Shown: piece by piece, positions 1-53,024 of the stretch
Layout of the letters: every line of letters starts with the position of its first letter
Numbering within the stretch: the stretch's first letter is position 1
Origin: Clostridia bacterium
Lineage (GTDB): Bacteria > Bacillota > Clostridia > Christensenellales > UBA1242
Reading direction: 5' to 3'
Length of the DNA stretch: 53,024 bases
Assembly (NCBI GenBank): GCA_017938505.1
Contig: JAGBBH010000077.1
Location: 1 to 53,024 of the forward strand
Translations under genes and position numbers: made by a program
The notes under the pieces: generated by a model
Databases searched by the model: none
What the model saw: only the letters and a program-made list of their open reading frames with translations
What the model was told of the DNA's origin: nothing

Positions 1-1
1 A

Positions 2-2569
2 ATGGAAAGATACAGTGTGAACACAAAAACAATAACAAATCCTATTGTTCATGATTATCTTTCAAACAAGCATACAGTTTTAGTTGCAGGAACAACCACT
101 GAATTTTGGTTTTTTCCTGATAGTAAATATATTGAACTTGACATTTTAAGTCCACAAGAAGTCAACAAAACAATTAAAATTCCAAGACCTTATAATATAT
201 TGATGGAATATTTTACAAAAACAAACTATGCATTTAAGGGAACAGTGTCAACAGATTATAATTCTGTAACACTTGACATTATTGCACCTGATGGAACAAC
301 AGTGGCAAGTGAAAAAGACTCGTGTTCAGGTTCACCTGATGAATATTATTTTGATTTTACACCTTCACAACTTGGTGATTATACCTTCAAACTTGATGCA
401 GATGGAAACTTGGGTGATATTGGGCATGTAACTGCCAGTTTTAACATTGTTATTGTTACACCATCAAATAAAAAAGATGATTGGACAATAAAACAGGTTT
501 GTGATGTTTTACTTCAAACTTGTGATTGTTTAAGGGAAGGTGAAAGTCCAAGATTTGTTATGGCACAACCTGGTGAATATGAAAAGCACCAAGATGTCAT
601 TGCTGATTTATTTGCATCAAAATCACCTGAATTTTCATTTACAAGATGCACACTGTTTGAAGCATTAAAAGAAGTTGGTGATTATATACATGCAATTCCA
701 AGATTGAGGAACAACAAAGTTTTCTTTGATTTGCTTGGTTTAGATGAAAAATGTTCTGTAAACCTGGAAAAATACAATTCACATGTTGAAACAAGAAACA
801 TTGATAATTTTTGCAGTGAACTGGACATGAATGTTGACAATTTGATGGAATCAGACAATGATGCAGAAGGCAGTGTTATTGAACCATACAACAATGGTTA
901 TAAGACCATAAGAGTTGAAACAGGCACTGCACAGATAACAGAAGATGGAATGATAATTGCAACAGAGCATCCTATATATGATGTCATAAAGTTAGAAGCA
1001 GGGTATTTGAGCAATGGTGCATTTGTTGGTGATATTACACCATTTGTATATGAAAATGCTGAATATCTTACTTTGTCCAGTTCCAGCGACAAATTTCCAA
1101 CATCTAAAATGTTTGCTATTAAGTTTACACAGGGGCAAAAGAATATCACAGAATTGAATTTTAAGAATGAACACTTAATAAGTCAGGCATTTGAAAATTA
1201 TGCAATTTTGAATATTCTTTACAAAAAATTAAACCTTTCAACAAACTGGTGGAGCAACTTTTGGAATAATGAAGATGTTTACAATTTGCAATTTAAGATA
1301 ACATATATACCTATGGTGTCTGCAAGAGTTAAACAGGTAAAACCAAATGTTGAAGATATGGCATTTAAGAATGTGTTATCATACAACCAAAGTGCAAACA
1401 TGGTAAGTGCAAATGCACTTGGCGAACATCTAAAAGGTGTTGTTGCAAAATATGGTGTGCCTGAAAAGAAATTGATGTTTACAGTTAGCAAATTGAGTGA
1501 AGTTCCAAAAGTAAACACAATTTATGGTGATTATACTATCACAAGTGTAAAAACAGAAACTTATAACAACTTTATTTTGGTTGAAGTTGGAATGAGTAAA
1601 GATTTCAACAACAAATGTGCTTATCTTTCAATTAACAGTCAAAGAAGATATTATGAAGTAAGTGAAAAAGCATCATATCAAAGATTTGTCATTTATGAAG
1701 AATATTGTTTGATTGGTGATGACTATGAAAGTGATGAAGGCACATTGATGACAGATTTTTCAATGAACGGTTTTGTCAATTCATTCACAACTGGCGAATT
1801 AACAAATGTTGGTTTGGTGAAGTTAAAAGGTTACATGGAAGATAACACAGAACTGCCTGAAATCGTAAGACCAGTTGTAACACTTGGCATTGGAAATTCA
1901 ATGTTGTTTGCATTTTACTTTGAAGACAATTATTCAGCAGGACAGTCAGCATCATACAATGGGAAAACAAAGATCCAGGAATATGTAAAATATGTTGATG
2001 TTCATGGTGAAATTGACAAAATGGAACTTACATTTGGAAGAATTAAGGATTTTGATTATTCTTATTCACTTGCAGTTGAAACAGGGGATTTGTTTCCGCA
2101 TGGTGCATCTGTTCCTGATGGACACATGGAAACAATCTTTACAACAAACAATAAACCTATTATTTTGAAGAAAGATAACAGGGAACAGATTGCAATTTCA
2201 TATCAAATGCATTTCTTGGCAACAAAAGATAGAAAAAACATGATTATTGGTTCAGGAATGGGAAGAAAAAACACATTCACTTCAAAAGAGAATTTGAACT
2301 ATAAATTGTTTATATTGCCAAAGAAAATCAATAAATTTGAAAGCAGTATTGATTTGACAGGTGCAACAGAACTTGAAATTAAAGTTACTAAACACAACAA
2401 CCATAAATTGAAACTTGAAAATGTTACTGCAACCGCAGAAGGTAGTGCTTGGGCATTAGTGAATGTTGGTGCAACAAATGAATTGTTGGTTGGCGAAAAT
2501 ACATCAATAAAAAATGGTGAAGAAATATCTTTGCCATTTTTCAATTTTACAAGAAAAATAAGAGATTAG
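2..2569 (+). CDS. Phage tail/baseplate structural protein (large, 855 aa); N-terminus possibly truncated by the window edge
   Basis: The ORF starts at the first ATG of the window, so upstream sequence is unseen. It lies 9 nt upstream of the tail-fibre genes. No catalytic motif was recognised; the call rests on size and context only. Confidence 0.45.
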   Translation: MERYSVNTKTITNPIVHDYLSNKHTVLVAGTTTEFWFFPDSKYIELDILSPQEVNKTIKIPRPYNILMEYFTKTNYAFKGTVSTDYNSVTLDIIAPDGTTVASEKDSCSGSPDEYYFDFTPSQLGDYTFKLDADGNLGDIGHVTASFNIVIVTPSNKKDDWTIKQVCDVLLQTCDCLREGESPRFVMAQPGEYEKHQDVIADLFASKSPEFSFTRCTLFEALKEVGDYIHAIPRLRNNKVFFDLLGLDEKCSVNLEKYNSHVETRNIDNFCSELDMNVDNLMESDNDAEGSVIEPYNNGYKTIRVETGTAQITEDGMIIATEHPIYDVIKLEAGYLSNGAFVGDITPFVYENAEYLTLSSSSDKFPTSKMFAIKFTQGQKNITELNFKNEHLISQAFENYAILNILYKKLNLSTNWWSNFWNNEDVYNLQFKITYIPMVSARVKQVKPNVEDMAFKNVLSYNQSANMVSANALGEHLKGVVAKYGVPEKKLMFTVSKLSEVPKVNTIYGDYTITSVKTETYNNFILVEVGMSKDFNNKCAYLSINSQRRYYEVSEKASYQRFVIYEEYCLIGDDYESDEGTLMTDFSMNGFVNSFTTGELTNVGLVKLKGYMEDNTELPEIVRPVVTLGIGNSMLFAFYFEDNYSAGQSASYNGKTKIQEYVKYVDVHGEIDKMELTFGRIKDFDYSYSLAVETGDLFPHGASVPDGHMETIFTTNNKPIILKKDNREQIAISYQMHFLATKDRKNMIIGSGMGRKNTFTSKENLNYKLFILPKKINKFESSIDLTGATELEIKVTKHNNHKLKLENVTATAEGSAWALVNVGATNELLVGENTSIKNGEEISLPFFNFTRKIRD

Positions 2570-2578
2570 GAGGTTCTT

Positions 2579-4990
2579 ATGATAATTTTTGCAGATGAAA
2601 AATTGAATGTTAAAAAGTTGCTTCATGAAGCAGTGCATCAGGGAAGCAATAAGGCAAATTCAATTCAATTTGTTGCACCTATAAATAGCAATGCAACAAT
2701 AAAAATTGCTTTTGAATTGCCAAATGCAGAAAACACAAGACAGTATTTAATGGAAAGTGTTGGTGCATACGAAGATTATTACATGTGGAGTCTTGAAGTT
2801 CCTTACAATGTTTCAAAAGTTCCTGGCAGAGTAAGGTGTCAAATAATTGCCACAATCGGTTCACAACAAATTGGTAGTCAGGCGGTTGATTTTGTTGTTA
2901 CAGAAGGTGTTGAATACAACAATGCTGAATTTGAAGAAGACCAGTTTAGTGAAATTATTGGTTACATCAACGAAACAAAAGTTGGTGTTGCAAACAAAGT
3001 AAATATTAACTACAACGAAATGTTGTTGGTTGAAAGTCCTTTAACCACTTATAGTTCGGAGTGTTACAGAGCAATATATTCTTACAATGCGGTTGCAGGA
3101 AATATTGCAAACACAACAGGATACTTTGTATATCAATATAATGCAGACACAGGATCAGGTGAATATGTTGAAGCAACTGGTGCAGTTGATAATACTATAA
3201 CATATTACACAAGAGTTATAAACGGTTATGAAAGAGTTACATTGCCTGATGATTATGTTGAAGGTGTGAATTTCTATCAAATCAAAACACAACAATCAAT
3301 ATTCAATGATGAAAATGGTTTGTATTTCTACATTGTGCAAGATGGCAAGTCAAAAATCATGAGAATACAAAGTGATAAAATCACCATTGATGATTCCAAA
3401 GTTATTACAGAAAAAGACATGACCGCAGAAAATGTTGCCTTCAATGATGAAGACACAACACTTGGTGCAAAGAATGTCCAAGATGCAATTAAAATGGTGG
3501 ACAAAAAGGTTGATGCCATTGACACTTCACAAGTTATGACTTTTGTTAAACTTGGTATGTTAAGTATTCCAGTGAATGAATGGAGTTCTGTTCAATATTT
3601 ATATGTGAATGTTGAAGTTAGCGAAGCAGATTTTGGCAACACATACTTTGTATTTGATAGTGAAACAAAAGATTATAATGAAATTGTGTTGGGTGCAGAC
3701 AATTATGATTTAGAAACTGCATATTACAAACGAGAAGAATTTTATTATTATGATTTCAAACACAGGTTGTTAACAAACAGTGTTACACAAGATATTTTAC
3801 TTACTCCTGATGATGACACAAATGCATTGTGTGATGAAGAACACATTAAAATCTATCCGCATGTTGAGATGGGCGGAACAACAGGCAATGCTTATGGAAG
3901 AATTAAAGTCAGCAAGTTGCCATCAAGAACAATTACATTCACAGATGTAACATTGTATGGAACTGGCATTGCAAGTGAAATTGAAGGGTTGAAAGCAAGT
4001 CAAATTGACTTCACTCCAACAGATGACATTGAGTCAATAAGTGTTCAGGGTGCAGTTGTTGAAGTAAATACAAAAATAAACAATCATATTGAAAGCACAG
4101 AAGAAACCATTAAAGAAATGGAAAACACTGTTGCGAATTTGAGAGAATCCAAAACTGTTGATGCTTACATTGTTGACAATGCAGGTGCTTATAGTTCACT
4201 TTGGTTGAAAGATAAAGATGGCAATATTTTCAATACTGCTGATGGAACTTTGAACCAGTATGACAATTATTACATTGCACAGGAAGGCACAGATTATTCA
4301 GGAAACACTTATACCTGGAGTGGATCAAATTATGTTAAGGTTGCAGGAAACTTGACACTTGGAAGCGGTGCAACACAAGCATATCCAGGAAATGAAGGTG
4401 CAAAGAACAGAACAGATTTGACACAAGCAAAAAGTGATATTACAAAACTTGCACAAAGAATGACAACCGCAGAAAATACAAATTCTTCACAAGATAATAG
4501 TATTTCAGCATTGAACACAACAATAAACAGTTTGCAAACCATTGTAAACAACCTGAAATCTTTGGTTGGAAGTTCTTCATTGAACACATCATCAAAAGAC
4601 CTGGCAAATGCTATTAACGAATTAAAAAATGCAATGTTTATTCCAAATATAACAACTGGAACAAACAGAGCATCAGGCAAAAATACAATGTATCACAACT
4701 GGGTATGCTTTGACATTGGTTCATACAGAATGATATTTGGAAAGGTTGATGCACTTGATGCAAATGGCAATGTTAGAGTTTCATGGAATCAGGCAATGTT
4801 CAAAAGTGCAACAAATGACATAAATGGTTATGTTATTGTTCCTGGTTTCACAATTCAGTCAAGAACAGACAATCGTGGTATGGATGAACCAACACATGTA
4901 AAAGCAATTTACACAGATGGTTTCATTTTTTACAATTCAAATGGTTATACAACATGCGGAACTTATGTCGCATTTGGTAAAAAGGTTTAG
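2579..4990 (+). CDS. Phage tail fibre protein (803 aa)
   Basis: GGAGG RBS upstream. Contains the motif TLGAKNVQDAIKMVD, which I recall from many tail fibres. Also has a Ser/Asn/Thr-rich heptad-like stretch (NSISALNTTINSLQTIVNNLKSLV). Confidence 0.6.
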   Translation: MIIFADEKLNVKKLLHEAVHQGSNKANSIQFVAPINSNATIKIAFELPNAENTRQYLMESVGAYEDYYMWSLEVPYNVSKVPGRVRCQIIATIGSQQIGSQAVDFVVTEGVEYNNAEFEEDQFSEIIGYINETKVGVANKVNINYNEMLLVESPLTTYSSECYRAIYSYNAVAGNIANTTGYFVYQYNADTGSGEYVEATGAVDNTITYYTRVINGYERVTLPDDYVEGVNFYQIKTQQSIFNDENGLYFYIVQDGKSKIMRIQSDKITIDDSKVITEKDMTAENVAFNDEDTTLGAKNVQDAIKMVDKKVDAIDTSQVMTFVKLGMLSIPVNEWSSVQYLYVNVEVSEADFGNTYFVFDSETKDYNEIVLGADNYDLETAYYKREEFYYYDFKHRLLTNSVTQDILLTPDDDTNALCDEEHIKIYPHVEMGGTTGNAYGRIKVSKLPSRTITFTDVTLYGTGIASEIEGLKASQIDFTPTDDIESISVQGAVVEVNTKINNHIESTEETIKEMENTVANLRESKTVDAYIVDNAGAYSSLWLKDKDGNIFNTADGTLNQYDNYYIAQEGTDYSGNTYTWSGSNYVKVAGNLTLGSGATQAYPGNEGAKNRTDLTQAKSDITKLAQRMTTAENTNSSQDNSISALNTTINSLQTIVNNLKSLVGSSSLNTSSKDLANAINELKNAMFIPNITTGTNRASGKNTMYHNWVCFDIGSYRMIFGKVDALDANGNVRVSWNQAMFKSATNDINGYVIVPGFTIQSRTDNRGMDEPTHVKAIYTDGFIFYNSNGYTTCGTYVAFGKKV

Positions 4991-4999
4991 GAGGTTATT

Positions 5000-5533
5000 A
5001 TGGGTTCAATATTTACAGGCGAAGCAAGTTTGAAGAAAATTGAAGAACTTGAAGCAAAAATATCAGGGTTTGTTTCTGCAAATGACATTTTGGAAAATGG
5101 CAAAATTAAACAATCACTTATTCCTGGATCAACAGATGAAGTGCATGAGTTTGACACATTTGCAGATTTTCCTGCTATTGCAGATGCGAAAAAAGATGTT
5201 ATATACATTGACTTGTCAACAAACTATCAATACAGGTTTAGTGGCACACAATATATAAACATTTCTTCATCAGTTATTCATGATGAAGCAGAAGGTGATG
5301 TTACAACATACTCCAGCAAAAAAATCAATGAATTGATTAGAAACAAAACAGAGATTGATGACACTTCAAATAGCACAACAAAAACATTGTCCAGTGCGAA
5401 AATCAAAGCAGATTATCAAACAAAGACATTAGCAGATGTCGGTGGTTTCTTCACCAACAAAACTGTTGAAGGTGCTTTGCAAGAAATAGGCAGTGCATTG
5501 AATGGTGTTGAAGATTTGTTGAGTGAAATATAG
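5000..5533 (+). CDS. Tail fibre-associated protein (177 aa)
   Basis: GGAGG RBS. The C-terminal TVEGALQEIGSALNGVEDLL resembles the motif in the preceding fibre gene. Position is within the fibre module. Confidence 0.45.
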   Translation: MGSIFTGEASLKKIEELEAKISGFVSANDILENGKIKQSLIPGSTDEVHEFDTFADFPAIADAKKDVIYIDLSTNYQYRFSGTQYINISSSVIHDEAEGDVTTYSSKKINELIRNKTEIDDTSNSTTKTLSSAKIKADYQTKTLADVGGFFTNKTVEGALQEIGSALNGVEDLLSEI

Positions 5534-5542
5534 GAGGCAATT

Positions 5543-7015
5543 ATGAGTATTATAGAAGAATACAACAGAATTAAAAATGCGAAAACAAACCTAAAAACAG
5601 GTTTGAATGCAATATTGCCAAGCGAACATCAAATCAGTGATGATGAAAAACTTGACACTTATGCAGACCACTTGGAACACATTGAAACAGGTTCAGGTGG
5701 TGGCGGTGGTGAAAACATTGATATAAATGTAACAATAAATGGTAGTTCTGCAATTATGGTTGCAGAATTGCCAAATGTTACACTTGCAATCAAAAATTCA
5801 TCAGGTGTGGTTTTAAGCACACAAAACACTGGTTCAGCAGGTGGTGTTGTTATATTCAGTGTGGGTGGCAATGGAACATACACAGTTACTGCAACAGATA
5901 GTTATGGCACAGAATTGTGGACAAATGACATTGTTATTGATGGTGTTGGAACTTACAACTGCAAAACAGGTAAAGCATTGAATGATTATACTTGGGCAGA
6001 AATAAACACCGCTTCCACTGGTGGTTATGCCAAATACATGTGGAGTGTTGGTGATGGCAAAATTTTTGTCAGCACAGGTTCAATTTTTAACAACTATGAG
6101 TTCATCATAATTGGTTTTGGACATGACACATTGGCAAGTGATGGTGTTTCAAAGGCAGGTATAACCTTCATGATGAAAAAACACTATTCAGGTTCATCAT
6201 ACAATATCAACTTGAAACTTTATCTTAATGGTTCATCAACTTACAGAAATATGGGTGGTTATAGAAGCAGTTTGATGCGACAAAGAAGTTTGCCACAGGG
6301 TAGTGAGATTTATTCACAAGCAAGTGGTGTTACTGCTGATTTGTTGGCAAGTGGTTTCCGCTATGCAGATGGCACACTTTGTCCACTATATTCTTATGAT
6401 GAAAGCACAGACACTTACACAGAAGCAACAGGCGAAACTTTTAGCACAAGCAAAGTTTATCATATTAAAGGTTATTACAAATCACTTGGAACAATAGAAG
6501 AAGCAGATTTTGTTGAAGGTAAACATTTCATCTATTCAACAAATGGTTATACAGTGCCTTCTGCTTGGGCATCAGGAACAACCTATTATGTTATTTATCA
6601 AACATTGCAAGAAGATGGTGTTTTTTATAGTGCATTAAGCGAAATCATGCAATATATTAAACCTATTCAAAAAACACAAAGCACAGGAAACCAAAAAACA
6701 TCTTTATGCACAACAGAAGAAAAGGTTTGGCATTTGGCGGTTGAAGAAGTGTTTGGAATAAATAAAGACACAGTATTGTTGACTGGAAGTAAGGGAACAT
6801 CAGCAAATGCTTATAATGCATCAGGTGAAGGTTCTATTTATGATTACTTCAAAAACGAATATAACCTTTCAAAAATTGCACTTGGCAACACCTGGTGGAC
6901 TCGCAGTCCTTACACTAATTACAGTATTAATTGGAACAATGTTTACAATTATGGTAACATCAATAATAACAATGTCTACAATACATACTATGTCCGCCCC
7001 TGCTTCTGCATCTAA
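5543..7015 (+). CDS. DGR target (variable) protein; putative receptor-binding protein with a C-terminal C-type-lectin-fold variable region
   Basis: GGAGG RBS. The C-terminus WWTRSPYTNYSINWNNVYNYGNINNNNVYNTYYVRPCFCI is Asn/Tyr-rich. It is encoded by VR 6891-7007, which matches TR 7491-7607 except at template adenines. Confidence 0.85.
   Translation: MSIIEEYNRIKNAKTNLKTGLNAILPSEHQISDDEKLDTYADHLEHIETGSGGGGGENIDINVTINGSSAIMVAELPNVTLAIKNSSGVVLSTQNTGSAGGVVIFSVGGNGTYTVTATDSYGTELWTNDIVIDGVGTYNCKTGKALNDYTWAEINTASTGGYAKYMWSVGDGKIFVSTGSIFNNYEFIIIGFGHDTLASDGVSKAGITFMMKKHYSGSSYNINLKLYLNGSSTYRNMGGYRSSLMRQRSLPQGSEIYSQASGVTADLLASGFRYADGTLCPLYSYDESTDTYTEATGETFSTSKVYHIKGYYKSLGTIEEADFVEGKHFIYSTNGYTVPSAWASGTTYYVIYQTLQEDGVFYSALSEIMQYIKPIQKTQSTGNQKTSLCTTEEKVWHLAVEEVFGINKDTVLLTGSKGTSANAYNASGEGSIYDYFKNEYNLSKIALGNTWWTRSPYTNYSINWNNVYNYGNINNNNVYNTYYVRPCFCI
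6891..7007 (+). repeat. DGR variable repeat (VR)
   Basis: 117-nt match to 7491-7607 at an offset of exactly 600 nt. All 12 differences fall where the other copy has A. It covers the last ~40 codons of the target ORF. Confidence 0.9.
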
Positions 7016-7023
7016 AAAAATCA

Positions 7024-7041
7024 GCCACCTGGCAGGGTGGC
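7024..7041 (+). promoter_or_regulatory. GC-rich hairpin downstream of VR (DGR target-recognition cruciform candidate; may also act as a terminator)
   Basis: GCCACC(T)-GGCA-(G)GGTGGC forms 6 GC-rich bp plus one G-U closing pair with a 4-nt loop. It starts 17 nt after the VR/TR homology ends. Confidence 0.6.
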
Positions 7042-7060
7042 ATAACAAAAAGGAGTTTTT

Positions 7061-7468
7061 ATGTCGGTTATTTCTTCAAAGAGAAAAGAAAGTCATGTGC
7101 AGTTTATAACAACCGCAGGTGAATTGTTGAAGTTTACAACACAAAACTGTTTGAAATTTCCAAAAAGAATAACATTCTTTATTTCAACAGATTTAGTAAA
7201 GACCGCACAAGATATTTACAGGGATTTGATTTATGCAAATTCATTGTATTTATTCACACAGGAACATGCGGTTAAAAGAAAAGAGTTGTTTGAAAAAGCA
7301 CTTGGTTATTTGGAATATTTGTCATCAATGCTTAATGTGGCAATGGTTTATGTTCCAAACACAAAACCAACAGTTTGGACAAAGTGGACAGACCTGATTG
7401 GCAAAGAAAAACAACTTATCAAAAATGTTATTGCAAGTGATGCCAAGCGAACAGTGCAAACAAGATGA
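7061..7468 (+). CDS. avd: Accessory variability determinant (Avd-like four-helix-bundle protein, 135 aa)
   Basis: AAGGAG RBS. A small, basic, apparently helical protein lying between the target gene and TR, as avd does in BPP-1. Contains an FPKR...ANS-type pattern. Confidence 0.7.
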   Translation: MSVISSKRKESHVQFITTAGELLKFTTQNCLKFPKRITFFISTDLVKTAQDIYRDLIYANSLYLFTQEHAVKRKELFEKALGYLEYLSSMLNVAMVYVPNTKPTVWTKWTDLIGKEKQLIKNVIASDAKRTVQTR

Positions 7469-7490
7469 TTTTACTTGGGCAAATGCTGAT

Positions 7491-7607
7491 ACTGGTGGAC
7501 TCGCAGTCCTAACACTAATAACAATAATAATTGGAACAATGTTAACAATAATGGTAACATCAATAATAACAATGTAAACAATACAAACAATGTCCGCCCC
7601 TGATTCT
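7491..7607 (+). repeat. DGR template repeat (TR), non-coding
   Basis: Intergenic between avd and the RT. Read in the VR frame it is a run of AAC/AAT codons. I counted about 49 adenines by eye. It carries A at every position where VR differs. Confidence 0.9.
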
Positions 7608-7755
7608 ATTTATCTATGCAAGCAGAGTAAAATGAAAATTTGAAAATATGCAAAAAAAGAAGGAGTGTTTGCCCTTCCAAGAATGGAAAAAAAGGTGATT
7701 TGATGCAACCTGGTGAACCAGTTGTTGCTATAAACAAACACAAAGGTGATTTTAT

Positions 7756-8796
7756 ATGAGATGTGAAAAACAATTAACTTATGATGAAGTTTTTACTTTT
7801 GACAATCTTTTGACTTGTGCAAAAGCATGTTTCAAAGGTGTTCGGTGGAAACCAAGCACACAGATTTATGAAACACAAATGATTAAAAATGTAAGTGAAA
7901 CATACAAGATCCTGAAAGACAGGAAATATAAGTCAAAAGGTTTTCATACATTTTATATTCACGAAAGGGGAAAAGTCAGGTATATTCAATCGGTTCATAT
8001 AAGCGAAAGAGTTGTGCAAAAATGCTTGTGTGATTATTGCCTGACACCAACATTCGCACCAACATTCATTTATGATAATGGTGCATGTATGAAGAAAAAG
8101 GGAACACATTTTGCAGTTAGAAGATTGAAAACACATCTTTCAAAATATTACAGGGAACATGGACATACTGGGTATGTCCTTTTGTTTGACCTGCACAATT
8201 ACTTCAATTCAATCAATCATGAAGTATTGTTGGAAAAAGTAAAACCAAAGATAAAAGATGAAGAATTGTTTAACATTTACAAGTATTTTATTGATTGCTT
8301 CAAAGGTGATGGTTTGGGGTTGGGTTCGCAAATTTCACAAATCAGTGCTTCCATTTACTTGAATGGTTTAGACCATTACATAAAAGAAAAATTACACATT
8401 AAGTATTATGGAAGATACATGGATGATGGTTACTTGATTTGCAATTCAAAATATGAATTAAAACATTGTTTGGAATGCATCAAAGAAATTGTCAAAGATT
8501 TGAAAATTGAACTAAACGAACATAAAACACAAATCAAAAAATTGCAAGATGGTTTCAGGTTTTTGAAAAGAAACTTTTATTTGAAACCTGATGGCAAAAT
8601 TGTGATGAAACCTTACAAAAAGAACATTCAAAGATATAAAACAAAATATCGCAAACTTTTGAAGAAAGGTGCATCACAACAAACACTTGATGTTTTACAA
8701 CAAACCTTTGTTGGTTACTTGAAAGAATTTCATTACAAAGATTATTACACAGGGAGGATAAGAAAATGTTTAGACCAAGAGAATTGCCAAACATAA
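7756..8796 (+). CDS. DGR reverse transcriptase (346 aa)
   Basis: Contains the YMDD catalytic box (GRYMDDGYL) and LGLGSQISQISASIYLN, the GxxxSQ motif typical of DGR RTs. No maturase or endonuclease extension. Lies immediately 3' of TR plus a ~150-nt spacer. Confidence 0.9.
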   Translation: MRCEKQLTYDEVFTFDNLLTCAKACFKGVRWKPSTQIYETQMIKNVSETYKILKDRKYKSKGFHTFYIHERGKVRYIQSVHISERVVQKCLCDYCLTPTFAPTFIYDNGACMKKKGTHFAVRRLKTHLSKYYREHGHTGYVLLFDLHNYFNSINHEVLLEKVKPKIKDEELFNIYKYFIDCFKGDGLGLGSQISQISASIYLNGLDHYIKEKLHIKYYGRYMDDGYLICNSKYELKHCLECIKEIVKDLKIELNEHKTQIKKLQDGFRFLKRNFYLKPDGKIVMKPYKKNIQRYKTKYRKLLKKGASQQTLDVLQQTFVGYLKEFHYKDYYTGRIRKCLDQENCQT

Positions 8797-9017
8797 CAAA
8801 AGACATTGTTATCAACAATGACATTTATGTTGTGGCGGGTATTTTATACCTAAACAGTGCCGAACACCAGTTTAAGCATGAAAAAGGTGCTTGGTATATC
8901 AAAGTTGATGATGGTTCTTTTGTTGAGATTGGACAGGGTGCAATGCCTGGTTTTATTCTTGAAGAAAGAATTGATGCAACTGGTTTTGATGACTTTTTTG
9001 AAGAAATAGAAGAATAG
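8766..9017 (+). CDS. Hypothetical phage protein (83 aa), overlaps the RT 3' end by 31 nt
   Basis: GGGAGGA RBS 7 nt before the ATG. No recognisable motif. Confidence 0.4.
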   Translation: MFRPRELPNITKDIVINNDIYVVAGILYLNSAEHQFKHEKGAWYIKVDDGSFVEIGQGAMPGFILEERIDATGFDDFFEEIEE

Positions 9018-9025
9018 GAGGAAGT

Positions 9026-9472
9026 ATGGAAAAGAAACTAAAATTTTTTGACAAAACTGGCAAATTTGATGATGCCAGTTATCTTTTAACTGACAATGAA
9101 CCACTTATTGTTTTGCTCCAGGTTGACACAGGAAGAACTGTTGACTATTATGTAACACTTCAAAACGAGAATGGCAAGAAAGTCAATTTGAAGGCGAAAA
9201 ACAAGCAATTTGAAGTGCCAAAGGAACTTTTGACTTATGGTTCAATAGACACAACTATTGTGGCAAAAGTAGGCAATAACACAGTCAAAACAATATTCTG
9301 TGAAAAACTTATTGTTAAAGATGTTGGTGGACAAACACAGGTGATTCCTGAAATTGAAGCATTGCATCTTGAATTAAACAAAACAAATCAAAAATTCATT
9401 GATTACAAGCAGGAAGTCAATGAAAAACTTGAAAAAATGAGAAAGTGCATTGAAGCACTTATGGAGGGTTAA
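9026..9472 (+). CDS. Hypothetical phage protein (148 aa) with a C-terminal coiled coil
   Basis: GGAGGA RBS. The heptad-like C-terminus is IPEIEALHLELNKTNQKFIDYKQEVNEKLEKM. Confidence 0.5.
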   Translation: MEKKLKFFDKTGKFDDASYLLTDNEPLIVLLQVDTGRTVDYYVTLQNENGKKVNLKAKNKQFEVPKELLTYGSIDTTIVAKVGNNTVKTIFCEKLIVKDVGGQTQVIPEIEALHLELNKTNQKFIDYKQEVNEKLEKMRKCIEALMEG

Positions 9473-9475
9473 AAT

Positions 9476-10075
9476 ATGAATAGTTTACTTTTATCGGTTA
9501 GTGAAACATTTTCAGCATTTTGGGATTCTGCATCAGTGTTTTTTCAAAATTGTTGGGGTTATATAACTGCAAGTGTTTCAATTACTGCAATAGTGCTTTT
9601 TATTATCAAATACATTTGGTGGAAAATAAAAAACAATAAAACAATCAAAGAAGCAATTACAAAGGCAACTGGTGTTGTGGAAAATTCAACATCTTCTGTC
9701 AATAAAAGAATTGATGAATTTGAAACAAAGACCACAGAAATGTTTGCCAGGTTTGAAGAAAACTTTGAAAAGAAGTTTGAAGACAAATTTGAAACTTTGA
9801 AGAAGAAACGAATGAAAGCATACAATTCAATTATGACTGGAACAAACAAGATCCAGGAAGAATTGGACAAAGCAAACGAAATGGCACAGAATATTGATGC
9901 AGAGATGCAGAAGGAAACACCTGCACCTGACATTAAAGAACTTGCAGATGCTTTGAATTTGCCTGAAAATAAGGCACAGGAAGGCGAAACAGAAGCGGTT
10001 GAAGAAATAGTCGAGTCAACCACAGAACAAAGCACAGAAACATCTGTGGTGAATGAAAATCAGGTGTTAAGGTAG
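9476..10075 (+). CDS. N-terminally membrane-anchored coiled-coil protein with an acidic tail (199 aa)
   Basis: GGAGGG RBS. One hydrophobic segment (ITASVSITAIVLFIIKYIWW), followed by a charged helical region and an acidic C-terminus. Confidence 0.5.
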   Translation: MNSLLLSVSETFSAFWDSASVFFQNCWGYITASVSITAIVLFIIKYIWWKIKNNKTIKEAITKATGVVENSTSSVNKRIDEFETKTTEMFARFEENFEKKFEDKFETLKKKRMKAYNSIMTGTNKIQEELDKANEMAQNIDAEMQKETPAPDIKELADALNLPENKAQEGETEAVEEIVESTTEQSTETSVVNENQVLR

Positions 10076-10081
10076 GTGCTT

Positions 10082-10555
10082 ATGGATAGTTTATTTAAGT
10101 GGTTATACAGAACAGGTTGTTATTTCATTCCTGGAGGAACTGCACTTTGGTGTTTTGTCTTTGAAAACCTTTTTGACAAAGAAGTTTCAGTTATGGCAAA
10201 GATTGGTTGTGCAGGTGTGTTTGTATTGATTTTAATGGTTATTATAACCATCTTTTTTGCAAATAAAGCATTCAAAAAGAAAAATCAAAAACTTGAAAAA
10301 GAAGCAATCAAAGAAATGGACAATGCAAAAAAACAAGCAATTATCAACAAATGGGAAACAAACGAAAAAAACCAGGAGTTGTTTCATAATACAATTTTCT
10401 TGGCAATATTTGTTTGTTTGGCATTTCTTGTAACACTTCTTGAAAGCAAATTATTGAGTTTAAGGGGTGTCTTGTGGTTTATGGTGGCATCTATTTCCGC
10501 AGGACTTGGTTGCAATGTCATTCGCTTCAAAGTTATCAAAAATAAGAAAAAATAA
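10082..10555 (+). CDS. Small multi-pass membrane protein (holin-like candidate)
   Basis: The ATG at 10082 lies 6 nt after AAGGTAGG; an in-frame GTG at 10076 is an alternative start. There are 3-4 hydrophobic segments and a Lys-rich C-terminus. Confidence 0.45.
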   Translation: MDSLFKWLYRTGCYFIPGGTALWCFVFENLFDKEVSVMAKIGCAGVFVLILMVIITIFFANKAFKKKNQKLEKEAIKEMDNAKKQAIINKWETNEKNQELFHNTIFLAIFVCLAFLVTLLESKLLSLRGVLWFMVASISAGLGCNVIRFKVIKNKKK

Positions 10556-10565
10556 GAGGTAGTCC

Positions 10566-11552
10566 ATGAAATTTAGAAAAATAGATATTAAAAATCATCT
10601 TGGTGAAATATTTACTGGTTTAATCGTAGTAGCCCTGTTTAGTTATCTATTTGTGGGCATTGGCATCAAAACTTCATTGAATGAAGAATTTTGGACAATA
10701 TTTGGAATAGGTTTTGCAATAATGGTTGCAATAACATCTATTTGGTATCCTTCTGCAAAAGCGAAGGCAAAACTAAAAGATAAGAATTTCAAAAATCAAA
10801 GATTGGAATATTCCATTTTGGTTGACAGAGTTGTAAAAACAAACAACTTTAAGGGTTTAAGAGAATTTTGCGAATATGCCACAGATGAAAACAAAACTGA
10901 AAGAATAAAGGCAGTTTTGGCAAAAATCAATGTTGATTATGATGTATATGTAAAGTATTCAAAAGACATTAAACTTTTAGATAAAGACACACAACTTGAT
11001 GCAGACCAAAAGAAAAAATTGTTAAAACTTATCAATAAAGGTGTAAAATACACCATCATCAATTCCAGTAAGGTAACAACCGCCATTGATAATATAAAAG
11101 AACACTATGACATAAGAAATGAAGAAAAAGCATACGACACAAAAACATTGACTGCAAAAATATGCACTTCAATCTTATGTTCAGTTGGTTTTGCAATGAT
11201 TGTATTTACAGGCACAGGGTTCACACTTGGAAAACTTGCACAAATCTTTTCTTGGTTGGTTCTTATTGCTTGGAACATTTGTCAGTCAATCAGTTCAGGA
11301 ACAAAGTCAATTACAATTTACAGAGCAAATTTCTATAAGAAATTAAGAACATTCTTGGAAGAATTTTTTGCAAGTAAATATGCAGACAACACTATTGCTT
11401 GGCAAAGACCAACAATAAAAGATGAAGATGATGTTACAGTTGCAGATGCAATCAAAGACAAAGATTTTATCAAACAACTGGCAAAAACAATCAAAGACCT
11501 GGAGCATAAAAACCAGGAAAAAGAAGAACACAAAGAAAAATGGCAGTTCTAA
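10566..11552 (+). CDS. Membrane protein (328 aa), about 4 TM segments with a large central soluble loop
   Basis: AGAGG RBS. Two N-terminal and two C-terminal hydrophobic segments. No motif recognised. Confidence 0.5.
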   Translation: MKFRKIDIKNHLGEIFTGLIVVALFSYLFVGIGIKTSLNEEFWTIFGIGFAIMVAITSIWYPSAKAKAKLKDKNFKNQRLEYSILVDRVVKTNNFKGLREFCEYATDENKTERIKAVLAKINVDYDVYVKYSKDIKLLDKDTQLDADQKKKLLKLINKGVKYTIINSSKVTTAIDNIKEHYDIRNEEKAYDTKTLTAKICTSILCSVGFAMIVFTGTGFTLGKLAQIFSWLVLIAWNICQSISSGTKSITIYRANFYKKLRTFLEEFFASKYADNTIAWQRPTIKDEDDVTVADAIKDKDFIKQLAKTIKDLEHKNQEKEEHKEKWQF

Positions 11553-11648
11553 AAATTGTCAGTATAGTGAGCATAAAACACAAAAAGATTGTCAATTCGC
11601 ATTGAAAAGTGTAAAAAAACAAGCAAAAATTATATTGAAAAGTGTAAA

Positions 11649-11675
11649 AGACAGGTGTTTTGCCTGTCTTTTTTT
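11649..11675 (+). terminator. Rho-independent terminator ending the phage late block
   Basis: AGACAGG-N7-CCTGTCT followed by a T-run. Confidence 0.6.
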
Positions 11676-11693
11676 AATTTTTTCACAGGATAA

Positions 11694-11723
11694 TTGACAT
11701 TTTTTCATAAAATGTGCTAATAT
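11694..11723 (+). promoter_or_regulatory. Sigma-70-type promoter (TTGACA, N18, TG-n-TAATAT)
   Basis: Consensus -35 at 11694-11699 and an extended -10 at 11715-11723. Confidence 0.5.
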
Positions 11724-11725
11724 AC

Positions 11726-11880
11726 TTGTGCGACACAATTCAATATTTTTAACCAGGTAGGGTTGGGTTTTTTTGCCTTTCATACAAATACTTCCACCTA
11801 TTTGGTTAGGAATTGTGTCGCAACAAGGGAAGCATTTGTTTAATGATAGGACTGTGCCTCCCTTATGGGTGGCACTTTTA
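11726..11880 (+). promoter_or_regulatory. Candidate structured 5' leader (riboswitch- or attenuator-like, unclassified) ending in an intrinsic terminator
   Basis: A 12-bp perfect helix pairs 11730-11741 with 11810-11821. A nested 11-bp helix pairs 11751-11761 with 11797-11807 (two G-U pairs). Terminator hairpin at 11854-11875 plus a T-run. AAGGGA at 11825-11830 can pair with TCCCTT at 11859-11864 in the terminator's 5' arm. Confidence 0.4.
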
Positions 11881-11936
11881 TTTATAGACATTTTTTGTGA
11901 TTTATAAACATATAATACTGCCACACTGGAGGTATT

Positions 11937-12317
11937 ATGAAAAACTTTTTTAAGAAATTTTGGAAAGATTGCATATATATCTTTTTCATTCTTGCATTGA
12001 TTGCTTGTGTTATTTTTCAGTTTGTTTCTATACACAATTATAATACAAGAGAAATTTGGGGCATTGTGCTTGAAACAAATGCAGGTGTTGTAAAAACATA
12101 CAACATTGAAAACGAGTCAGGTTATGAAGAATTTGCAAAGGCAAGTGGCATGATTCCAGCAGGAAATTTGTTGAGAGAAATAAAAGTAAGTGAACCAAAG
12201 TATTCAGGAAGGGGTGATAATATAAAAACTTATACAATCACACTTGTTGAATGGGATGATGATGTTACAACACTTGAATATAGTTGGGAACAAATTATCC
12301 ACATAGAATATAAATAA
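11937..12317 (+). CDS. Small membrane-anchored or secreted hypothetical protein (126 aa)
   Basis: GGAGG RBS. The N-terminal hydrophobic segment is IYIFFILALIACVIFQFV. Confidence 0.5.
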   Translation: MKNFFKKFWKDCIYIFFILALIACVIFQFVSIHNYNTREIWGIVLETNAGVVKTYNIENESGYEEFAKASGMIPAGNLLREIKVSEPKYSGRGDNIKTYTITLVEWDDDVTTLEYSWEQIIHIEYK

Positions 12318-12323
12318 AAACAG

Positions 12324-12356
12324 TAAGTCAGCGGTTTTGCTGACTTATTTTTTTTT
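12324..12356 (+). terminator. Rho-independent terminator
   Basis: TAAGTCAGC-GGTTTT-GCTGACTTA followed by a T9 run. Confidence 0.65.
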
Positions 12357-13540
12357 GACATCTTGAAATTTTGATTTTTTCAATCTATAATTGTTAAGCA
12401 AATCAAATGATGAAGGAGTAAAGTTATGAGAGGTGTCAATTTTACTGCATATCAAAAAAGAAGGGCATTGAAGTATTGGTTGGAAGAAAAGATGCCTGTT
12501 CAAAAAGTGTGTCAAAAGTGCAAATGCACAGAAAGAAGTTTGTGGCGGTGGAAAAAGTTGTATGATGGAACATTGGCAAGTTTAGAACCAAACACAAGTC
12601 GCAAAAACATGATCCATCCAAATTCACACACAAAAGAAGAATTTGAGTATATTTCAAAGGTTTTCAAAGCAAAACCTGATTTTTCATTCAATGAAATATA
12701 TGGTATATTAAGAACAAAACATGCATACAACAGAACCTATTGTGGTTTTTATAGATTTGTTGTTAAGAAGAATTTGCGACCAAGACAGGAAATTGAAAAG
12801 TATGTGCCAAAACCTTATGAAACACCTGAAATGCTTGGAACAAAGTGGCAGATGGATGTGAAATATGTGCCAGTTGCTTGTTATAAAGGCGAAATGGTGC
12901 ATTATGATGATAACAAGTATTATCAATATACTATGATTGATGAAGCAACAAGAGAAAGGTTTTTGTTTCCATACAAAGAACATTGCACATCTTCAACTAT
13001 TGATTTTGTAAAAAGAGCAATAGCATATTTTGGTTATGCTCCAGCAATCATTCAAACAGACAATGGCGGTGAATTTACAAATGTAAAGAAACCAGGACAA
13101 AAAGAACCTGTTAAACATGGTTTAGACATCTTGTTGGACAAATTACACATCAGGCATCAACTTATCCGAGCATACACACCAAGATTGAATGGTAAAGTTG
13201 AAAGAAGCCACAGAAGCGACCAGGAGTCATTTTATAACCATCTAAAATATAAAACTTATGAAGAACTAAAAAAGAAGATGATGAAGTGGAATATTCGCTA
13301 TAATAACAGACCACATTCAGCATTAACAAACAGAGATGGCAAAAAGGTTTGGTGGACACCTTTGCAGAAAAGGGAAGACCTGTTGAAACTGTTACAAGAG
13401 AAAAAAGAAGAATATGAAGCAGTCAGGTTCATCAAACTTCCAAGAACAATCAAACAAGTTTATGCGGTTGCATAACACAATTTAATATCAGGTTGGCGAA
13501 ATTCCATTCATGAATGGAATAGGTTTTTTGTTGTCTTTAT
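12357..13540 (+). mobile_element. IS element (IS481-like); ends not determined
   Basis: A single transposase ORF. I could not identify convincing terminal inverted repeats or target duplications in the AT-rich flanks, so the bounds are nominal. Confidence 0.35.
12426..13475 (+). CDS. DDE (rve-type) transposase, IS481-family-like (349 aa)
   Basis: AAGGAG RBS. N-terminal HTH-like region. DDE triad context: WQMDVKYVP, IQTDNGGEF, TPRLNGKVERSHRS, followed by NNRPHSAL. Confidence 0.8.
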   Translation: MRGVNFTAYQKRRALKYWLEEKMPVQKVCQKCKCTERSLWRWKKLYDGTLASLEPNTSRKNMIHPNSHTKEEFEYISKVFKAKPDFSFNEIYGILRTKHAYNRTYCGFYRFVVKKNLRPRQEIEKYVPKPYETPEMLGTKWQMDVKYVPVACYKGEMVHYDDNKYYQYTMIDEATRERFLFPYKEHCTSSTIDFVKRAIAYFGYAPAIIQTDNGGEFTNVKKPGQKEPVKHGLDILLDKLHIRHQLIRAYTPRLNGKVERSHRSDQESFYNHLKYKTYEELKKKMMKWNIRYNNRPHSALTNRDGKKVWWTPLQKREDLLKLLQEKKEEYEAVRFIKLPRTIKQVYAVA

Positions 13541-13708
13541 TATATATATTTGACTTTACACAAATAATAATGATATTATAGGAATATATTTTTAACTAAA
13601 ATAACCATAAGAAATGGTTGTTTTTTAGTAAATTTTAGAAAAATTAAAAAATTTTCAAAAAATTACTGTAAATCAGTTGACATTTTTCAGTCAAACATAT
13701 AATGTTTT

Positions 13709-13846
13709 ATGGACAAGCAAAAATCTTATGGGGAAAAATATTCAACAATCAAGTTTAAACGAAGACTTTCTGCAAGATTCGTTTTTGGCACTTTGTTTTG
13801 TTGCGTAAGTGCAGTTGTTTTGTGTTATGTCTTTGTGAGGGGATAA
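13709..13846 (+). CDS. Possible 45-aa single-pass membrane micro-protein, abutting the M50 protease gene
   Basis: Reads MDKQKSYGEKYSTIKFKRRLSARFVFGTLFCCVSAVVLCYVFVRG. Its stop at 13844-13846 lies 1 nt before the ATG at 13848. No clear SD, and below the ORF-track size cut-off. Confidence 0.3.
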   Translation: MDKQKSYGEKYSTIKFKRRLSARFVFGTLFCCVSAVVLCYVFVRG

Positions 13847-13847
13847 A

Positions 13848-14693
13848 ATGAGGCGTTTTTCAATTCACCCTGTGGCAATTATTTTGTGGATATGGATTTT
13901 TTTTGCAATGAAACCACTGATTGCTTTAAGTTATGTTTGTGCAATTGTTGTTCACGAATTTGGTCATTTTATTGTTGCAAAGAAACTTGGTTATGAAATG
14001 GCGAAGTTTTGTCTTTCTCCTTATGGGGTTTCCATTGGAATTGTTGACAAAAATTTGGATTTTAAAGATGAACTTAAGATTGCATTTGCAGGACCGCTTT
14101 TTAACTTTGTAAGTTCTTTCTTAGTTGTTGGACTTTGGTGGTGTTTTCCTGCTTCTTATTGTTTTCTTGAACCATTTGTAAAGACAAGTTGTTTGCTTGC
14201 ACTTACAAATTTGTTGCCAGCATATCCTTTGGACGGTGGAAGAATTTTTGTTTCAATGGCTTCCTTTGTGATGCGAGAAAAGACAGCAAAGAAAATTACG
14301 GTAATTTTAAATCTTGCTTTGGCATTGTGCTTTTTTGGTTTGTTTGTTGCTTTCTTGTTTGTAAACTTCAACCCAACATTTTTGCTTTTTTCAATTTTTT
14401 TAGTTGGCGGGTTGATTGAGTTGAAAACGAATTCCAAATATGAAAAAATCGACATATATTTCAAGAAGGAAAAAAGTTTTGTGGTTCCAAAAATTTGTTG
14501 TGTTTATTCAGATGTGTCAGTTGGTCAATTGATAAAAAAAATTCAAACTTCAAAAACACATATTTTTTGTCTTATTTTAAAAAACGGAAAAATTATAAAT
14601 TTAAGCGAAAAGATGATTATAAATTTATCTGCGAAATTCGGATATAATAAAAAATTAGAAGAAATTTTTAATAAAAATATTAAAATTAATTAA
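13848..14693 (+). CDS. Site-2 protease family (M50) membrane metalloprotease, SpoIVFB-like
   Basis: HEFGH zinc motif within a TM segment, and NLLPAYPLDGGR as the second conserved motif. Multi-pass protein with a soluble C-terminal domain. Confidence 0.8.
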   Translation: MRRFSIHPVAIILWIWIFFAMKPLIALSYVCAIVVHEFGHFIVAKKLGYEMAKFCLSPYGVSIGIVDKNLDFKDELKIAFAGPLFNFVSSFLVVGLWWCFPASYCFLEPFVKTSCLLALTNLLPAYPLDGGRIFVSMASFVMREKTAKKITVILNLALALCFFGLFVAFLFVNFNPTFLLFSIFLVGGLIELKTNSKYEKIDIYFKKEKSFVVPKICCVYSDVSVGQLIKKIQTSKTHIFCLILKNGKIINLSEKMIINLSAKFGYNKKLEEIFNKNIKIN

Positions 14694-14762
14694 AAAAATA
14701 GCGAAAATAATATATTTTTTAATTATTTTGCTATTATTTTTTTTATTTTTTTACAATTTTAA

Positions 14763-15206
14763 TTATTTTAAATATGGCAAAAGTTTGTCGATATTTTTTC
14801 GTTCAAATTCATAAAGTTTGTCAAGAATTTCATCTAGTTCTGCAGATATTCCTTGGTGGTCGGAACGGTCTTTTAGGCAGGTGATAACTCCCATAAAAGA
14901 ACCCATTAACATCATCTCGGCTATGTTGCGATTTGTCTTGTCGGTTAAAGTAGCCATATTTATGCTTGTCCACAATTTTGCTTTTTCTATCCAGTTGTTG
15001 TCTTTGAGGTTGTTGATTTTTTCTGCTTTTGCAAAACTTTCACATTCTTTTGCAAGACAGCAATAACCATCTTGCTGATTTGAAAGTTCAGTTGCCATTT
15101 CTTTGTCTTGAACCTTTGGCAATATGTCATCGATAGATTGAATTGCAGTGCGGGTGTTTTGATAAATTGCATTTAAGTATTTCGTGATTTTTTCTTTCTT
15201 TTCCAT
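14763..15206 (-). CDS. Hypothetical helical protein (147 aa)
   Basis: Start moved to the internal ATG at 15206 (MEKKEKITKY), which is preceded by GAAGGAGA. The longer track ORF has no RBS. Confidence 0.5.
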   Translation of the reverse strand: MEKKEKITKYLNAIYQNTRTAIQSIDDILPKVQDKEMATELSNQQDGYCCLAKECESFAKAEKINNLKDNNWIEKAKLWTSINMATLTDKTNRNIAEMMLMGSFMGVITCLKDRSDHQGISAELDEILDKLYEFERKNIDKLLPYLK

Positions 15207-15354
15207 ACATTCTCCTTCAATGACATTATTTGCAAAAGAGGGGAGTCTTATTCGCACGGCAACAACAATTTTTGACAGAAATTTACAAAAAAAGACAAAT
15301 CTTGCAAAATAAATTTTTGTGGTAGCGAATATAAAGGACAATATTTCTTAAAAT

Positions 15355-16779
15355 ATGATTATGAAAAAATCAACGAAAATCTTAATTGTTTTGACAATTT
15401 TGTCATTCATTCCAAACATCTTTTTAACAAAATATCTTTTGCAGGCCATTGTGCCGACAGAGGGCGGTTTTGTTTTGAATTTTACTCCGCTTGCCTGGGT
15501 TTCACTTGCCTTTCAAATTTTGTCTAATGTTTTGTTTGGCATTTTGTTTTTTAAGTTCCTAAAAACACAAAGACTTTCTAATGTCATTTTCTTTTCTGTT
15601 TTTCCATTGACATTGACTTATGGTGCTTTTATGGTTTATGTTGTTGCGGTTAAGACGATGTCTGGGGTAACAGCTGAGGCGGTTAGGGCGACATTAAACA
15701 TTGCCTCGCAAGAAAATTCTTATAACAATTTTCTTTGGGCTGGACTTGCAACAATTGTTTATTTGTTTCTTGTTTTTCTTATTGTTTTGTTCTCTTGCAG
15801 ACCTCTTGCACGAGTTGAAAAAGTGGCACAAACACTTGGTGATGGCAGAATGAAAGTTGATAATTTCAAGATTGGCGGAGGCAAACAGTTTAGGGAAATT
15901 GAATATGCTTTAAATAAAATAAACTATAACTATAAAGAAAAAGAAAACAAATTGAGACAAACAAATCTCGAAGCACAAAAATTTATTCCAAAACAATTCT
16001 TTAGGTTTTTAGGCAAAAGCAATGTTGCACAACTTGAAATGGGCAGACAAGTGAAGATGTCGGCTACGACTTTGTGGTGCGAATTGAAAAGTGCCTCAAG
16101 TGTTTCTAAAAATTTGAGTTTGGAGGAAAATTTTAATTATATAAACTCTTATTTGAAGGTTGTTGCTCCACTTATTAAAAAATATGACGGGTTTATTGAC
16201 AAATATCTTGGAGATAGCGTTTTGGCGGTATTTTCAAAACCGCAAAATGCAATTGAGTGTGGACATACGATTTTAAAGGTTATTGACACAAAAAACAAAG
16301 GGCAAAAAGACTTGCCAGACATTGATGCAAGTATCTCTATAAACACAGGAGAAGTTATTTTTGGAATTGTTGGGGAAGATGAACAAAAGACGCCAACAAT
16401 TGTTTCTGATGTTGTCGTAATATCTTCAAAAATGGGAGAGATAAATCTTTATATTGGAAGCAAAATGCTTGTTTCAAAACAAACATTAAACGAACTGCCA
16501 CAAGGGTATAAGTTTGAATATCGCTACATTGGAAATCTCTCTGTTGAGGGAAAAGTTCCAATCTCACTTTTTGAAAGTTTGCAATATTATCCAAAAAGCA
16601 GAAAGGAAAAATTGAAAAAACTTAAAAACAAGTTTGAGGAAAGTGTTCGTGCATATAACGAGAGAAATTATGACGAGGCAAAAGATGGGTTCGAGTTTGT
16701 TTTGAAAAGTTTGCCTGATGACAAACCTTCGTATGTTTATTTCAATAAATGTGTTGAAAAACTCAAAGAAAACAAATAA
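15355..16779 (+). CDS. Membrane-bound class III adenylate/guanylate cyclase with a C-terminal TPR-like tail
   Basis: An N-terminal multi-TM region, then a linker, then a cyclase core with the GDSVLAVF-type motif and NTGEVIFGIVG. Confidence 0.7.
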   Translation: MIMKKSTKILIVLTILSFIPNIFLTKYLLQAIVPTEGGFVLNFTPLAWVSLAFQILSNVLFGILFFKFLKTQRLSNVIFFSVFPLTLTYGAFMVYVVAVKTMSGVTAEAVRATLNIASQENSYNNFLWAGLATIVYLFLVFLIVLFSCRPLARVEKVAQTLGDGRMKVDNFKIGGGKQFREIEYALNKINYNYKEKENKLRQTNLEAQKFIPKQFFRFLGKSNVAQLEMGRQVKMSATTLWCELKSASSVSKNLSLEENFNYINSYLKVVAPLIKKYDGFIDKYLGDSVLAVFSKPQNAIECGHTILKVIDTKNKGQKDLPDIDASISINTGEVIFGIVGEDEQKTPTIVSDVVVISSKMGEINLYIGSKMLVSKQTLNELPQGYKFEYRYIGNLSVEGKVPISLFESLQYYPKSRKEKLKKLKNKFEESVRAYNERNYDEAKDGFEFVLKSLPDDKPSYVYFNKCVEKLKENK

Positions 16780-16847
16780 AAAAGTTTAAAATTGTTGTGC
16801 ATTAAAATTTTTGCTTTAAAAAGTGAAAGAAAGCACAACTTTTTTTC

Positions 16848-16876
16848 TTGACTTTCATATCGTTTTATTTTACAAT
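16848..16876 (+). promoter_or_regulatory. Promoter TTGACT-N17-TACAAT, placed only 7 nt before the ATG at 16884
   Basis: -35 at 16848-16853 and -10 at 16871-16876. Confidence 0.45.
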
Positions 16877-16883
16877 ATAAAAT

Positions 16884-17372
16884 ATGAAATTTGCGAAGAA
16901 AAAAGGGTATAAAATTTGTCCTAGATGCGGAGAAAAATGTCTTATTGGACAAGAACGGTGCAATGAATGTAACCTTATTTTTTCGCGCTTGCAATATGCA
17001 TCAAACAAAGCAGCAAAGAAGAAATTGCGAAAATTTGACAACGATTTCATTGTTTATACAAGCACCTTTCCAAGTGATTTGAAATATTGGAAACTTTTGC
17101 TTTTGACAATATTTACCGGACTTTTTGGTGGGCATTATTATTATTGTGGAAAATATATCAAGGGTGGACTTATGACAGCATCTTTCATTTATACCCTCTT
17201 TTGCACGATTTTCAATCAAGTTATTGTTGAACAAATACCTGGCGGTGAAAGTATGTATGTCCTTGTCGGCATTGCAACTTTTTCGTGGATTGTCAGTTTA
17301 TGCTTTCTGCTTTGCAAAAAGTTTAAAGTGCCGGTCATTGTTGATATGCCTAAAAGTGAGGTGGTAGAATGA
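16884..17372 (+). CDS. Zinc-ribbon plus TM2-domain membrane protein
   Basis: CPRCGEKC...CNEC zinc ribbon. TM2-like [16 protein letters not shown]. Its TGA stop overlaps the mnmA start (ATGA). Confidence 0.7.
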
Positions 17373-18439
17373 GAGTTGTTGTAGGTATTTCTGGTGGAGT
17401 TGATTCTAGTGTTGCAGCTTATCTTCTAAAAAAACAGGGACACGATGTTATTGGCCTTTTTATGATAAACTGGGACGAGCAAGATGGGCAATGCACCGCA
17501 GAAGATGATTATGAAGATGTAAAGCGGGTTTGCACAAAAATTGGAATTCCTTATTTTTCAGTTAATTATGCAAAAGAATATTATGACAGAGTGTTTCAAT
17601 ATTTTTTAGATGAGTATAAGGCGGGAAGAACGCCTAATCCTGATGTGCTTTGCAATCGAGAAATTAAGTTTGGACCTTTTTTGGAGAAGGCAAAGGCACT
17701 TGGAGCTGATATGATTGCAACTGGGCATTACGCAAAAACAATTGTCAAAGAGGGAAAGACATATTTGACCAAAGCAAACGACTTGTCAAAAGACCAATCC
17801 TATTTTTTGAACCAACTTAATCAAAATCAACTTTCTTCTGTGATTTTTCCGCTTGCTGACATAGAGAAGAAAGAAGTTCGTGAAATTGCAAGAGAACTTG
17901 AATTGAGCACGGCAGACAAAAAAGACAGCACAGGAATATGCTTTATTGGGGAAAGAAATTTTAAAAAGTTTTTAAAACAATATCTTCCAGCACAACCAGG
18001 GGAAATCCGCAATTTGGAAGGTGAAGTTGTTGGCAGACACGATGGACTTATGTATTACACGATTGGCCAGAGAAAAGGCTTGAACATTGGTGGCAGAAAA
18101 GATGGAAATGGAGAAAGATGGTTCGTCTTGAAAAAAGACCTTGAAAACAACATTTTGTATGTAAGTCAAGGGGAGTGTGATGTTCTTTTCTCAAATGGTC
18201 TTTATGCAGACACTTTCAATTGGATTCCCGAAGTCCCAAAAGAGAAGAAGTTTTCTTGCTTGGCAAAGTTCCGATATCGCCAACCAGACCAAAAAGTTTT
18301 TGTTGAAGTGTTAGATGAAACGCACATTAAAGTTGATTTTGAACAAAAGCAAAGAGCAATCACTGAAGGTCAATTTGTCGTGCTTTACACGGAAGAAGGA
18401 ATTTGCCTTGGTGGTGGAATAATAAATGAAAAATTTTAA
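17369..18439 (+). CDS. mnmA: tRNA 2-thiouridine(34) synthase MnmA
   Basis: PP-loop [15 protein letters not shown]. Full-length colinear similarity to MnmA, including NPDVLCN and KDQSYFL. Confidence 0.9.
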
Positions 18440-18606
18440 CGAAAAATTTTCAAAACTTCTATTGTTTTGAAATTTTTGAAAAAAACTAATTAAAAAGTTG
18501 CGACAAAGTGCTTGCACTTTCGTTTGGTCGCAAAAGCAGAAAAGTAAGCAATAAGCGAAGTTTTGTCAGTTTGACAAAACAAGCCATAAGCACAACTTTT
18601 CAGCGA

Positions 18607-18696
18607 GCAGAGGTGTCCGAGTGGTTTAAGGTGCAGCCCTGGAAAGGCTGTGTGTAAGAAATTGCACCAAGGGTTCAAATCCCTTCCTCTGCGCCA
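18607..18696 (+). tRNA. tRNA-Ser (anticodon GGA), CCA encoded
   Basis: Acceptor GCAGAGG/CCTCTGC. Anticodon stem CAGCC/GGCTG with loop CTGGAAA. Long variable arm (~20 nt). T-arm AAGGG-TTCAAAT-CCCTT. Positions 10 and 25 form an unusual U-U pair. Confidence 0.85.
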
Positions 18697-18717
18697 AAAT
18701 TTTTTAAGGAAAAAAAT

Positions 18718-19278
18718 ATGAAATTTGATAAAATTGTAAAAGAAAATTTGCCATTGGCAATTAGAATTCAACACGACATATTTCCACTTGAAGATGGTTC
18801 TCCCTTTTTGATTTTTAGTGTTGAAAAGAGAGTGGTTTCTCATTTGAATATGCTTGATTATTGGCTTGCATATGAAAATGAAAAGGTCGTTGGAATCGTT
18901 GGACTTTATTCATATGAAGAATACCCAAACGAAGCATGGCTTGGTTGGTTTGGAGTGTTGGAAAATTGTAGAAGAAAAGGGTTTGGCAAAAGAATCTTTG
19001 ATTGGGCAAAGAACGAAGCAATAAAAAGAGGCTTTGAAAATTTGAGGCTTTATACCGACAGAGTTGCGAATGCCGTGGCAGTGAAGTTTTATAAAAAACA
19101 GGGGATGATTGTTGAAGAATATGACAATGCAACAGATTTACATTCGGCAATAGGAAGAACATTGATTTGTTCAATAAGTTTGGCAGGGAATTCTGTTGAC
19201 AAGTGGAGGAGTAAGAGTATATTTTTGAGGCAATTGGAAGATTGTGCGCAAAGTTTAAAAGATAGTGAAAAGATATAA
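18718..19278 (+). CDS. GNAT family N-acetyltransferase
   Basis: Acetyl-CoA binding pattern VLENCRRKGFGKRIF (Q/RxxGxG/A). Confidence 0.75.
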   Translation: MKFDKIVKENLPLAIRIQHDIFPLEDGSPFLIFSVEKRVVSHLNMLDYWLAYENEKVVGIVGLYSYEEYPNEAWLGWFGVLENCRRKGFGKRIFDWAKNEAIKRGFENLRLYTDRVANAVAVKFYKKQGMIVEEYDNATDLHSAIGRTLICSISLAGNSVDKWRSKSIFLRQLEDCAQSLKDSEKI

Positions 19279-19334
19279 TTTATTTCATCTTAAAAAAATT
19301 ATAATTAATTCTGCAATAAATTTTATAGAAAATG

Positions 19335-19373
19335 CAAAAAAAGAAGTCGAAAGTGATTCGACTTCTTTTTTTT
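19335..19373. terminator. Bidirectional terminator between convergent genes
   Basis: GAAGTCGA-N7-TCGACTTC flanked by an A-run and a T-run. Confidence 0.6.
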
Positions 19374-19399
19374 ACGGGATTGTTTTTTTTGTTTATAAA

Positions 19400-19837
19400 T
19401 TATTTTTTTGCCCAAACTTTGTTGAGAATTGCGAAAACCAATGCAGCAACTGCAAAGATTGTGTTCAAGATGCAACCAATTCCAACAGTTGAAGCAAGAA
19501 CAATGATCATAACCATTGTTGCAATTGCGATGATTGCGAAAATGATTGACAAAATGAAGTTTGCTTTGTTCAAGCCAGCGATTGCTTTTTCAGATTTAAC
19601 AACGCCTAAGTCGCCAAGAAGGGCAACGATTGAAATTGCCAAAATTGCGACTGCAAGAACAAGAGTGAAAAGAACTAACAGTGTGAGAATAGTTGTTGTG
19701 ATGTCGCCACTTGCAAGATATGAAATAAATGCAAGAATTTGATATCCAGAAAGTCCTACATAACTTAATGCAAGAAAGATAAGTGTGAAAACAGAGGCAG
19801 CAATAAGGCCAATGTTTGCGATTAATGATTTTTTCAT
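19400..19837 (-). CDS. Hypothetical 4-TM membrane protein
   Basis: Start moved to the internal ATG at 19837 (MKKSLIAN), preceded by GGAGAA. Strongly hydrophobic throughout. Confidence 0.5.
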   Translation of the reverse strand: MKKSLIANIGLIAASVFTLIFLALSYVGLSGYQILAFISYLASGDITTTILTLLVLFTLVLAVAILAISIVALLGDLGVVKSEKAIAGLNKANFILSIIFAIIAIATMVMIIVLASTVGIGCILNTIFAVAALVFAILNKVWAKK

Positions 19838-20036
19838 TTTTTCTCCTTTTTTTCTTTTTAAACAATCCCTGTTCATTTCTAATATACTATAAATTTTTAA
19901 ATTTTACAAACGATTTTCAAAAGTTTCTTAAAAAAATTTTAAATAATTTTTGAAATAACTTTTTTTATTAATATGGTTAACTTTTTTAATAAAAAAATTT
20001 TGTTGTAAAATTTTTAAAAAAATATGTAAATAATAC

Positions 20037-20065
20037 TTGACATTGAATGTTTGCTGTGATATTAT
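20037..20065 (+). promoter_or_regulatory. Promoter TTGACA-N17-(TG-n)TATTAT
   Basis: -35 at 20037-20042, extended -10 at 20057-20065. Confidence 0.45.
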
Positions 20066-20160
20066 TGTGATGTAAACAAAACTTTACATTTGTTTTAATC
20101 CTAATGCGCAGTAGGAGCAAGGCTGATGAAAAATTATGTTTGCAAAAAAAAGGAGGAATT

Positions 20161-20490
20161 GTGGAAAAAGAAGAAATTTTGAGTAAAAGTAAAAAATGCC
20201 TTGTTGGCGAAATGGAAAAACAAAAAACTAATAAGGGCAATTGGATTGCAATTATAATCGCCGGGGTGCTGGCGGTTGCCTTTATGATTGTTGAGGGTGC
20301 ATTAGGGCATTATGCATCAATTTTTGCCATTGGTGCAATTTGTTATGCTTGGGCTTGTGTAATGTATACTTGTCAATATTTTATGGCAAAAAGACCTTGG
20401 CCTGTGCTCATTGGGGCTGTTTTGCACGGAGCGGCCGCTATTGCAATGATTGTGCTTTACATTCTTTCACAGGTGCAAGGCTGGTGGTAA
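20161..20490 (+). CDS. Small membrane protein paired with an XRE regulator
   Basis: GTG at 20161 lies 4 nt after AGGAGG; ATG at 20212 is an alternative start. Three hydrophobic segments. Confidence 0.45.
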   Translation: MEKEEILSKSKKCLVGEMEKQKTNKGNWIAIIIAGVLAVAFMIVEGALGHYASIFAIGAICYAWACVMYTCQYFMAKRPWPVLIGAVLHGAAAIAMIVLYILSQVQGWW

Positions 20491-20491
20491 G

Positions 20492-20698
20492 ATGAACAAC
20501 GATTTGATTTTGCAAAACAACATTAAAAATGTTAGGACAAACAAAGGATTGTCGCAAGAGGTTCTTGCAAAACTTGTGGGGACGACAAGACAAACGATTA
20601 TTGCAATTGAAAAGGGAGTGTTTAACCCTTCGGCAAAACTTGCCCTTTTGCTGTGTGTTGCTCTTGATGAAAAATTTGAAAATTTGTTTTATTTTTAA
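20492..20698 (+). CDS. XRE-family helix-turn-helix transcriptional regulator (68 aa)
   Basis: NIKNVRTNKGLSQEVLAKLVGTTRQTIIAIEKG is a canonical Cro/C1 HTH. The start lies 1 nt after the upstream stop. Confidence 0.8.
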   Translation: MNNDLILQNNIKNVRTNKGLSQEVLAKLVGTTRQTIIAIEKGVFNPSAKLALLLCVALDEKFENLFYF

Positions 20699-20791
20699 GG
20701 GTAAAAGTGTTGAAATTTAAACTTTCAGCACTTTTATTTTGTTATTGTTAAAAGATGTGATATAATAATTTCCTATAAAAGGAGTGGAACT

Positions 20792-22363
20792 ATGACAAAT
20801 GTTGATTTTGCTAAAACTCTTGGAATTAATGAAAAAGAAGTGTTTTATTATTCTCCTCAAATTGCTAAGGTTGAAAATGTAAAAGGCAAAAAGAATGGAA
20901 AACTTGTTCTCGTAACAGCGATGACCTCAAACAAGACAGGCATTGGAAAGACAACAGTTTCAATTGGACTTGCTGATGCTTTGTCTATGCTTGGAGAAAG
21001 TACATTGCTGGCATTGAGAGAACCTTCAATGGGGCCAGTTTTTGGCATTAAGGGTGGAGCAACTGGTGGCGGAAAAAGTTTGATAGTTCCAAGTGATGAA
21101 ATAAATTTGCATTTCACCGGAGATTTTTATGCAATTGCACAAGCAAACAATCTTCTTTCTTCCATTATTGACAATCACATTTTTCAGGGAAATGAGTTAA
21201 GAATTAACCCTCAAAAGATTTTTTTTAAAAGATGCCTTGACTTAAACGACAGGTGTTTGAGAGAGATTTCTTATTGTATAAAAGGTAAAGAGGTAAAAAC
21301 GGGTTTCAATATTACGGCGGCAAGTGAAGTTATGGCAATTTTGTGTTTGAGTGAAACACTAAAGGATTTAAAAAACAATTTGGGAAACATTTTGGTTGCG
21401 GAAAATGAAGCAGGTGAGCCAATTTTTGCTAAAGATTTGAATGTTCAAGAGGCAATGACAATTTTGCTTCAGTCTGCATTTAGACCTAATGTTGTTCAAA
21501 CCTTGGAAGGAACTGCTGCACTTGTTCATCTTGGTCCATTTGCAAACATTGCTCACGGTTGTAACAGTGTTGTGGCAACAAAATTTGCATTGTCGCACGC
21601 CGATTATTGCATAACGGAAAGTGGGTTCGGAAGCGACCTTGGTGCGGAGAAGTTTATTGACATAAAATCCAGGGTTATGAACAAATTTCCAGATGTGGTT
21701 GTGCTTGTCATTGTGGTCAAGGTTATAAAAGAGCACGGAAGCGGAAATTTGCAAGTTGGGTTTGAAAATGTTAAGAGGCATATTGAAAACTTGCAGAATG
21801 TGTTTAAAGCAAATGTTGTTGTCGCGATAAACAAACATTCAGATGATACAGAAGATGACCTTGAGTGTCTTAAAAATTGGTGTCAAAATTTGGGAGTTAC
21901 AACAGAAGTTTCTCAAGGGTATGAAAAAGGTGGCAAAGGGTGTCTTAATCTTGCTGAAAGTGTTGTTAAGCAAGCAAAGAAAGGAAACAAAATGCAATTT
22001 TGTTATGATTTGTCTGATAGCATTAAAGAAAAAATTGAGAAGATTGCTGTTAAAGTTTATGGTGCCGGCAGAGTTAGTTTTAGCAGGGAAGCGGAAGAAA
22101 AAATTCAAAAAGCAACGGAATGGGGATTTGGGAACTTTTTTGTCAATATTGCAAAAACACAGTTTTCTTTTTCTGATGACAAAAATCTTTTGGGAGCACC
22201 AAAAGGTTTTGAATTTAAGATTACGGACATTGAAATTAGAAGCGGGGCAAAGACAATTGTCGCAATTGCGGGGAATATGCTTCTTATGCCGGGACTTGCA
22301 AAGAATTCAAATTATCTTGATATGCATATTGACGAAAATGGCAATGTGTCCGGAATTGTTTAA
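20792..22363 (+). CDS. fhs: Formate--tetrahydrofolate ligase
   Basis: GIGKTTVSIGL P-loop, LREPSMGPVFGIKGGATGGG, INLHFTGDFYAI, DNHIFQGN and NDRCLR are all FTHFS hallmarks. Confidence 0.9.
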   Translation: MTNVDFAKTLGINEKEVFYYSPQIAKVENVKGKKNGKLVLVTAMTSNKTGIGKTTVSIGLADALSMLGESTLLALREPSMGPVFGIKGGATGGGKSLIVPSDEINLHFTGDFYAIAQANNLLSSIIDNHIFQGNELRINPQKIFFKRCLDLNDRCLREISYCIKGKEVKTGFNITAASEVMAILCLSETLKDLKNNLGNILVAENEAGEPIFAKDLNVQEAMTILLQSAFRPNVVQTLEGTAALVHLGPFANIAHGCNSVVATKFALSHADYCITESGFGSDLGAEKFIDIKSRVMNKFPDVVVLVIVVKVIKEHGSGNLQVGFENVKRHIENLQNVFKANVVVAINKHSDDTEDDLECLKNWCQNLGVTTEVSQGYEKGGKGCLNLAESVVKQAKKGNKMQFCYDLSDSIKEKIEKIAVKVYGAGRVSFSREAEEKIQKATEWGFGNFFVNIAKTQFSFSDDKNLLGAPKGFEFKITDIEIRSGAKTIVAIAGNMLLMPGLAKNSNYLDMHIDENGNVSGIV

Positions 22364-22423
22364 GGCAAAAGAAAATGTTGTTAAGAACATAAATGTGCAA
22401 AGTAAAAAATAAAGCGTTGTAGT

Positions 22424-23482
22424 TTAAACTTTGTTTCGAAAAAACTGTTCGTTGAAGACAACAGAAGGATGTTTTGGGCGAATGGCTTTTGCCTTTTCAT
22501 GAAAGAACTTTGCCTTGCAAAAATCTATGAAAAAATATAACCTAGACAATTCAAGGAAAGGAATGAATTGTTCATAGTCTTTTTGCACGAAACCAAAGGT
22601 TTGCTTTTCACAAATTAAAGCACTTTCATACCAAAAGAGTGCGTTTGGAATGTTTTTGTTGAGTTCAAAAAGGTTGGCGAGTTTGCAACACAGTTCGGCT
22701 GTTGGGGTATGCGATTTTATATAGTTATGAAAAACATTTATGGCATTTTCTATTTGATTTTTGTTCTTCAAACAATCGCCAAGCAATAATACGGCACCAA
22801 GATGGTCTGCCTCGAAAAGGTTTGGTTGCTTAAGAAAAACTTTTAAATTTTTTATTGCAGAAGAAATGTGGGAGTTGTAGTATAATTCTCTTGCATAGTA
22901 ATATTGCTCACGAGGGGAGAAACGAACTCCTCTTTTTTTTGCCTTTTGGTAAAGTCTTAAATTGCGTTTTGGGTCAGAAATTCTCTCTTTTCGGTGCTCA
23001 ATTGTTATGTCGCATTGTTCAATTTTCCCAGAAGGGGTTATTGCCTCGTGAACAAAACCTTGCCACTTAAAGTTGCAGGTCCGTTTTAAAAGGCGTTCTC
23101 TTTGATAGACAAAGGTTGGGTTGTTGTTCTCATCAAATGTGGTTGCATAGTTGAACATAAATACATCTGCGGAAGCGGTTGTTTTTTTTAATTTAACAAT
23201 TTTTTCTATTTCTTTTTGTGAGATAAAATCATCAGCATCAAGCCACATTTGATAGTCGCAAGTTGCATGCTCAAAAGCATAATTTCTTGCATTGGAGAAA
23301 TTGTCGTTCCACCTGAAAGAAAAAACTTTGTCAGTGTAAGAAAGTGCAATTTCTTTTGTTGTATCTGTTGACCCTGTGTCAACAATAATTATTTCATCAC
23401 AAAATTGCTTGGCACAGTTTAAAATCCTTGGCAATGTTTGACTTTCATTTTTGACAATCATACATAAACTTATTGTAAACAT
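22424..23482 (-). CDS. Family 2 glycosyltransferase with a C-terminal TPR-like region
   Basis: N-terminal ISLCMIVKNES...IIIVDTGSTDTT and the DADD motif. Helical-repeat C-terminus. Confidence 0.75.
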   Translation of the reverse strand: MFTISLCMIVKNESQTLPRILNCAKQFCDEIIIVDTGSTDTTKEIALSYTDKVFSFRWNDNFSNARNYAFEHATCDYQMWLDADDFISQKEIEKIVKLKKTTASADVFMFNYATTFDENNNPTFVYQRERLLKRTCNFKWQGFVHEAITPSGKIEQCDITIEHRKERISDPKRNLRLYQKAKKRGVRFSPREQYYYARELYYNSHISSAIKNLKVFLKQPNLFEADHLGAVLLLGDCLKNKNQIENAINVFHNYIKSHTPTAELCCKLANLFELNKNIPNALFWYESALICEKQTFGFVQKDYEQFIPFLELSRLYFFIDFCKAKFFHEKAKAIRPKHPSVVFNEQFFRNKV

Positions 23483-23643
23483 TTACACCTCGAAAAATCT
23501 TTTGTATTTTTATGCTGAATATATAATGCTATTTTATGAAAATTTTGTTTTTTTTGTTAAGGTTTGCTTTTGTAAATTTTAAAATTTGTTTGCATAAAGG
23601 CGGGAGAGTGTGATAGACTTAAAACAATGATGAGAGGTGAACT

Positions 23644-24525
23644 ATGAAAGATGATTGCGTTTTTTGCAAAATTATCTCTGGAGAAATTCCAAGTTATAAA
23701 ATTTATGAAGACGACTTTTGTATGGCATTTTTAGACATTTCAAACGATTTGTATGGACACACACTTGTTGTTTCAAAAAAACATTATGAAAATTTAATGG
23801 AATGTGATAGCCATACTTTGACAAAAATCTTGGAAACTTGCAAACTTGTTGGAAAACATTATGTTGAAAATTGTGGATTTGACGGTTTTAACATTTTAAA
23901 CAATTGTGGAGAAGCCGCAGAACAATCTGTTATGCATATTCATTTCCATATTTTGCCAAGAAAGAAAAAAGACGGATTTAAGGTTTTTCCAAATTTAGGA
24001 GAAAGCAAAATCAAGATTGATAAAGCGTGCAAAAAATTAAAAATAGAAGAACCAAAAGCGACAAAAGATGTTTACACAAAAGGGGATTGTGTCGTTGCAT
24101 ACACTGACGGTGCTTGTTCTGGCAACCCTGGGGCTGGCGGTTGGGCAGCCATTTTGACTTATAAGGGTAAAGAAAAAATCATAACTGGGGGAGAAAAAGA
24201 TACGACAAACAATCGAATGGAACTTATGGGGGCTATTGGTGCTTTAGAGAGTGTTAATGGCAAGGTTAAAAAAGTTAAACTTGTCAGCGACAGTGCTTAT
24301 GTTGTCAATTGTTTTAATCAGGGTTGGATGGATAAGTGGCTTAAAAACAATTGGAAGAACAGCAGTGGAGACCCTGTGCTTAACCAAGATTTGTGGCAAA
24401 GACTGCTTAAAGCAAAAGAGAAATTTGATGTTGAATTTATTAAAGTTAAGGGACATGCAGACAACGAAAACAACAATCGTTGTGATGCTTTGGCGAGAAA
24501 CGAAATTGCAAAATTGGAGGACTAA
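23644..24525 (+). CDS. HIT-family nucleotide hydrolase fused to RNase HI
   Basis: The N-terminal half has CVFCKI...HIHFHILPR (histidine triad). The C-terminal half has YTDGACSGNPGAGGWA, NNRMEL, VSDS and KGHADNENNNRCDALA (RNase H DEDD core). Confidence 0.8.
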   Translation: MKDDCVFCKIISGEIPSYKIYEDDFCMAFLDISNDLYGHTLVVSKKHYENLMECDSHTLTKILETCKLVGKHYVENCGFDGFNILNNCGEAAEQSVMHIHFHILPRKKKDGFKVFPNLGESKIKIDKACKKLKIEEPKATKDVYTKGDCVVAYTDGACSGNPGAGGWAAILTYKGKEKIITGGEKDTTNNRMELMGAIGALESVNGKVKKVKLVSDSAYVVNCFNQGWMDKWLKNNWKNSSGDPVLNQDLWQRLLKAKEKFDVEFIKVKGHADNENNNRCDALARNEIAKLED

Positions 24526-24545
24526 AAAGTTCTCCTTTTTTTTTG

Positions 24546-25514
24546 TTAAATGCCAAAAAGAAAAAGCAAAATAACTGTTATGATGCAAGAGAATGTTGCG
24601 TGTAGAATTTTTTGAAAAACAAACAATTTGACAGGCATTTTGACTTTTTCTAACATTGTTACTGATTGCACAATTGTTGAGATTCCTCCAAAACTTATTA
24701 TGAAAGATGTGAGTGTGGTGGCTAAAAATGGGTAGGGCAATTGTGCAAGTTCAAAGCAACCTTTTGTTATTTCTATAGTTCCTTGAAAAAAAGCGGAAAG
24801 TGGCGGAGAAAACAAATAAAATAGCGGGGCAAAACATTCGATAACTACAAAGAAAATTGTGATTATGCAACCAACAGACAAAATGGAAAAGGTTGAGTTT
24901 GTTATGATGTCAGAGAGGCTTGTGCTTTGGAGGGGTGTGGGGACTTGACTTTCGTTTCTTGTTGTTTCCGTCTTGCTTTTTAGTTTAAAGTTGCGAAAGG
25001 CAATTCCGTTTATCAAAGCGCCAACAAGATGGCTAATGAACAAAATGTAACCAATTTTTGAACTTTTGAACATACCAATTCCAACTGCTCCAACAATGAA
25101 CATTGGGCCAGAGGTTGAACAAAATGAAGTCATTTTAAATGCTTCTTCTTGAGTTATTTTCCTTTGGATATAAAGGTCTGCAACCATTTTTGAACCAACG
25201 GGATATCCCGACAAAATTGCCATTAGAAATGTGTAGGCGGAAATGGGTGGTGTTTTGAAAAGTTTCTTGCAAACTTTTGAAAATGGTTTTGTTATAGTGG
25301 GCATACAGTCAAGAGAAGAAAGAAGTTTTGTGAAAAACATAAAAGGTAAAATGCTTGGAAGAACATTTAAACTCCACGCAGAAATTCCGTTTAGTGCTTG
25401 AGATATGAATTTTGCAGGCGAAAGAAGCATACAAAACAAAATAAATAATATAAGAATTGTTGCAAGAAAGTTCATTGAAACTTGTCCTTTTGTTTTGACA
25501 GTTAAATTTTTCAA
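24546..25514 (-). CDS. Nucleoside-recognition (Gate) domain membrane protein, YlbJ/SpmA-like
   Basis: Polytopic protein. TTG start 5 nt after GGAG. The family assignment is from general resemblance only. Confidence 0.5.
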   Translation of the reverse strand: MKNLTVKTKGQVSMNFLATILILFILFCMLLSPAKFISQALNGISAWSLNVLPSILPFMFFTKLLSSLDCMPTITKPFSKVCKKLFKTPPISAYTFLMAILSGYPVGSKMVADLYIQRKITQEEAFKMTSFCSTSGPMFIVGAVGIGMFKSSKIGYILFISHLVGALINGIAFRNFKLKSKTETTRNESQVPTPLQSTSLSDIITNSTFSILSVGCIITIFFVVIECFAPLFYLFSPPLSAFFQGTIEITKGCFELAQLPYPFLATTLTSFIISFGGISTIVQSVTMLEKVKMPVKLFVFQKILHATFSCIITVILLFLFGI

Positions 25515-25676
25515 ATTATGCTCCGTTTTGTTTGACTTTAAAAGGGTATTATTTTATAATTAAATAGAAATCTCTTGTTTTTAGAGGTTTGAATTTGCTG
25601 TGAAAATATTGATGTTTTTAATTCAAGCAAAGTCCTTTGGAGATTTTGTATATTATATTTTTTTGAGTGAGGGATT

Positions 25677-26684
25677 ATGTTTAAGATTGAGAAGTTGATT
25701 GAACAGGCTAAGAAAAAACAAAAAACAATTGTTTTTCCAGAAGCAAGTTTTTCAGATAGAACCGTTGAAGCAGTTAAAATTTTGCAAAAGAAAAAAATAG
25801 TTAAGGTTTTGTTGGTTGGAGATGCAAGCGCACTTATTTTGAGAGATAAGATTTTTGAGAAATTTGACATTGTCAATCCAGTTACATTTCCTGACAGGGC
25901 AAAACTTGTGAAAACTCTTTACGAAAAAAGAAAAGAGAAGGGAATGACTTTGGAACAAGCTGATGAACTTGAAAAAGACCCATATTATTTTGCAACACTT
26001 CTTGTTGAATGTGGTTATGCTGATGGTATGGTTGCAGGTGCAGAAGCATCTACAGCATCAACTGTTAGACCCGCACTTCAAATCATTAAGGCAAAAAACA
26101 AAAAAGACCCAGTTTCTTCTTGTTTCTTGGTTTATGGCAAAAACAAATTCTTGAAAAATGAAGCATTGATTTTGTCAGATTGTGGAGTTCTTGAAAATCC
26201 AGACAGCGACACTTTGTGTGCAATTGCAACTCAAAGTGTTAAGTCCGCACAAAATTTTGGTCTTGAACCTAAAGTTGCATTTTTGTCTTATTCAACAAAA
26301 GGCAGTGCAAAAGGCGAAAATGTTGACAAGGTTAGAGTCGCATTTGAAAAGTTTAAGAAAAAAGAAAAAAATGTTGTGTGTGATGGTGAACTTCAATTTG
26401 ACGCGGCAATGGTTCCGACTGTTGCAAATCAAAAGGCAAAAGACAGTCCTCTCAAGGGCAACGCTAATGTGTTGATTTTTCCAGACCTTGAGGCCGGAAA
26501 CATTTGTTATAAAGCAATTCAATATGTTGGTGGAGTAAATGCTGTTGGACCAATTTTGCAAGGGTTGAAGAAACCTGTCAATGACCTCTCTCGTGGGTGT
26601 TCGGTTAATGACATTGTTGTTGTAAGTGCTTTGACTGCACTTCAATGTGAAGATAAAGAAGACAAAAAAGAAAAAGGAGAATAA
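25677..26684 (+). CDS. pta: Phosphate acetyltransferase
   Basis: IVFPEASFSDRTVEAV, the SDCGV region and PDLEAGNICYK. Lies directly upstream of ackA. Confidence 0.9.
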   Translation: MFKIEKLIEQAKKKQKTIVFPEASFSDRTVEAVKILQKKKIVKVLLVGDASALILRDKIFEKFDIVNPVTFPDRAKLVKTLYEKRKEKGMTLEQADELEKDPYYFATLLVECGYADGMVAGAEASTASTVRPALQIIKAKNKKDPVSSCFLVYGKNKFLKNEALILSDCGVLENPDSDTLCAIATQSVKSAQNFGLEPKVAFLSYSTKGSAKGENVDKVRVAFEKFKKKEKNVVCDGELQFDAAMVPTVANQKAKDSPLKGNANVLIFPDLEAGNICYKAIQYVGGVNAVGPILQGLKKPVNDLSRGCSVNDIVVVSALTALQCEDKEDKKEKGE

Positions 26685-26686
26685 TT

Positions 26687-27898
26687 ATGAAAATTTTGGT
26701 TGTTAATGCAGGAAGTTCATCACTTAAATATCAACTTCTTGATATGGAAACAGAAAAAGTTATCGCAAAAGGAAATTGTGAAAGAGTTGGTCTTTCTGAA
26801 CCTTTCATCGTTTATAAGCACGACGGAAAGGAAATGAGATTTGCAGGAGCAAAAGACCACGAAGACGCAATTGCAAAAGTTCTTGCAATTTTGACAAATC
26901 CAGAATATGGTGTTGTTAAGAGTTTGGAAGAAATCGAGGCTGTTGGGCATCGTGTGCTTCACGGTGGGGAGATTTATAAAAATTCAATTCTTATTACGGA
27001 AGAATCTATTACAGAAATGGAAAAACTTGTTCCACTTGGACCACTTCACATGCCTCCAAACATTGCAGGAGTGCGTGCTTGCCAAGTTGCTATGCCAAAT
27101 GTGCCACAAGTTGCAGTTTTTGACACGGCTTTTCATGCAACTATGCCAGAAAAAGCATTTATGTATGCAATTCAATATGAAGATTATGAAAAATATCACA
27201 TAAGAAAATATGGTTTCCATGGTTCAAGCCACAGATTTATCACTCTTGAAACCGCAAAAATCCTTGGAAAGCCTGTTGATAAGGTTAAACTTGTTATTGC
27301 TCACATTGGAAATGGTTCAAGCATTACTGCTGTTGAAAATGGCAAAAGTGTTGACACAACAATGGGCTTGACACCGCTTCAAGGTATGGTTATGGGAACA
27401 AGAAGCGGTGATATTGATGCATCTGTTGTTCAATATCTTTGCAAGAACAAGAACATTTCTGTTGATGAAGCAATCAATTACCTCAACAAGAAAAGTGGTG
27501 TGCTTGGTGTAACAGGAGTTGACAGCGATATGAGAACTGTTGAAAAGGGTGCTGCAGAAGGTAATGCTAGATGCAGACTTGCTCTTGATATGGTTGCTTA
27601 CACTGCAAGAAAACACATTGGAAGTTATTTGGCGGTGCTTAATGGTGCAGATGCTATTGTGTTTACTGGTGGCGTTGGTGAAAACGGTGCAGAAACAAGA
27701 GAAGATATCATTAGCGGAATGGAAAACTTGGGAGTTGTTCTTGATAAAGAAAAAAATGCGAACTTCAAGAGAGGCGAAGTAACTCTCATTTCTGCAGACA
27801 ATTCAAAAGTTAAGATTTATGTTGTTCCAACAAATGAAGAACTTATGATGGCTAGGGACACAAAAGAAATCGTTGAAAATTTAAAAAAATCTAAATAA
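26687..27898 (+). CDS. ackA: Acetate kinase
   Basis: KILVVNAGSSSLKYQL, GHRVLHGG, FDTAFH and the VPTNEE-type C-terminus. Confidence 0.95.
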   Translation: MKILVVNAGSSSLKYQLLDMETEKVIAKGNCERVGLSEPFIVYKHDGKEMRFAGAKDHEDAIAKVLAILTNPEYGVVKSLEEIEAVGHRVLHGGEIYKNSILITEESITEMEKLVPLGPLHMPPNIAGVRACQVAMPNVPQVAVFDTAFHATMPEKAFMYAIQYEDYEKYHIRKYGFHGSSHRFITLETAKILGKPVDKVKLVIAHIGNGSSITAVENGKSVDTTMGLTPLQGMVMGTRSGDIDASVVQYLCKNKNISVDEAINYLNKKSGVLGVTGVDSDMRTVEKGAAEGNARCRLALDMVAYTARKHIGSYLAVLNGADAIVFTGGVGENGAETREDIISGMENLGVVLDKEKNANFKRGEVTLISADNSKVKIYVVPTNEELMMARDTKEIVENLKKSK

Positions 27899-27901
27899 AA
27901 C

Positions 27902-27930
27902 TTGACAAATGCTTTTGTTTGAGTTAAAAT
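27902..27930 (+). promoter_or_regulatory. Promoter TTGACA-N17-TAAAAT upstream of rpmF
   Basis: -35 at 27902-27907, -10 at 27925-27930. Shares the 16-mer CTTGACAAATGCTTTT with the rplM promoter. Confidence 0.5.
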
Positions 27931-28005
27931 ATATCAGCATTAGTTAAGATTTAACGAAAAACACGCTTTTTCGTAGTTCTTAAAATATTTAAAAGGAGAA
28001 TTAAA

Positions 28006-28197
28006 ATGGCTGTTCCAAAGGGTAAGGTTTCGAAAGAAAGAAAACACACAAGAAATTCTGCAAACTTTAAAGCAGAAGCTCCAACACTTGTTGAGTGTCC
28101 AAAGTGTCACGAATTGAAAGCTCCACACGCTGTTTGCAAAAACTGTGGAACTTACAAAAACAAGACAGTTGTTGAAGATAAGAAAAAGAAAAACTAA
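28006..28197 (+). CDS. rpmF: 50S ribosomal protein L32
   Basis: MAVPKGKVSKERK N-terminus and a CPKC...CKNC zinc ribbon. Confidence 0.9.
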   Translation: MAVPKGKVSKERKHTRNSANFKAEAPTLVECPKCHELKAPHAVCKNCGTYKNKTVVEDKKKKN

Positions 28198-28214
28198 TTT
28201 TTTCAAAAAAAGAG

Positions 28215-28238
28215 GTCGAGAATGTTTCTCGACTTTTT
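28215..28238 (+). terminator. Rho-independent terminator after rpmF
   Basis: GTCGAGA-N5-TCTCGAC followed by T5. Confidence 0.65.
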
Positions 28239-28511
28239 CATTTTTAGATTTGGGTCGAAAAAATTGGAAAATGGTTTTATAAAAACTTTTAATTTTTGAT
28301 TTTTTTGTGTTATTGAGAAAAATAATTGCAAAAACAAGGGTTTTTAGGTCTATTCTTTTGACTTTTACCTTGTTTTTTTGTTATATTGATTATGGAATAA
28401 TACTTATTCGTAGGCAAAAAGCAAAAGTTTGGTTTGCTTTGTTGCTTTTATGTTTAATTTTTACTGACTATGGCATTTTGTGAAATTACAAAATTTGATT
28501 GAGGGGTTTTT

Positions 28512-29528
28512 ATGAAAGTTGTTGTTGATGCTTTTGGTGGAGATAATGCACCTTTAGAAATTGTTGAAGGAACAATTAAAGCACTTGAAAAAAACAAAGA
28601 TTTGGTAGTTGTTTTAACTGGCGACGAAACAAAAATTAAAGAAATTTTGGCAGGAAGAAACGAGAGAATTGAAATTGTTCATGCAAGTGATGTGATTTCA
28701 AATGATGATTCTCCAACACTTGCAATCAGACAAAAAAAAGATTCTTCTCTTGTTAAAGCTTTTGATTGCTTGAAGGAAGGCGAAGATGTTGTGGGACTTG
28801 TTTCTGCAGGAAGCACTGGTGCAGTTTTGACTGGTGCTGTTATGAAGATTGGAAGAATTAAAGGCATTTCTCGTCCTGCACTTTGTCCGATTTTGCCAAC
28901 CATTCAAGAAAACAAAACGGTTATGATTTGTGATAGTGGTGCAAATGTTGACTGCAAACCAGAACATTTGCTTGACTTTGCTCTTATGTCATCTGCATAT
29001 TCTTCAATTATGAGTGGTATAGATTCTCCAAAGGTTGCACTGCTTAACAATGGTGCTGAAGAGCATAAAGGAAACGACTTGACAAAAACAACTTATCCAC
29101 TTATGAAAACACTTCCAATTAATTTTGTTGGAAATGTTGAAGCGAGGGAAGTTATGTCAGGTGATGTTGATGTTATTGTAGCAGACGGTTTTGCTGGCAA
29201 TGTTCTTCTTAAAAGTGTTGAGGGTGTGGCAAGTGGAATGAGCAAAATGATTAAAAAAGAAGCGAAGAAAAATTTCTTTGCAATGCTCGGCGCTTTGATG
29301 ATGGGCAAATTTAAAGGTTTAAAAGCAAAAATGGACATAAACAAATATGGTGGAGCTCCATTCCTTGGTTGCAAAAAGTTGATTGTAAAAACTCACGGGT
29401 CTGCAAAAAGAGAGGTTGTTTGCAACACGATTTTGCAAGTTGTTAAACTTCACGAAAATAAGCTGAACGAAAAAATTGAGTCTATGATTGCTGAAAAAAC
29501 AAAAAGTGTAGAGGCGAAAAATGATTAG
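28512..29528 (+). CDS. plsX: Phosphate acyltransferase PlsX
   Basis: VVDAFGGDNAP, SAGSTGA, DGFAGNVLLK and the HGS pattern. Confidence 0.9.
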   Translation: MKVVVDAFGGDNAPLEIVEGTIKALEKNKDLVVVLTGDETKIKEILAGRNERIEIVHASDVISNDDSPTLAIRQKKDSSLVKAFDCLKEGEDVVGLVSAGSTGAVLTGAVMKIGRIKGISRPALCPILPTIQENKTVMICDSGANVDCKPEHLLDFALMSSAYSSIMSGIDSPKVALLNNGAEEHKGNDLTKTTYPLMKTLPINFVGNVEAREVMSGDVDVIVADGFAGNVLLKSVEGVASGMSKMIKKEAKKNFFAMLGALMMGKFKGLKAKMDINKYGGAPFLGCKKLIVKTHGSAKREVVCNTILQVVKLHENKLNEKIESMIAEKTKSVEAKND

Positions 29529-30141
29529 TAAAAAAATTGATTATTCTTTCAGGGACAAAAAATTGCTAAAAACAGCACTTACTCATCCATCAAAATCGAA
29601 AGATAATTATCAAAGACTTGAGTTTTTAGGCGACAGTATTTTAAACTTCTTGGTTGGCGAATTTTTGTTTAAAAATTGTCAAAAGCAAGAAGGCGAACTG
29701 ACAGTTTTGCGTTCAAGACTTGTTTCCGAAAATCATTTGGCACAATGCTTTGATGAAATGGGGTTGCAAGAAGATGTTATTGCTGGCAAGAGTTTGAATG
29801 GCGATATTACAACGGCAATCAAAGGAGATGTGATTGAGGCAATTATTGCAGGAATTTATCTCGACAGCAATTTAGAAACTGCAAGACAATTTGTCGTTGA
29901 GAAATTGCATATTGAAAGTTTTGAAGAAGCAAAAGATGAAAACTATAAGACGCAACTTCAAGAACTTGTGCAAGCAAATTTCAAGTGTTCGATAAAATAT
30001 GAAACTGAAAAAGTTGAAAATCTTTTTGAAGCAAAATTCTATATGGACGATGAAGTTATTTCAAAAGGATATGGCAAAGACAAGCAAACCGCAGAGCAGA
30101 ATTGTGCTTATGTTGCTCTTTCAAAATTGTTTGTTGAATGA
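29521..30141 (+). CDS. rnc: Ribonuclease III
   Basis: The RNase III signature ERLEFLGDSIL appears as QRLEFLGDSIL. C-terminal dsRBD. Overlaps plsX by 8 nt. Confidence 0.9.
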   Translation: MISKKIDYSFRDKKLLKTALTHPSKSKDNYQRLEFLGDSILNFLVGEFLFKNCQKQEGELTVLRSRLVSENHLAQCFDEMGLQEDVIAGKSLNGDITTAIKGDVIEAIIAGIYLDSNLETARQFVVEKLHIESFEEAKDENYKTQLQELVQANFKCSIKYETEKVENLFEAKFYMDDEVISKGYGKDKQTAEQNCAYVALSKLFVE

Positions 30142-30247
30142 AAAATTTTAATGTGAAAATTTATTGTTTTTGAAATTGTGATTTTAAATTAAAGAAAAAA
30201 CAAAGTTATCAAAAGATAACAATCAATCTAAAATTTAAGGTGATTTT

Positions 30248-33200
30248 ATGTATTTTAAGAAAATTGAAATGGTCGGCTTTAAATCGTTTGCAGACAGAAC
30301 TTCCATTGAGTTTAATGGTGGTTTTACTGCAATCGTCGGACCAAATGGTTGCGGAAAAAGTAATGTTTCTGATGCTATTCGTTGGGTGCTTGGTGAACAA
30401 AGCGCTAAGTCTTTGCGTGGGGATAATATGCAAGATGTTATCTTTAAAGGAACTGAAAAAAGAAAGAGTTTGTCTTATTGTGAAGTAACTCTCATTTTTG
30501 ACAACTCTGACAGATTTTTTGACATCGCTTTTGACGAACTCTCTATCACAAGAAAACTTTACCGTTCAGGCGAAAGTGAATATTTGATTAACAAAAATAC
30601 TTGCCGTTTGAAAGATATCACTGAACTTTTGTTTAATAGTGGTATTGGAAAAAATGGTTATTCTGTCATTGGACAGGGAAAAGTTAGTCAAATTGTTGAC
30701 CAAAAAGCAGAAGACAGAAGAACTATGTTCGAAGAAGCTGCAGGCGTTGCAAAATTTAAGTCTAAAAAAGATGAAGCGGAGAGAAAACTTGAAAAAATAA
30801 GAGAAAATCTTGTTCGTCTTGATGACATTTGTGCGGAAATTGACCGCCAAATGGGGCCACTTAGAAAGCAAGCGGAAGATGCAAAGAAATATTTGGATTA
30901 TAAAGGGCAACTTAAAGATTTGGAAGTTAATGCTTACATTTTTCAATATGAAAACGCAAGCGTTGTAAAAGACCAAATTAAACAAAAAATGCAAGCCATC
31001 GAAGAAGAATTGTTTGCTAGACAAACAGACCTTGAAACTATTTCAAAGAACTATGATGAAGATATGGACAAACTTTCTTCTTTTGATAAAGAAATTGCAA
31101 AACTCAATGATGAGATTTTGCGTCTTACTGTTGAACTTGAAAAGCAAGAAGGCGAAACAAAAATTGCAAGAGAAAGAATTAATTTTACCTATAAAGAAAA
31201 CGACAGAATTAATCTTGATTTGACTAATGCAAATGTTGTGTTGGAAAATTGTCAAGAACAAGAAGTTGAAAAAACTGAGAAAAAGAAAGATTTGCAAGAC
31301 AGGCTTGATGCTTTGAAACTTGCTTATGCACAGGCCTCTGATGAGCATTTGAAACTTGTTGATGAAATGTCGTTAAATGAAACTGAAGCAGGTCAATCTC
31401 AACAAAAAATGATAGAAACTTTGGGTTCTCTTTCTGATGTTAGGAGCAGTGTTTCAAGGTTGGAGGCAGAGAAAGCAATTTTGCTCCAAAATAGAGAAAA
31501 TCTTGAAAAGAACATTGTTGAAACAGAAGAAAAATTGACCACTGCAAAAGAACAGTTTGATGTTACTTCAAAAAACATTGAAAAAGTTAAAGCAGAATAT
31601 GAAAATGTGAAATCTGAATATGAAGATGTTGTTGGAAGAATTTTTGTTGAAACAAAAGAAGTTGCTGAACTTGAAACAACAAAGGCAAATATGACTACAC
31701 ACATTAAAGTTTCAGAAAACAGAATTAAACTTTTGACAGAAATGCAATCTGAATATGAAGGTTATGCTGGAAGTGTTAGAAGAATTTTGAAAGACAGTGA
31801 AAAGAATTCTGAAATTAGCAAGAAAATTGTTGGTGTTTTGGCAAACTTGATAAGTGTTCCTGCACAATATGAAACCGCCATTGAAGTTGCTCTTGGCAAT
31901 GCTGTGCAAAACATTGTAACTTACAATGAAAATGGTGCAAAAGATTTGATTTCTTATTTGAAAGAGAATAACTATGGTCGTGCGACATTCCTTCCTATTA
32001 ACACTATGAAAAGAAGAGATATGGATGCTCGTGCCATTGCGGGAAGAAAAGGAGTTTGTGGAATCGCAAGCAAACTTATCTCTTTTGACAAGCAAATTGA
32101 CAATGTTATTAGCAACTTGCTTGGTGGAACTGTTGTTGTTGACAATATGGGAACTGCTGTTGCATTGGCAAAGGATACAAGTTTCAGTTTTAGAATTGTT
32201 ACTCTTGATGGCGGTGTTGTTAGCACTCAAGGGTCTTTGACAGGCGGAAGTAGAAAGAGTGATGCTGTCAATCTTATTTCTAGACAAAGAGAAATTGAAA
32301 CATTGACAAGTGAAGTTGAAGACTTGACAATGAGGGAATATGAGATTAAGAACAAAATTGACCTTATGAAAGTTGATTTGAATGCCTATAAAAACAGAGA
32401 AAAACAACTTTCAATTAAGAAAGGTGAATTGGAAGTAAGTTTGGCAAAAGAACAAGAGAAATTTGAAGCATTGAAGAATGATTTGACAGAACTTGAAGAT
32501 GAAAACAATGTTTATAAGATGGAAAACAACACTGTTACAAACAAACTTAAACTCATCGACCAAGACCTGTCCCAAACAAACATTGTTCAAAATGCTTTGA
32601 GTGGAAGTTCTGAAGATGTTAACTTGCTTGTTAAACAAAAACAAGAAAGATATAATCAAATCAGACAAGCTCGTGATGAAATTGTTGCTCGTATGACAAC
32701 AATTAAGGTTGACATTGCCGCTTGTGAAGAAAAACTCAAGGCGATTTCTGATGAACTTGACAGAATCTTGATTGAAAAAGACAAACAACAATCAAACATT
32801 GAAGTTTTGAATGCTCACTTGAAAGAAAATGAAGCTTTTATTGCCAATGCTGAGGAAATCATTAGACAACAAATTGAAAATGCAAAACCTTCTGAAGCAA
32901 AAGATAAATTGCAAGCAATCAGAAAGAACAGAGAAAACATTGAAAACAGCAAAATAGCAATTTCAGCAGAAATTAAGAAACTTGATGAAGAAAAAGTTGT
33001 TACAATGGACACAATTGCAAAAGTTAAAGACAAACAATATAAAGAAGAAGCAAACCTCTCTAAAGTTGACACCGAACTTGAGGCAATGCAAGAAAGAATT
33101 TATGAAGAATATAGTTTGACTTATAATGGTTGTTTGGAATTTAGACGCCCTGATTTTGAAATTAAAGAGGCCCTTATTGCAATTAACAAACTCAAAAAAG

Positions 33201-33835
33201 ACATTTCTGCTTTGGGTTATGTAAATGTTCACGCAATTGAAGATGTTTCAACTTTGCTTGAAAGATATAATGACCTTTCAACGCAATCCGAAGACTTGAA
33301 AAAAGCAGAGGAAGATTTGGTTAAAATCATTAAAGACCTCTCAACCGAAATGCTTGAGAAATTTAATGATGAGTTTAACAAAATCAACGAAAGTTTCAAA
33401 ATTGTGTTCAGAGAGTTGTTTGGTGGTGGAAATGCAAGACTTGAACTTACTGAGTCAGAAGACCCTCTTGAAGCAGGGGTTGAAATTATGGTTCAACTTC
33501 CTGGCAAGGCGGCAAACAATTTGTCGCTTTTGAGTGGTGGAGAAAAAACTTTGACAGCAATTGCTCTCTTGTTTGCAATTTTGAGATTGAAACCACTTCC
33601 ATTCTCACTTCTTGACGAAATTGAAGCGGCACTTGATGATGCAAACATTGAAAGATTTGTAACATATTTGAAAAAACTGTCGCAAACAACACAATTCATT
33701 GTTATTACACACAGAAAACCAACAATGGAACTAGCTGATGGTTTGTATGGTGTTACAATGGAAGAAAAGGGAGTGTCAAAAATTGTTTCAGTTAAACTTG
33801 CTGATGCTATGGCACAAGTTGAGTCTGGAAAATAG
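30248..33835 (+). CDS. smc: Chromosome segregation protein SMC
   Basis: Walker A GPNGCGKSN, long coiled coils, a hinge, LSGGEK and the Walker B LLDEIEAALD. Confidence 0.95.
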   Translation: MYFKKIEMVGFKSFADRTSIEFNGGFTAIVGPNGCGKSNVSDAIRWVLGEQSAKSLRGDNMQDVIFKGTEKRKSLSYCEVTLIFDNSDRFFDIAFDELSITRKLYRSGESEYLINKNTCRLKDITELLFNSGIGKNGYSVIGQGKVSQIVDQKAEDRRTMFEEAAGVAKFKSKKDEAERKLEKIRENLVRLDDICAEIDRQMGPLRKQAEDAKKYLDYKGQLKDLEVNAYIFQYENASVVKDQIKQKMQAIEEELFARQTDLETISKNYDEDMDKLSSFDKEIAKLNDEILRLTVELEKQEGETKIARERINFTYKENDRINLDLTNANVVLENCQEQEVEKTEKKKDLQDRLDALKLAYAQASDEHLKLVDEMSLNETEAGQSQQKMIETLGSLSDVRSSVSRLEAEKAILLQNRENLEKNIVETEEKLTTAKEQFDVTSKNIEKVKAEYENVKSEYEDVVGRIFVETKEVAELETTKANMTTHIKVSENRIKLLTEMQSEYEGYAGSVRRILKDSEKNSEISKKIVGVLANLISVPAQYETAIEVALGNAVQNIVTYNENGAKDLISYLKENNYGRATFLPINTMKRRDMDARAIAGRKGVCGIASKLISFDKQIDNVISNLLGGTVVVDNMGTAVALAKDTSFSFRIVTLDGGVVSTQGSLTGGSRKSDAVNLISRQREIETLTSEVEDLTMREYEIKNKIDLMKVDLNAYKNREKQLSIKKGELEVSLAKEQEKFEALKNDLTELEDENNVYKMENNTVTNKLKLIDQDLSQTNIVQNALSGSSEDVNLLVKQKQERYNQIRQARDEIVARMTTIKVDIAACEEKLKAISDELDRILIEKDKQQSNIEVLNAHLKENEAFIANAEEIIRQQIENAKPSEAKDKLQAIRKNRENIENSKIAISAEIKKLDEEKVVTMDTIAKVKDKQYKEEANLSKVDTELEAMQERIYEEYSLTYNGCLEFRRPDFEIKEALIAINKLKKDISALGYVNVHAIEDVSTLLERYNDLSTQSEDLKKAEEDLVKIIKDLSTEMLEKFNDEFNKINESFKIVFRELFGGGNARLELTESEDPLEAGVEIMVQLPGKAANNLSLLSGGEKTLTAIALLFAILRLKPLPFSLLDEIEAALDDANIERFVTYLKKLSQTTQFIVITHRKPTMELADGLYGVTMEEKGVSKIVSVKLADAMAQVESGK

Positions 33836-33845
33836 AGGTGTTGTA

Positions 33846-34742
33846 ATGGGATTGTTTAAAAAGATTGGAAATGCATTAAAAAAGACAAAAGAAGCATTGG
33901 CAAGAAAAATCGATGCCTTGCTTTCTCATGGGGAAGTCGATGATGAACTTTTTGAAGATTTGACGGACATTTTGATTTCTTGTGATATAGGTGTTAAGTC
34001 ATCAATGGAAATTGTTGATGAGGTACGGGTAGAAGCACATAAAAGAAAAATTCGCAAAGCGGAAGGTGTTAAAGAACTTTTGAAAGAAACAATTGCGGGT
34101 TATTTTGAAAATGCTCCAAAAATTGACATTCAATATCCTGCAATTATCACAATTATTGGCGTTAATGGTGTTGGAAAAACAACAACAATTGGGAAACTTG
34201 CCAACTATTTCAAAAATCAGAAAAAAACAGTAACTCTTGTTGCTGGTGATACCTTTAGGGCGGCAGCATCTTCACAACTTAATGAGTGGGCTGGAAGAAC
34301 AAAAACAAGAATAATTAAACACGCAGAGGGAGCAGATGCCGCCGCTGTTGTGTTTGATGGAATTGCAAGTGCAAAAGCAAACAACACTGATGTTTTGCTT
34401 GTTGACACTGCAGGAAGATTGCATACGAAAGTAAATTTGATGTCAGAACTTCAAAAGATTGAAAGAATTATTGACAGAGAATATGACTCTGCGAATAAAT
34501 ATAACTTCATTGTTCTAGATGCAACAACCGGTCAAAATGCACTTTCACAAATTAATGCTTTTTCTGAATATGCAAAGATTGATGGAATCGTTTTGACAAA
34601 ACTTGACGGAACTGCCAAAGGTGGTGTGATTATTGCAATTGAAAAAGAATATAATCTTCCTGTTGTTTTTGTTGGAACTGGAGAAGGTGTTGACGACATT
34701 GATTTTTTCAATGCAAAAGAATTTGTTGACGAATTATTTTAA
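33846..34742 (+). CDS. ftsY: Signal recognition particle receptor FtsY
   Basis: Start taken at the internal ATG (MGLFKKIG). GVNGVGKTTTIGKLA, DTAGR and TKLDGTAKGG motifs. Confidence 0.9.
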   Translation: MGLFKKIGNALKKTKEALARKIDALLSHGEVDDELFEDLTDILISCDIGVKSSMEIVDEVRVEAHKRKIRKAEGVKELLKETIAGYFENAPKIDIQYPAIITIIGVNGVGKTTTIGKLANYFKNQKKTVTLVAGDTFRAAASSQLNEWAGRTKTRIIKHAEGADAAAVVFDGIASAKANNTDVLLVDTAGRLHTKVNLMSELQKIERIIDREYDSANKYNFIVLDATTGQNALSQINAFSEYAKIDGIVLTKLDGTAKGGVIIAIEKEYNLPVVFVGTGEGVDDIDFFNAKEFVDELF

Positions 34743-34750
34743 TTAAATTA

Positions 34751-34775
34751 AAGTCGAATTTTTCGACTTTTTTTT
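34751..34775 (+). terminator. Rho-independent terminator after ftsY
   Basis: AAGTCGAA-TTT-TTCGACTT followed by a T-run. Confidence 0.65.
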
Positions 34776-35048
34776 ATATTTGCATTTTAAATTATTTTTT
34801 TGATATTTATTTATATTTGTAAATTATATTGATATTCCTCAAAAATCGTATATTTTAGTGGGGAACATATAAATAATATTTTTATTTATATAATTAATAT
34901 CATTAATTGAAAAATATAGGTCAAATTATTTGGAAAAAGTGAAAAATATGTGTATAATAGTAATATGAAAAGAAAAACAAACTACTTATTTCAAGATAAA
35001 AATGAAGAAAAAATTTATAAAAAAACCTTTCCTAACTTAAAAATGAGA

Positions 35049-35058
35049 GGGGGGGGGG
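35049..35058 (+). repeat. Homopolymeric G10 tract at the 5' end of the surface-protein gene
   Basis: Ten consecutive G in an otherwise AT-rich intergenic/5' region. It lies between the ATG at 35043 and the long ORF. Confidence 0.9.
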
Positions 35059-35088
35059 TATAAGCAATATTCGCCACGTATTTGGGCG

Positions 35089-37920
35089 TTGGTTGTGTGC
35101 CTTGCATTTGTTTTTTTGGGCGGAATAATTGGGTTCGTTTTTCCTTTGTCGTCTATGAAAGATGACAACATCGTTGCAAATGAAGATGTGGTTACTTTTC
35201 AAAGAAGCGATGTGGGGTCCTCTTGGGCCTGTGAAATGTGTGTAGAAAATTGTACAACTGGAGAAACATATTGGGTTGAAGATGGTGAATCAGTTTCTTT
35301 TACTATAAATAGTAGCACGAATTATTGGTATATTTCTGATGACAATGTGTTTAATTATTACATATATATCGGCGATGACTCGGGAATGTCGGACAGGTAT
35401 TATGCAACTTATAGTCCTATGAATGGTAGTGAAAAGATTATTACTTTTGGAATTAGGGATCAGGAGTACAGTTTTGGTAGGACATATTTTAATGCAAATG
35501 GCGGCTCGTTTCAAAAATATGATGGAACTCACTCAAATAAGGTTTATAATGCTGAACAAAAGATAGGTAATTATAATGGGCAAAATGTTTATAAGGGCAA
35601 CAATGGCGAAGCATATTGTGCTTGGTTTTGGGGAATTTCTGGAAAAATCTATCCATTGCTTGTTTCAAGAACCCCAACATCAGTGTATTTTTATGACGAT
35701 AATGCTGGCGGACACACGGATTATCTTAGTTTTACATATAACGGCGAAACTTGGTATGTTTCAAACTCTTATCTTTTGGATATACAAAACTATTGGAATG
35801 ACCACACCGATTATCAAGCATTTATTGGTGTTGACCAATCTGGATATCTTCTTCATCAATTTGATACATTTGATTCGGAGGGAAATTGGCAATATGATGA
35901 ATATAGACTTATTACGAGTGAAGATGATTTGATTCGCTATGCAGCAGAAAAAATGCTGATAACACTTGATACAGAAACCTCCCTTTGGGAACAAGGGTTT
36001 TCTGGCGGGGGAATTCAGTTTCCAGATGACCCATATAGACGCTTTTACTCTTTTTCGGGTTGGTACACTGCTAGAAGTGGTGGAACAAAGGTTACTTCTT
36101 CAAGTTCAAAGGCTGGACACAACAGAACGCTGTATGCACAATATTCGCTTGGATGGTCAGATGTCATTGTTGACACAAATTGCGATGCTTTGGGTGGACA
36201 ATGGATTATTGATAATGATGGTGAATATGCATCTGTTAGTTCTAGCAGTTCATTAAACTATAACAGTTTTTATTATGTCTTAAATGACAACGGAGTGTCT
36301 TCAGTAAGTAATTTGAAAAAAACAGGGCATACAATTACTGGTATATCTGTATGCGATTCTTCAAGAAATCGTGGTAGTAAAGTTTATACTCTGTCAGAGT
36401 TGCAGAATGGAATTTCTGCATTGACGCTTTATCAAGATTATTACAACACATTTGGTGTTGACCCTGTTGTAGCGCACAAAATGTATATGATTTTTGTTTG
36501 GCAAAAGAATACATATACTCTATCAGTGCGTTTGGGAAGTTATAATTCAAGTTCGGGCTATACGGTTACTCTTTCTGCTCCAGGATGTTCAATTTCAAAC
36601 TCTAAATTGACACAAACAAATTCAACTTCAACAATTTATCATACTTATTCAACTACAGCATTAACAATTACTTTAACTCGAAGTGATGCACACTTACAGA
36701 TTTATGTTGATGGTAGTTTGGTTTCGCAAGCAGAAGGCTCGACATCTTATAGGTGGACGCCAAACGCAAACCGAACGCTAACTTGGTATCTTAGAGAATT
36801 ATCTACTGTTAGGGTATCTAGCGACGATAATGGAATTTCTGGTGTTACATTTAGTTCAAGTGCAAACAATCCTAGTGGTTGTTCTACAGTTTCAAACGCA
36901 ACATCTCTTACAAATGTAAGGCAAGGAACAATTGTTGATTTTAAGGCCAATGTAAAATCCGGATATATTTTTGAGGGTTGGTATAATGGCTCGACAAGAG
37001 TTTCAACAAGTGCCAGCTATTCAGGAGTAACAATTTCAGGTGATTTAAGTCTTACCGCAAAAGCTACAAAGATATATGATTTGATAAAATATGACAACAC
37101 AGGGCAATATCACTACTTTGAAGATGGGCATTACCCGCAATCCTATGTTGGAGATTCGCTGAATTCAACATTGAACAGTTGGTACACTTCACAATCTTCA
37201 ACGGCAACTTATGTTATTAATCGTCAGACAACATATTGTTATACATATAACGGAACAAAATATGCGAGGGTATATTGTCCAAAATCTAGCACAGTTACAT
37301 TAAGCAGTGGAAGCAGTAAGAGTTTCTATAGTGGCACATATTATTGGTTTACTGTTGCACCAATTCGTTGGAGGGTTAGTGATTATGCTGTGAGTTCAGA
37401 TTATTATTCGACAACACTTTATTCTAGATTTGTTAATGATGGGTGCGTGAATGGTGTAAGTGAATATGTCTTGCATTATGGCGCCATCAATGATTCAGTT
37501 GTGCCAACCCTTGAAGGCTGGAAGTATGTCGATGGGGGAGTCCATACTGATGTAAGATATAATAACAGTGCTGCAAATTGTTTGTCATATACAACCACTA
37601 TCAAAGAATTTGATTATTTTAACGACACAGGAACAAACAAAAAAGTGTTGCATGAGACAATTTCCTCAGAAGGGATTTATCAAGCATCAATAAGTGATAT
37701 CGATTCGGCAGGAATAACAGATTATAGGGCAAAGGCAACGGATTTGGTTTGTATGCTTGTTGGAATTGATTATGGTGATTATTGCAGTTATTCAACGAGA
37801 GATTTATATAACTTGGGTTGTGGAAAGTCTGTAACAGCAGACGGTACAGTGCGTAATTTGTGGCTTAATTCTGCTTGCGGTGTCAGATTTGTCTATGCAA
37901 GCACAGGGAAGTCTAGTTGA
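35089..37920 (+). CDS. Large surface protein with Listeria-Bacteroides (InlB B-type) repeats and a C-terminal lectin-like module
   Basis: The track ORF starts at TTG 35089 with no SD. A hydrophobic anchor or signal follows (VVCLAFVFLGGIIGFVF). Repeat motifs are YSFSGWYTARSGG...TLYAQY and GYIFEGWYNGS. The C-terminal ~270 aa are paralogous to residues ~65-340 of the 43287 gene. ATG 35043 would come into frame if the G tract lost 1 nt. Confidence 0.7.
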   Translation: MVVCLAFVFLGGIIGFVFPLSSMKDDNIVANEDVVTFQRSDVGSSWACEMCVENCTTGETYWVEDGESVSFTINSSTNYWYISDDNVFNYYIYIGDDSGMSDRYYATYSPMNGSEKIITFGIRDQEYSFGRTYFNANGGSFQKYDGTHSNKVYNAEQKIGNYNGQNVYKGNNGEAYCAWFWGISGKIYPLLVSRTPTSVYFYDDNAGGHTDYLSFTYNGETWYVSNSYLLDIQNYWNDHTDYQAFIGVDQSGYLLHQFDTFDSEGNWQYDEYRLITSEDDLIRYAAEKMLITLDTETSLWEQGFSGGGIQFPDDPYRRFYSFSGWYTARSGGTKVTSSSSKAGHNRTLYAQYSLGWSDVIVDTNCDALGGQWIIDNDGEYASVSSSSSLNYNSFYYVLNDNGVSSVSNLKKTGHTITGISVCDSSRNRGSKVYTLSELQNGISALTLYQDYYNTFGVDPVVAHKMYMIFVWQKNTYTLSVRLGSYNSSSGYTVTLSAPGCSISNSKLTQTNSTSTIYHTYSTTALTITLTRSDAHLQIYVDGSLVSQAEGSTSYRWTPNANRTLTWYLRELSTVRVSSDDNGISGVTFSSSANNPSGCSTVSNATSLTNVRQGTIVDFKANVKSGYIFEGWYNGSTRVSTSASYSGVTISGDLSLTAKATKIYDLIKYDNTGQYHYFEDGHYPQSYVGDSLNSTLNSWYTSQSSTATYVINRQTTYCYTYNGTKYARVYCPKSSTVTLSSGSSKSFYSGTYYWFTVAPIRWRVSDYAVSSDYYSTTLYSRFVNDGCVNGVSEYVLHYGAINDSVVPTLEGWKYVDGGVHTDVRYNNSAANCLSYTTTIKEFDYFNDTGTNKKVLHETISSEGIYQASISDIDSAGITDYRAKATDLVCMLVGIDYGDYCSYSTRDLYNLGCGKSVTADGTVRNLWLNSACGVRFVYASTGKSS

Positions 37921-38103
37921 TGGATAAATTTGGTGCGAATTTATTGTTGTAATTCGTTGTTATATTAAAGATTAATTAAAAAATGAATTTGTTGATAAAA
38001 AAACACAAAGAATATTCTTTGTGTTTTTTTTGTTTGTGTTTTTTTAATTTTTGTTATTAAAGAGATTTTCTTTAACAACAAAAGTGTCGAAAGAGATGAG
38101 AGT

Positions 38104-38583
38104 CTATTTTGTTTTTTCAATAGTTCCGCAAGAAATGCTTGCGTGAATTTTGCCGTTTATATCCGTTTTTGAATCAAAAAGTTTGAGTTCTTCTTGAGTG
38201 AGTTGTTTTGTGAGTTCTTGTTCGTTTGTTCTAATTCCTAAATCTACAAAGAATGAAAACATATTGATAAGATGTTTGTCTTCTTGTGTTAATGCTTTAC
38301 TTCTTTCTTCTTGAAGATAACTGTAAATTTGTCTGCGAACAACTTCTTTAACTTCAGGATTGTTGATAGGCAAAAAACAGTTTGCCATAACAAAATAACT
38401 TTGAGGCGAACTTTGCGTTTTGTCATAGTTTAAGGTTACGATTCTGAATTTGATATTTTTCAAAAAGTCATCTGTGATTGTTGTGATGCTTTTTACTTTT
38501 TCCAAGTTCTTGTTTGAGTGAATTCTGCTGAATGACTCAAGTCTTTTGCAATATCCAGATTCTTTAAATGGTGTTAAAATCAT
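38104..38583 (-). CDS. Hypothetical protein (159 aa)
   Basis: GGAGGG RBS. No motif recognised. Confidence 0.5.
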   Translation of the reverse strand: MILTPFKESGYCKRLESFSRIHSNKNLEKVKSITTITDDFLKNIKFRIVTLNYDKTQSSPQSYFVMANCFLPINNPEVKEVVRRQIYSYLQEERSKALTQEDKHLINMFSFFVDLGIRTNEQELTKQLTQEELKLFDSKTDINGKIHASISCGTIEKTK

Positions 38584-38747
38584 TATTGCCCTCCATAATT
38601 TAGTTTCAAGAGTTCTATTTACGACCTTATTTAATCATACATTTTTGCATTTGTCAATAGGCAATTTTGAGATTTTTGAAACTTATTTTTATAAAATAAG
38701 TCAAATTTTGACATTTTTCAACATATATCAAGTCTATAGGAGTTGGT

Positions 38748-39470
38748 ATGATTGTTGAAAGTTTTTCTTATTTTTTTAGTAGGATATGTCTTTTTAGTAA
38801 TTTTGTAAGCACTGCGCAAGGGTTTCCCAAACCACTATCTGCAGAAGAAGAAAGAAAAGAGTTTGCGAAAATGAAAAAAGGTGATGAAAAAGCGAGAGAA
38901 AGACTGATTAGCCACAACTTGCGGCTTGTAGTTCATATTGTTAAAAGATATACAAACTCAATGGAGGCAGATGATTTGCTGTCCGTTGGAACCATTGGAC
39001 TTATGAAAGCAATCGACTCATTTGATTATGACAAAAAGGTTCAGCTTTCAACTTATGCGGCAAGGTGTATTAATAACGAAATTTTAATGCTTATTCGTTC
39101 CAACAAAAAACACAAAAATGTCGTTTCTCTGAACACTCTTATGACCAATTCTGATGATGACAAAGATTTGGAATTGCAAGACCTTTTGTCGTCTGACGAA
39201 GAAGAGTTTTTTGTGCAAGTTGACAACAACATAACAATGGAAAAGGTTAAGCGTATTATTGAAAGAAAACTTGATGCAAGAGAAAAACTTATTATCAAAC
39301 TTCGTTATGGCCTTGGCGAAGAAAAAGCATTGACACAAAAAGAGGTTGCAGAGAGATTGGGAATTTCTCGTTCCTATATTTCTCGTATTGAAACAAAAAC
39401 TTTGAAAACCATTAGAGATGAATTCCAAAAAAGCACAGAGAGGGGAATTGAAAATACCAAAAAAATTTAA
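38748..39470 (+). CDS. Sporulation-type sigma-70 family factor (SigE/SigK-like, with a pro-sequence-like N-terminus)
   Basis: PKPLSAEEE...GDEKARERLISHNLRLVVHIVKRY...DLLSVGTIGLMKAIDSF...STYAARCINNEILM closely follows the SigE/SigK pattern. About 35 extra hydrophobic N-terminal residues. Confidence 0.85.
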   Translation: MIVESFSYFFSRICLFSNFVSTAQGFPKPLSAEEERKEFAKMKKGDEKARERLISHNLRLVVHIVKRYTNSMEADDLLSVGTIGLMKAIDSFDYDKKVQLSTYAARCINNEILMLIRSNKKHKNVVSLNTLMTNSDDDKDLELQDLLSSDEEEFFVQVDNNITMEKVKRIIERKLDAREKLIIKLRYGLGEEKALTQKEVAERLGISRSYISRIETKTLKTIRDEFQKSTERGIENTKKI

Positions 39471-39590
39471 TTTTTTTAATCAAAATGCTTGACAGGTTTT
39501 TCATTTGATTTTATTATTATAATATATATTCAATTATAACTTTTTTTGTCTTTTTTGATTATTTTTTTGCTTGCAAAGAGGAGGCTGCCT

Positions 39591-40949
39591 ATGGAAAAAT
39601 CTGAGTTTATAAACCTTGTTGAAAGACTTATTATTCCGCTTTTTACCGGGGCGTATTTGGCGGGGGAAACGGAGTCGTCTCAAAGAGATATGGAAGTTGC
39701 TTTGGGCAAAAGCAATTCTGTTTTGTTGAAACCTACAAAACTTGATGATTATCGTATTGTTTTGCAACGAAGCCAGGCTTTTAAGTCTTTTGAAGTCAGC
39801 CTTATTCGTGCCATAATTCACGAAATTAACGAAATTTCAAGTCTTGATATTTATGATAAAAACTATGAGAGAAAACTTCAGCAAATGGCAATTGAAAAAG
39901 CGCTTGTTGAAAGCTTGACTGAAACGGGAAGTGAAACAATTTTGGGCATCATTAATGCTCTCTCAAAATGGGCATCAAGAACTTATGAGGGGTCAACGGT
40001 TAGACTTGGGATTCTCGTAAATTTAGGTGGACACGCTGATGAAAACAATTTGGTGCATTATACGGACATTATAAACAGCGATTTCTTTGCTTTGTTTACT
40101 GATGGTCTTTCTTCTTTTGTTGAATTTGACAAAGAGGGAAATTTGATGGGGTATAGCAACATTAAAAACCCAAAATCTGTTCCAACAATTTCTCCTTATG
40201 TTTTTGAAAAAGTTGCAAGAATTTGCAATGATAAAAGAGTCGGCATTGTTTTGACAGAAGAAGGCGATATTTTGATTTTTTATGCAAGACAACTTATTTT
40301 TGCAAAGAGAAATGGCCACTGGTGTGTTTATTCTCACGAAGAAGTTATTAGACTTCTCTACAATAATGTGTCTTATACGGCAAAACAGATTCGTAGAGCA
40401 ATTTATAACACTGCACTCGACTGCTCTTTTGCTTATAAAGGTGCTTGCTTGGCATATATTAACAAAGATAAAACAATCGAAGCGTTGAATCATATTGATG
40501 CTGGGGATATTATTTCTGAAGAACATTTTAATATGAAAAAACAACTTGAACTTAATGAGGCCGAAATGCTTTATAATATGGGTAACGCAAAAAAAATTAT
40601 TGACAAGTTCAGCCTTTCTTATGATGATTTTTTGAGTATGAACAAACATACGAAAACTATGGCAATTCGCAATATGGTTGCAGGAAAAAAGTTGTTTGAA
40701 CTTGACAGAAAGATGATTGAAGAAATGACTTCTGTCGATGGGGCAACAATCGTTGACTACGACGGAACAATTATTGCTGTTGGGGCAATTATTAAAATTG
40801 AAGCAGGAAGTCAAGGTGGTGGAAGACTTGCAGCAACAACCACTATGGCAAAATATGGTGTTGCGATTAAGGTTTCTCAAGATGGCATTATGCAAGGTTT
40901 TAGTGTCGATAAACACGGAAAAGTTAAACAAATTTTCTATGTGGGATAA
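39591..40949 (+). CDS. Divergent DisA_N (diadenylate cyclase-like) domain protein with a large N-terminal sensor-like region
   Basis: Start at ATG 39591 after GAGGAGG. The C-terminus DGATIVDYDGTIIAVGAII...GGGRLAATTTMAKYGVAIKVSQDGIMQGF parallels the DAC pattern DGA...GTRHRAA...VSEETG, but the RHR is replaced. Confidence 0.45.
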   Translation: MEKSEFINLVERLIIPLFTGAYLAGETESSQRDMEVALGKSNSVLLKPTKLDDYRIVLQRSQAFKSFEVSLIRAIIHEINEISSLDIYDKNYERKLQQMAIEKALVESLTETGSETILGIINALSKWASRTYEGSTVRLGILVNLGGHADENNLVHYTDIINSDFFALFTDGLSSFVEFDKEGNLMGYSNIKNPKSVPTISPYVFEKVARICNDKRVGIVLTEEGDILIFYARQLIFAKRNGHWCVYSHEEVIRLLYNNVSYTAKQIRRAIYNTALDCSFAYKGACLAYINKDKTIEALNHIDAGDIISEEHFNMKKQLELNEAEMLYNMGNAKKIIDKFSLSYDDFLSMNKHTKTMAIRNMVAGKKLFELDRKMIEEMTSVDGATIVDYDGTIIAVGAIIKIEAGSQGGGRLAATTTMAKYGVAIKVSQDGIMQGFSVDKHGKVKQIFYVG

Positions 40950-41031
40950 ATTTCAAATTCTTTTATTGTTTTTGTTTGTGATTTTCAAGACTTCTCACAA
41001 CTAGTTGAGAGGTCTTTTGTTGGGGAGATTT

Positions 41032-41466
41032 ATGGTAAGAAAGGCAAATGTTAAAGACTTGGACAAGATTGCTTTGCTTTCGCAAAAGGTCTATTCTGAA
41101 CCAAATATTGAAGTGTTGAAGAAAGAGTTTTTAGACTATTTGCAAGAAGAAAATAACCTTGTCCTTTTATCGGAAATTAATGGAGAAAGTGTGGGATTTG
41201 CGCACATAACAATTAGGCACGACTATGTTGAGGGGTGCGACACATTTAATGTGGCATATTTGGAAGGAATATATGTTGAAAAAACTTTTCGAGGACGGGG
41301 AATTGCAAGAGAATTTGTGAACTTTGCTGTTGATTGGGCAAAGAAAAAAGGTTGCAATGAATTTGCAAGTGATTGCCAATTGACAAACTCGGAAAGCATT
41401 GAATTTCACAAGGCGATAGGATTTGAAGAAGTTGGTCGGATTGTTTGTTTTAAGCGAACAATTTAG
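41032..41466 (+). CDS. GNAT acetyltransferase, aminoglycoside 6'-N-acetyltransferase-like
   Basis: ATG after GGGGAG. Motifs YLEGIYVEKTFRGRGIAREF and EFASDCQLTNSESIEFHKAIGFEE resemble the AAC(6')-I family. Confidence 0.65.
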   Translation: MVRKANVKDLDKIALLSQKVYSEPNIEVLKKEFLDYLQEENNLVLLSEINGESVGFAHITIRHDYVEGCDTFNVAYLEGIYVEKTFRGRGIAREFVNFAVDWAKKKGCNEFASDCQLTNSESIEFHKAIGFEEVGRIVCFKRTI

Positions 41467-41489
41467 AACCATTAAAAAGGAATTTAAAA

Positions 41490-42746
41490 ATGAAAAGATT
41501 GTTGAGAATTGGAAGTGGGTTGTTTGTCTATTCAATAATTCCAATCCTGTCTTGGATTGTTCTTTCTCAAGTGGTTGGCGATAGTCGAATATCAAATGTA
41601 TTTTCTATTACTTATGCATTACAGTTTGTTTGGACCATTTTAAAATTGTTCTTTGGGTCGGGTGCAAACATTAGAAAAGAGAAAGAAAAAGATGAAAACG
41701 CAGTTCTAAACGGAATGTTTTGGGGAACTATTTTTTCTGCGTTAATTTTTTCCATTCCATTAGTTTTTGTTGATAAATATATTGCTTTTTTTGGGCAAGA
41801 TGCTGAATTTTATCGCATTTATGTTATTTTTGGAGTTGCGTTATTGTTTTTGCAAGTGGCATTTTCTTTTGTTATTGAAAAACTATATTTTGAAGACAAG
41901 GAAAAACTTGCAAATATTCACTTATTTGTGTTCAATATTACAAATTTCGTTGTTTTGATTTTTCTTGTTTGGCTCATTAAAATTACTTGGCTCGCACTTT
42001 TGATAACCTTGGCAGTTTTGCTTGTTTATGTCATAGTTTTATATATATGGCAGTTTAGAAAATTTAAAATTGACTTCAAATTTTTCAAAAATTTCAAATA
42101 TGAGTCAGCAAACATATTTTCAGCATTATTTTCTTTTTGTATCTTTTTGTTTGCATATAAATATGTCTTTTCTGCAGGAGAAGAATATTTAGTTGCTCTC
42201 AATCTTGTTTCATTATGCACGGACACTCAATGGGACTGTTTGGGGGCAATTTCAACTGTTGCAAAAGTTGACATTTCTAAGAACAGGTTTGATTATAAAC
42301 AGGAATTAAAAAATTCATATATTTTTTCAGCAATTATAATGTTGTCGAGCATTGTTATGACTTTTGGTCTGTTTAGCGTCTATAATGCAAATCTTTTATT
42401 GGTTGTCATATTTTTGTTGTTTGAACTTTTAGATATGGTTTTATGGACTTATGTAGCTTCGATGACCGTGGTTGTTCAATTGGAATATTCCGCTGTTCTA
42501 AATACGGGACTATGTTTGGGGTGCAAGGCAATTAGAACCATTCTATCTCTTGTTCTTATGACTGCATTTTGCACAGTTATTGGTCAAGTTGTTGAAACTG
42601 TTTTGTTGTTTGTTGTTTTGTTGACTATTCGTTTTGTTAAATTTAGATTGGTTGGTGGAAAACTAAAAAATAAAAACCTAAATGTTGATGATTGGGTTGT
42701 TAAAAGATTTAAAGATTATTGTCGAGAAGAATTCTTCTCAAATTAA
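41490..42746 (+). CDS. Polytopic membrane protein (about 10-12 TM; possible MOP/flippase-like transporter)
   Basis: Hydrophobic throughout. No diagnostic motif. Confidence 0.5.
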   Translation: MKRLLRIGSGLFVYSIIPILSWIVLSQVVGDSRISNVFSITYALQFVWTILKLFFGSGANIRKEKEKDENAVLNGMFWGTIFSALIFSIPLVFVDKYIAFFGQDAEFYRIYVIFGVALLFLQVAFSFVIEKLYFEDKEKLANIHLFVFNITNFVVLIFLVWLIKITWLALLITLAVLLVYVIVLYIWQFRKFKIDFKFFKNFKYESANIFSALFSFCIFLFAYKYVFSAGEEYLVALNLVSLCTDTQWDCLGAISTVAKVDISKNRFDYKQELKNSYIFSAIIMLSSIVMTFGLFSVYNANLLLVVIFLLFELLDMVLWTYVASMTVVVQLEYSAVLNTGLCLGCKAIRTILSLVLMTAFCTVIGQVVETVLLFVVLLTIRFVKFRLVGGKLKNKNLNVDDWVVKRFKDYCREEFFSN

Positions 42747-42801
42747 TTGACATATATTTTTTCTGCTTGACTTCGAGTTTCTTTTGTGATAGAATCTAAA
42801 A

Positions 42802-43148
42802 GACAGTTGGGCAGATGGTCGCTGTGTGTTCGTAATGGACACAGAGAGGAAAGTCCGAGCATCAAAAGAACAAGGTGCCAGTTAACGGCTGGTGGAGGCG
42901 ACTCTAAGGATAGTGCAACAGAAATAGACTTCCATATTTTAAATATGGTAAAGGTGGAAAGGTAGGGTAAGAGCCTACCGGGTGATTGGCAACAATCATT
43001 GCTCTGTAAACCCCACTTGATGCAAGATTAAGTTTAGGCAAATGTGTGTTCTTTCACGCCTAACAAAAATATCGCTTGAACTTGTTGGCGACAACAAGTC
43101 TGGAAAGATGACCGTCTAATACAGAACTCGGCTTATAGCCCAAGTGTC
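42802..43148 (+). ncRNA. rnpB: RNase P RNA, bacterial type A-like
   Basis: Conserved GAGGAAAGTCCG, GGTGCCAGTTAACGGCTGG, AGTGCAACAGAAA, GGTAAGAGCCTACC and ACAGAACTCGGCTTATAG. P1 pairs ACAGTTGGGC with GCCCAAGTGT. Colinear with my recollection of the E. coli type A RNA. Confidence 0.85.
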
Positions 43149-43154
43149 AAAATT

Positions 43155-43178
43155 ACCACTTTTAGAGTGGTTTTTTTT
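43155..43178 (+). terminator. Terminator after rnpB
   Basis: ACCACT-TTTAG-AGTGGT followed by T8. Confidence 0.6.
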
Positions 43179-43286
43179 ATTGTTTATTATATATTATAAT
43201 TTTTAAAAACATTTGAAAATTCTGTAAAATTATTTGGAAAAATGATGTTTTTTGTATATAATAAAAAAGAAAAAGACAACTGATTT

Positions 43287-46200
43287 GTGCTGGAATTGAA
43301 ACAAAAAATTAATTTAAAGGAAAAAGCGTTGATAAGGAAATATTTTTTTGGATTTTTGATAGCAATTTTGGCAATAACCTCACTGTGCGTGGGGGTGGGT
43401 ATTTGCGGTTGCCTCCCTAACTCTCAAAAGGTCTATGCAGATAGTGAAATAAGTGCAAATTCTACCTCTAGCGGGCGATTTGAACTTAAATATGATAGCA
43501 TAAAGCAATATTTCTATTTTGAAGATGGATATTATCCGCAAAGTTATGTTGGAAATTCGTTGAACGCAACATTAAACTCTGCAGGACTTTCTGTGCAATA
43601 TTCTTTGACTGTTGCTGGAAATTTGTGTGGAGTATATACATATAACAATGAAGAATATTTAAAACTGACAGCGCCAAAGAGTGTTTCTGTTTCATTGGAC
43701 GGAACGAGTGTAAATTTTGTTGCTGGCAGTTTTTATTGGTTTAAGTTGGAGCCAATTCGCTGGAGAGTGAGTGATTTTGGAGTGGCACAAAGCAGTAAAC
43801 CTGCAGAATTTGTTAATATTTCTGAAGAATTTGCAAAAAAAGCAGTTAGTGATTTGGTTTTGGATTGGGGATCAATAACTGAAGGTTCAGTTTCAGAACG
43901 ATGGTTTTATACATCGAGTGCGATTTATTCTCAATTTGAATCAAATTTTTCTACAATGAGTAATGAAAGCAGTTTGAGTGGTTTGCAATTTGCAACAGAA
44001 GGAAGTTATGTGTTTGACTATTTTAATTCTTCACATATTAATGTTCCTGTGAACACTCAAACGAGGACCCTCATTGGAGTCTATCAAGTTTCGCAAGATG
44101 AATTAAATGAGAATTTTACAAACCAATGTGCTTTTGCGAGTGATTTAGTATGTATGTTATCCGGAATTTCAGACACGCAATTTTGCAATTATTGGACAAG
44201 GAACTTGTTTAACTTGAACAATGGGATTTACATTACTGATACGGGAATTTCAAGAAATCGCTATATGACATCTAACTGTGGCATAAGACTTTGTTATTCT
44301 GCTCTTGTTCCTGTTGGTGATGCGACACTAAAAATAGGAACAGAATTGAATGCTATTATGAAGAATGCTTCTGATTATTCAACTGAAGACACAACTGTCA
44401 AAAAAATTATTTTTGATTATTTTACGAATGGGACAGTTGGTAATTATGTTGTCAATGGAACTAATGTAATATCTGGAAAGTCTGGAAAAAGTTGTGGAGC
44501 AACTTCAGGTCAAATTTATTGCTATGGCAGAGGAACAGAAACTGTTTATGTGCTTTCTAACGCATCTATTGTTATGCCAAGTGATGCGTCATACTGCTTT
44601 TACAATTTTAAATCTATAACAAGCATTGTTTTTAACAATTTTGACACTTCAAATACAACTGATATGGAATATATGTTTGGGTCGTGTGGATACAGTGCCA
44701 CTGATGTGTATTTAGATTTGTCGAGTTTGAATACGGCGAATGTTACGAACATGAGAAGAATGTTTGACTCTTGTGGACAATATGCAACAAACAGTGTGTC
44801 GTTAGACCTATCAAGTTTCAACACGGCAAAAGTAACCAATATGCAAGGAATGTTTCGCTGGTTTGCAATGTATTATAATAGTTGTGCACACCTTGACTTA
44901 TCCAACTTTAATATGAGTTCTGTTACGGATGTAGCAAATATGTTTTATCAGGCAGGAATGAAAGCTCTTGACATTTCATTTAACTTCTCGCGGCTGTCAA
45001 GTTTGGGCGGTATTTTTTATAATAATGCCGTGACCAGCATTAACTTTTTATCGGTTGATACATCTAATATTACAGATATATCAGGTATGTTTGTTGATTG
45101 TTATAATCTTACCTCAATAGACTTATCATCATTTGACACATCAAATGTAACTGATATGTCCTTCATATTTTGGAGTTGCGATAAACTTACATCAGTAGAT
45201 TTATCATCATTTGACACATCAAAGGTAACTGATATGTCAGGGATGTTTAAACAATGCCTCAACCTCGAATCAATAGATTTATCATCGTTTGACACGCGAA
45301 ATGTGGTAAATATGAGTGAAATGTTTTCCGGGGCACGTTATGAGATGAAACTTAAGACGATTATTGTTTCTAATTTGTGGTTGACCAATGCGGTTACATC
45401 TTCAACAGATATGTTTTATTGTTGTTATAATTTGATTGGAGGAAGTGGAACAACATATAATCGTAGTTACATAGATAAAACTTATGCCCGAATTGACTTT
45501 GGCGGAAGTCTGCCAGGTTATTTGACGGATATAAATGGAGATGAAGATGCTGTTTATTGGCAAGAAGGAGTTTTGTTTAACGAACTTGATGCAGGTAATT
45601 TTTCTGTAATGGAAAAGGTTGTTTTTGACTATTTCACTGATGGGGTAGTTGGAAGATATCTTGAGAGAGGTAATAATGTTCTCTCCAACTTTTCTAGATT
45701 GCAACTAGGGGAGATTTATGTTTATTACGACTATGGTGCTCAGTGTGTTGCATATGTGTTGTCTAACAATCCTATATATTTGCATCAAGGTACTAATTTG
45801 TTTAGCGGTCTAGGGAGTTTGAAAGAGCTTGTTTTAAACAATTTTGACACTTCAAAAGTTACAGACATGTCGTATATGTTTGGGGGGTGTTATCAAATAG
45901 AAGAATTGGACCTTTCTTGTTTCAACACGGCAAAAGTTGAGAACTTGAACCAATTCTTTATGGGGTGCTCCGAACTTAAAAGGGTTTATGTTTCGGATAC
46001 ATGGGTGCTTTCTGACGAAGCACAAAGTTCTGATGAAGTAACTTTGGATTGTAATGAATATTTGACAGGAGGGAAGGGTTCAAAAGCAATAGATTTAAGC
46101 GATTACGCTACTTATGCTAGGGTGGACGGTGGTTCCGAGGCTCCTGGTTATCTAACACATATTTCAGATAAAAACAAAGTATTCTTGAAAGATGGGTGGG

Positions 46201-46859
46201 ATGTAAATCCGCTTTTAACTAGTGCTGATTATGGAGCTGAGTATTATTATTTAACATTTGATTATTTTACAGACGGAATTGAGGGAAATTATGTTGTAAA
46301 CGGGGACAATGTTATAGCAAACATTACTCCGATTGATGCAGGACTTGTATCAGGCAAAATTTTTATTTATGGTGATGGTGGCAGTGGACATATTTATGTT
46401 CTTTCAAATTACGAAATGATGTTTCCTCAAGATGCAAGTGGAATGTTTTACGGTTTGGAGTATGTTAGGGAAATTTATTTGTTAAATCTAAATCCTTCTT
46501 GTGCAACAAATTTATGTCAATTGTTTATGTGTTGTTATAATCTTAACAAAATCTATGTTGAGAATGATTGGGTGTTGACAGAGGAAGCTTTGTATTCTGA
46601 TGAGGTTTTTTTTGACACAGGTGAAATCATTGGTGGTGCAGGAACAAGTTCTTGGGAATCGGGTGAAGAGTCTGCATTATATGCGAGAATAGACGGAGTT
46701 CAGGGGCCTGGTTATTTTACGCATATTAGTTCTAAGACAAATTCTGAGCTTAACGAACAAGAAAAAGTTCCTTTTGCATTGGGCTCATTGTTTTCAGGGG
46801 TGTTTGGAGGCATTGTTTTATTTTGTATTGCAAAAAAAAAGAAAGAAAATTGTTTTTAA
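43287..46859 (+). CDS. BspA-type leucine-rich-repeat surface protein with an N-terminal lectin-like module and a C-terminal TM anchor
   Basis: Many ~26-aa units of the form LxSIDLSSFDTSNVTDMSxMF. The C-terminal hydrophobic segment is followed by KKKKEN. Start is uncertain: GTG 43287, or in-frame TTG 43329 after AAAGGA giving MIRKYFFGFLIAILAITSLCVGVGICGC. Confidence 0.8.
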   Translation: MLELKQKINLKEKALIRKYFFGFLIAILAITSLCVGVGICGCLPNSQKVYADSEISANSTSSGRFELKYDSIKQYFYFEDGYYPQSYVGNSLNATLNSAGLSVQYSLTVAGNLCGVYTYNNEEYLKLTAPKSVSVSLDGTSVNFVAGSFYWFKLEPIRWRVSDFGVAQSSKPAEFVNISEEFAKKAVSDLVLDWGSITEGSVSERWFYTSSAIYSQFESNFSTMSNESSLSGLQFATEGSYVFDYFNSSHINVPVNTQTRTLIGVYQVSQDELNENFTNQCAFASDLVCMLSGISDTQFCNYWTRNLFNLNNGIYITDTGISRNRYMTSNCGIRLCYSALVPVGDATLKIGTELNAIMKNASDYSTEDTTVKKIIFDYFTNGTVGNYVVNGTNVISGKSGKSCGATSGQIYCYGRGTETVYVLSNASIVMPSDASYCFYNFKSITSIVFNNFDTSNTTDMEYMFGSCGYSATDVYLDLSSLNTANVTNMRRMFDSCGQYATNSVSLDLSSFNTAKVTNMQGMFRWFAMYYNSCAHLDLSNFNMSSVTDVANMFYQAGMKALDISFNFSRLSSLGGIFYNNAVTSINFLSVDTSNITDISGMFVDCYNLTSIDLSSFDTSNVTDMSFIFWSCDKLTSVDLSSFDTSKVTDMSGMFKQCLNLESIDLSSFDTRNVVNMSEMFSGARYEMKLKTIIVSNLWLTNAVTSSTDMFYCCYNLIGGSGTTYNRSYIDKTYARIDFGGSLPGYLTDINGDEDAVYWQEGVLFNELDAGNFSVMEKVVFDYFTDGVVGRYLERGNNVLSNFSRLQLGEIYVYYDYGAQCVAYVLSNNPIYLHQGTNLFSGLGSLKELVLNNFDTSKVTDMSYMFGGCYQIEELDLSCFNTAKVENLNQFFMGCSELKRVYVSDTWVLSDEAQSSDEVTLDCNEYLTGGKGSKAIDLSDYATYARVDGGSEAPGYLTHISDKNKVFLKDGWDVNPLLTSADYGAEYYYLTFDYFTDGIEGNYVVNGDNVIANITPIDAGLVSGKIFIYGDGGSGHIYVLSNYEMMFPQDASGMFYGLEYVREIYLLNLNPSCATNLCQLFMCCYNLNKIYVENDWVLTEEALYSDEVFFDTGEIIGGAGTSSWESGEESALYARIDGVQGPGYFTHISSKTNSELNEQEKVPFALGSLFSGVFGGIVLFCIAKKKKENCF
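45108..45341 (+). repeat. Three tandem 78-bp LRR-coding units with near-identical 5' halves
   Basis: Units start at 45108, 45186 and 45264. The first ~53 nt of units 1 and 2 differ at only about 4 positions. Confidence 0.8.
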
Positions 46860-46932
46860 AGAAAATCATAAAAGATAACGCATTAAAATGTGAGTGAGAA
46901 TATATTTGTTAATTTTAATGCACAATATTTGT

Positions 46933-47136
46933 ATGTATTTCAATTATCACGCAAAGATTAAAAGATTGATTGAGCAGGGGCATTGCGTTGGGTTTGAGAG
47001 GTTGGAGGAGTATCACAAAATTTCGCCATGCATTTTGATATATTTCGACAACAAAAAACCTATGCCCATTCGAGAGCATAGGTTTGAAGAATACTTGTTT
47101 CTTTTTGCAAAATTTGGAGTTAAAGAAATTTTATAA
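46933..47136 (+). CDS. Small conserved hypothetical protein (67 aa)
   Basis: Start taken at the internal ATG (MYFNYHAKIKRLI). No function assigned. Confidence 0.4.
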   Translation: MYFNYHAKIKRLIEQGHCVGFERLEEYHKISPCILIYFDNKKPMPIREHRFEEYLFLFAKFGVKEIL

Positions 47137-47336
47137 GAGAGTTGTATTTTAGGATTTTCAGATTTTTGTAATTTCCAAGAAAAAAAATATATTGTTGGAG
47201 TGTTGTTGTATGTAAAAGTGCCAGGTTTAAGGTATAATAATTTCTTGGTTATTTCACTTTTTTGATAAACATTGGAAATGATGATAAAAATAAAAAAAGA
47301 ATTTTAACTAATTCTTTTTTTTGTTTTTCAAATTAT

Positions 47337-48053
47337 TTATGATTTTTCTATTTTTTCAAGTGATGCTTTGTTTTTCTTTCTTCGTAGAAGCTCTACAATC
47401 AAAACGATAGTTCCATATATAAGGACATAAATTGGGGCCATAACCCATGCATTTAGGGGAGTGCCACTAAGAATGGGTGTTTTAATGTGAAAAGCATCTC
47501 CATATCCAAGAGCCCCAATAAGAAATGCTCCATAAGCAAAATAACTTGTAAAGCCAAAAAGGGTGCAATACCATTTTCTATATGAAATTTCAACTTGTTT
47601 GAAAATGAGAAGCATAATAACCATTACAATTGCAAGCGAGTGATGAAGCATTCCTGTAATTGTAGGTGGATAAAAGAAAGATGCGTTTTGTGGAAGAAAA
47701 TCAGGATATGCCATAGTAAGGACTCCACCAAGTAAGGCTAAAAACCATACAAAGTGATACACATTATTATTTTTCTTGCCAAATATAACTGACAATGATA
47801 AAACTAAACTACTCATGCCACAAAATTGGTTCGGGAGCATATGATGTCATTTTGGGTTAGAACTGCACAAAGTTATTGATAATCTATTTGCTAAAATGGA
47901 TAGAAGCAAAGCAACCCCAATTATTTTAATAAGAATATATTGAGTTCTCTCAGTTTTTGCAAATTTTTTTGCACAAATAAGACCAATAGTTGTAAGAGTT
48001 ATGAAAATTGCTAAATATACAAAATGTTGCCAGCCAAATATATTCATCGTCAA
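47337..48053 (-). pseudogene. YwaF/TIGR02206-like membrane protein interrupted by one in-frame TGA
   Basis: ORFs 47847-48053 and 47337-47840 are in the same frame. They are separated only by TGA (47849-47847) plus two His codons, reading ...SSNPK*HHMLPNQFC... Confidence 0.45.
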
Positions 48054-48225
48054 GTCTCCTTTATAATATAATTTAATGTGGTAGAAATATGCAAAGAAAG
48101 TTAGATTAAAGTTTTTTTGTAAGTTTGAAAAATAGAAAGATATATTTGATATTTTATTGTTTAGTTTAACGAAGTTTGTCGTTTAATCTATGTTAGTTTT
48201 TGTTTTGTCTAATAGTTTTTTTGTG

Positions 48226-49047
48226 TTAAAACTTGCCTTCGGCTTTCATTTTGTCAAATTCTGCATACAAATCATCAAACATAAAAATTTTTAAACTTTT
48301 GTGAACCTTTTCTCTGTGCCATTGTTTGATGTTGTAAATGTGAAAACCAAATGGCAAGAAGAACACGATTCCTTTGCAGAAGTGTTTTACAACGGTGTCT
48401 TCCTTGATTTTTCTTTGTTCGTTGAATCTAAAAGGAAGATATTTGCGTTTTGAATATTTGTTCAGTGCTGATTGGTCAGGCATAATCATTTTCTTTTTGA
48501 AAACCATTTGTCTGCATTTTTCAAACAAACCATTTTCACGAATTTGTTTGAGGTTCATAAGCATTACGCCAGAGTTGAAATAACTTCTTCTAATCCAAAA
48601 TCTGCCCATATAGTCTTTTACGATTGCACAGTCTTTATCTTCCAAATCAATGTCATAAAGTTGTTTTATATCGCTGCAACACATTGTGTCTGTGTCAAGA
48701 TAAATCATCTTGTCCGGCAAGTTTGGGACCAAATCAAGCATAAGGCGAAGTGTCGCATAAGGAGTGTAACCATTCTCGTGGTTTTTGCCTTGCATAAGGG
48801 TTGCCTTGTATTGTTCAGTTACATCAAGTTTGATTGCCTTGCTTTTTGGGTTTTTCTTTTGCAAAACTTCAGTTAAAACTGCAATTTGTTCATCAGTTAT
48901 TGCATCAAATTTTGGATTATTGAATGTAAGATCCATTGTCAAAACATAAACATTGAGTTCTTCATTGCTATATTTTGCAAGCGACATTACAGACAGCAGC
49001 ATACCTTCAAAAATTTTTTTGTTTCCACTAAACACAACAGGAATCAT
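48226..49047 (-). CDS. Family 8 glycosyltransferase
   Basis: Start at the internal ATG 49047 after GGAGGA. Motifs IPVVFSGNK, YLDTDTMC (DxD) and FNSGVMLMNL. Confidence 0.8.
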   Translation of the reverse strand: MIPVVFSGNKKIFEGMLLSVMSLAKYSNEELNVYVLTMDLTFNNPKFDAITDEQIAVLTEVLQKKNPKSKAIKLDVTEQYKATLMQGKNHENGYTPYATLRLMLDLVPNLPDKMIYLDTDTMCCSDIKQLYDIDLEDKDCAIVKDYMGRFWIRRSYFNSGVMLMNLKQIRENGLFEKCRQMVFKKKMIMPDQSALNKYSKRKYLPFRFNEQRKIKEDTVVKHFCKGIVFFLPFGFHIYNIKQWHREKVHKSLKIFMFDDLYAEFDKMKAEGKF

Positions 49048-49099
49048 ATTTTCCTCCAAAAAGTAATGCCTTGATTTTGCCTTCTTTTGCAACATTACT

Positions 49100-49176
49100 T
49101 GGTGTTCCAGAGAGGATTTGAACCTCCGACCTTCCCCTTAGGAGGGGGACGCTCTATCCAACTGAGCTACTAGAAC
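49100..49176 (-). tRNA. tRNA-Arg (anticodon CCT), CCA encoded
   Basis: The reverse complement folds as GTTCTAG/CTGGAAC acceptor, GCTC/GAGC D-stem, TCCCC-CTCCTAA-GGGGA anticodon arm and GGAGG-TTCAAAT-CCTCT T-arm. Confidence 0.9.
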
Positions 49177-49361
49177 ATACAACATTATATTAGCACAATT
49201 TTTCTTTTAATGCAAATGTTGTGAACCTGTTTTTTAAAAATTTGAATAATTTATTGTTAACTAGTTTTATGCATAAATTTTTTCTAAATTATTTATAATT
49301 TTCCATTTTTTGTTTGACAAAATTTTAAAGATTATGGTATTTTAAATCTAGGAGGTTATAT

Positions 49362-50102
49362 ATGAAAAAGTTTTTAACTAAATCATTTGTTTTGGTTTTG
49401 GCTCTTTGTTCTCTCTTTTGTCTTGTAGGTTGTGGAGATCCATATGCTAATGCTGAAACTGTTCAAGCAGAGGATATTTCTGCATATTTGGACCAAGAAG
49501 GGGTTGACTTTGGCGAAGAACTTGCATCTGGATTTGAAATGAAGATGTCTGCAACTACGAAATATGAAGGAGTTTCAATGAAGATAACTGCAACTGTTGG
49601 AATTCTTTTTAATGCAGAACAAACAAAAATTGAACAAATGTCTGCAGTTTTGAAAGTGTCTGTTGCAGGATATTCAGAATCAATCAAAGCTTATGCAAAA
49701 GATGGTTGGCTTTATGGACAAGCACCAGACTATGATGGAAAAATGGTAAAAACAAAGATTGGATTTGATGGTTCTTCAGCAGATGTAGAAGGGCTTGTTG
49801 ATGCTGTTGAAGAAATTGATTCAATGCTTCAAAAAATCAGAGAATATTTGACATCAACAGAACTTGAACTTCAAGATGTAGTGTTCAAAAAACTTGGTGA
49901 TGAAACAACAGGCGAAGTTAGTTATCAAATTACAGACAGAACAGAAGGAAAAAGTGTTCTTGAATTCAATTTTGAAGAAAACAAATTGACAAAAATGAGT
50001 GCAAGAACAGAGTCAGAAGGTAATTCTGTAAGAGCTTCTTTTGAAAGAGTAACTGAAATTGATATGCCAAGTGATAGAGCATTGGAAAACTGGGTGGCAT
50101 AA
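49362..50102 (+). CDS. Putative lipoprotein (246 aa)
   Basis: GGAGG RBS. Signal peptide with lipobox LVGC (FCLVGCGD). Confidence 0.65.
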   Translation: MKKFLTKSFVLVLALCSLFCLVGCGDPYANAETVQAEDISAYLDQEGVDFGEELASGFEMKMSATTKYEGVSMKITATVGILFNAEQTKIEQMSAVLKVSVAGYSESIKAYAKDGWLYGQAPDYDGKMVKTKIGFDGSSADVEGLVDAVEEIDSMLQKIREYLTSTELELQDVVFKKLGDETTGEVSYQITDRTEGKSVLEFNFEENKLTKMSARTESEGNSVRASFERVTEIDMPSDRALENWVA

Positions 50103-50332
50103 TATGATTTAAATCAAGAAAAGTCTTATTCAAAGAGAATAGGACTTTTTTATTTTTTAAACTTTGAGAAAAAGTTTGACTAATAAAATCCGGAGATAGT
50201 TTTTTAAACGGAAATTAAAAATTAATTTTTATAAAAAATTTTCAAAAAAATGAATAAATATGCAAAAATTATTTGATTTATTCATTTTATATGTGCTAAA
50301 ATGTTCATATAAACAAAGGGGGATGAAAAAAT

Positions 50333-50917
50333 ATGGCATTTATGTATCTGTTTGATTTGGTTGACTTTAACGAAGATGGTGAGGTTTGTGCCAGCAAACT
50401 TTTTGATGAAAATCACACAAAAGCAAACTATCTTTATCTTGTGAGTAAATATAATCAAAAATTTTTAGATATGCAAGGTCTTAAAGTGCCAGAATTTTTC
50501 AAAAATGAACTCGCTGGCATTTTGGCGGGAGTTGAAATGGGAGATGATTTTGAAAAAGCAAAGAAAATTGTTATCTCTAACTGCCTTCCTAAGGTTAAAA
50601 TGATGGAAAGAGAAAGTGATTCTGATAAGGAGTTTATTGCTTCTATGAACGAATTCGTGTCTTATGATGACAAAAAGTTTAAAAAAGACATTGAGACTGC
50701 AACAAATGGCAAGCATAATGAGTATATTATTACTGCAACTTCTGGACAAATCCTTGACAGCGTGTTTAAAAATTTACAAAACCCTGAAAATTTGAATGAC
50801 AAAATTTTGAAAAGCAAAATCTATAAAGATGTCATCTCTTATAACGGACTTATGGCTTCTATCGAAAAGGTGGGAACAAAAGACAATGCCGTTTCTGATG
50901 TAAAGGTGATTGCTTAA
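50333..50917 (+). CDS. Hypothetical protein (194 aa)
   Basis: GGGGGA RBS. No motif recognised. Confidence 0.5.
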   Translation: MAFMYLFDLVDFNEDGEVCASKLFDENHTKANYLYLVSKYNQKFLDMQGLKVPEFFKNELAGILAGVEMGDDFEKAKKIVISNCLPKVKMMERESDSDKEFIASMNEFVSYDDKKFKKDIETATNGKHNEYIITATSGQILDSVFKNLQNPENLNDKILKSKIYKDVISYNGLMASIEKVGTKDNAVSDVKVIA

Positions 50918-51033
50918 ATTCTTAATTTAATTCGTATTTCTTTAGTTTTTATACTTTTTTCTTTAATTTGCGACAAAATTTGTGCAAATGTTTCTTTTGT
51001 GCAAAATTTGTTGCATTTTTTTTCGATAAATGC

Positions 51034-51062
51034 TTGACAAATGCTTTTATTTTATATAAAAT
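51034..51062 (+). promoter_or_regulatory. Promoter TTGACA-N17-TAAAAT upstream of rplM-rpsI, with a ~100-nt leader
   Basis: -35 at 51034-51039, -10 at 51057-51062. Confidence 0.5.
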
Positions 51063-51162
51063 AATACAGTCCAATTTTGAAAGCGATTTTTATTGTTAGC
51101 CCCAATAGGGTCGCATACTCAAAATATTTTTAAAAATTCAAATTAAACTTAAGGGAGAAAAA

Positions 51163-51606
51163 ATGAAAACTTATATGGCAAATCCAGCCACTGTTGAAAG
51201 AAAGTGGTATGTCGTAGATGCAACAAATATGCCTCTTGGCAGACTTGCAAGCCAAGTTGCTGACATCTTGACTGGTAAAAATAAAACTATTTACACACCT
51301 CATGTTGATACAGGCGACTTCGTTGTTGTTATCAACTCTGACAAACTTGTTCTTACAGGCAAAAAACTTGAACAAAAGAAACTTCGTTGGCACACAGGTT
51401 ATATCGGTGGCTTGAAAGAAGTTGATTATGCTACACTTATGGCAAAAGATTCTTGCAAGGTTGTTCAAAAAGCTGTTAAAGGTATGCTTCCAAAAAATTC
51501 TCAAGGAAGAAAACAAATTACAAGACTTCACATCTACAAAGATGCTAACCACAACCATACAGCACAAAAACCTGAAACCGTTGCTTTAAAAGGAGTTATT
51601 GAATAA
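51163..51606 (+). CDS. rplM: 50S ribosomal protein L13
   Basis: Full-length L13 pattern: [21 protein letters not shown] and YKDANH. Confidence 0.95.
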
Positions 51607-52016
51607 TGGCTGAAAAGAAACAAAATAAAGGAACTTTCTTCGTTGCAACTGGAAGAAGAAAAAAATCTATAGCAAGAGTTAGAATGACTAACGGCACTGG
51701 AAAAATCGAAATCAATGGAAGAACTATTGAAGATTACCTTCAAAGAGACACTCTTATCTTGATTGCTAAACAATCTTTGGTTCTCACCAACACAGCAGAC
51801 AAATTTGACATTTTTGTAAATGTTGAAGGTGGCGGAATTTCTGGACAAGCTGGTGCTATCTGCCACGGAATTTCTAGAGCGCTTTTGAAAGTTTCAGAAA
51901 ACTATAGAAAAGAACTTAAAGATGCTGGACACCTTACTCGCGACCCAAGAATGAAAGAAAGAAAGAAATATGGTTTGAAGAAAGCTAGAAAAGCATCTCA
52001 ATTCTCAAAGAGATAG
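51606..52016 (+). CDS. rpsI: 30S ribosomal protein S9
   Basis: [20 protein letters not shown] and the C-terminus [12 protein letters not shown]. Confidence 0.95.
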
Positions 52017-52031
52017 TTGGAAAAATGCAAA

Positions 52032-52059
52032 AAGCAAGCAAGAATGGCTTGCTTTTTTT
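52032..52059 (+). terminator. Rho-independent terminator after rpsI; a second copy lies at 52223-52251
   Basis: AAGCAAGC-N7-GCTTGCTT followed by T7. Confidence 0.65.
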
Positions 52060-52409
52060 GTTGCAAAATTTTTGCAACAATCTTTGCTTTGCAAAGGCAT
52101 TTTTCCAATATGGCGTTGTCGCACTCACTCTTGCGAGCAAGTTCGTGCTTCGTGCCATAGTTTGCGAGATGTTTTTTTTGGAAGCGTGATTTGAATGTAT
52201 GTATATTTAGATGAATTACGCCAAGCAAGCAAGAAGGGCTTGCTTTTTTTTGTTGCAAAATTTTTGCAACAATCTTTGCTTTGCAAAGGCATTTTTCCAA
52301 TATGGCGTTGTCGCACTCACCCTTGCGAGCAAGTTCGTGCTTCGTGCCATAGTTTGCGAGATGTTTTTTTGGAAGTGTGATTTGAATGTATGTTTATTTA
52401 GAGGAATTA
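52032..52409 (+). repeat. Tandem direct duplication, 2 x about 191 bp
   Basis: Copy A spans 52032-52222 and copy B spans 52223-52409. They are near-identical, with about 7 differences including two 1-nt T-run length changes. Confidence 0.85.
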
Positions 52410-52481
52410 TACTAAGAAAAATGTTTGCTTTTTTACTGATAATTGTTTTTACGATTTGTATTTTTGTGATATAATGAAAAT

Positions 52482-53024
52482 ATGGAAAAGGTTTATGATG
52501 TTTTAATTATAGGTGGCGGAGTTGCTGGTATGTCTGCTGCCATTTATGCAAAAAGAGCAGGAAAAAATGTTGCCATTATTGAAAAGTTTGCATTGGGAGG
52601 ACAAGTGTTGCAACTTGAAAAGATTGAAAATTTTCCTTCACAAACATCAATTGATGGCATATCATTGTCGCAAATGTTCTCAAAGCAAATAAAAAATCTT
52701 GAAATTGAGATAATTTATGATGAAATTATTTCTGTATCTTTTGGCAAAATGCATAAATTACAAGGAAAAAAAGATGAATATTTTGCTCAAAAAGTTGTTG
52801 TGGCAACAGGAATGGCATATCAATCACTTGGCATTGGTGAAGAGGTGCTTATGGGCAGAGGCGTCAGTTTTTGTGCTGTTTGCGATGGAAATTTTTATAA
52901 AAACAAAAAAGTTTTGGTTGCAAGCAAAAAAGGAAGTGGAATTAAAGACGCTTTATATTTAAGCAAGATGGCAGATGAAGTCGTTTTGTTGGACAGTGAA
53001 GATATGTCGGTTTATGCAAAAGCG
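52482..53024 (+). CDS. trxB: Thioredoxin-disulfide reductase, 3' truncated by the window end
   Basis: Not in the ORF track because the frame is open to the window end. Translation gives MEKVYDVLIIGGGVAGMSAAIYAKRAG (FAD GxGxxG) and the redox-active CAVCDG. Confidence 0.8.
   Translation, partial: MEKVYDVLIIGGGVAGMSAAIYAKRAGKNVAIIEKFALGGQVLQLEKIENFPSQTSIDGISLSQMFSKQIKNLEIEIIYDEIISVSFGKMHKLQGKKDEYFAQKVVVATGMAYQSLGIGEEVLMGRGVSFCAVCDGNFYKNKKVLVASKKGSGIKDALYLSKMADEVVLLDSEDMSVYAKA

Follow-up and report, generated by a model that had tools for sequence, protein, structure and literature searches.

What does the direct repeat found beside a phage reverse transcriptase (RT) gene represent, is the system still working, and which protein does it vary? 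[quoted passage not shown] The locus is almost certainly a complete BPP-1-type DGR, carried by a temperate phage of ~38 kb integrated in a Clostridia-class bacterium (Table 1). The kind of system is already known, as DUF6273-target DGRs have been described in phages of gut Clostridia. Several features expected of a DGR were found, i.e., template repeat (TR) and variable repeat (VR) differences confined to adenines, a VR lying in frame in a gene, and a non-coding TR next to the RT gene that is conserved while the VR varies. The three open reading frames reported in the earlier note (490, 135 and 346 aa) were recovered with the same lengths and RT motifs, and the order target-avd-TR-RT is, as stated there, that of mtd-avd-TR-brt in Bordetella phage BPP-1; it is also the commonest DGR architecture (PMC5758913).

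Table 1 Features of the DGR locus and of the prophage end in the window.
Feature	Position	Strand	Description	Basis
DGR target gene	5543..7015	+	490 aa, VR at 3′ end	ORF
VR	6892..7007	+	116 nt at target gene 3′ end, encoding WWTRSP...VRPCF	Ungapped alignment
IMH-like VR 3′ end	6990..7012	+	GC-rich GTCCGCCCCTG, fixed C at 7003, divergence from TR past 7007	
GC-rich hairpin/cruciform	7024..7041	+	17 nt past VR; GCCACCT-GGCA-GGGTGGC, stem 6–7 bp, loop 4–6 nt	
avd	7061..7468	+	135 aa, pI 9.71	PHROG 3206
TR	7492..7607	+	Non-coding, 116 nt, 48 A + 68 non-A	Ungapped alignment at offset 600
Spacer RNA	7613..7761	+	Between TR and RT; shortened, 149 nt	Rfam RT-2 (RF03077)
DGR reverse transcriptase	7756..8796	+	346 aa, YMDD + LGLGSQISQ	Pfam RVT_1, PHROG 1423, PDB
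Prophage right end	13674..13689	+	...CAGTTGACATTTTTCA	Homology to related phage contigs

The repeat pair and its 3′ boundary

Ungapped comparison of VR and TR revealed 11 mismatches, all of which (11/11) fall on an A of the TR, and its 68 non-A positions are identical in the two copies; the probability that 11 random mismatches would all land on A is 2.9e-5. The ten internal differences listed in the earlier note (6911 T, 6920 T, 6924 G, 6927 T, 6944 T, 6950 T, 6976 C, 6977 T, 6986 T and 6989 T) were reproduced exactly. Its offset of 600 nt and its count of about 68 non-A positions also stood, but the repeat measures 116 nt rather than 117 and its template adenines number 48 rather than about 49, 6891/7491 (C/A) being where unrelated flank begins: the preceding four bases differ as well, and the base at 6891 differs in a relative with other upstream sequence. 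This removes one of the two edge differences that had been counted. The other, C at 7003, is real; C is found there in all VR alleles (17/17 seen elsewhere) and A at 7603 in all TR alleles, and because it is constant in every VR allele it is a fixed VR/TR difference of the IMH/IMH* type, not a product of mutagenesis. When A was masked and the entire window was scanned on both strands, no third copy of the repeat was detected.

Read in the VR frame, the TR holds exactly 20 AAC/AAT codons among 38, the number claimed previously as a minimum, though interspersed with scaffold codons and not as a contiguous run. Codon positions 1 or 2 hold 45 of the 48 TR adenines, and with the adenines concentrated in this way in AAY codons no stops arise. 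In the same frame TGA occurs at 7487–7489, just 5′ of the TR, and at 7601–7603 inside it.

The GC-rich segment at the VR end is common to both copies, which diverge beyond 7007/7607. Its composition and its place at the 3′ boundary of mutagenesis fit the definition of IMH/IMH* (PMC5758913), and we refer to it as IMH-like. The hairpin that follows has a DNA fold of -8.3 kcal/mol (z = -2.3) and no T-run on the + strand. Stems of unrelated sequence were detected 15–28 nt past every VR in nine related DGRs and past the second VR of a sister lineage, so that across relatives the post-VR hairpin keeps its position and not its sequence. About one DGR in three has a GC-rich inverted repeat 3′ of IMH, which is needed for efficient BPP-1 homing (PMC3240598, PMC5758913), which provides a functional precedent for such a hairpin (PMC3240598).

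Reverse transcriptase, Avd and spacer RNA

The RT matched the profiles of Pfam RVT_1 (1.6e-21) and PHROG 1423 (3e-87), and its best PDB match was bRT of the Bordetella phage (8ub7_A, E = 3e-18). In the alignment to bRT, LGSQISQ falls on IGSLTSQ and YMDD on YMDD, and an Arg occupies the R74 column. The signature [I/V/L]GxxxSQ replaces QGxxxSP in DGR RTs (PMC7826257), and by the presence of [I/V/L]GxxxSQ together with YxDD the enzyme is classed as DGR type, in line with the earlier assignment. Among phages, its closest relatives come from those of gut Firmicutes (Roseburia, Faecalibacterium, nd12), and DGRs have been described in several of these phages; no deposited phage RT reaches 60% identity with it. 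Group II, retron and Drt3a RTs were rejected as identities on their NCBIfam scores (123 vs a cut-off of 300, 44 vs 235 and 52 vs 200, respectively). The protein (MBP3619801.1) is named merely 'reverse transcriptase' at NCBI, so its annotation can be improved.

That the RT comes from another retroelement (a group II intron, a retron or a defence-associated RT) and that the repeat is an unrelated duplication can be considered effectively refuted, with next to no probability left. The 123 bits to the NCBIfam group II RT/maturase and the matches to PADLOC DRT/UG models (up to 1.4e-23) might be read in its favor, but the PADLOC matches are to the generic RT domain only, the motif is LGxxxSQ and not QGxxxSP, and an Rfam search of the window turned up neither a group II intron nor a retron RNA. 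Such an origin would also leave the adenine-only pattern unexplained (246/247 mismatches; see below).

Avd proteins are ~130 aa long and basic, form a four-helix-bundle pentamer and bind the RT. The ORF lying between the two repeat copies, which the earlier note had called Avd-like, agrees with this in length and charge and matched the PHROG family 'Avd protein of DGR' (E = 2.9e-8); published avd genes have a mean pI of 9.5 ± 0.7 (PMC5758913). A total of 349 relatives were found, and 5 of 42 family members reached Pfam bAvd or 23S_rRNA_IVP. The protein itself had no Pfam match, and a PDB Avd was found neither by its sequence nor by the family profile, so at the sequence level the protein is linked only weakly to canonical bAvd.

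The TR end and the RT start are 148 nt apart. The spacer lying there, directly 5′ of the RT gene, matched RT-2 over the full model span with two hairpins deleted, scoring 40.7 bits against a gathering score of 40; the score is barely above threshold because these hairpins are missing. It has 149 nt vs 222 for RT-2, with two stretches of the model, 43 and 33 positions long, cut to 1 and 3 nt, and it keeps the conserved 5′ core (AGTAA..GAAA, the AAGGAG..CCTTC hairpin and TGATG). RT-2 was present at 10 of 11 loci. It lies between TR and RT in all nine relatives that yielded a TR/VR pair, and full-length copies (103–153 bits) directly past the TR end and 5′ of the RT were seen in eight related DGRs; at a tenth locus (L034), which yielded no such pair, it lies just 5′ of the RT. 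These strong matches at the equivalent place support the marginal one in the window; the closest sister element had no RT-2 match at gathering level. Among the 'RT motifs' of Weinberg et al. 2017 only RT-10 was tied to a DGR and the others were speculated on, whereas here RT-2 occupies the TR–RT interval in these nine relatives.

Natural variation of VR and TR

Metagenome contigs from many samples, with an RT identical or 99% identical to that of the window, provided 18 distinct VR/TR pairs, 17 belonging to the window's element and one to a sister lineage. When each VR was compared to its own TR, 246 of the 247 mismatches were at TR adenines, with 17–55% of the adenines changed per VR allele and no stop codon in any of the 18 alleles. 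The window VR carries the second-lowest substitution load of these pairs (10/47 adenines), the lowest being that of L002 (7/42). The nine distinct VR alleles tabulated first, that of the window among them, vary in 35 of 47 A columns and in 0 of 68 non-A columns (Fisher P = 1.3e-19), and the adenine-templated variable positions span 6911–6989; across all 17 alleles, variation is limited to TR-adenine columns bar one base. A>T accounts for 134 of the 246 changes, a bias that matches the preference of bRT for misincorporating dA opposite template A (PMC7826257).

In strain pairs whose target-gene body is 99.3–99.9% identical and whose avd and TR are 100% identical, the VR core is only 81–95% identical, which means that the VR is replaced at a far higher rate than its background. 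One TR allele is common to 20 loci, vs 17 VR alleles, and the RT and Avd are intact and identical in > 20 contigs. The VR is thus hypervariable, whereas the TR, RT and Avd stay constant. Taken together, mismatches that are almost all at TR adenines and 17 stop-free VRs on near-identical cassettes indicate that the element has evidently been active in nature, as judged from differences between assemblies. L013 and L001 differ in no more than the final 10 nt of the mutable tract, as would be expected if cDNA integration were 3′-anchored with a variable 5′ crossover.

These data also bear on whether the element is a fossil, i.e., whether the VR was diversified formerly by a cassette that has since lost its activity (its spacer RNA being defective, for instance, or its genes not expressed), leaving the strain differences as relics. 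We consider this very improbable. The RT-2 spacer is indeed shortened, with its missing hairpins and a score at threshold, but it is present with all 17 VR alleles and is thus compatible with activity. The VR is identical between the window and L017, yet it differs in nearly every sample while the RT, Avd and TR remain intact and identical in > 20 contigs, and the divergence of the VR core is set in a nearly invariant gene body. The earlier note had named an inactive RT with an invariant VR as the mark of a decayed element; the opposite was found, with an intact RT and 17 VR alleles that differ essentially only at TR adenines. Three contigs break within the VR and one within the TR, which also speaks against a fossil, though weakly, because a repeat alone can break assemblies.

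The TR of the window's element is itself represented by six alleles, whose polymorphic sites are at adenines in 9 of 10 cases (binomial P = 0.002), the five minor alleles differing from the main one almost solely at adenines. The changes are nested ({64, 93} within {25, 29, 37, 64, 93}), and the allele of its own TR was found in each strain's VR. From these patterns it is conceivable, if rather doubtful, that the template evolves via its own adenines. Two routes are possible: mutagenised cDNA may occasionally home into the TR despite IMH*, the DGR slowly rewriting its own template, or selection may 'hard-wire' favoured residues, stripping adenines from the TR.

By homology with the Bordetella phage system, transcription would cover avd, the TR, the spacer and the RT gene. 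An RT-Avd complex would bind the TR-spacer RNA, folded in an RT-2-like manner (7613–7761), and cDNA would be primed from the TR 3′ end; both complex formation and RNA priming are proposed by analogy. The RT would be faithful at U, C and G and would misincorporate opposite adenine, and the mutagenised cDNA would replace the VR (6892–7007) in the target gene, directed by the IMH-like VR end and the hairpin at 7024–7041, the TR having neither. The product would keep a fixed scaffold (WWTRSP..T..W..V..G.I..V..T..VRPCF) in which ~20 Asn-coded positions are drawn anew, for the most part becoming Tyr, Ser, Thr or Ile. Mutagenic retrohoming of this kind would be visible as its outcome in the natural VR alleles and in the one 3′-anchored partial replacement (L001/L013).

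The target protein, the prophage and known relatives

AlphaFold2 models of the target (pLDDT 84.6 and 87.0) and Pfam revealed an N-terminal helical segment, a beta-sandwich (residues ~68–140) and a large globular domain (~141–490), whose C-terminal part is DUF6273 (residues 361–490; E = 6.8e-15, 55.8 bits vs a cut-off of 23.5). Foldseek matched the model to DUF6273 phage proteins in BFVD, including some annotated as 'tail-collar fiber protein' or 'receptor binding protein', and to a DUF6273-bearing IgA peptidase in PDB (9qa6). A C-type lectin fold was not retrieved by Foldseek against PDB, and neither sequence nor Foldseek comparison matched the target to Mtd.

In siphophages, fibre genes usually lie between large structural ORFs and lysis genes. 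The target gene is in this place, after two very large structural-type ORFs and directly 5′ of presumed lysis genes, and together with the names of the BFVD neighbors this suggests that the target is a tail fibre; the VR-encoded residues would be borne on a putative C-type lectin fold, and the varied surface would bind a host receptor. A possible alternative, to which we give a lesser though real weight, is that the target is not a receptor-binding fibre but another displayed protein ('tentaclin'- or Hoc-like) that decorates the capsid or tail or serves in adhesion, and which may bind mucus or another ligand. It would fit the beta-sandwich preceding the DUF6273 domain. Ig-domain 'tentaclins' and Hoc-like head decoration proteins are among the published DUF6273 DGR targets of gut phages, in which the VR is at the C-terminus. 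Moreover, tblastn against the phage collection gave no match for the target (E ≤ 1e-5, 50,697 records) or for the 803-aa upstream ORF and a single weak match, to a 'fibronectin-like protein', for the upstream ORF of 855 aa, and in a related locus (L004) the VR module is on a 259-aa protein adjoining a primase-like gene. The gene position and the fibre-like BFVD neighbors argue against this alternative and for a tail fibre.

No related phage contig retains homology past 13689, and the genes that come next are bacterial housekeeping genes, which supports the placement of the DGR in a prophage. The Clostridia-type prophage of the earlier note is thereby upheld, and Clostridia agrees with the NCBI name of the metagenome-assembled genome. 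The prophage part present within the window has one VR only.

The element resembles that of BPP-1 in gene order, the VR at the target 3′ end, a TR of ~120 nt, AAY-rich template codons, differences at adenines only, a GC-rich IMH-like end and then a GC-rich hairpin past the VR only, a basic Avd of ~130 aa, and an RT with [I/V/L]GxxxSQ, the R74-equivalent Arg and YMDD, for which bRT is the best solved relative. However, the RT aligns only distantly to bRT (E = 3e-18), the target is a DUF6273 protein rather than Mtd, the spacer RNA is RT-2 rather than RT-10, the TR has 20 AAY codons compared to 22 coding adenines (~12 codons) in BPP-1, and the host is an anaerobic Firmicute whose phage integrates by a DDE transposase-type enzyme. 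We also compared the locus to DUF6273-target DGR phages of gut Firmicutes, i.e., the Faecalibacterium prophages Lelie, Roos, Pioen and CP11, Toutatisvirus, nd4/nd12 and the Roseburia phage Shimadzu. These contain the nearest RT relatives in the phage database (34–41% identity) and are likewise temperate phages of gut Clostridia with a VR at the C-terminus of the target's DUF6273 domain. Several of them have two targets, as does the sister lineage, whereas the window has the single VR; its target differs in being without a tblastn match and its locus in being without a DNA match, and its spacer RNA is a shortened RT-2.

The locus is a textbook-complete DGR with unusually direct evidence of natural activity, comprising 17 VR alleles on a near-identical cassette from many gut metagenomes. 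It may serve as a clean model of DGR turnover in animal-gut phage populations, as a source of a natural 'minimal' RT-2 spacer RNA on which structure and function can be studied, and as a data set on the evolution of template repeats. The element may be operating with an RT-2 spacer that has been minimised naturally (149 vs 222 nt); if so, dispensable parts of a DGR RNA would be defined, and the orphan Rfam RT-2 family would be tied to DGRs.

A repeat pair varying at adenines

A direct repeat of 116 nt is present in the window at an offset of 600 nt, the upstream copy (variable repeat, VR) lying in the 3' end of the gene for the 490-aa target protein and the downstream copy (template repeat, TR) in non-coding DNA. 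The copies differ at 11 positions, all 11 where the TR has A (P = 2.9e-5 for 11 random mismatches all landing on A); the TR is composed of 48 A and 68 non-A positions. Comparison at this offset returned precisely the ten internal mismatch sites that the earlier note had listed by eye, and, as it had also stated, no mismatch at any of the 68 non-A template positions. Two edge mismatches had been added to that list. The base at 6891 belongs to unrelated flank outside the repeat and is discarded, and 7003 is a true C/A difference but not a product of mutagenesis: since C is present in every VR allele found elsewhere and A in every TR, it is a fixed VR/TR difference.

The template does contain 20 AAC/AAT codons in the frame of the target gene, interspersed with scaffold codons rather than forming the run described earlier, and 45 of its 48 adenines are at codon positions 1 or 2. 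One TGA in the VR frame lies just upstream of the TR and a second inside it. An A-masked scan of both strands of the window with the full and half TR found no third copy or second VR. In an IMG/VR contig of the same element a shared 19-mer was present in only two copies, and a metagenome-wide scan for it gave only 7 stretches, mostly from a sister lineage with an RT 79% identical to that of the window.

Natural variation was profiled in dozens of metagenomic contigs gathered by exact look-up of the RT, Avd and 99%-identical RT variants; one of these contigs is explicitly from a pig gut metagenome. In 18 distinct VR/TR pairs (17 of the window's element and one of the sister lineage), 246 of 247 mismatches fell at adenines of the cognate TR, with 17–55% of TR adenines changed per allele and no stop codons. 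Among the first nine distinct VR alleles, including that of the window, 35 of 47 A columns were variable versus 0 of 68 non-A columns (Fisher P = 1.3e-19). In strain pairs whose avd and TR are 100% identical and whose gene bodies are 99.3–99.9% identical, identity in the VR core was only 81–95%. The VR thus varies across alleles and the RT is intact, whereas the earlier note had named a broken RT combined with VR invariance as evidence against its reading. In one pair of loci (L013 and L001) the differences are confined to the final 10 nt of the mutable tract, the outcome expected if cDNA integrates from a fixed 3' anchor and its 5' crossover point varies. [quoted passage not shown] The AAY codons become mostly Asn, Tyr, Ser, Thr and Ile codons.

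The sole non-adenine mismatch, a T>G at VR index 24 of L050 (window position 6916), could reflect an error of sequencing or assembly, or else a rare non-canonical substitution. A 531-aa 'fused' target in L007 was considered as a read-through variant and rejected; it reflects a scaffolding gap, with a run of N and a duplicated GCATCT. Contigs ending in the VR or TR are a weak sign of within-sample heterogeneity, because the repeat itself can break assemblies.

Six TR alleles of this element were distinguished when the window's TR was compared with those of L002, L004, L007, L022, L027, L050–L054 and L059–L062. Adenines account for nine of the ten polymorphic sites (binomial P = 0.002), and the alleles are nested, changes at sites 64 and 93 being contained within those at 25, 29, 37, 64 and 93. 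At polymorphic TR sites, the VR of each strain carries the base of its own TR. Either the TR is occasionally converted by mutagenised cDNA or VR, or adenines are removed by selection that hard-wires favoured residues. This polymorphism, nested and almost confined to adenines, is mildly novel.

Features of the retroelement, the prophage and the adjoining host DNA
Feature	Position	Strand	Remarks
Target gene	5543-7015		
VR	6892-7007		within target 3' end
GC-rich hairpin	7024-7041		17 nt after VR; no T-run on coding strand
avd	7061-7468		
TR	7492-7607		
Spacer RNA	7613-7761		
Spacer A-run	7650-7658		
RT gene	7756-8796		
Prophage right end, with IS481-like DDE transposase gene	12426-13689		transposase rve + HTH; 172 bits versus cut-off 224
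HIT–RNase H ORF	23644-24525	+	HIT at 13-108, RNase H at 150-287
tRNA-Ser(gga)	18607-18696	minus	
tRNA-Arg(cct)	49100-49176	minus	
RNase P class A RNA	42803-43151	+	full-length bacterial; 276 bits

Reverse transcriptase, Avd-like protein and target protein

The 346-aa ORF matched Pfam RVT_1 and PHROG 1423 (3e-87), and its closest solved relative is bRT (8ub7_A, 3e-18); group II and retron RTs ranked lower, which bears out the earlier assignment to the DGR type. In the alignment, LGSQISQ pairs with IGSLTSQ of bRT, an Arg with R74, and YMDD with YMDD; the published DGR RT signature is [I/V/L]GxxxSQ, and adenine mutagenesis by bRT has been shown to be promoted by two of its residues, R74 and I181 (PMC7826257). 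A group II, retron or DRT identity was rejected on model scores far under the curated cut-offs. PADLOC gave generic RT matches only, and Rfam found no group II intron or retron RNA in the window.

The ORF between the repeats is basic and Avd-like, as had been proposed: the 135-aa product has a pI of 9.71, and its match to PHROG 3206, 'Avd protein of DGR', has an E-value of 2.9e-8. Apart from this match, its sequence link to the canonical Avd of BPP-1 (bAvd) is weak. A Pfam search with the protein itself gave no match, 5 of the 42 members of its family reached bAvd or 23S_rRNA_IVP, and in PDB searches bAvd was matched neither by the single sequence nor by a 42-sequence profile.

The C-terminus of the target was assigned to Pfam DUF6273 (55.8 bits), and in the homologue alignment the hypervariable positions are set in an invariant scaffold (WWTRSP..T..W..V..G.I..V..T..VRPCFCI). 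When the target was searched against the PDB by sequence and by profile, only noise came back. AlphaFold2 models built with a 31-sequence alignment were confident (pLDDT 84.6 and 87.0), predicting that a helical segment at the N-terminus is followed by a beta-sandwich (about residues 68-140) and then by a large globular domain (141-490). Foldseek matches of the full-length model in the PDB were mostly to the N-terminal beta-sandwich, so residues 141-490 were re-modelled alone; the sole significant PDB match was again 9qa6, with no C-type lectin. Searches of the phage database gave no match to the target by tblastn or to the DNA at 5000-9500 by blastn.

In L004/L012 (LIUQ22-1 scaffold_4672), the same avd-TR-RT and VR accompany a 259-aa target with a different N-terminal part, located immediately downstream of a gene resembling DnaG/Toprim primase; it seems that proteins or phages can exchange the VR-bearing module. 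In another strain (L003/L014, 215-759), the 177-aa ORF that the window has directly upstream of its target gene is replaced by a RelB/YoeB toxin-antitoxin pair.

RNA structures and related loci

A GC-rich hairpin of unrelated sequence was found 15–28 nt downstream of every related VR, including the second VR of the sister lineage. Target recognition in BPP-1 depends on stem structure and not stem sequence, a rule that the conserved position and unrelated sequences of these hairpins fit (PMC3240598).

The 148 nt separating the TR from the RT start score just over the threshold of Rfam RT-2 (RF03077). The spacers of the window and of L029, a locus with the same RT, are 149-nt short versions of the 222-nt RT-2, shorter because two hairpins are missing; the conserved 5' core is kept in the window. 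By sequence comparison this is a natural short form of RT-2, and mildly novel. The spacer A-run (in GCAAAAAAAGAAGG) is 7, 8 or 9 nt in otherwise identical loci, which could be true length variation or assembly or sequencing noise.

Ten further IMG/VR loci with RTs 43–79% identical to that of the window were compared together with L029. Nine of the ten have their own adenine-specific TR/VR pair, and nine (L031–L039) have a full-length RT-2 (103–153 bits) immediately before the RT; in eight of these the RT-2 follows directly on a detected TR. L034 has RT-2 and no detected TR/VR pair; L030, the 79%-identical sister, has the pair and no RT-2 match at the gathering threshold. With L029 counted, 10 of 11 related loci have RT-2 right before the RT, and in the nine of these ten with a detected TR/VR pair it lies between TR and RT. 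The 2017 paper defining the RT motifs tied only RT-10 to a DGR, with speculation for the others (PMC5737381); the related loci would tie the orphan RT-2 to DGR spacers.

The sister lineage (L043/L044, ULVN01021897.1; L040; L046; L048/L049, IMGVR_UViG_3300045988_094487) combines a related TR with two VRs; these differ in their 3' flanks and each has a hairpin of its own behind it, which makes this a two-target DGR. For the window's element only one target is seen, but the left part of its prophage lies outside the window.

Prophage setting

Beyond about 13.8 kb the window is bacterial chromosome, with fhs, pta, ackA, plsX, rnc, an SMC-like gene (name taken from gene order; sole family match an SbcC-like PHROG), ftsY and RNase P RNA, the last considered ordinary because the right 39 kb is host DNA. 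One host ORF fuses a HIT and an RNase H domain, an unusual-looking combination. Homology to related phage contigs ends at 13689 in all of them, and past that end contigs of about 38 kb go on to encode NinB, RusA and DnaB among other early phage genes. These observations place the DGR in the late part of a roughly 38-kb prophage whose right end is about 5 kb away. Two very large ORFs precede it, and it is followed by probable lysis genes, namely small membrane proteins and a 328-aa ORF; the sole family match among these is a weak spanin-like PHROG match for a 199-aa ORF. The prophage proposed earlier is supported by the homology end and the host genes after it, and the tail-fibre module is plausible from position, the upstream ORFs matching no family. 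The 803-aa upstream ORF had no match in the phage database, and the 855-aa one had a single weak match, to a 'fibronectin-like protein'.

The right end of the prophage (...TTTTTCA, at 13689) lies just past the IS481-like transposase gene. Beyond it, related contigs (L021–L028) run into at least four unrelated sequences, three of the sites having sigma-70-like promoters about 20 nt past the insertion point. In L021 and L022 (about 38 kb) and L027 (7.1 kb), the end is followed by a 2-nt spacer (AT or AA), then TGATATATTAC..., then phage early genes. From these junctions, it looks like a TG...CA-ended phage integrating by transposase at several sites. The gene could instead be a separate IS producing chimeric contigs, which is less likely given that no matching left inverted repeat was found upstream of it; this, and the continuation of circular or joined phage contigs into early genes, make it more likely that the transposase belongs to the phage.

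Taken together, the sequence evidence makes us nearly certain that the DGR in the window is genuine and complete, has been active in nature and follows the most common architecture, its target being a DUF6273 protein; it is a further member of a kind known from earlier descriptions of phages of gut Clostridia.

Follow-up and report, generated by a model that had tools for sequence, protein, structure and literature searches.

A G10 tract in the first codons of an accessory surface-protein gene from a gut Clostridium: a candidate slipped-strand switch

In a 53,024-nt stretch of DNA (the window) from an uncultured, spore-forming ruminant-gut Clostridium, a run of 10 Gs lies close to the start of the coding sequence in an accessory gene for a large, presumably surface-exposed protein, and there are reasonably good, though not compelling, grounds for regarding this as a slipped-strand contingency locus assembled in its OFF phase. 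What carries this reading is the tract itself, the geometry of the two reading frames that meet at it, the absence of a good alternative start for the long frame, and the homology of the N-terminus that the in-frame (ON) form has with related proteins. The locus is probably a further case of the known slipped-strand contingency type.

As envisaged, transcription would be from a promoter of the form TTGGAA-17-TATAAT, and either ATG 34965, possibly with a leaderless mRNA, or ATG 35043 would serve as the translation start. With G10, ribosomes would halt at TAA 35061 after 32 (or 6) codons, leaving the gene body without its basic N-region and without a proper start, and little or no anchored protein would be made. 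Replication slippage that removes one G, or adds two, would create a single ORF of 984 or 985 aa, whose product would consist, in order, of a K/R-rich cytoplasmic tail, Gly3, a transmembrane (TM) anchor, and then, at the cell surface, an N-terminal domain, InlB-type B-repeats and a C-terminal domain. A useful rate of tract-length change is presumed in this, as is a selective agent, whether host, phage or other.

The tract and the frames that meet in it

The G run directly follows ATG 35043-35045 and an AGA codon, exactly where the sequence-only reading had placed it, and the surroundings are AT-rich as then described. Over the 53 kb, G+C is 33.6%, C runs are all of 4 or fewer, and there is one G6 and a single G10, which is the sole run of either base longer than 6; on base composition, the expectation for runs of G10 or longer is ~0.004 per window. 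Syntenic DNA from four related genomes, ~80 kb in all, is without any G or C run of at least 6. Runs of A9/T9 are at 12348, 24536 and 46832 in the window. GGG accounts for 11.7% of the Gly codons in window genes, and the tract is thus built from a rare Gly codon. It is a compositional outlier that has been kept as a tract, since a second sample has G10 beside a different flanking allele, and its length falls within the range of hypermutable repeats (poly-G/C of 7-8 or more; cut-off from PMC6321876). (An interrupted form of the G tract would, as a hypothetical example, be GGGAGGGGGG.)

Decoding from 35043 is of ATG AGA GGG GGG GGG GTA TAA, i.e. M R G G G V and a stop at 35061-35063, in agreement with the initial translation. 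The long ORF, from TTG 35089 to its stop at 37918-37920, is in the +1 frame relative to this ATG. It is closed on its 5′ side by TGA 35044-35046, and the upstream frame is closed on its 3′ side by TAA 35061-35063, so that the two are open together only at the tract (Table 1) and any frameshift that joins them must occur there. When the tract is rebuilt in silico with lengths from G7 to G13, a single long ORF is obtained only with G9 (984 aa) or G12 (985 aa), which bears out the contention that removal of one G or addition of two puts ATG 35043 in frame. By this frame reconstruction G9 and G12 are ON lengths, with G8, G11 and the assembled G10 being OFF, and a change of one unit, near the 5′ end of the ORF, alters the reading frame.

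Table 1. Features at the locus, in window coordinates
Feature	Position	Strand	Detail
Intrinsic-terminator-like hairpin and T-run ending ftsY	34750-34770	+	9-bp stem, 3-nt loop, then TTTTTATATT
Promoter-like module	34923-34958	+	TTGGAA (34930-34935), 17 nt, TATAAT (34953-34958); 5′ of these, the 16-mer AAATTATTTGGAAAAA
Upstream reading frame	34965-35063	+	32-codon ORF as assembled, MKRKTNYLFQDKNEEKIYKKTFPNLKMRGGGV-stop
Stretch with both frames open	35047-35060	+	sole overlap of upstream and main frames, the tract itself
G10 homopolymer, proposed slipped-strand switch	35049-35058	+	run count, frame reconstruction; also in L002
Hydrophobic segment ALVVCLAFVFLGGIIGFVF, signal anchor or TM helix	35086-35142	+	best 19-residue Kyte-Doolittle window 2.81
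Main ORF as assembled	35089-37920	+	943 aa from TTG; predicted extracellular body
Flg_new / InlB B-repeat domain	36010-36141	+	best stretch, residues 349-392 of the 984-aa form; Pfam PF09479
Second B-repeat-like unit, Flg_new_2 / TIGR02543	36889-37062	+	residues 642-699
Conserved C-terminal domain, 286 aa	37060-37917	+	hallmark of a small N-anchored B-repeat protein family

Starts, promoter and genomic setting

The frame of ATG 35043 remains open in the 5′ direction to a second in-frame ATG, at 34965, which is 26 codons further upstream. An ATG-started frame of at least 28 codons running into the tract was found with 95 of 20,000 shuffles of the intergenic DNA (0.5%). Reconstruction with G9 and ATG 34965 yields the 984-aa protein with basic tail, membrane anchor, InlB-type B-repeats and conserved C-terminal domain. 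This ATG sits 7 nt 3′ of the -10 hexamer of TTGGAA-17-TATAAT, which in a consensus scan is the best sigma-70-like site of the region (10 of 12 matches), and at so short a distance the mRNA could be leaderless, with a presumed transcription start near ATG 34965. At 43227-43264, upstream of a DUF285 surface-protein gene, the 16-mer and the 17-nt spacing are found again, with ~77% identity extending over 95 nt, and this duplication of the module 5′ of a second surface-protein gene supports the putative promoter assignment. (The sequence-only reading contained neither ATG 34965 nor the adjoining promoter.)

The gene upstream is ftsY (ORF, and Pfam SRP54), and the terminator-like hairpin at its 3′ end points to the target gene being a separate transcription unit. 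The latter is within a variable island between ftsY and sigK. In relatives with an 82% identical AckA, sigK is directly 3′ of ftsY, and the closest relative has other genes at that place; by this comparison of gene order the target gene is accessory. Rfam gives no match within 34600-35400, and the predicted 5′ RNA fold is no better than that of shuffled sequences (z = -1.6). As a candidate attenuator, a terminator-like hairpin at 35084-35102 was set aside, having three G-U pairs and a displaced T-run.

For initiation on the long frame, TTG 35089 had been thought the sole start left. That was too narrow, as GTG 35095, from which a 941-aa product recorded from NCBI derives (P0060, which has no record as a gene product), and ATG 35155, from which a 921-aa product recorded from ENA derives (P0001), are also in frame. 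None of ATG 34965, ATG 35043, TTG 35089, GTG 35095 and ATG 35155 has a Shine-Dalgarno sequence, as had rightly been remarked for the TTG, whereas a GGAGG- or GAGG-type motif is present for roughly 30 of the 39 plausible genes of the window. The lack at TTG, GTG and ATG 35155, in a genome otherwise using strong Shine-Dalgarno sequences, is counted in favor of the switch. Moreover, TTG 35089 and GTG 35095 are both inside the hydrophobic segment, and their products would consequently be without a basic n-region. A role for the G run as the Shine-Dalgarno sequence of a start further 3′ was discarded, since there is no ATG, GTG, TTG or in-frame near-cognate codon 5-12 nt 3′ of it.

The protein and its relatives

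Basic tail and predicted TM segment are present together only in the G9/G12 frame (frame reconstruction, Kyte-Doolittle), where both would be fused to a 940-aa putative extracellular region; a basic N-region with a hydrophobic core had been anticipated for the ON form. Within the body, the match to PF09479 is 47 bits against a Pfam cut-off of 27, internalin B B-repeat 2y5p is a PDB sequence match with E=0.005, and the second unit scores 38.1 bits with TIGR02543 (cut-off 20.95) and 17.4 bits, under the Pfam cut-off, with Flg_new_2. With at least one repeat above a curated score, here by PF09479 and TIGR02543, the protein can, by its repeats, be classed with InlB B-repeat surface proteins. NCBIfam and PDB sequence searches yielded nothing beyond the B-repeat, and the target protein has no LRR or LPXTG features. 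The combination of a TM anchor, Flg_new/InlB B-repeats and location in a variable island is that of an accessory surface determinant, with surface exposure being presumptive.

The C-terminal domain appears, from database searches, to be previously undescribed. It has 157 cluster representatives at E<=1e-3 among 1.84 billion proteins, and a word-indexed protein search with it returned one fragment only. Its AlphaFold model has a pLDDT of 92.8 (an earlier model from 5 sequences, pLDDT 42, was unusable). Comparison of the model with PDB folds gave no match with E<=0.001, the sole structural hint being a local 40-residue similarity of the predicted fold to the C-terminal domain of Legionella Lcl. 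The initial description of the protein as ‘adhesin-like’ is conjectural, the confident C-terminal model being without any significant counterpart among solved structures.

Homologues with the same C-terminal domain all begin with a K/R-rich tail and a TM segment. For P0190, the closest homologue of full architecture, the alignment begins at R-I-W, upstream of TTG 35089, and P0203 has an N-terminus, MKCSSGGGYSRKPLKIAAS plus TM, with the same layout as that predicted for the ON form here, MRGGGYKQYSPRIW plus TM. On these alignments, homology of the ON-form N-terminus reaches across TTG 35089. At the level of protein sequence, family members have a 6.4-fold enrichment of the tripeptide GGG within their first 60 residues (p=3e-12), and for several of them the called start is at GGG or immediately before it, with no TM segment. 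One 90% cluster of the family has two different called N-termini.

P0203, in which M..GGGY..basic..TM is in one continuous frame, is pertinent to a further issue, namely whether protein is made from the G10 allele as it stands, by a +1 ribosomal shift (in the G run or at GUA-UAA, with an SD-like G run as in prfB), by transcriptional slippage, or by weak initiation at TTG 35089 or GTG 35095, G10 then representing a low-expression state. The chance of this is rather slim. It is true that tRNA-Gly can shift forward by one base at any point of the run and still pair perfectly, that the 0-frame stop is two codons past the run, and that two strains have the same G10. In addition, GGGGGUAU is common to the window and the E. 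coli prfB shift site, AGGGGGUAUCUUUGAC, with the likeness extending to an SD-like AGGGGG and then UAU just 5′ of a +1 shift near a stop (window GGGGGGGGGGUAUAAG, for which the required shift is also +1). However, a slippery Gly codon in the P site does not coincide with a stop in the A site, the order being GGG GUA UAA with poor re-pairing of GUA to UAU, so that the prfB hallmark of a slippery codon directly before the stop is missing; the spacing is also different and there is no apparent autoregulatory logic. Nor was a stimulatory RNA structure found (fold z and Rfam results above). Transcriptional slippage is disfavored because G:C-rich hybrids slip poorly, and weak initiation by the want of a Shine-Dalgarno sequence for the TTG and GTG and of a basic n-region for the resulting anchor. 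The out-of-frame arrangement is not conserved in homologues (P0203 has one frame, and the others have uninterrupted N-termini), and the GGGY junction of P0203 means that the fused frame can be encoded directly.

A different disposition is found in the gene for P0016, a homologue from another species, where poly-G is in the spacer of the best promoter-like site, TTGATA-N18/19-TATACT, a promoter reading that comes from a consensus scan and in which spacers of 18 and 19 are both longer than the optimum. Four assemblies have G9 there and two have G10, a split that follows two sequence clades and for which a single change suffices; the polymorphism is therefore no proof of high-frequency switching. 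With this tract in a promoter spacer, the family seems to use tracts at either control level, coding or promoter. (For the P0038 homologue, a leaderless-type 5′ promoter was looked for and is without support in the scan.) A decidedly tentative extension, more open to doubt than the proposal for the single locus, is that uncultured Clostridia of the gut and rumen would have a poly-G phasome controlling the N-anchored B-repeat surface proteins as a whole family, where the tracts would be in first codons (the window, P0203-like GGGY and GGG-start members) or in a promoter spacer (P0016), and OFF states would predominate in gut populations.

The P0016 case also raises the prospect, a very slight one, that the window tract acts on transcription, either as the 16-nt spacer between TTAAAA and TATAAG of a weak internal promoter, with a short-leader transcript for TTG 35089, or as a protein-binding or structural element. 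Just as TATACT is directly after the P0016 poly-G, TATAAG is directly 3′ of the window tract. TATAAG, though, is without the invariant final T, its -35 candidate is poor, the promoter scan did not report it, and such a role leaves unexplained both the 28-codon open upstream frame and the ON-form N-terminal homology.

Tract length in other assemblies and parallels elsewhere

Comparison of tract length in related assemblies, a step suggested by the sequence-only reading, found no variation at the locus: the tract is present, and G10, in L002 as in the window, a 19-N gap covers it exactly in L001, and lengths of 9 or 11 were not encountered. Hence, of the earlier case for slipped-strand ON/OFF switching, the structural layout stands and has been joined by the homologue N-termini, but length heterogeneity, its defining property, is not seen at the locus (G10, G10 and the 19-N gap). 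L002 is from another sample, and is weak as evidence for tract length: its contig, of 1.5 kb, ends 10 nt from the tract and is fused to an impB/mucB-type gene that is unrelated. A full-length G9 or G12 product is absent from a 15-billion-protein collection, a protein-cluster search retrieved three members only, none of the three with an ON-length N-terminus, and a locus search of 185,579 species genomes plus JGI metagenomes revealed distant B-repeat matches only.

In L001 the 943-codon main ORF is identical over the whole gene. Around the tract there are 3 non-synonymous substitutions within 32 nt, as against 2 differences in the remaining 17.2 kb. An origin of these SNPs in NovaSeq colour-channel errors was rejected, as the directions of change are unlike simple signal loss on either strand and they are common to two samples; they are treated as real.

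A frameshift that has become fixed, i.e. a one-base expansion of an earlier G9 that created a young pseudogene whose tract is not selected for mutability, is unlikely, though not strikingly so. Both tract-spanning assemblies are out of frame by an equal amount, the databases searched hold no ON version, and the 3 substitutions at the tract might stem from a dead N-terminus being under relaxed constraint. However, the body of 943 codons is intact and does not differ between strains, a ten-base run of rare codons is hard to arrive at in a 34% G+C genome without selection, and homologues have poly-G tracts or GGG motifs at that gene end too, which argues for a recurrent, maintained feature. Relevant also is that homopolymer slippage is far more frequent than point mutation, and G10 should revert far faster than would a point mutation.

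The L001 and L002 samples are labelled to a study that used NovaSeq two-colour chemistry and PCR-free libraries (PMC8199421). Poly-G is a trouble spot for this chemistry, and the assemblies are metagenomic, so the contig breaks at the tract may be technical and uninformative on heterogeneity. It is also conceivable, albeit quite improbable, that the true tract is G9 (or G12) in an ordinary intact gene and that G10 is an assembly or sequencing error. The platform and the metagenomic nature of the assemblies lend this some credence, as does the breakage of assemblies at the exact spot (the L001 gap and the L002 contig end), which shows the reads to be problematic there. Yet the two assemblies with G10 come from separate samples and differ in their flanking alleles, PCR-free libraries remove most slippage artefacts, and the consensus for a 10-mer homopolymer is usually right even when individual reads are noisy.

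For the favored slipped-strand switch, close parallels are the intragenic poly-G/C loci of Campylobacter jejuni, Neisseria and Haemophilus, where translation is phase-variable through slipped-strand mispairing. In these, the ORF for a surface-associated product has a long G run close to its 5′ end and a one-base change toggles between full-length and truncated products. The length of 10 is well above the PhasomeIt cut-off of 7, poly-G/C of at least 7 being accepted for candidate phase-variable loci, and in C. jejuni NCTC 11168 all poly-G/C tracts of at least 8 are reported to vary between longitudinal isolates (PMC6321876). In contrast to those organisms, the host here is an uncultured spore-forming, Gram-positive-type ruminant-gut Clostridium, and, unlike a C. 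jejuni-type phasome, there is one tract in 53 kb, length variation is not seen and the mRNA is possibly leaderless. In a review of phase variation, Clostridia come up solely in connection with DNA inversion, in C. difficile (PMC11868660).

Listeria monocytogenes inlA is comparable in encoding an internalin-type surface protein of a Firmicute (the target has InlB-type B-repeats) and in having a homopolymer a few codons past the start, with a tiny peptide resulting when out of frame (A7 is in frame, and A6 gives an 8-aa peptide). Reversion at its A6/A7 tract was measured at ~1000 times the point-mutation rate, and in the same study poly-G and poly-C were not over-represented in coding genes (PMC2831843). 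Unlike inlA, the present case involves poly-G rather than poly-A, 10 rather than 6-7 bases, and an N-terminal TM anchor with no LRR or LPXTG. The promoter-spacer switches of N. meningitidis porA and opc, and of Mycoplasma vlp, are resembled by the P0016 homologue with its G9/G10 in a promoter-like site, whereas the window tract is in coding sequence. H. pylori sabA, whose promoter and coding region each have repeat tracts (PMC2715451), is akin to the apparent use of either level by this family. The Gardnerella NanH3 sialidase, in the outline given by its preprint (bioRxiv 10.1101/2020.09.16.300947), is likewise a wall- or surface-associated protein from a Gram-positive organism (commensal or pathobiont), controlled by slippage within its gene, though the phylum and the protein are different.

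If the tract does switch, a gut commensal Clostridium varies a large surface protein by a bet-hedging device best known from mucosal pathogens (Campylobacter, Neisseria and Haemophilus among them), which bears on whether SSR-driven phase variation truly concentrates in pathogens or reflects database bias (PMC11868660). Were the phasome reading also true, commensal Clostridia would have an SSR-type multi-locus contingency system. From a practical perspective, counts of tract length in metagenomic reads could report the surface phase of a population. Gene callers mis-start the gene, giving 921- and 941-aa products without the anchor, and similar mis-starts have probably occurred with several homologues; surface proteomes predicted from MAGs would miss or mislocalise such proteins.

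Tract, reading frames and encoded protein

Ten Gs at 35049-35058 follow ATG 35043 and an AGA codon, and as assembled that ATG is decoded, just as the sequence-only reading had it, as M R G G G V before a TAA at 35061-35063. The long ORF, 943 aa from TTG 35089 to 37920, is in the +1 frame relative to ATG 35043. On rebuilding the tract with 7 to 13 Gs, one long ORF results with G9 (984 aa) and G12 (985 aa) only, which bears out the proposal that one G fewer or two more brings ATG 35043 in frame. The main frame, that of the long ORF, is shut by TGA 35044-35046 and the upstream frame, that of ATG 35043, by the TAA; both are open together at 35047-35060 alone, i.e. at the tract. Window G+C is 33.6%, with a single G6, this single G10 and C runs of 4 at most. 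From base composition, runs such as G10 are expected ~0.004 times per window, and GGG is the rarest Gly codon (11.7% of Gly codons in the genes of the window). Four related genomes, compared over ~80 kb of syntenic DNA, contain no G or C run of at least 6. Chance does not account for the tract.

The G9 product would be MKRKTNYLFQDKNEEKIYKKTFPNLKMRGGGYKQYSPRIW, then ALVVCLAFVFLGGIIGFVF (Kyte-Doolittle 2.81), then ~920 more residues. Flg_new (InlB B-repeat) is over the Pfam threshold, with Flg_new_2 weaker, NCBIfam gives TIGR02543, and the sole PDB sequence match is the internalin B B-repeat. The C-terminal 286 residues form a domain that 157 cluster representatives share in a search of 1.84 billion proteins, usually C-terminal in large B-repeat proteins. 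Its model, a confident one from a 26-sequence alignment (pLDDT 92.8, pTM 0.91), has no Foldseek match in the PDB at E<=0.001, and the only hints are local similarity over 40 residues to the C-terminal domain of Legionella Lcl, and C-type-lectin matches of low score. Of the earlier designations, ‘surface protein’ is on these grounds a reasonable inference and ‘adhesin-like’ a guess.

Homologous N-termini, putative promoter and start codons

In homologues with the same C-terminal domain (P0016, P0022, P0038 and many representatives) the N-terminus is a K/R-rich tail and then a hydrophobic segment often ending GG(G), in line with the basic N-region and hydrophobic core that the in-frame product had been said to gain. 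The closest full-architecture homologue, P0190, has the N-terminus MKLKKWTICLCSVFIG and aligns over 378 columns (E=2e-18) from the target's R-I-W, three to four codons 5′ of TTG 35089. Another, P0203 (‘InlB B-repeat-containing protein [Clostridia bacterium]’), starts MKCSSGGGYSRKPLKIAAS followed by a TM segment, and its ENA twin P0339 is 24 codons longer upstream; the target counterpart is MRGGGYKQYSPRIW plus TM, with 26 upstream codons. The short N-terminal match of P0203 to the target (E=0.79) is not significant alone, but is equivalent in position. Together, the tail and TM of the homologues, the P0190 alignment and the P0203 layout imply that in its functional form the gene has to run across the tract.

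The frame of ATG 35043 is open for 26 codons further back, to ATG 34965, and an ATG-started frame of at least this length entering the tract arose in 95 of 20000 shuffles of intergenic DNA. Of the sigma-70-like sites in the region, the best has its -10 hexamer 7 nt before ATG 34965. The promoter-like module (34923-34958) recurs at 43227-43264, with the exact 16-mer AAATTATTTGGAAAAA, the same hexamers and spacing, and ~77% identity over 95 nt, and its duplication upstream of a DUF285/BspA-like gene strengthens the promoter call. That gene lacks a G tract, and its true start is likely TTG 43331, with an AAGGA Shine-Dalgarno. Given a TATAAT 7 nt before ATG 34965 in a duplicated promoter-like module, a leaderless mRNA beginning at the A of that ATG is possible. 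The gene at 16884 likewise has no Shine-Dalgarno and has TACAAT 7 nt 5′ of its ATG (16859-16886); it is perhaps a further start of leaderless type, and would then be consistent with a leaderless reading of ATG 34965.

TTG 35089 had been taken as the only start left to the long ORF, and one without a Shine-Dalgarno. The latter part holds, for all candidate starts (34965, 35043, 35089, 35095 and 35155), with a GGAGG- or GAGG-type motif being present at most genes of the window; the former does not, as public gene calls use GTG 35095 (941 aa, NCBI), inside the hydrophobic segment, and ATG 35155 (921 aa, ENA), beyond it. Expression from G10, by weak TTG/GTG initiation or by +1 recoding, we consider improbable: GGGGGUAU resembles prfB, but the slippery-codon-plus-stop rule is not followed.

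Features of the locus and of other parts of the window
Feature	Position	Strand	Length	Remark
ftsY terminator	34750-34770	+		precedes sigma-70-like site
Sigma-70-like site TTGGAA-17-TATAAT	34930-34958	+		best such site in region
159-aa ORF	38104-38583	reverse	159 aa	no family assignment
RNase P RNA	42803-43151			class A (276 bits)
DUF285/BspA-like surface-protein ORF	43287-46859		1190 aa	downstream of module copy

Tract length and probable phase variation

Only two other assemblies of the locus were found, L001 and L002, both labelled XIEF21-1, a label taken as that of the ruminant-gut survey of Xie et al. 2021, for which NovaSeq 150-bp reads from PCR-free libraries were assembled with MEGAHIT and IDBA-UD (PMC8199421). 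L001 runs collinear with the window, starting at its first base, with 2 differences in 17.2 kb outside the tract region, and has 19 N precisely across the tract. L002, from a different sample, has G10, and starts 10 nt before it. This 1.5-kb contig changes after 741 nt, following codon 233 of the TTG-started ORF, to the 3′ end of an impB/mucB/samB-type (Y-family polymerase) gene (742-1488; Pfam IMS_C, E=3e-11), a junction due either to chimeric assembly or to insertion of a mobile element in that sample, and its G10 is weak evidence. The comparison with related assemblies that had been suggested as a check thus gives G10 in the window and in L002 and a gap in L001, with no length variation seen. 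A two-colour instrument could by itself account for the contig breaks at the tract. A miscalled homopolymer length is, in our estimation, quite unlikely. Relative to the window, L001 and L002 share three substitutions in a 32-nt stretch that includes the tract: G>T at 35047, A>C at 35069 and G>T at 35078, all non-synonymous (ON-frame R>I, Y>S and R>L respectively), a density far above that in the rest of the locus. Candidate causes are mutagenesis associated with the repeat, selection on the tail (relaxed or diversifying), a patch of recombination, and systematic error next to poly-G.

Functionally the arrangement is akin to intragenic poly-G loci in Campylobacter and Neisseria, and to the 5′ poly(A) tract in Listeria inlA (PMC2831843). 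The accepted cut-off is a G or C run of at least 7, and in C. jejuni NCTC 11168 every poly-G/C tract of at least 8 varies (PMC6321876). In tract length, placement, outlier status and gene type the target resembles simple-sequence contingency loci, so that the ‘classic’ slipped-strand ON/OFF arrangement first perceived there is upheld in these respects, though not by variation in length at the locus. The best-supported reading, and one we hold to be probable, is a slipped-strand translational switch caught in its OFF phase, G10, with slipped-strand change at the tract toggling translation. A fixed frameshift having no switching role, with which G10 in both the window and L002 would accord, is rather unlikely. 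For Clostridia, a 2025 review has phase variation by DNA inversion in C. difficile (PMC11868660), and the switch would be new for its lineage, while its mechanism would be a known one.

Other poly-G tracts in the family, and the variable island

In another species, poly-G lies within the spacer of TTGATA-N-TATACT, the best promoter-like site of the gene for P0016 (L011 2818-2847, with equivalents in L018-L022). This poly-G is kept as a tract and is polymorphic in length, G9 in four of six assemblies and G10 in two, following two sequence clades. In the P0022 gene, the spacer of the homologous promoter is 17 nt long and lacks such a tract; the palindrome TTGAATATgtTTacATATTCAA, which follows the P0016 promoter, is also upstream of the P0022 gene (in L013). 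A role in transcription for the target's own tract seems very improbable. In L008, a B-repeat ORF of 922 aa is separated by a 19-nt gap from a second, of 1015 aa, and the gap holds a G9 (4481-4489) that ends 7 nt short of the second ORF's ATG. A BACON-like domain seems split across the end of the first ORF and the start of the second. With the stop of the first upstream of the tract, a simple alteration of tract length would not join the two. A G8 (L013 4624-4631) directly follows the P0022-gene terminator, ~110 nt upstream of a DUF3792 gene.

At the protein level, 98 family representatives show a 6.4-fold enrichment of the GGG tripeptide within their first 60 residues (p=3e-12). Several members are called from GGG or just before and have no TM segment, namely P0239 (MKSGGGV), P0286 (MAGGGIS), P0325 (MTILRGGGAS), P0276 and P0304, and in one 90% cluster near-identical genes have two different called N-termini (P0198 versus P0342). 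Frequent out-of-frame G tracts in the first codons would lead gene callers to such truncated and discordant N-termini, which points to frameshifting G tracts as a common feature of the family; if confirmed, this would deserve more interest than the target alone.

Upstream of the target are pta-ackA, rpmF, plsX, rnc, smc and ftsY, and downstream is sigK. Among named AckA sequences the best matches (75% identity) belong to ‘Clostridia bacterium’ MAGs and Candidatus Caccovivens. When the ftsY-sigK interval (34743-38747) is compared with that of relatives (L014-L017), those with 82% identical AckA have sigK directly after ftsY, and the closest (AckA 92%) has other genes there together with a homologue (53% identity) of the 159-aa reverse ORF. 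An interval that is empty or differently filled points to the target being an accessory gene in a variable island, a placement common for contingency genes. Elsewhere in the window, an RT-2 RNA match at 7613-7761 is just at the gathering score (40.7 versus 40), and near its end there is a 192-nt tandem duplication (52032-52409; 2 copies, 96% identical).
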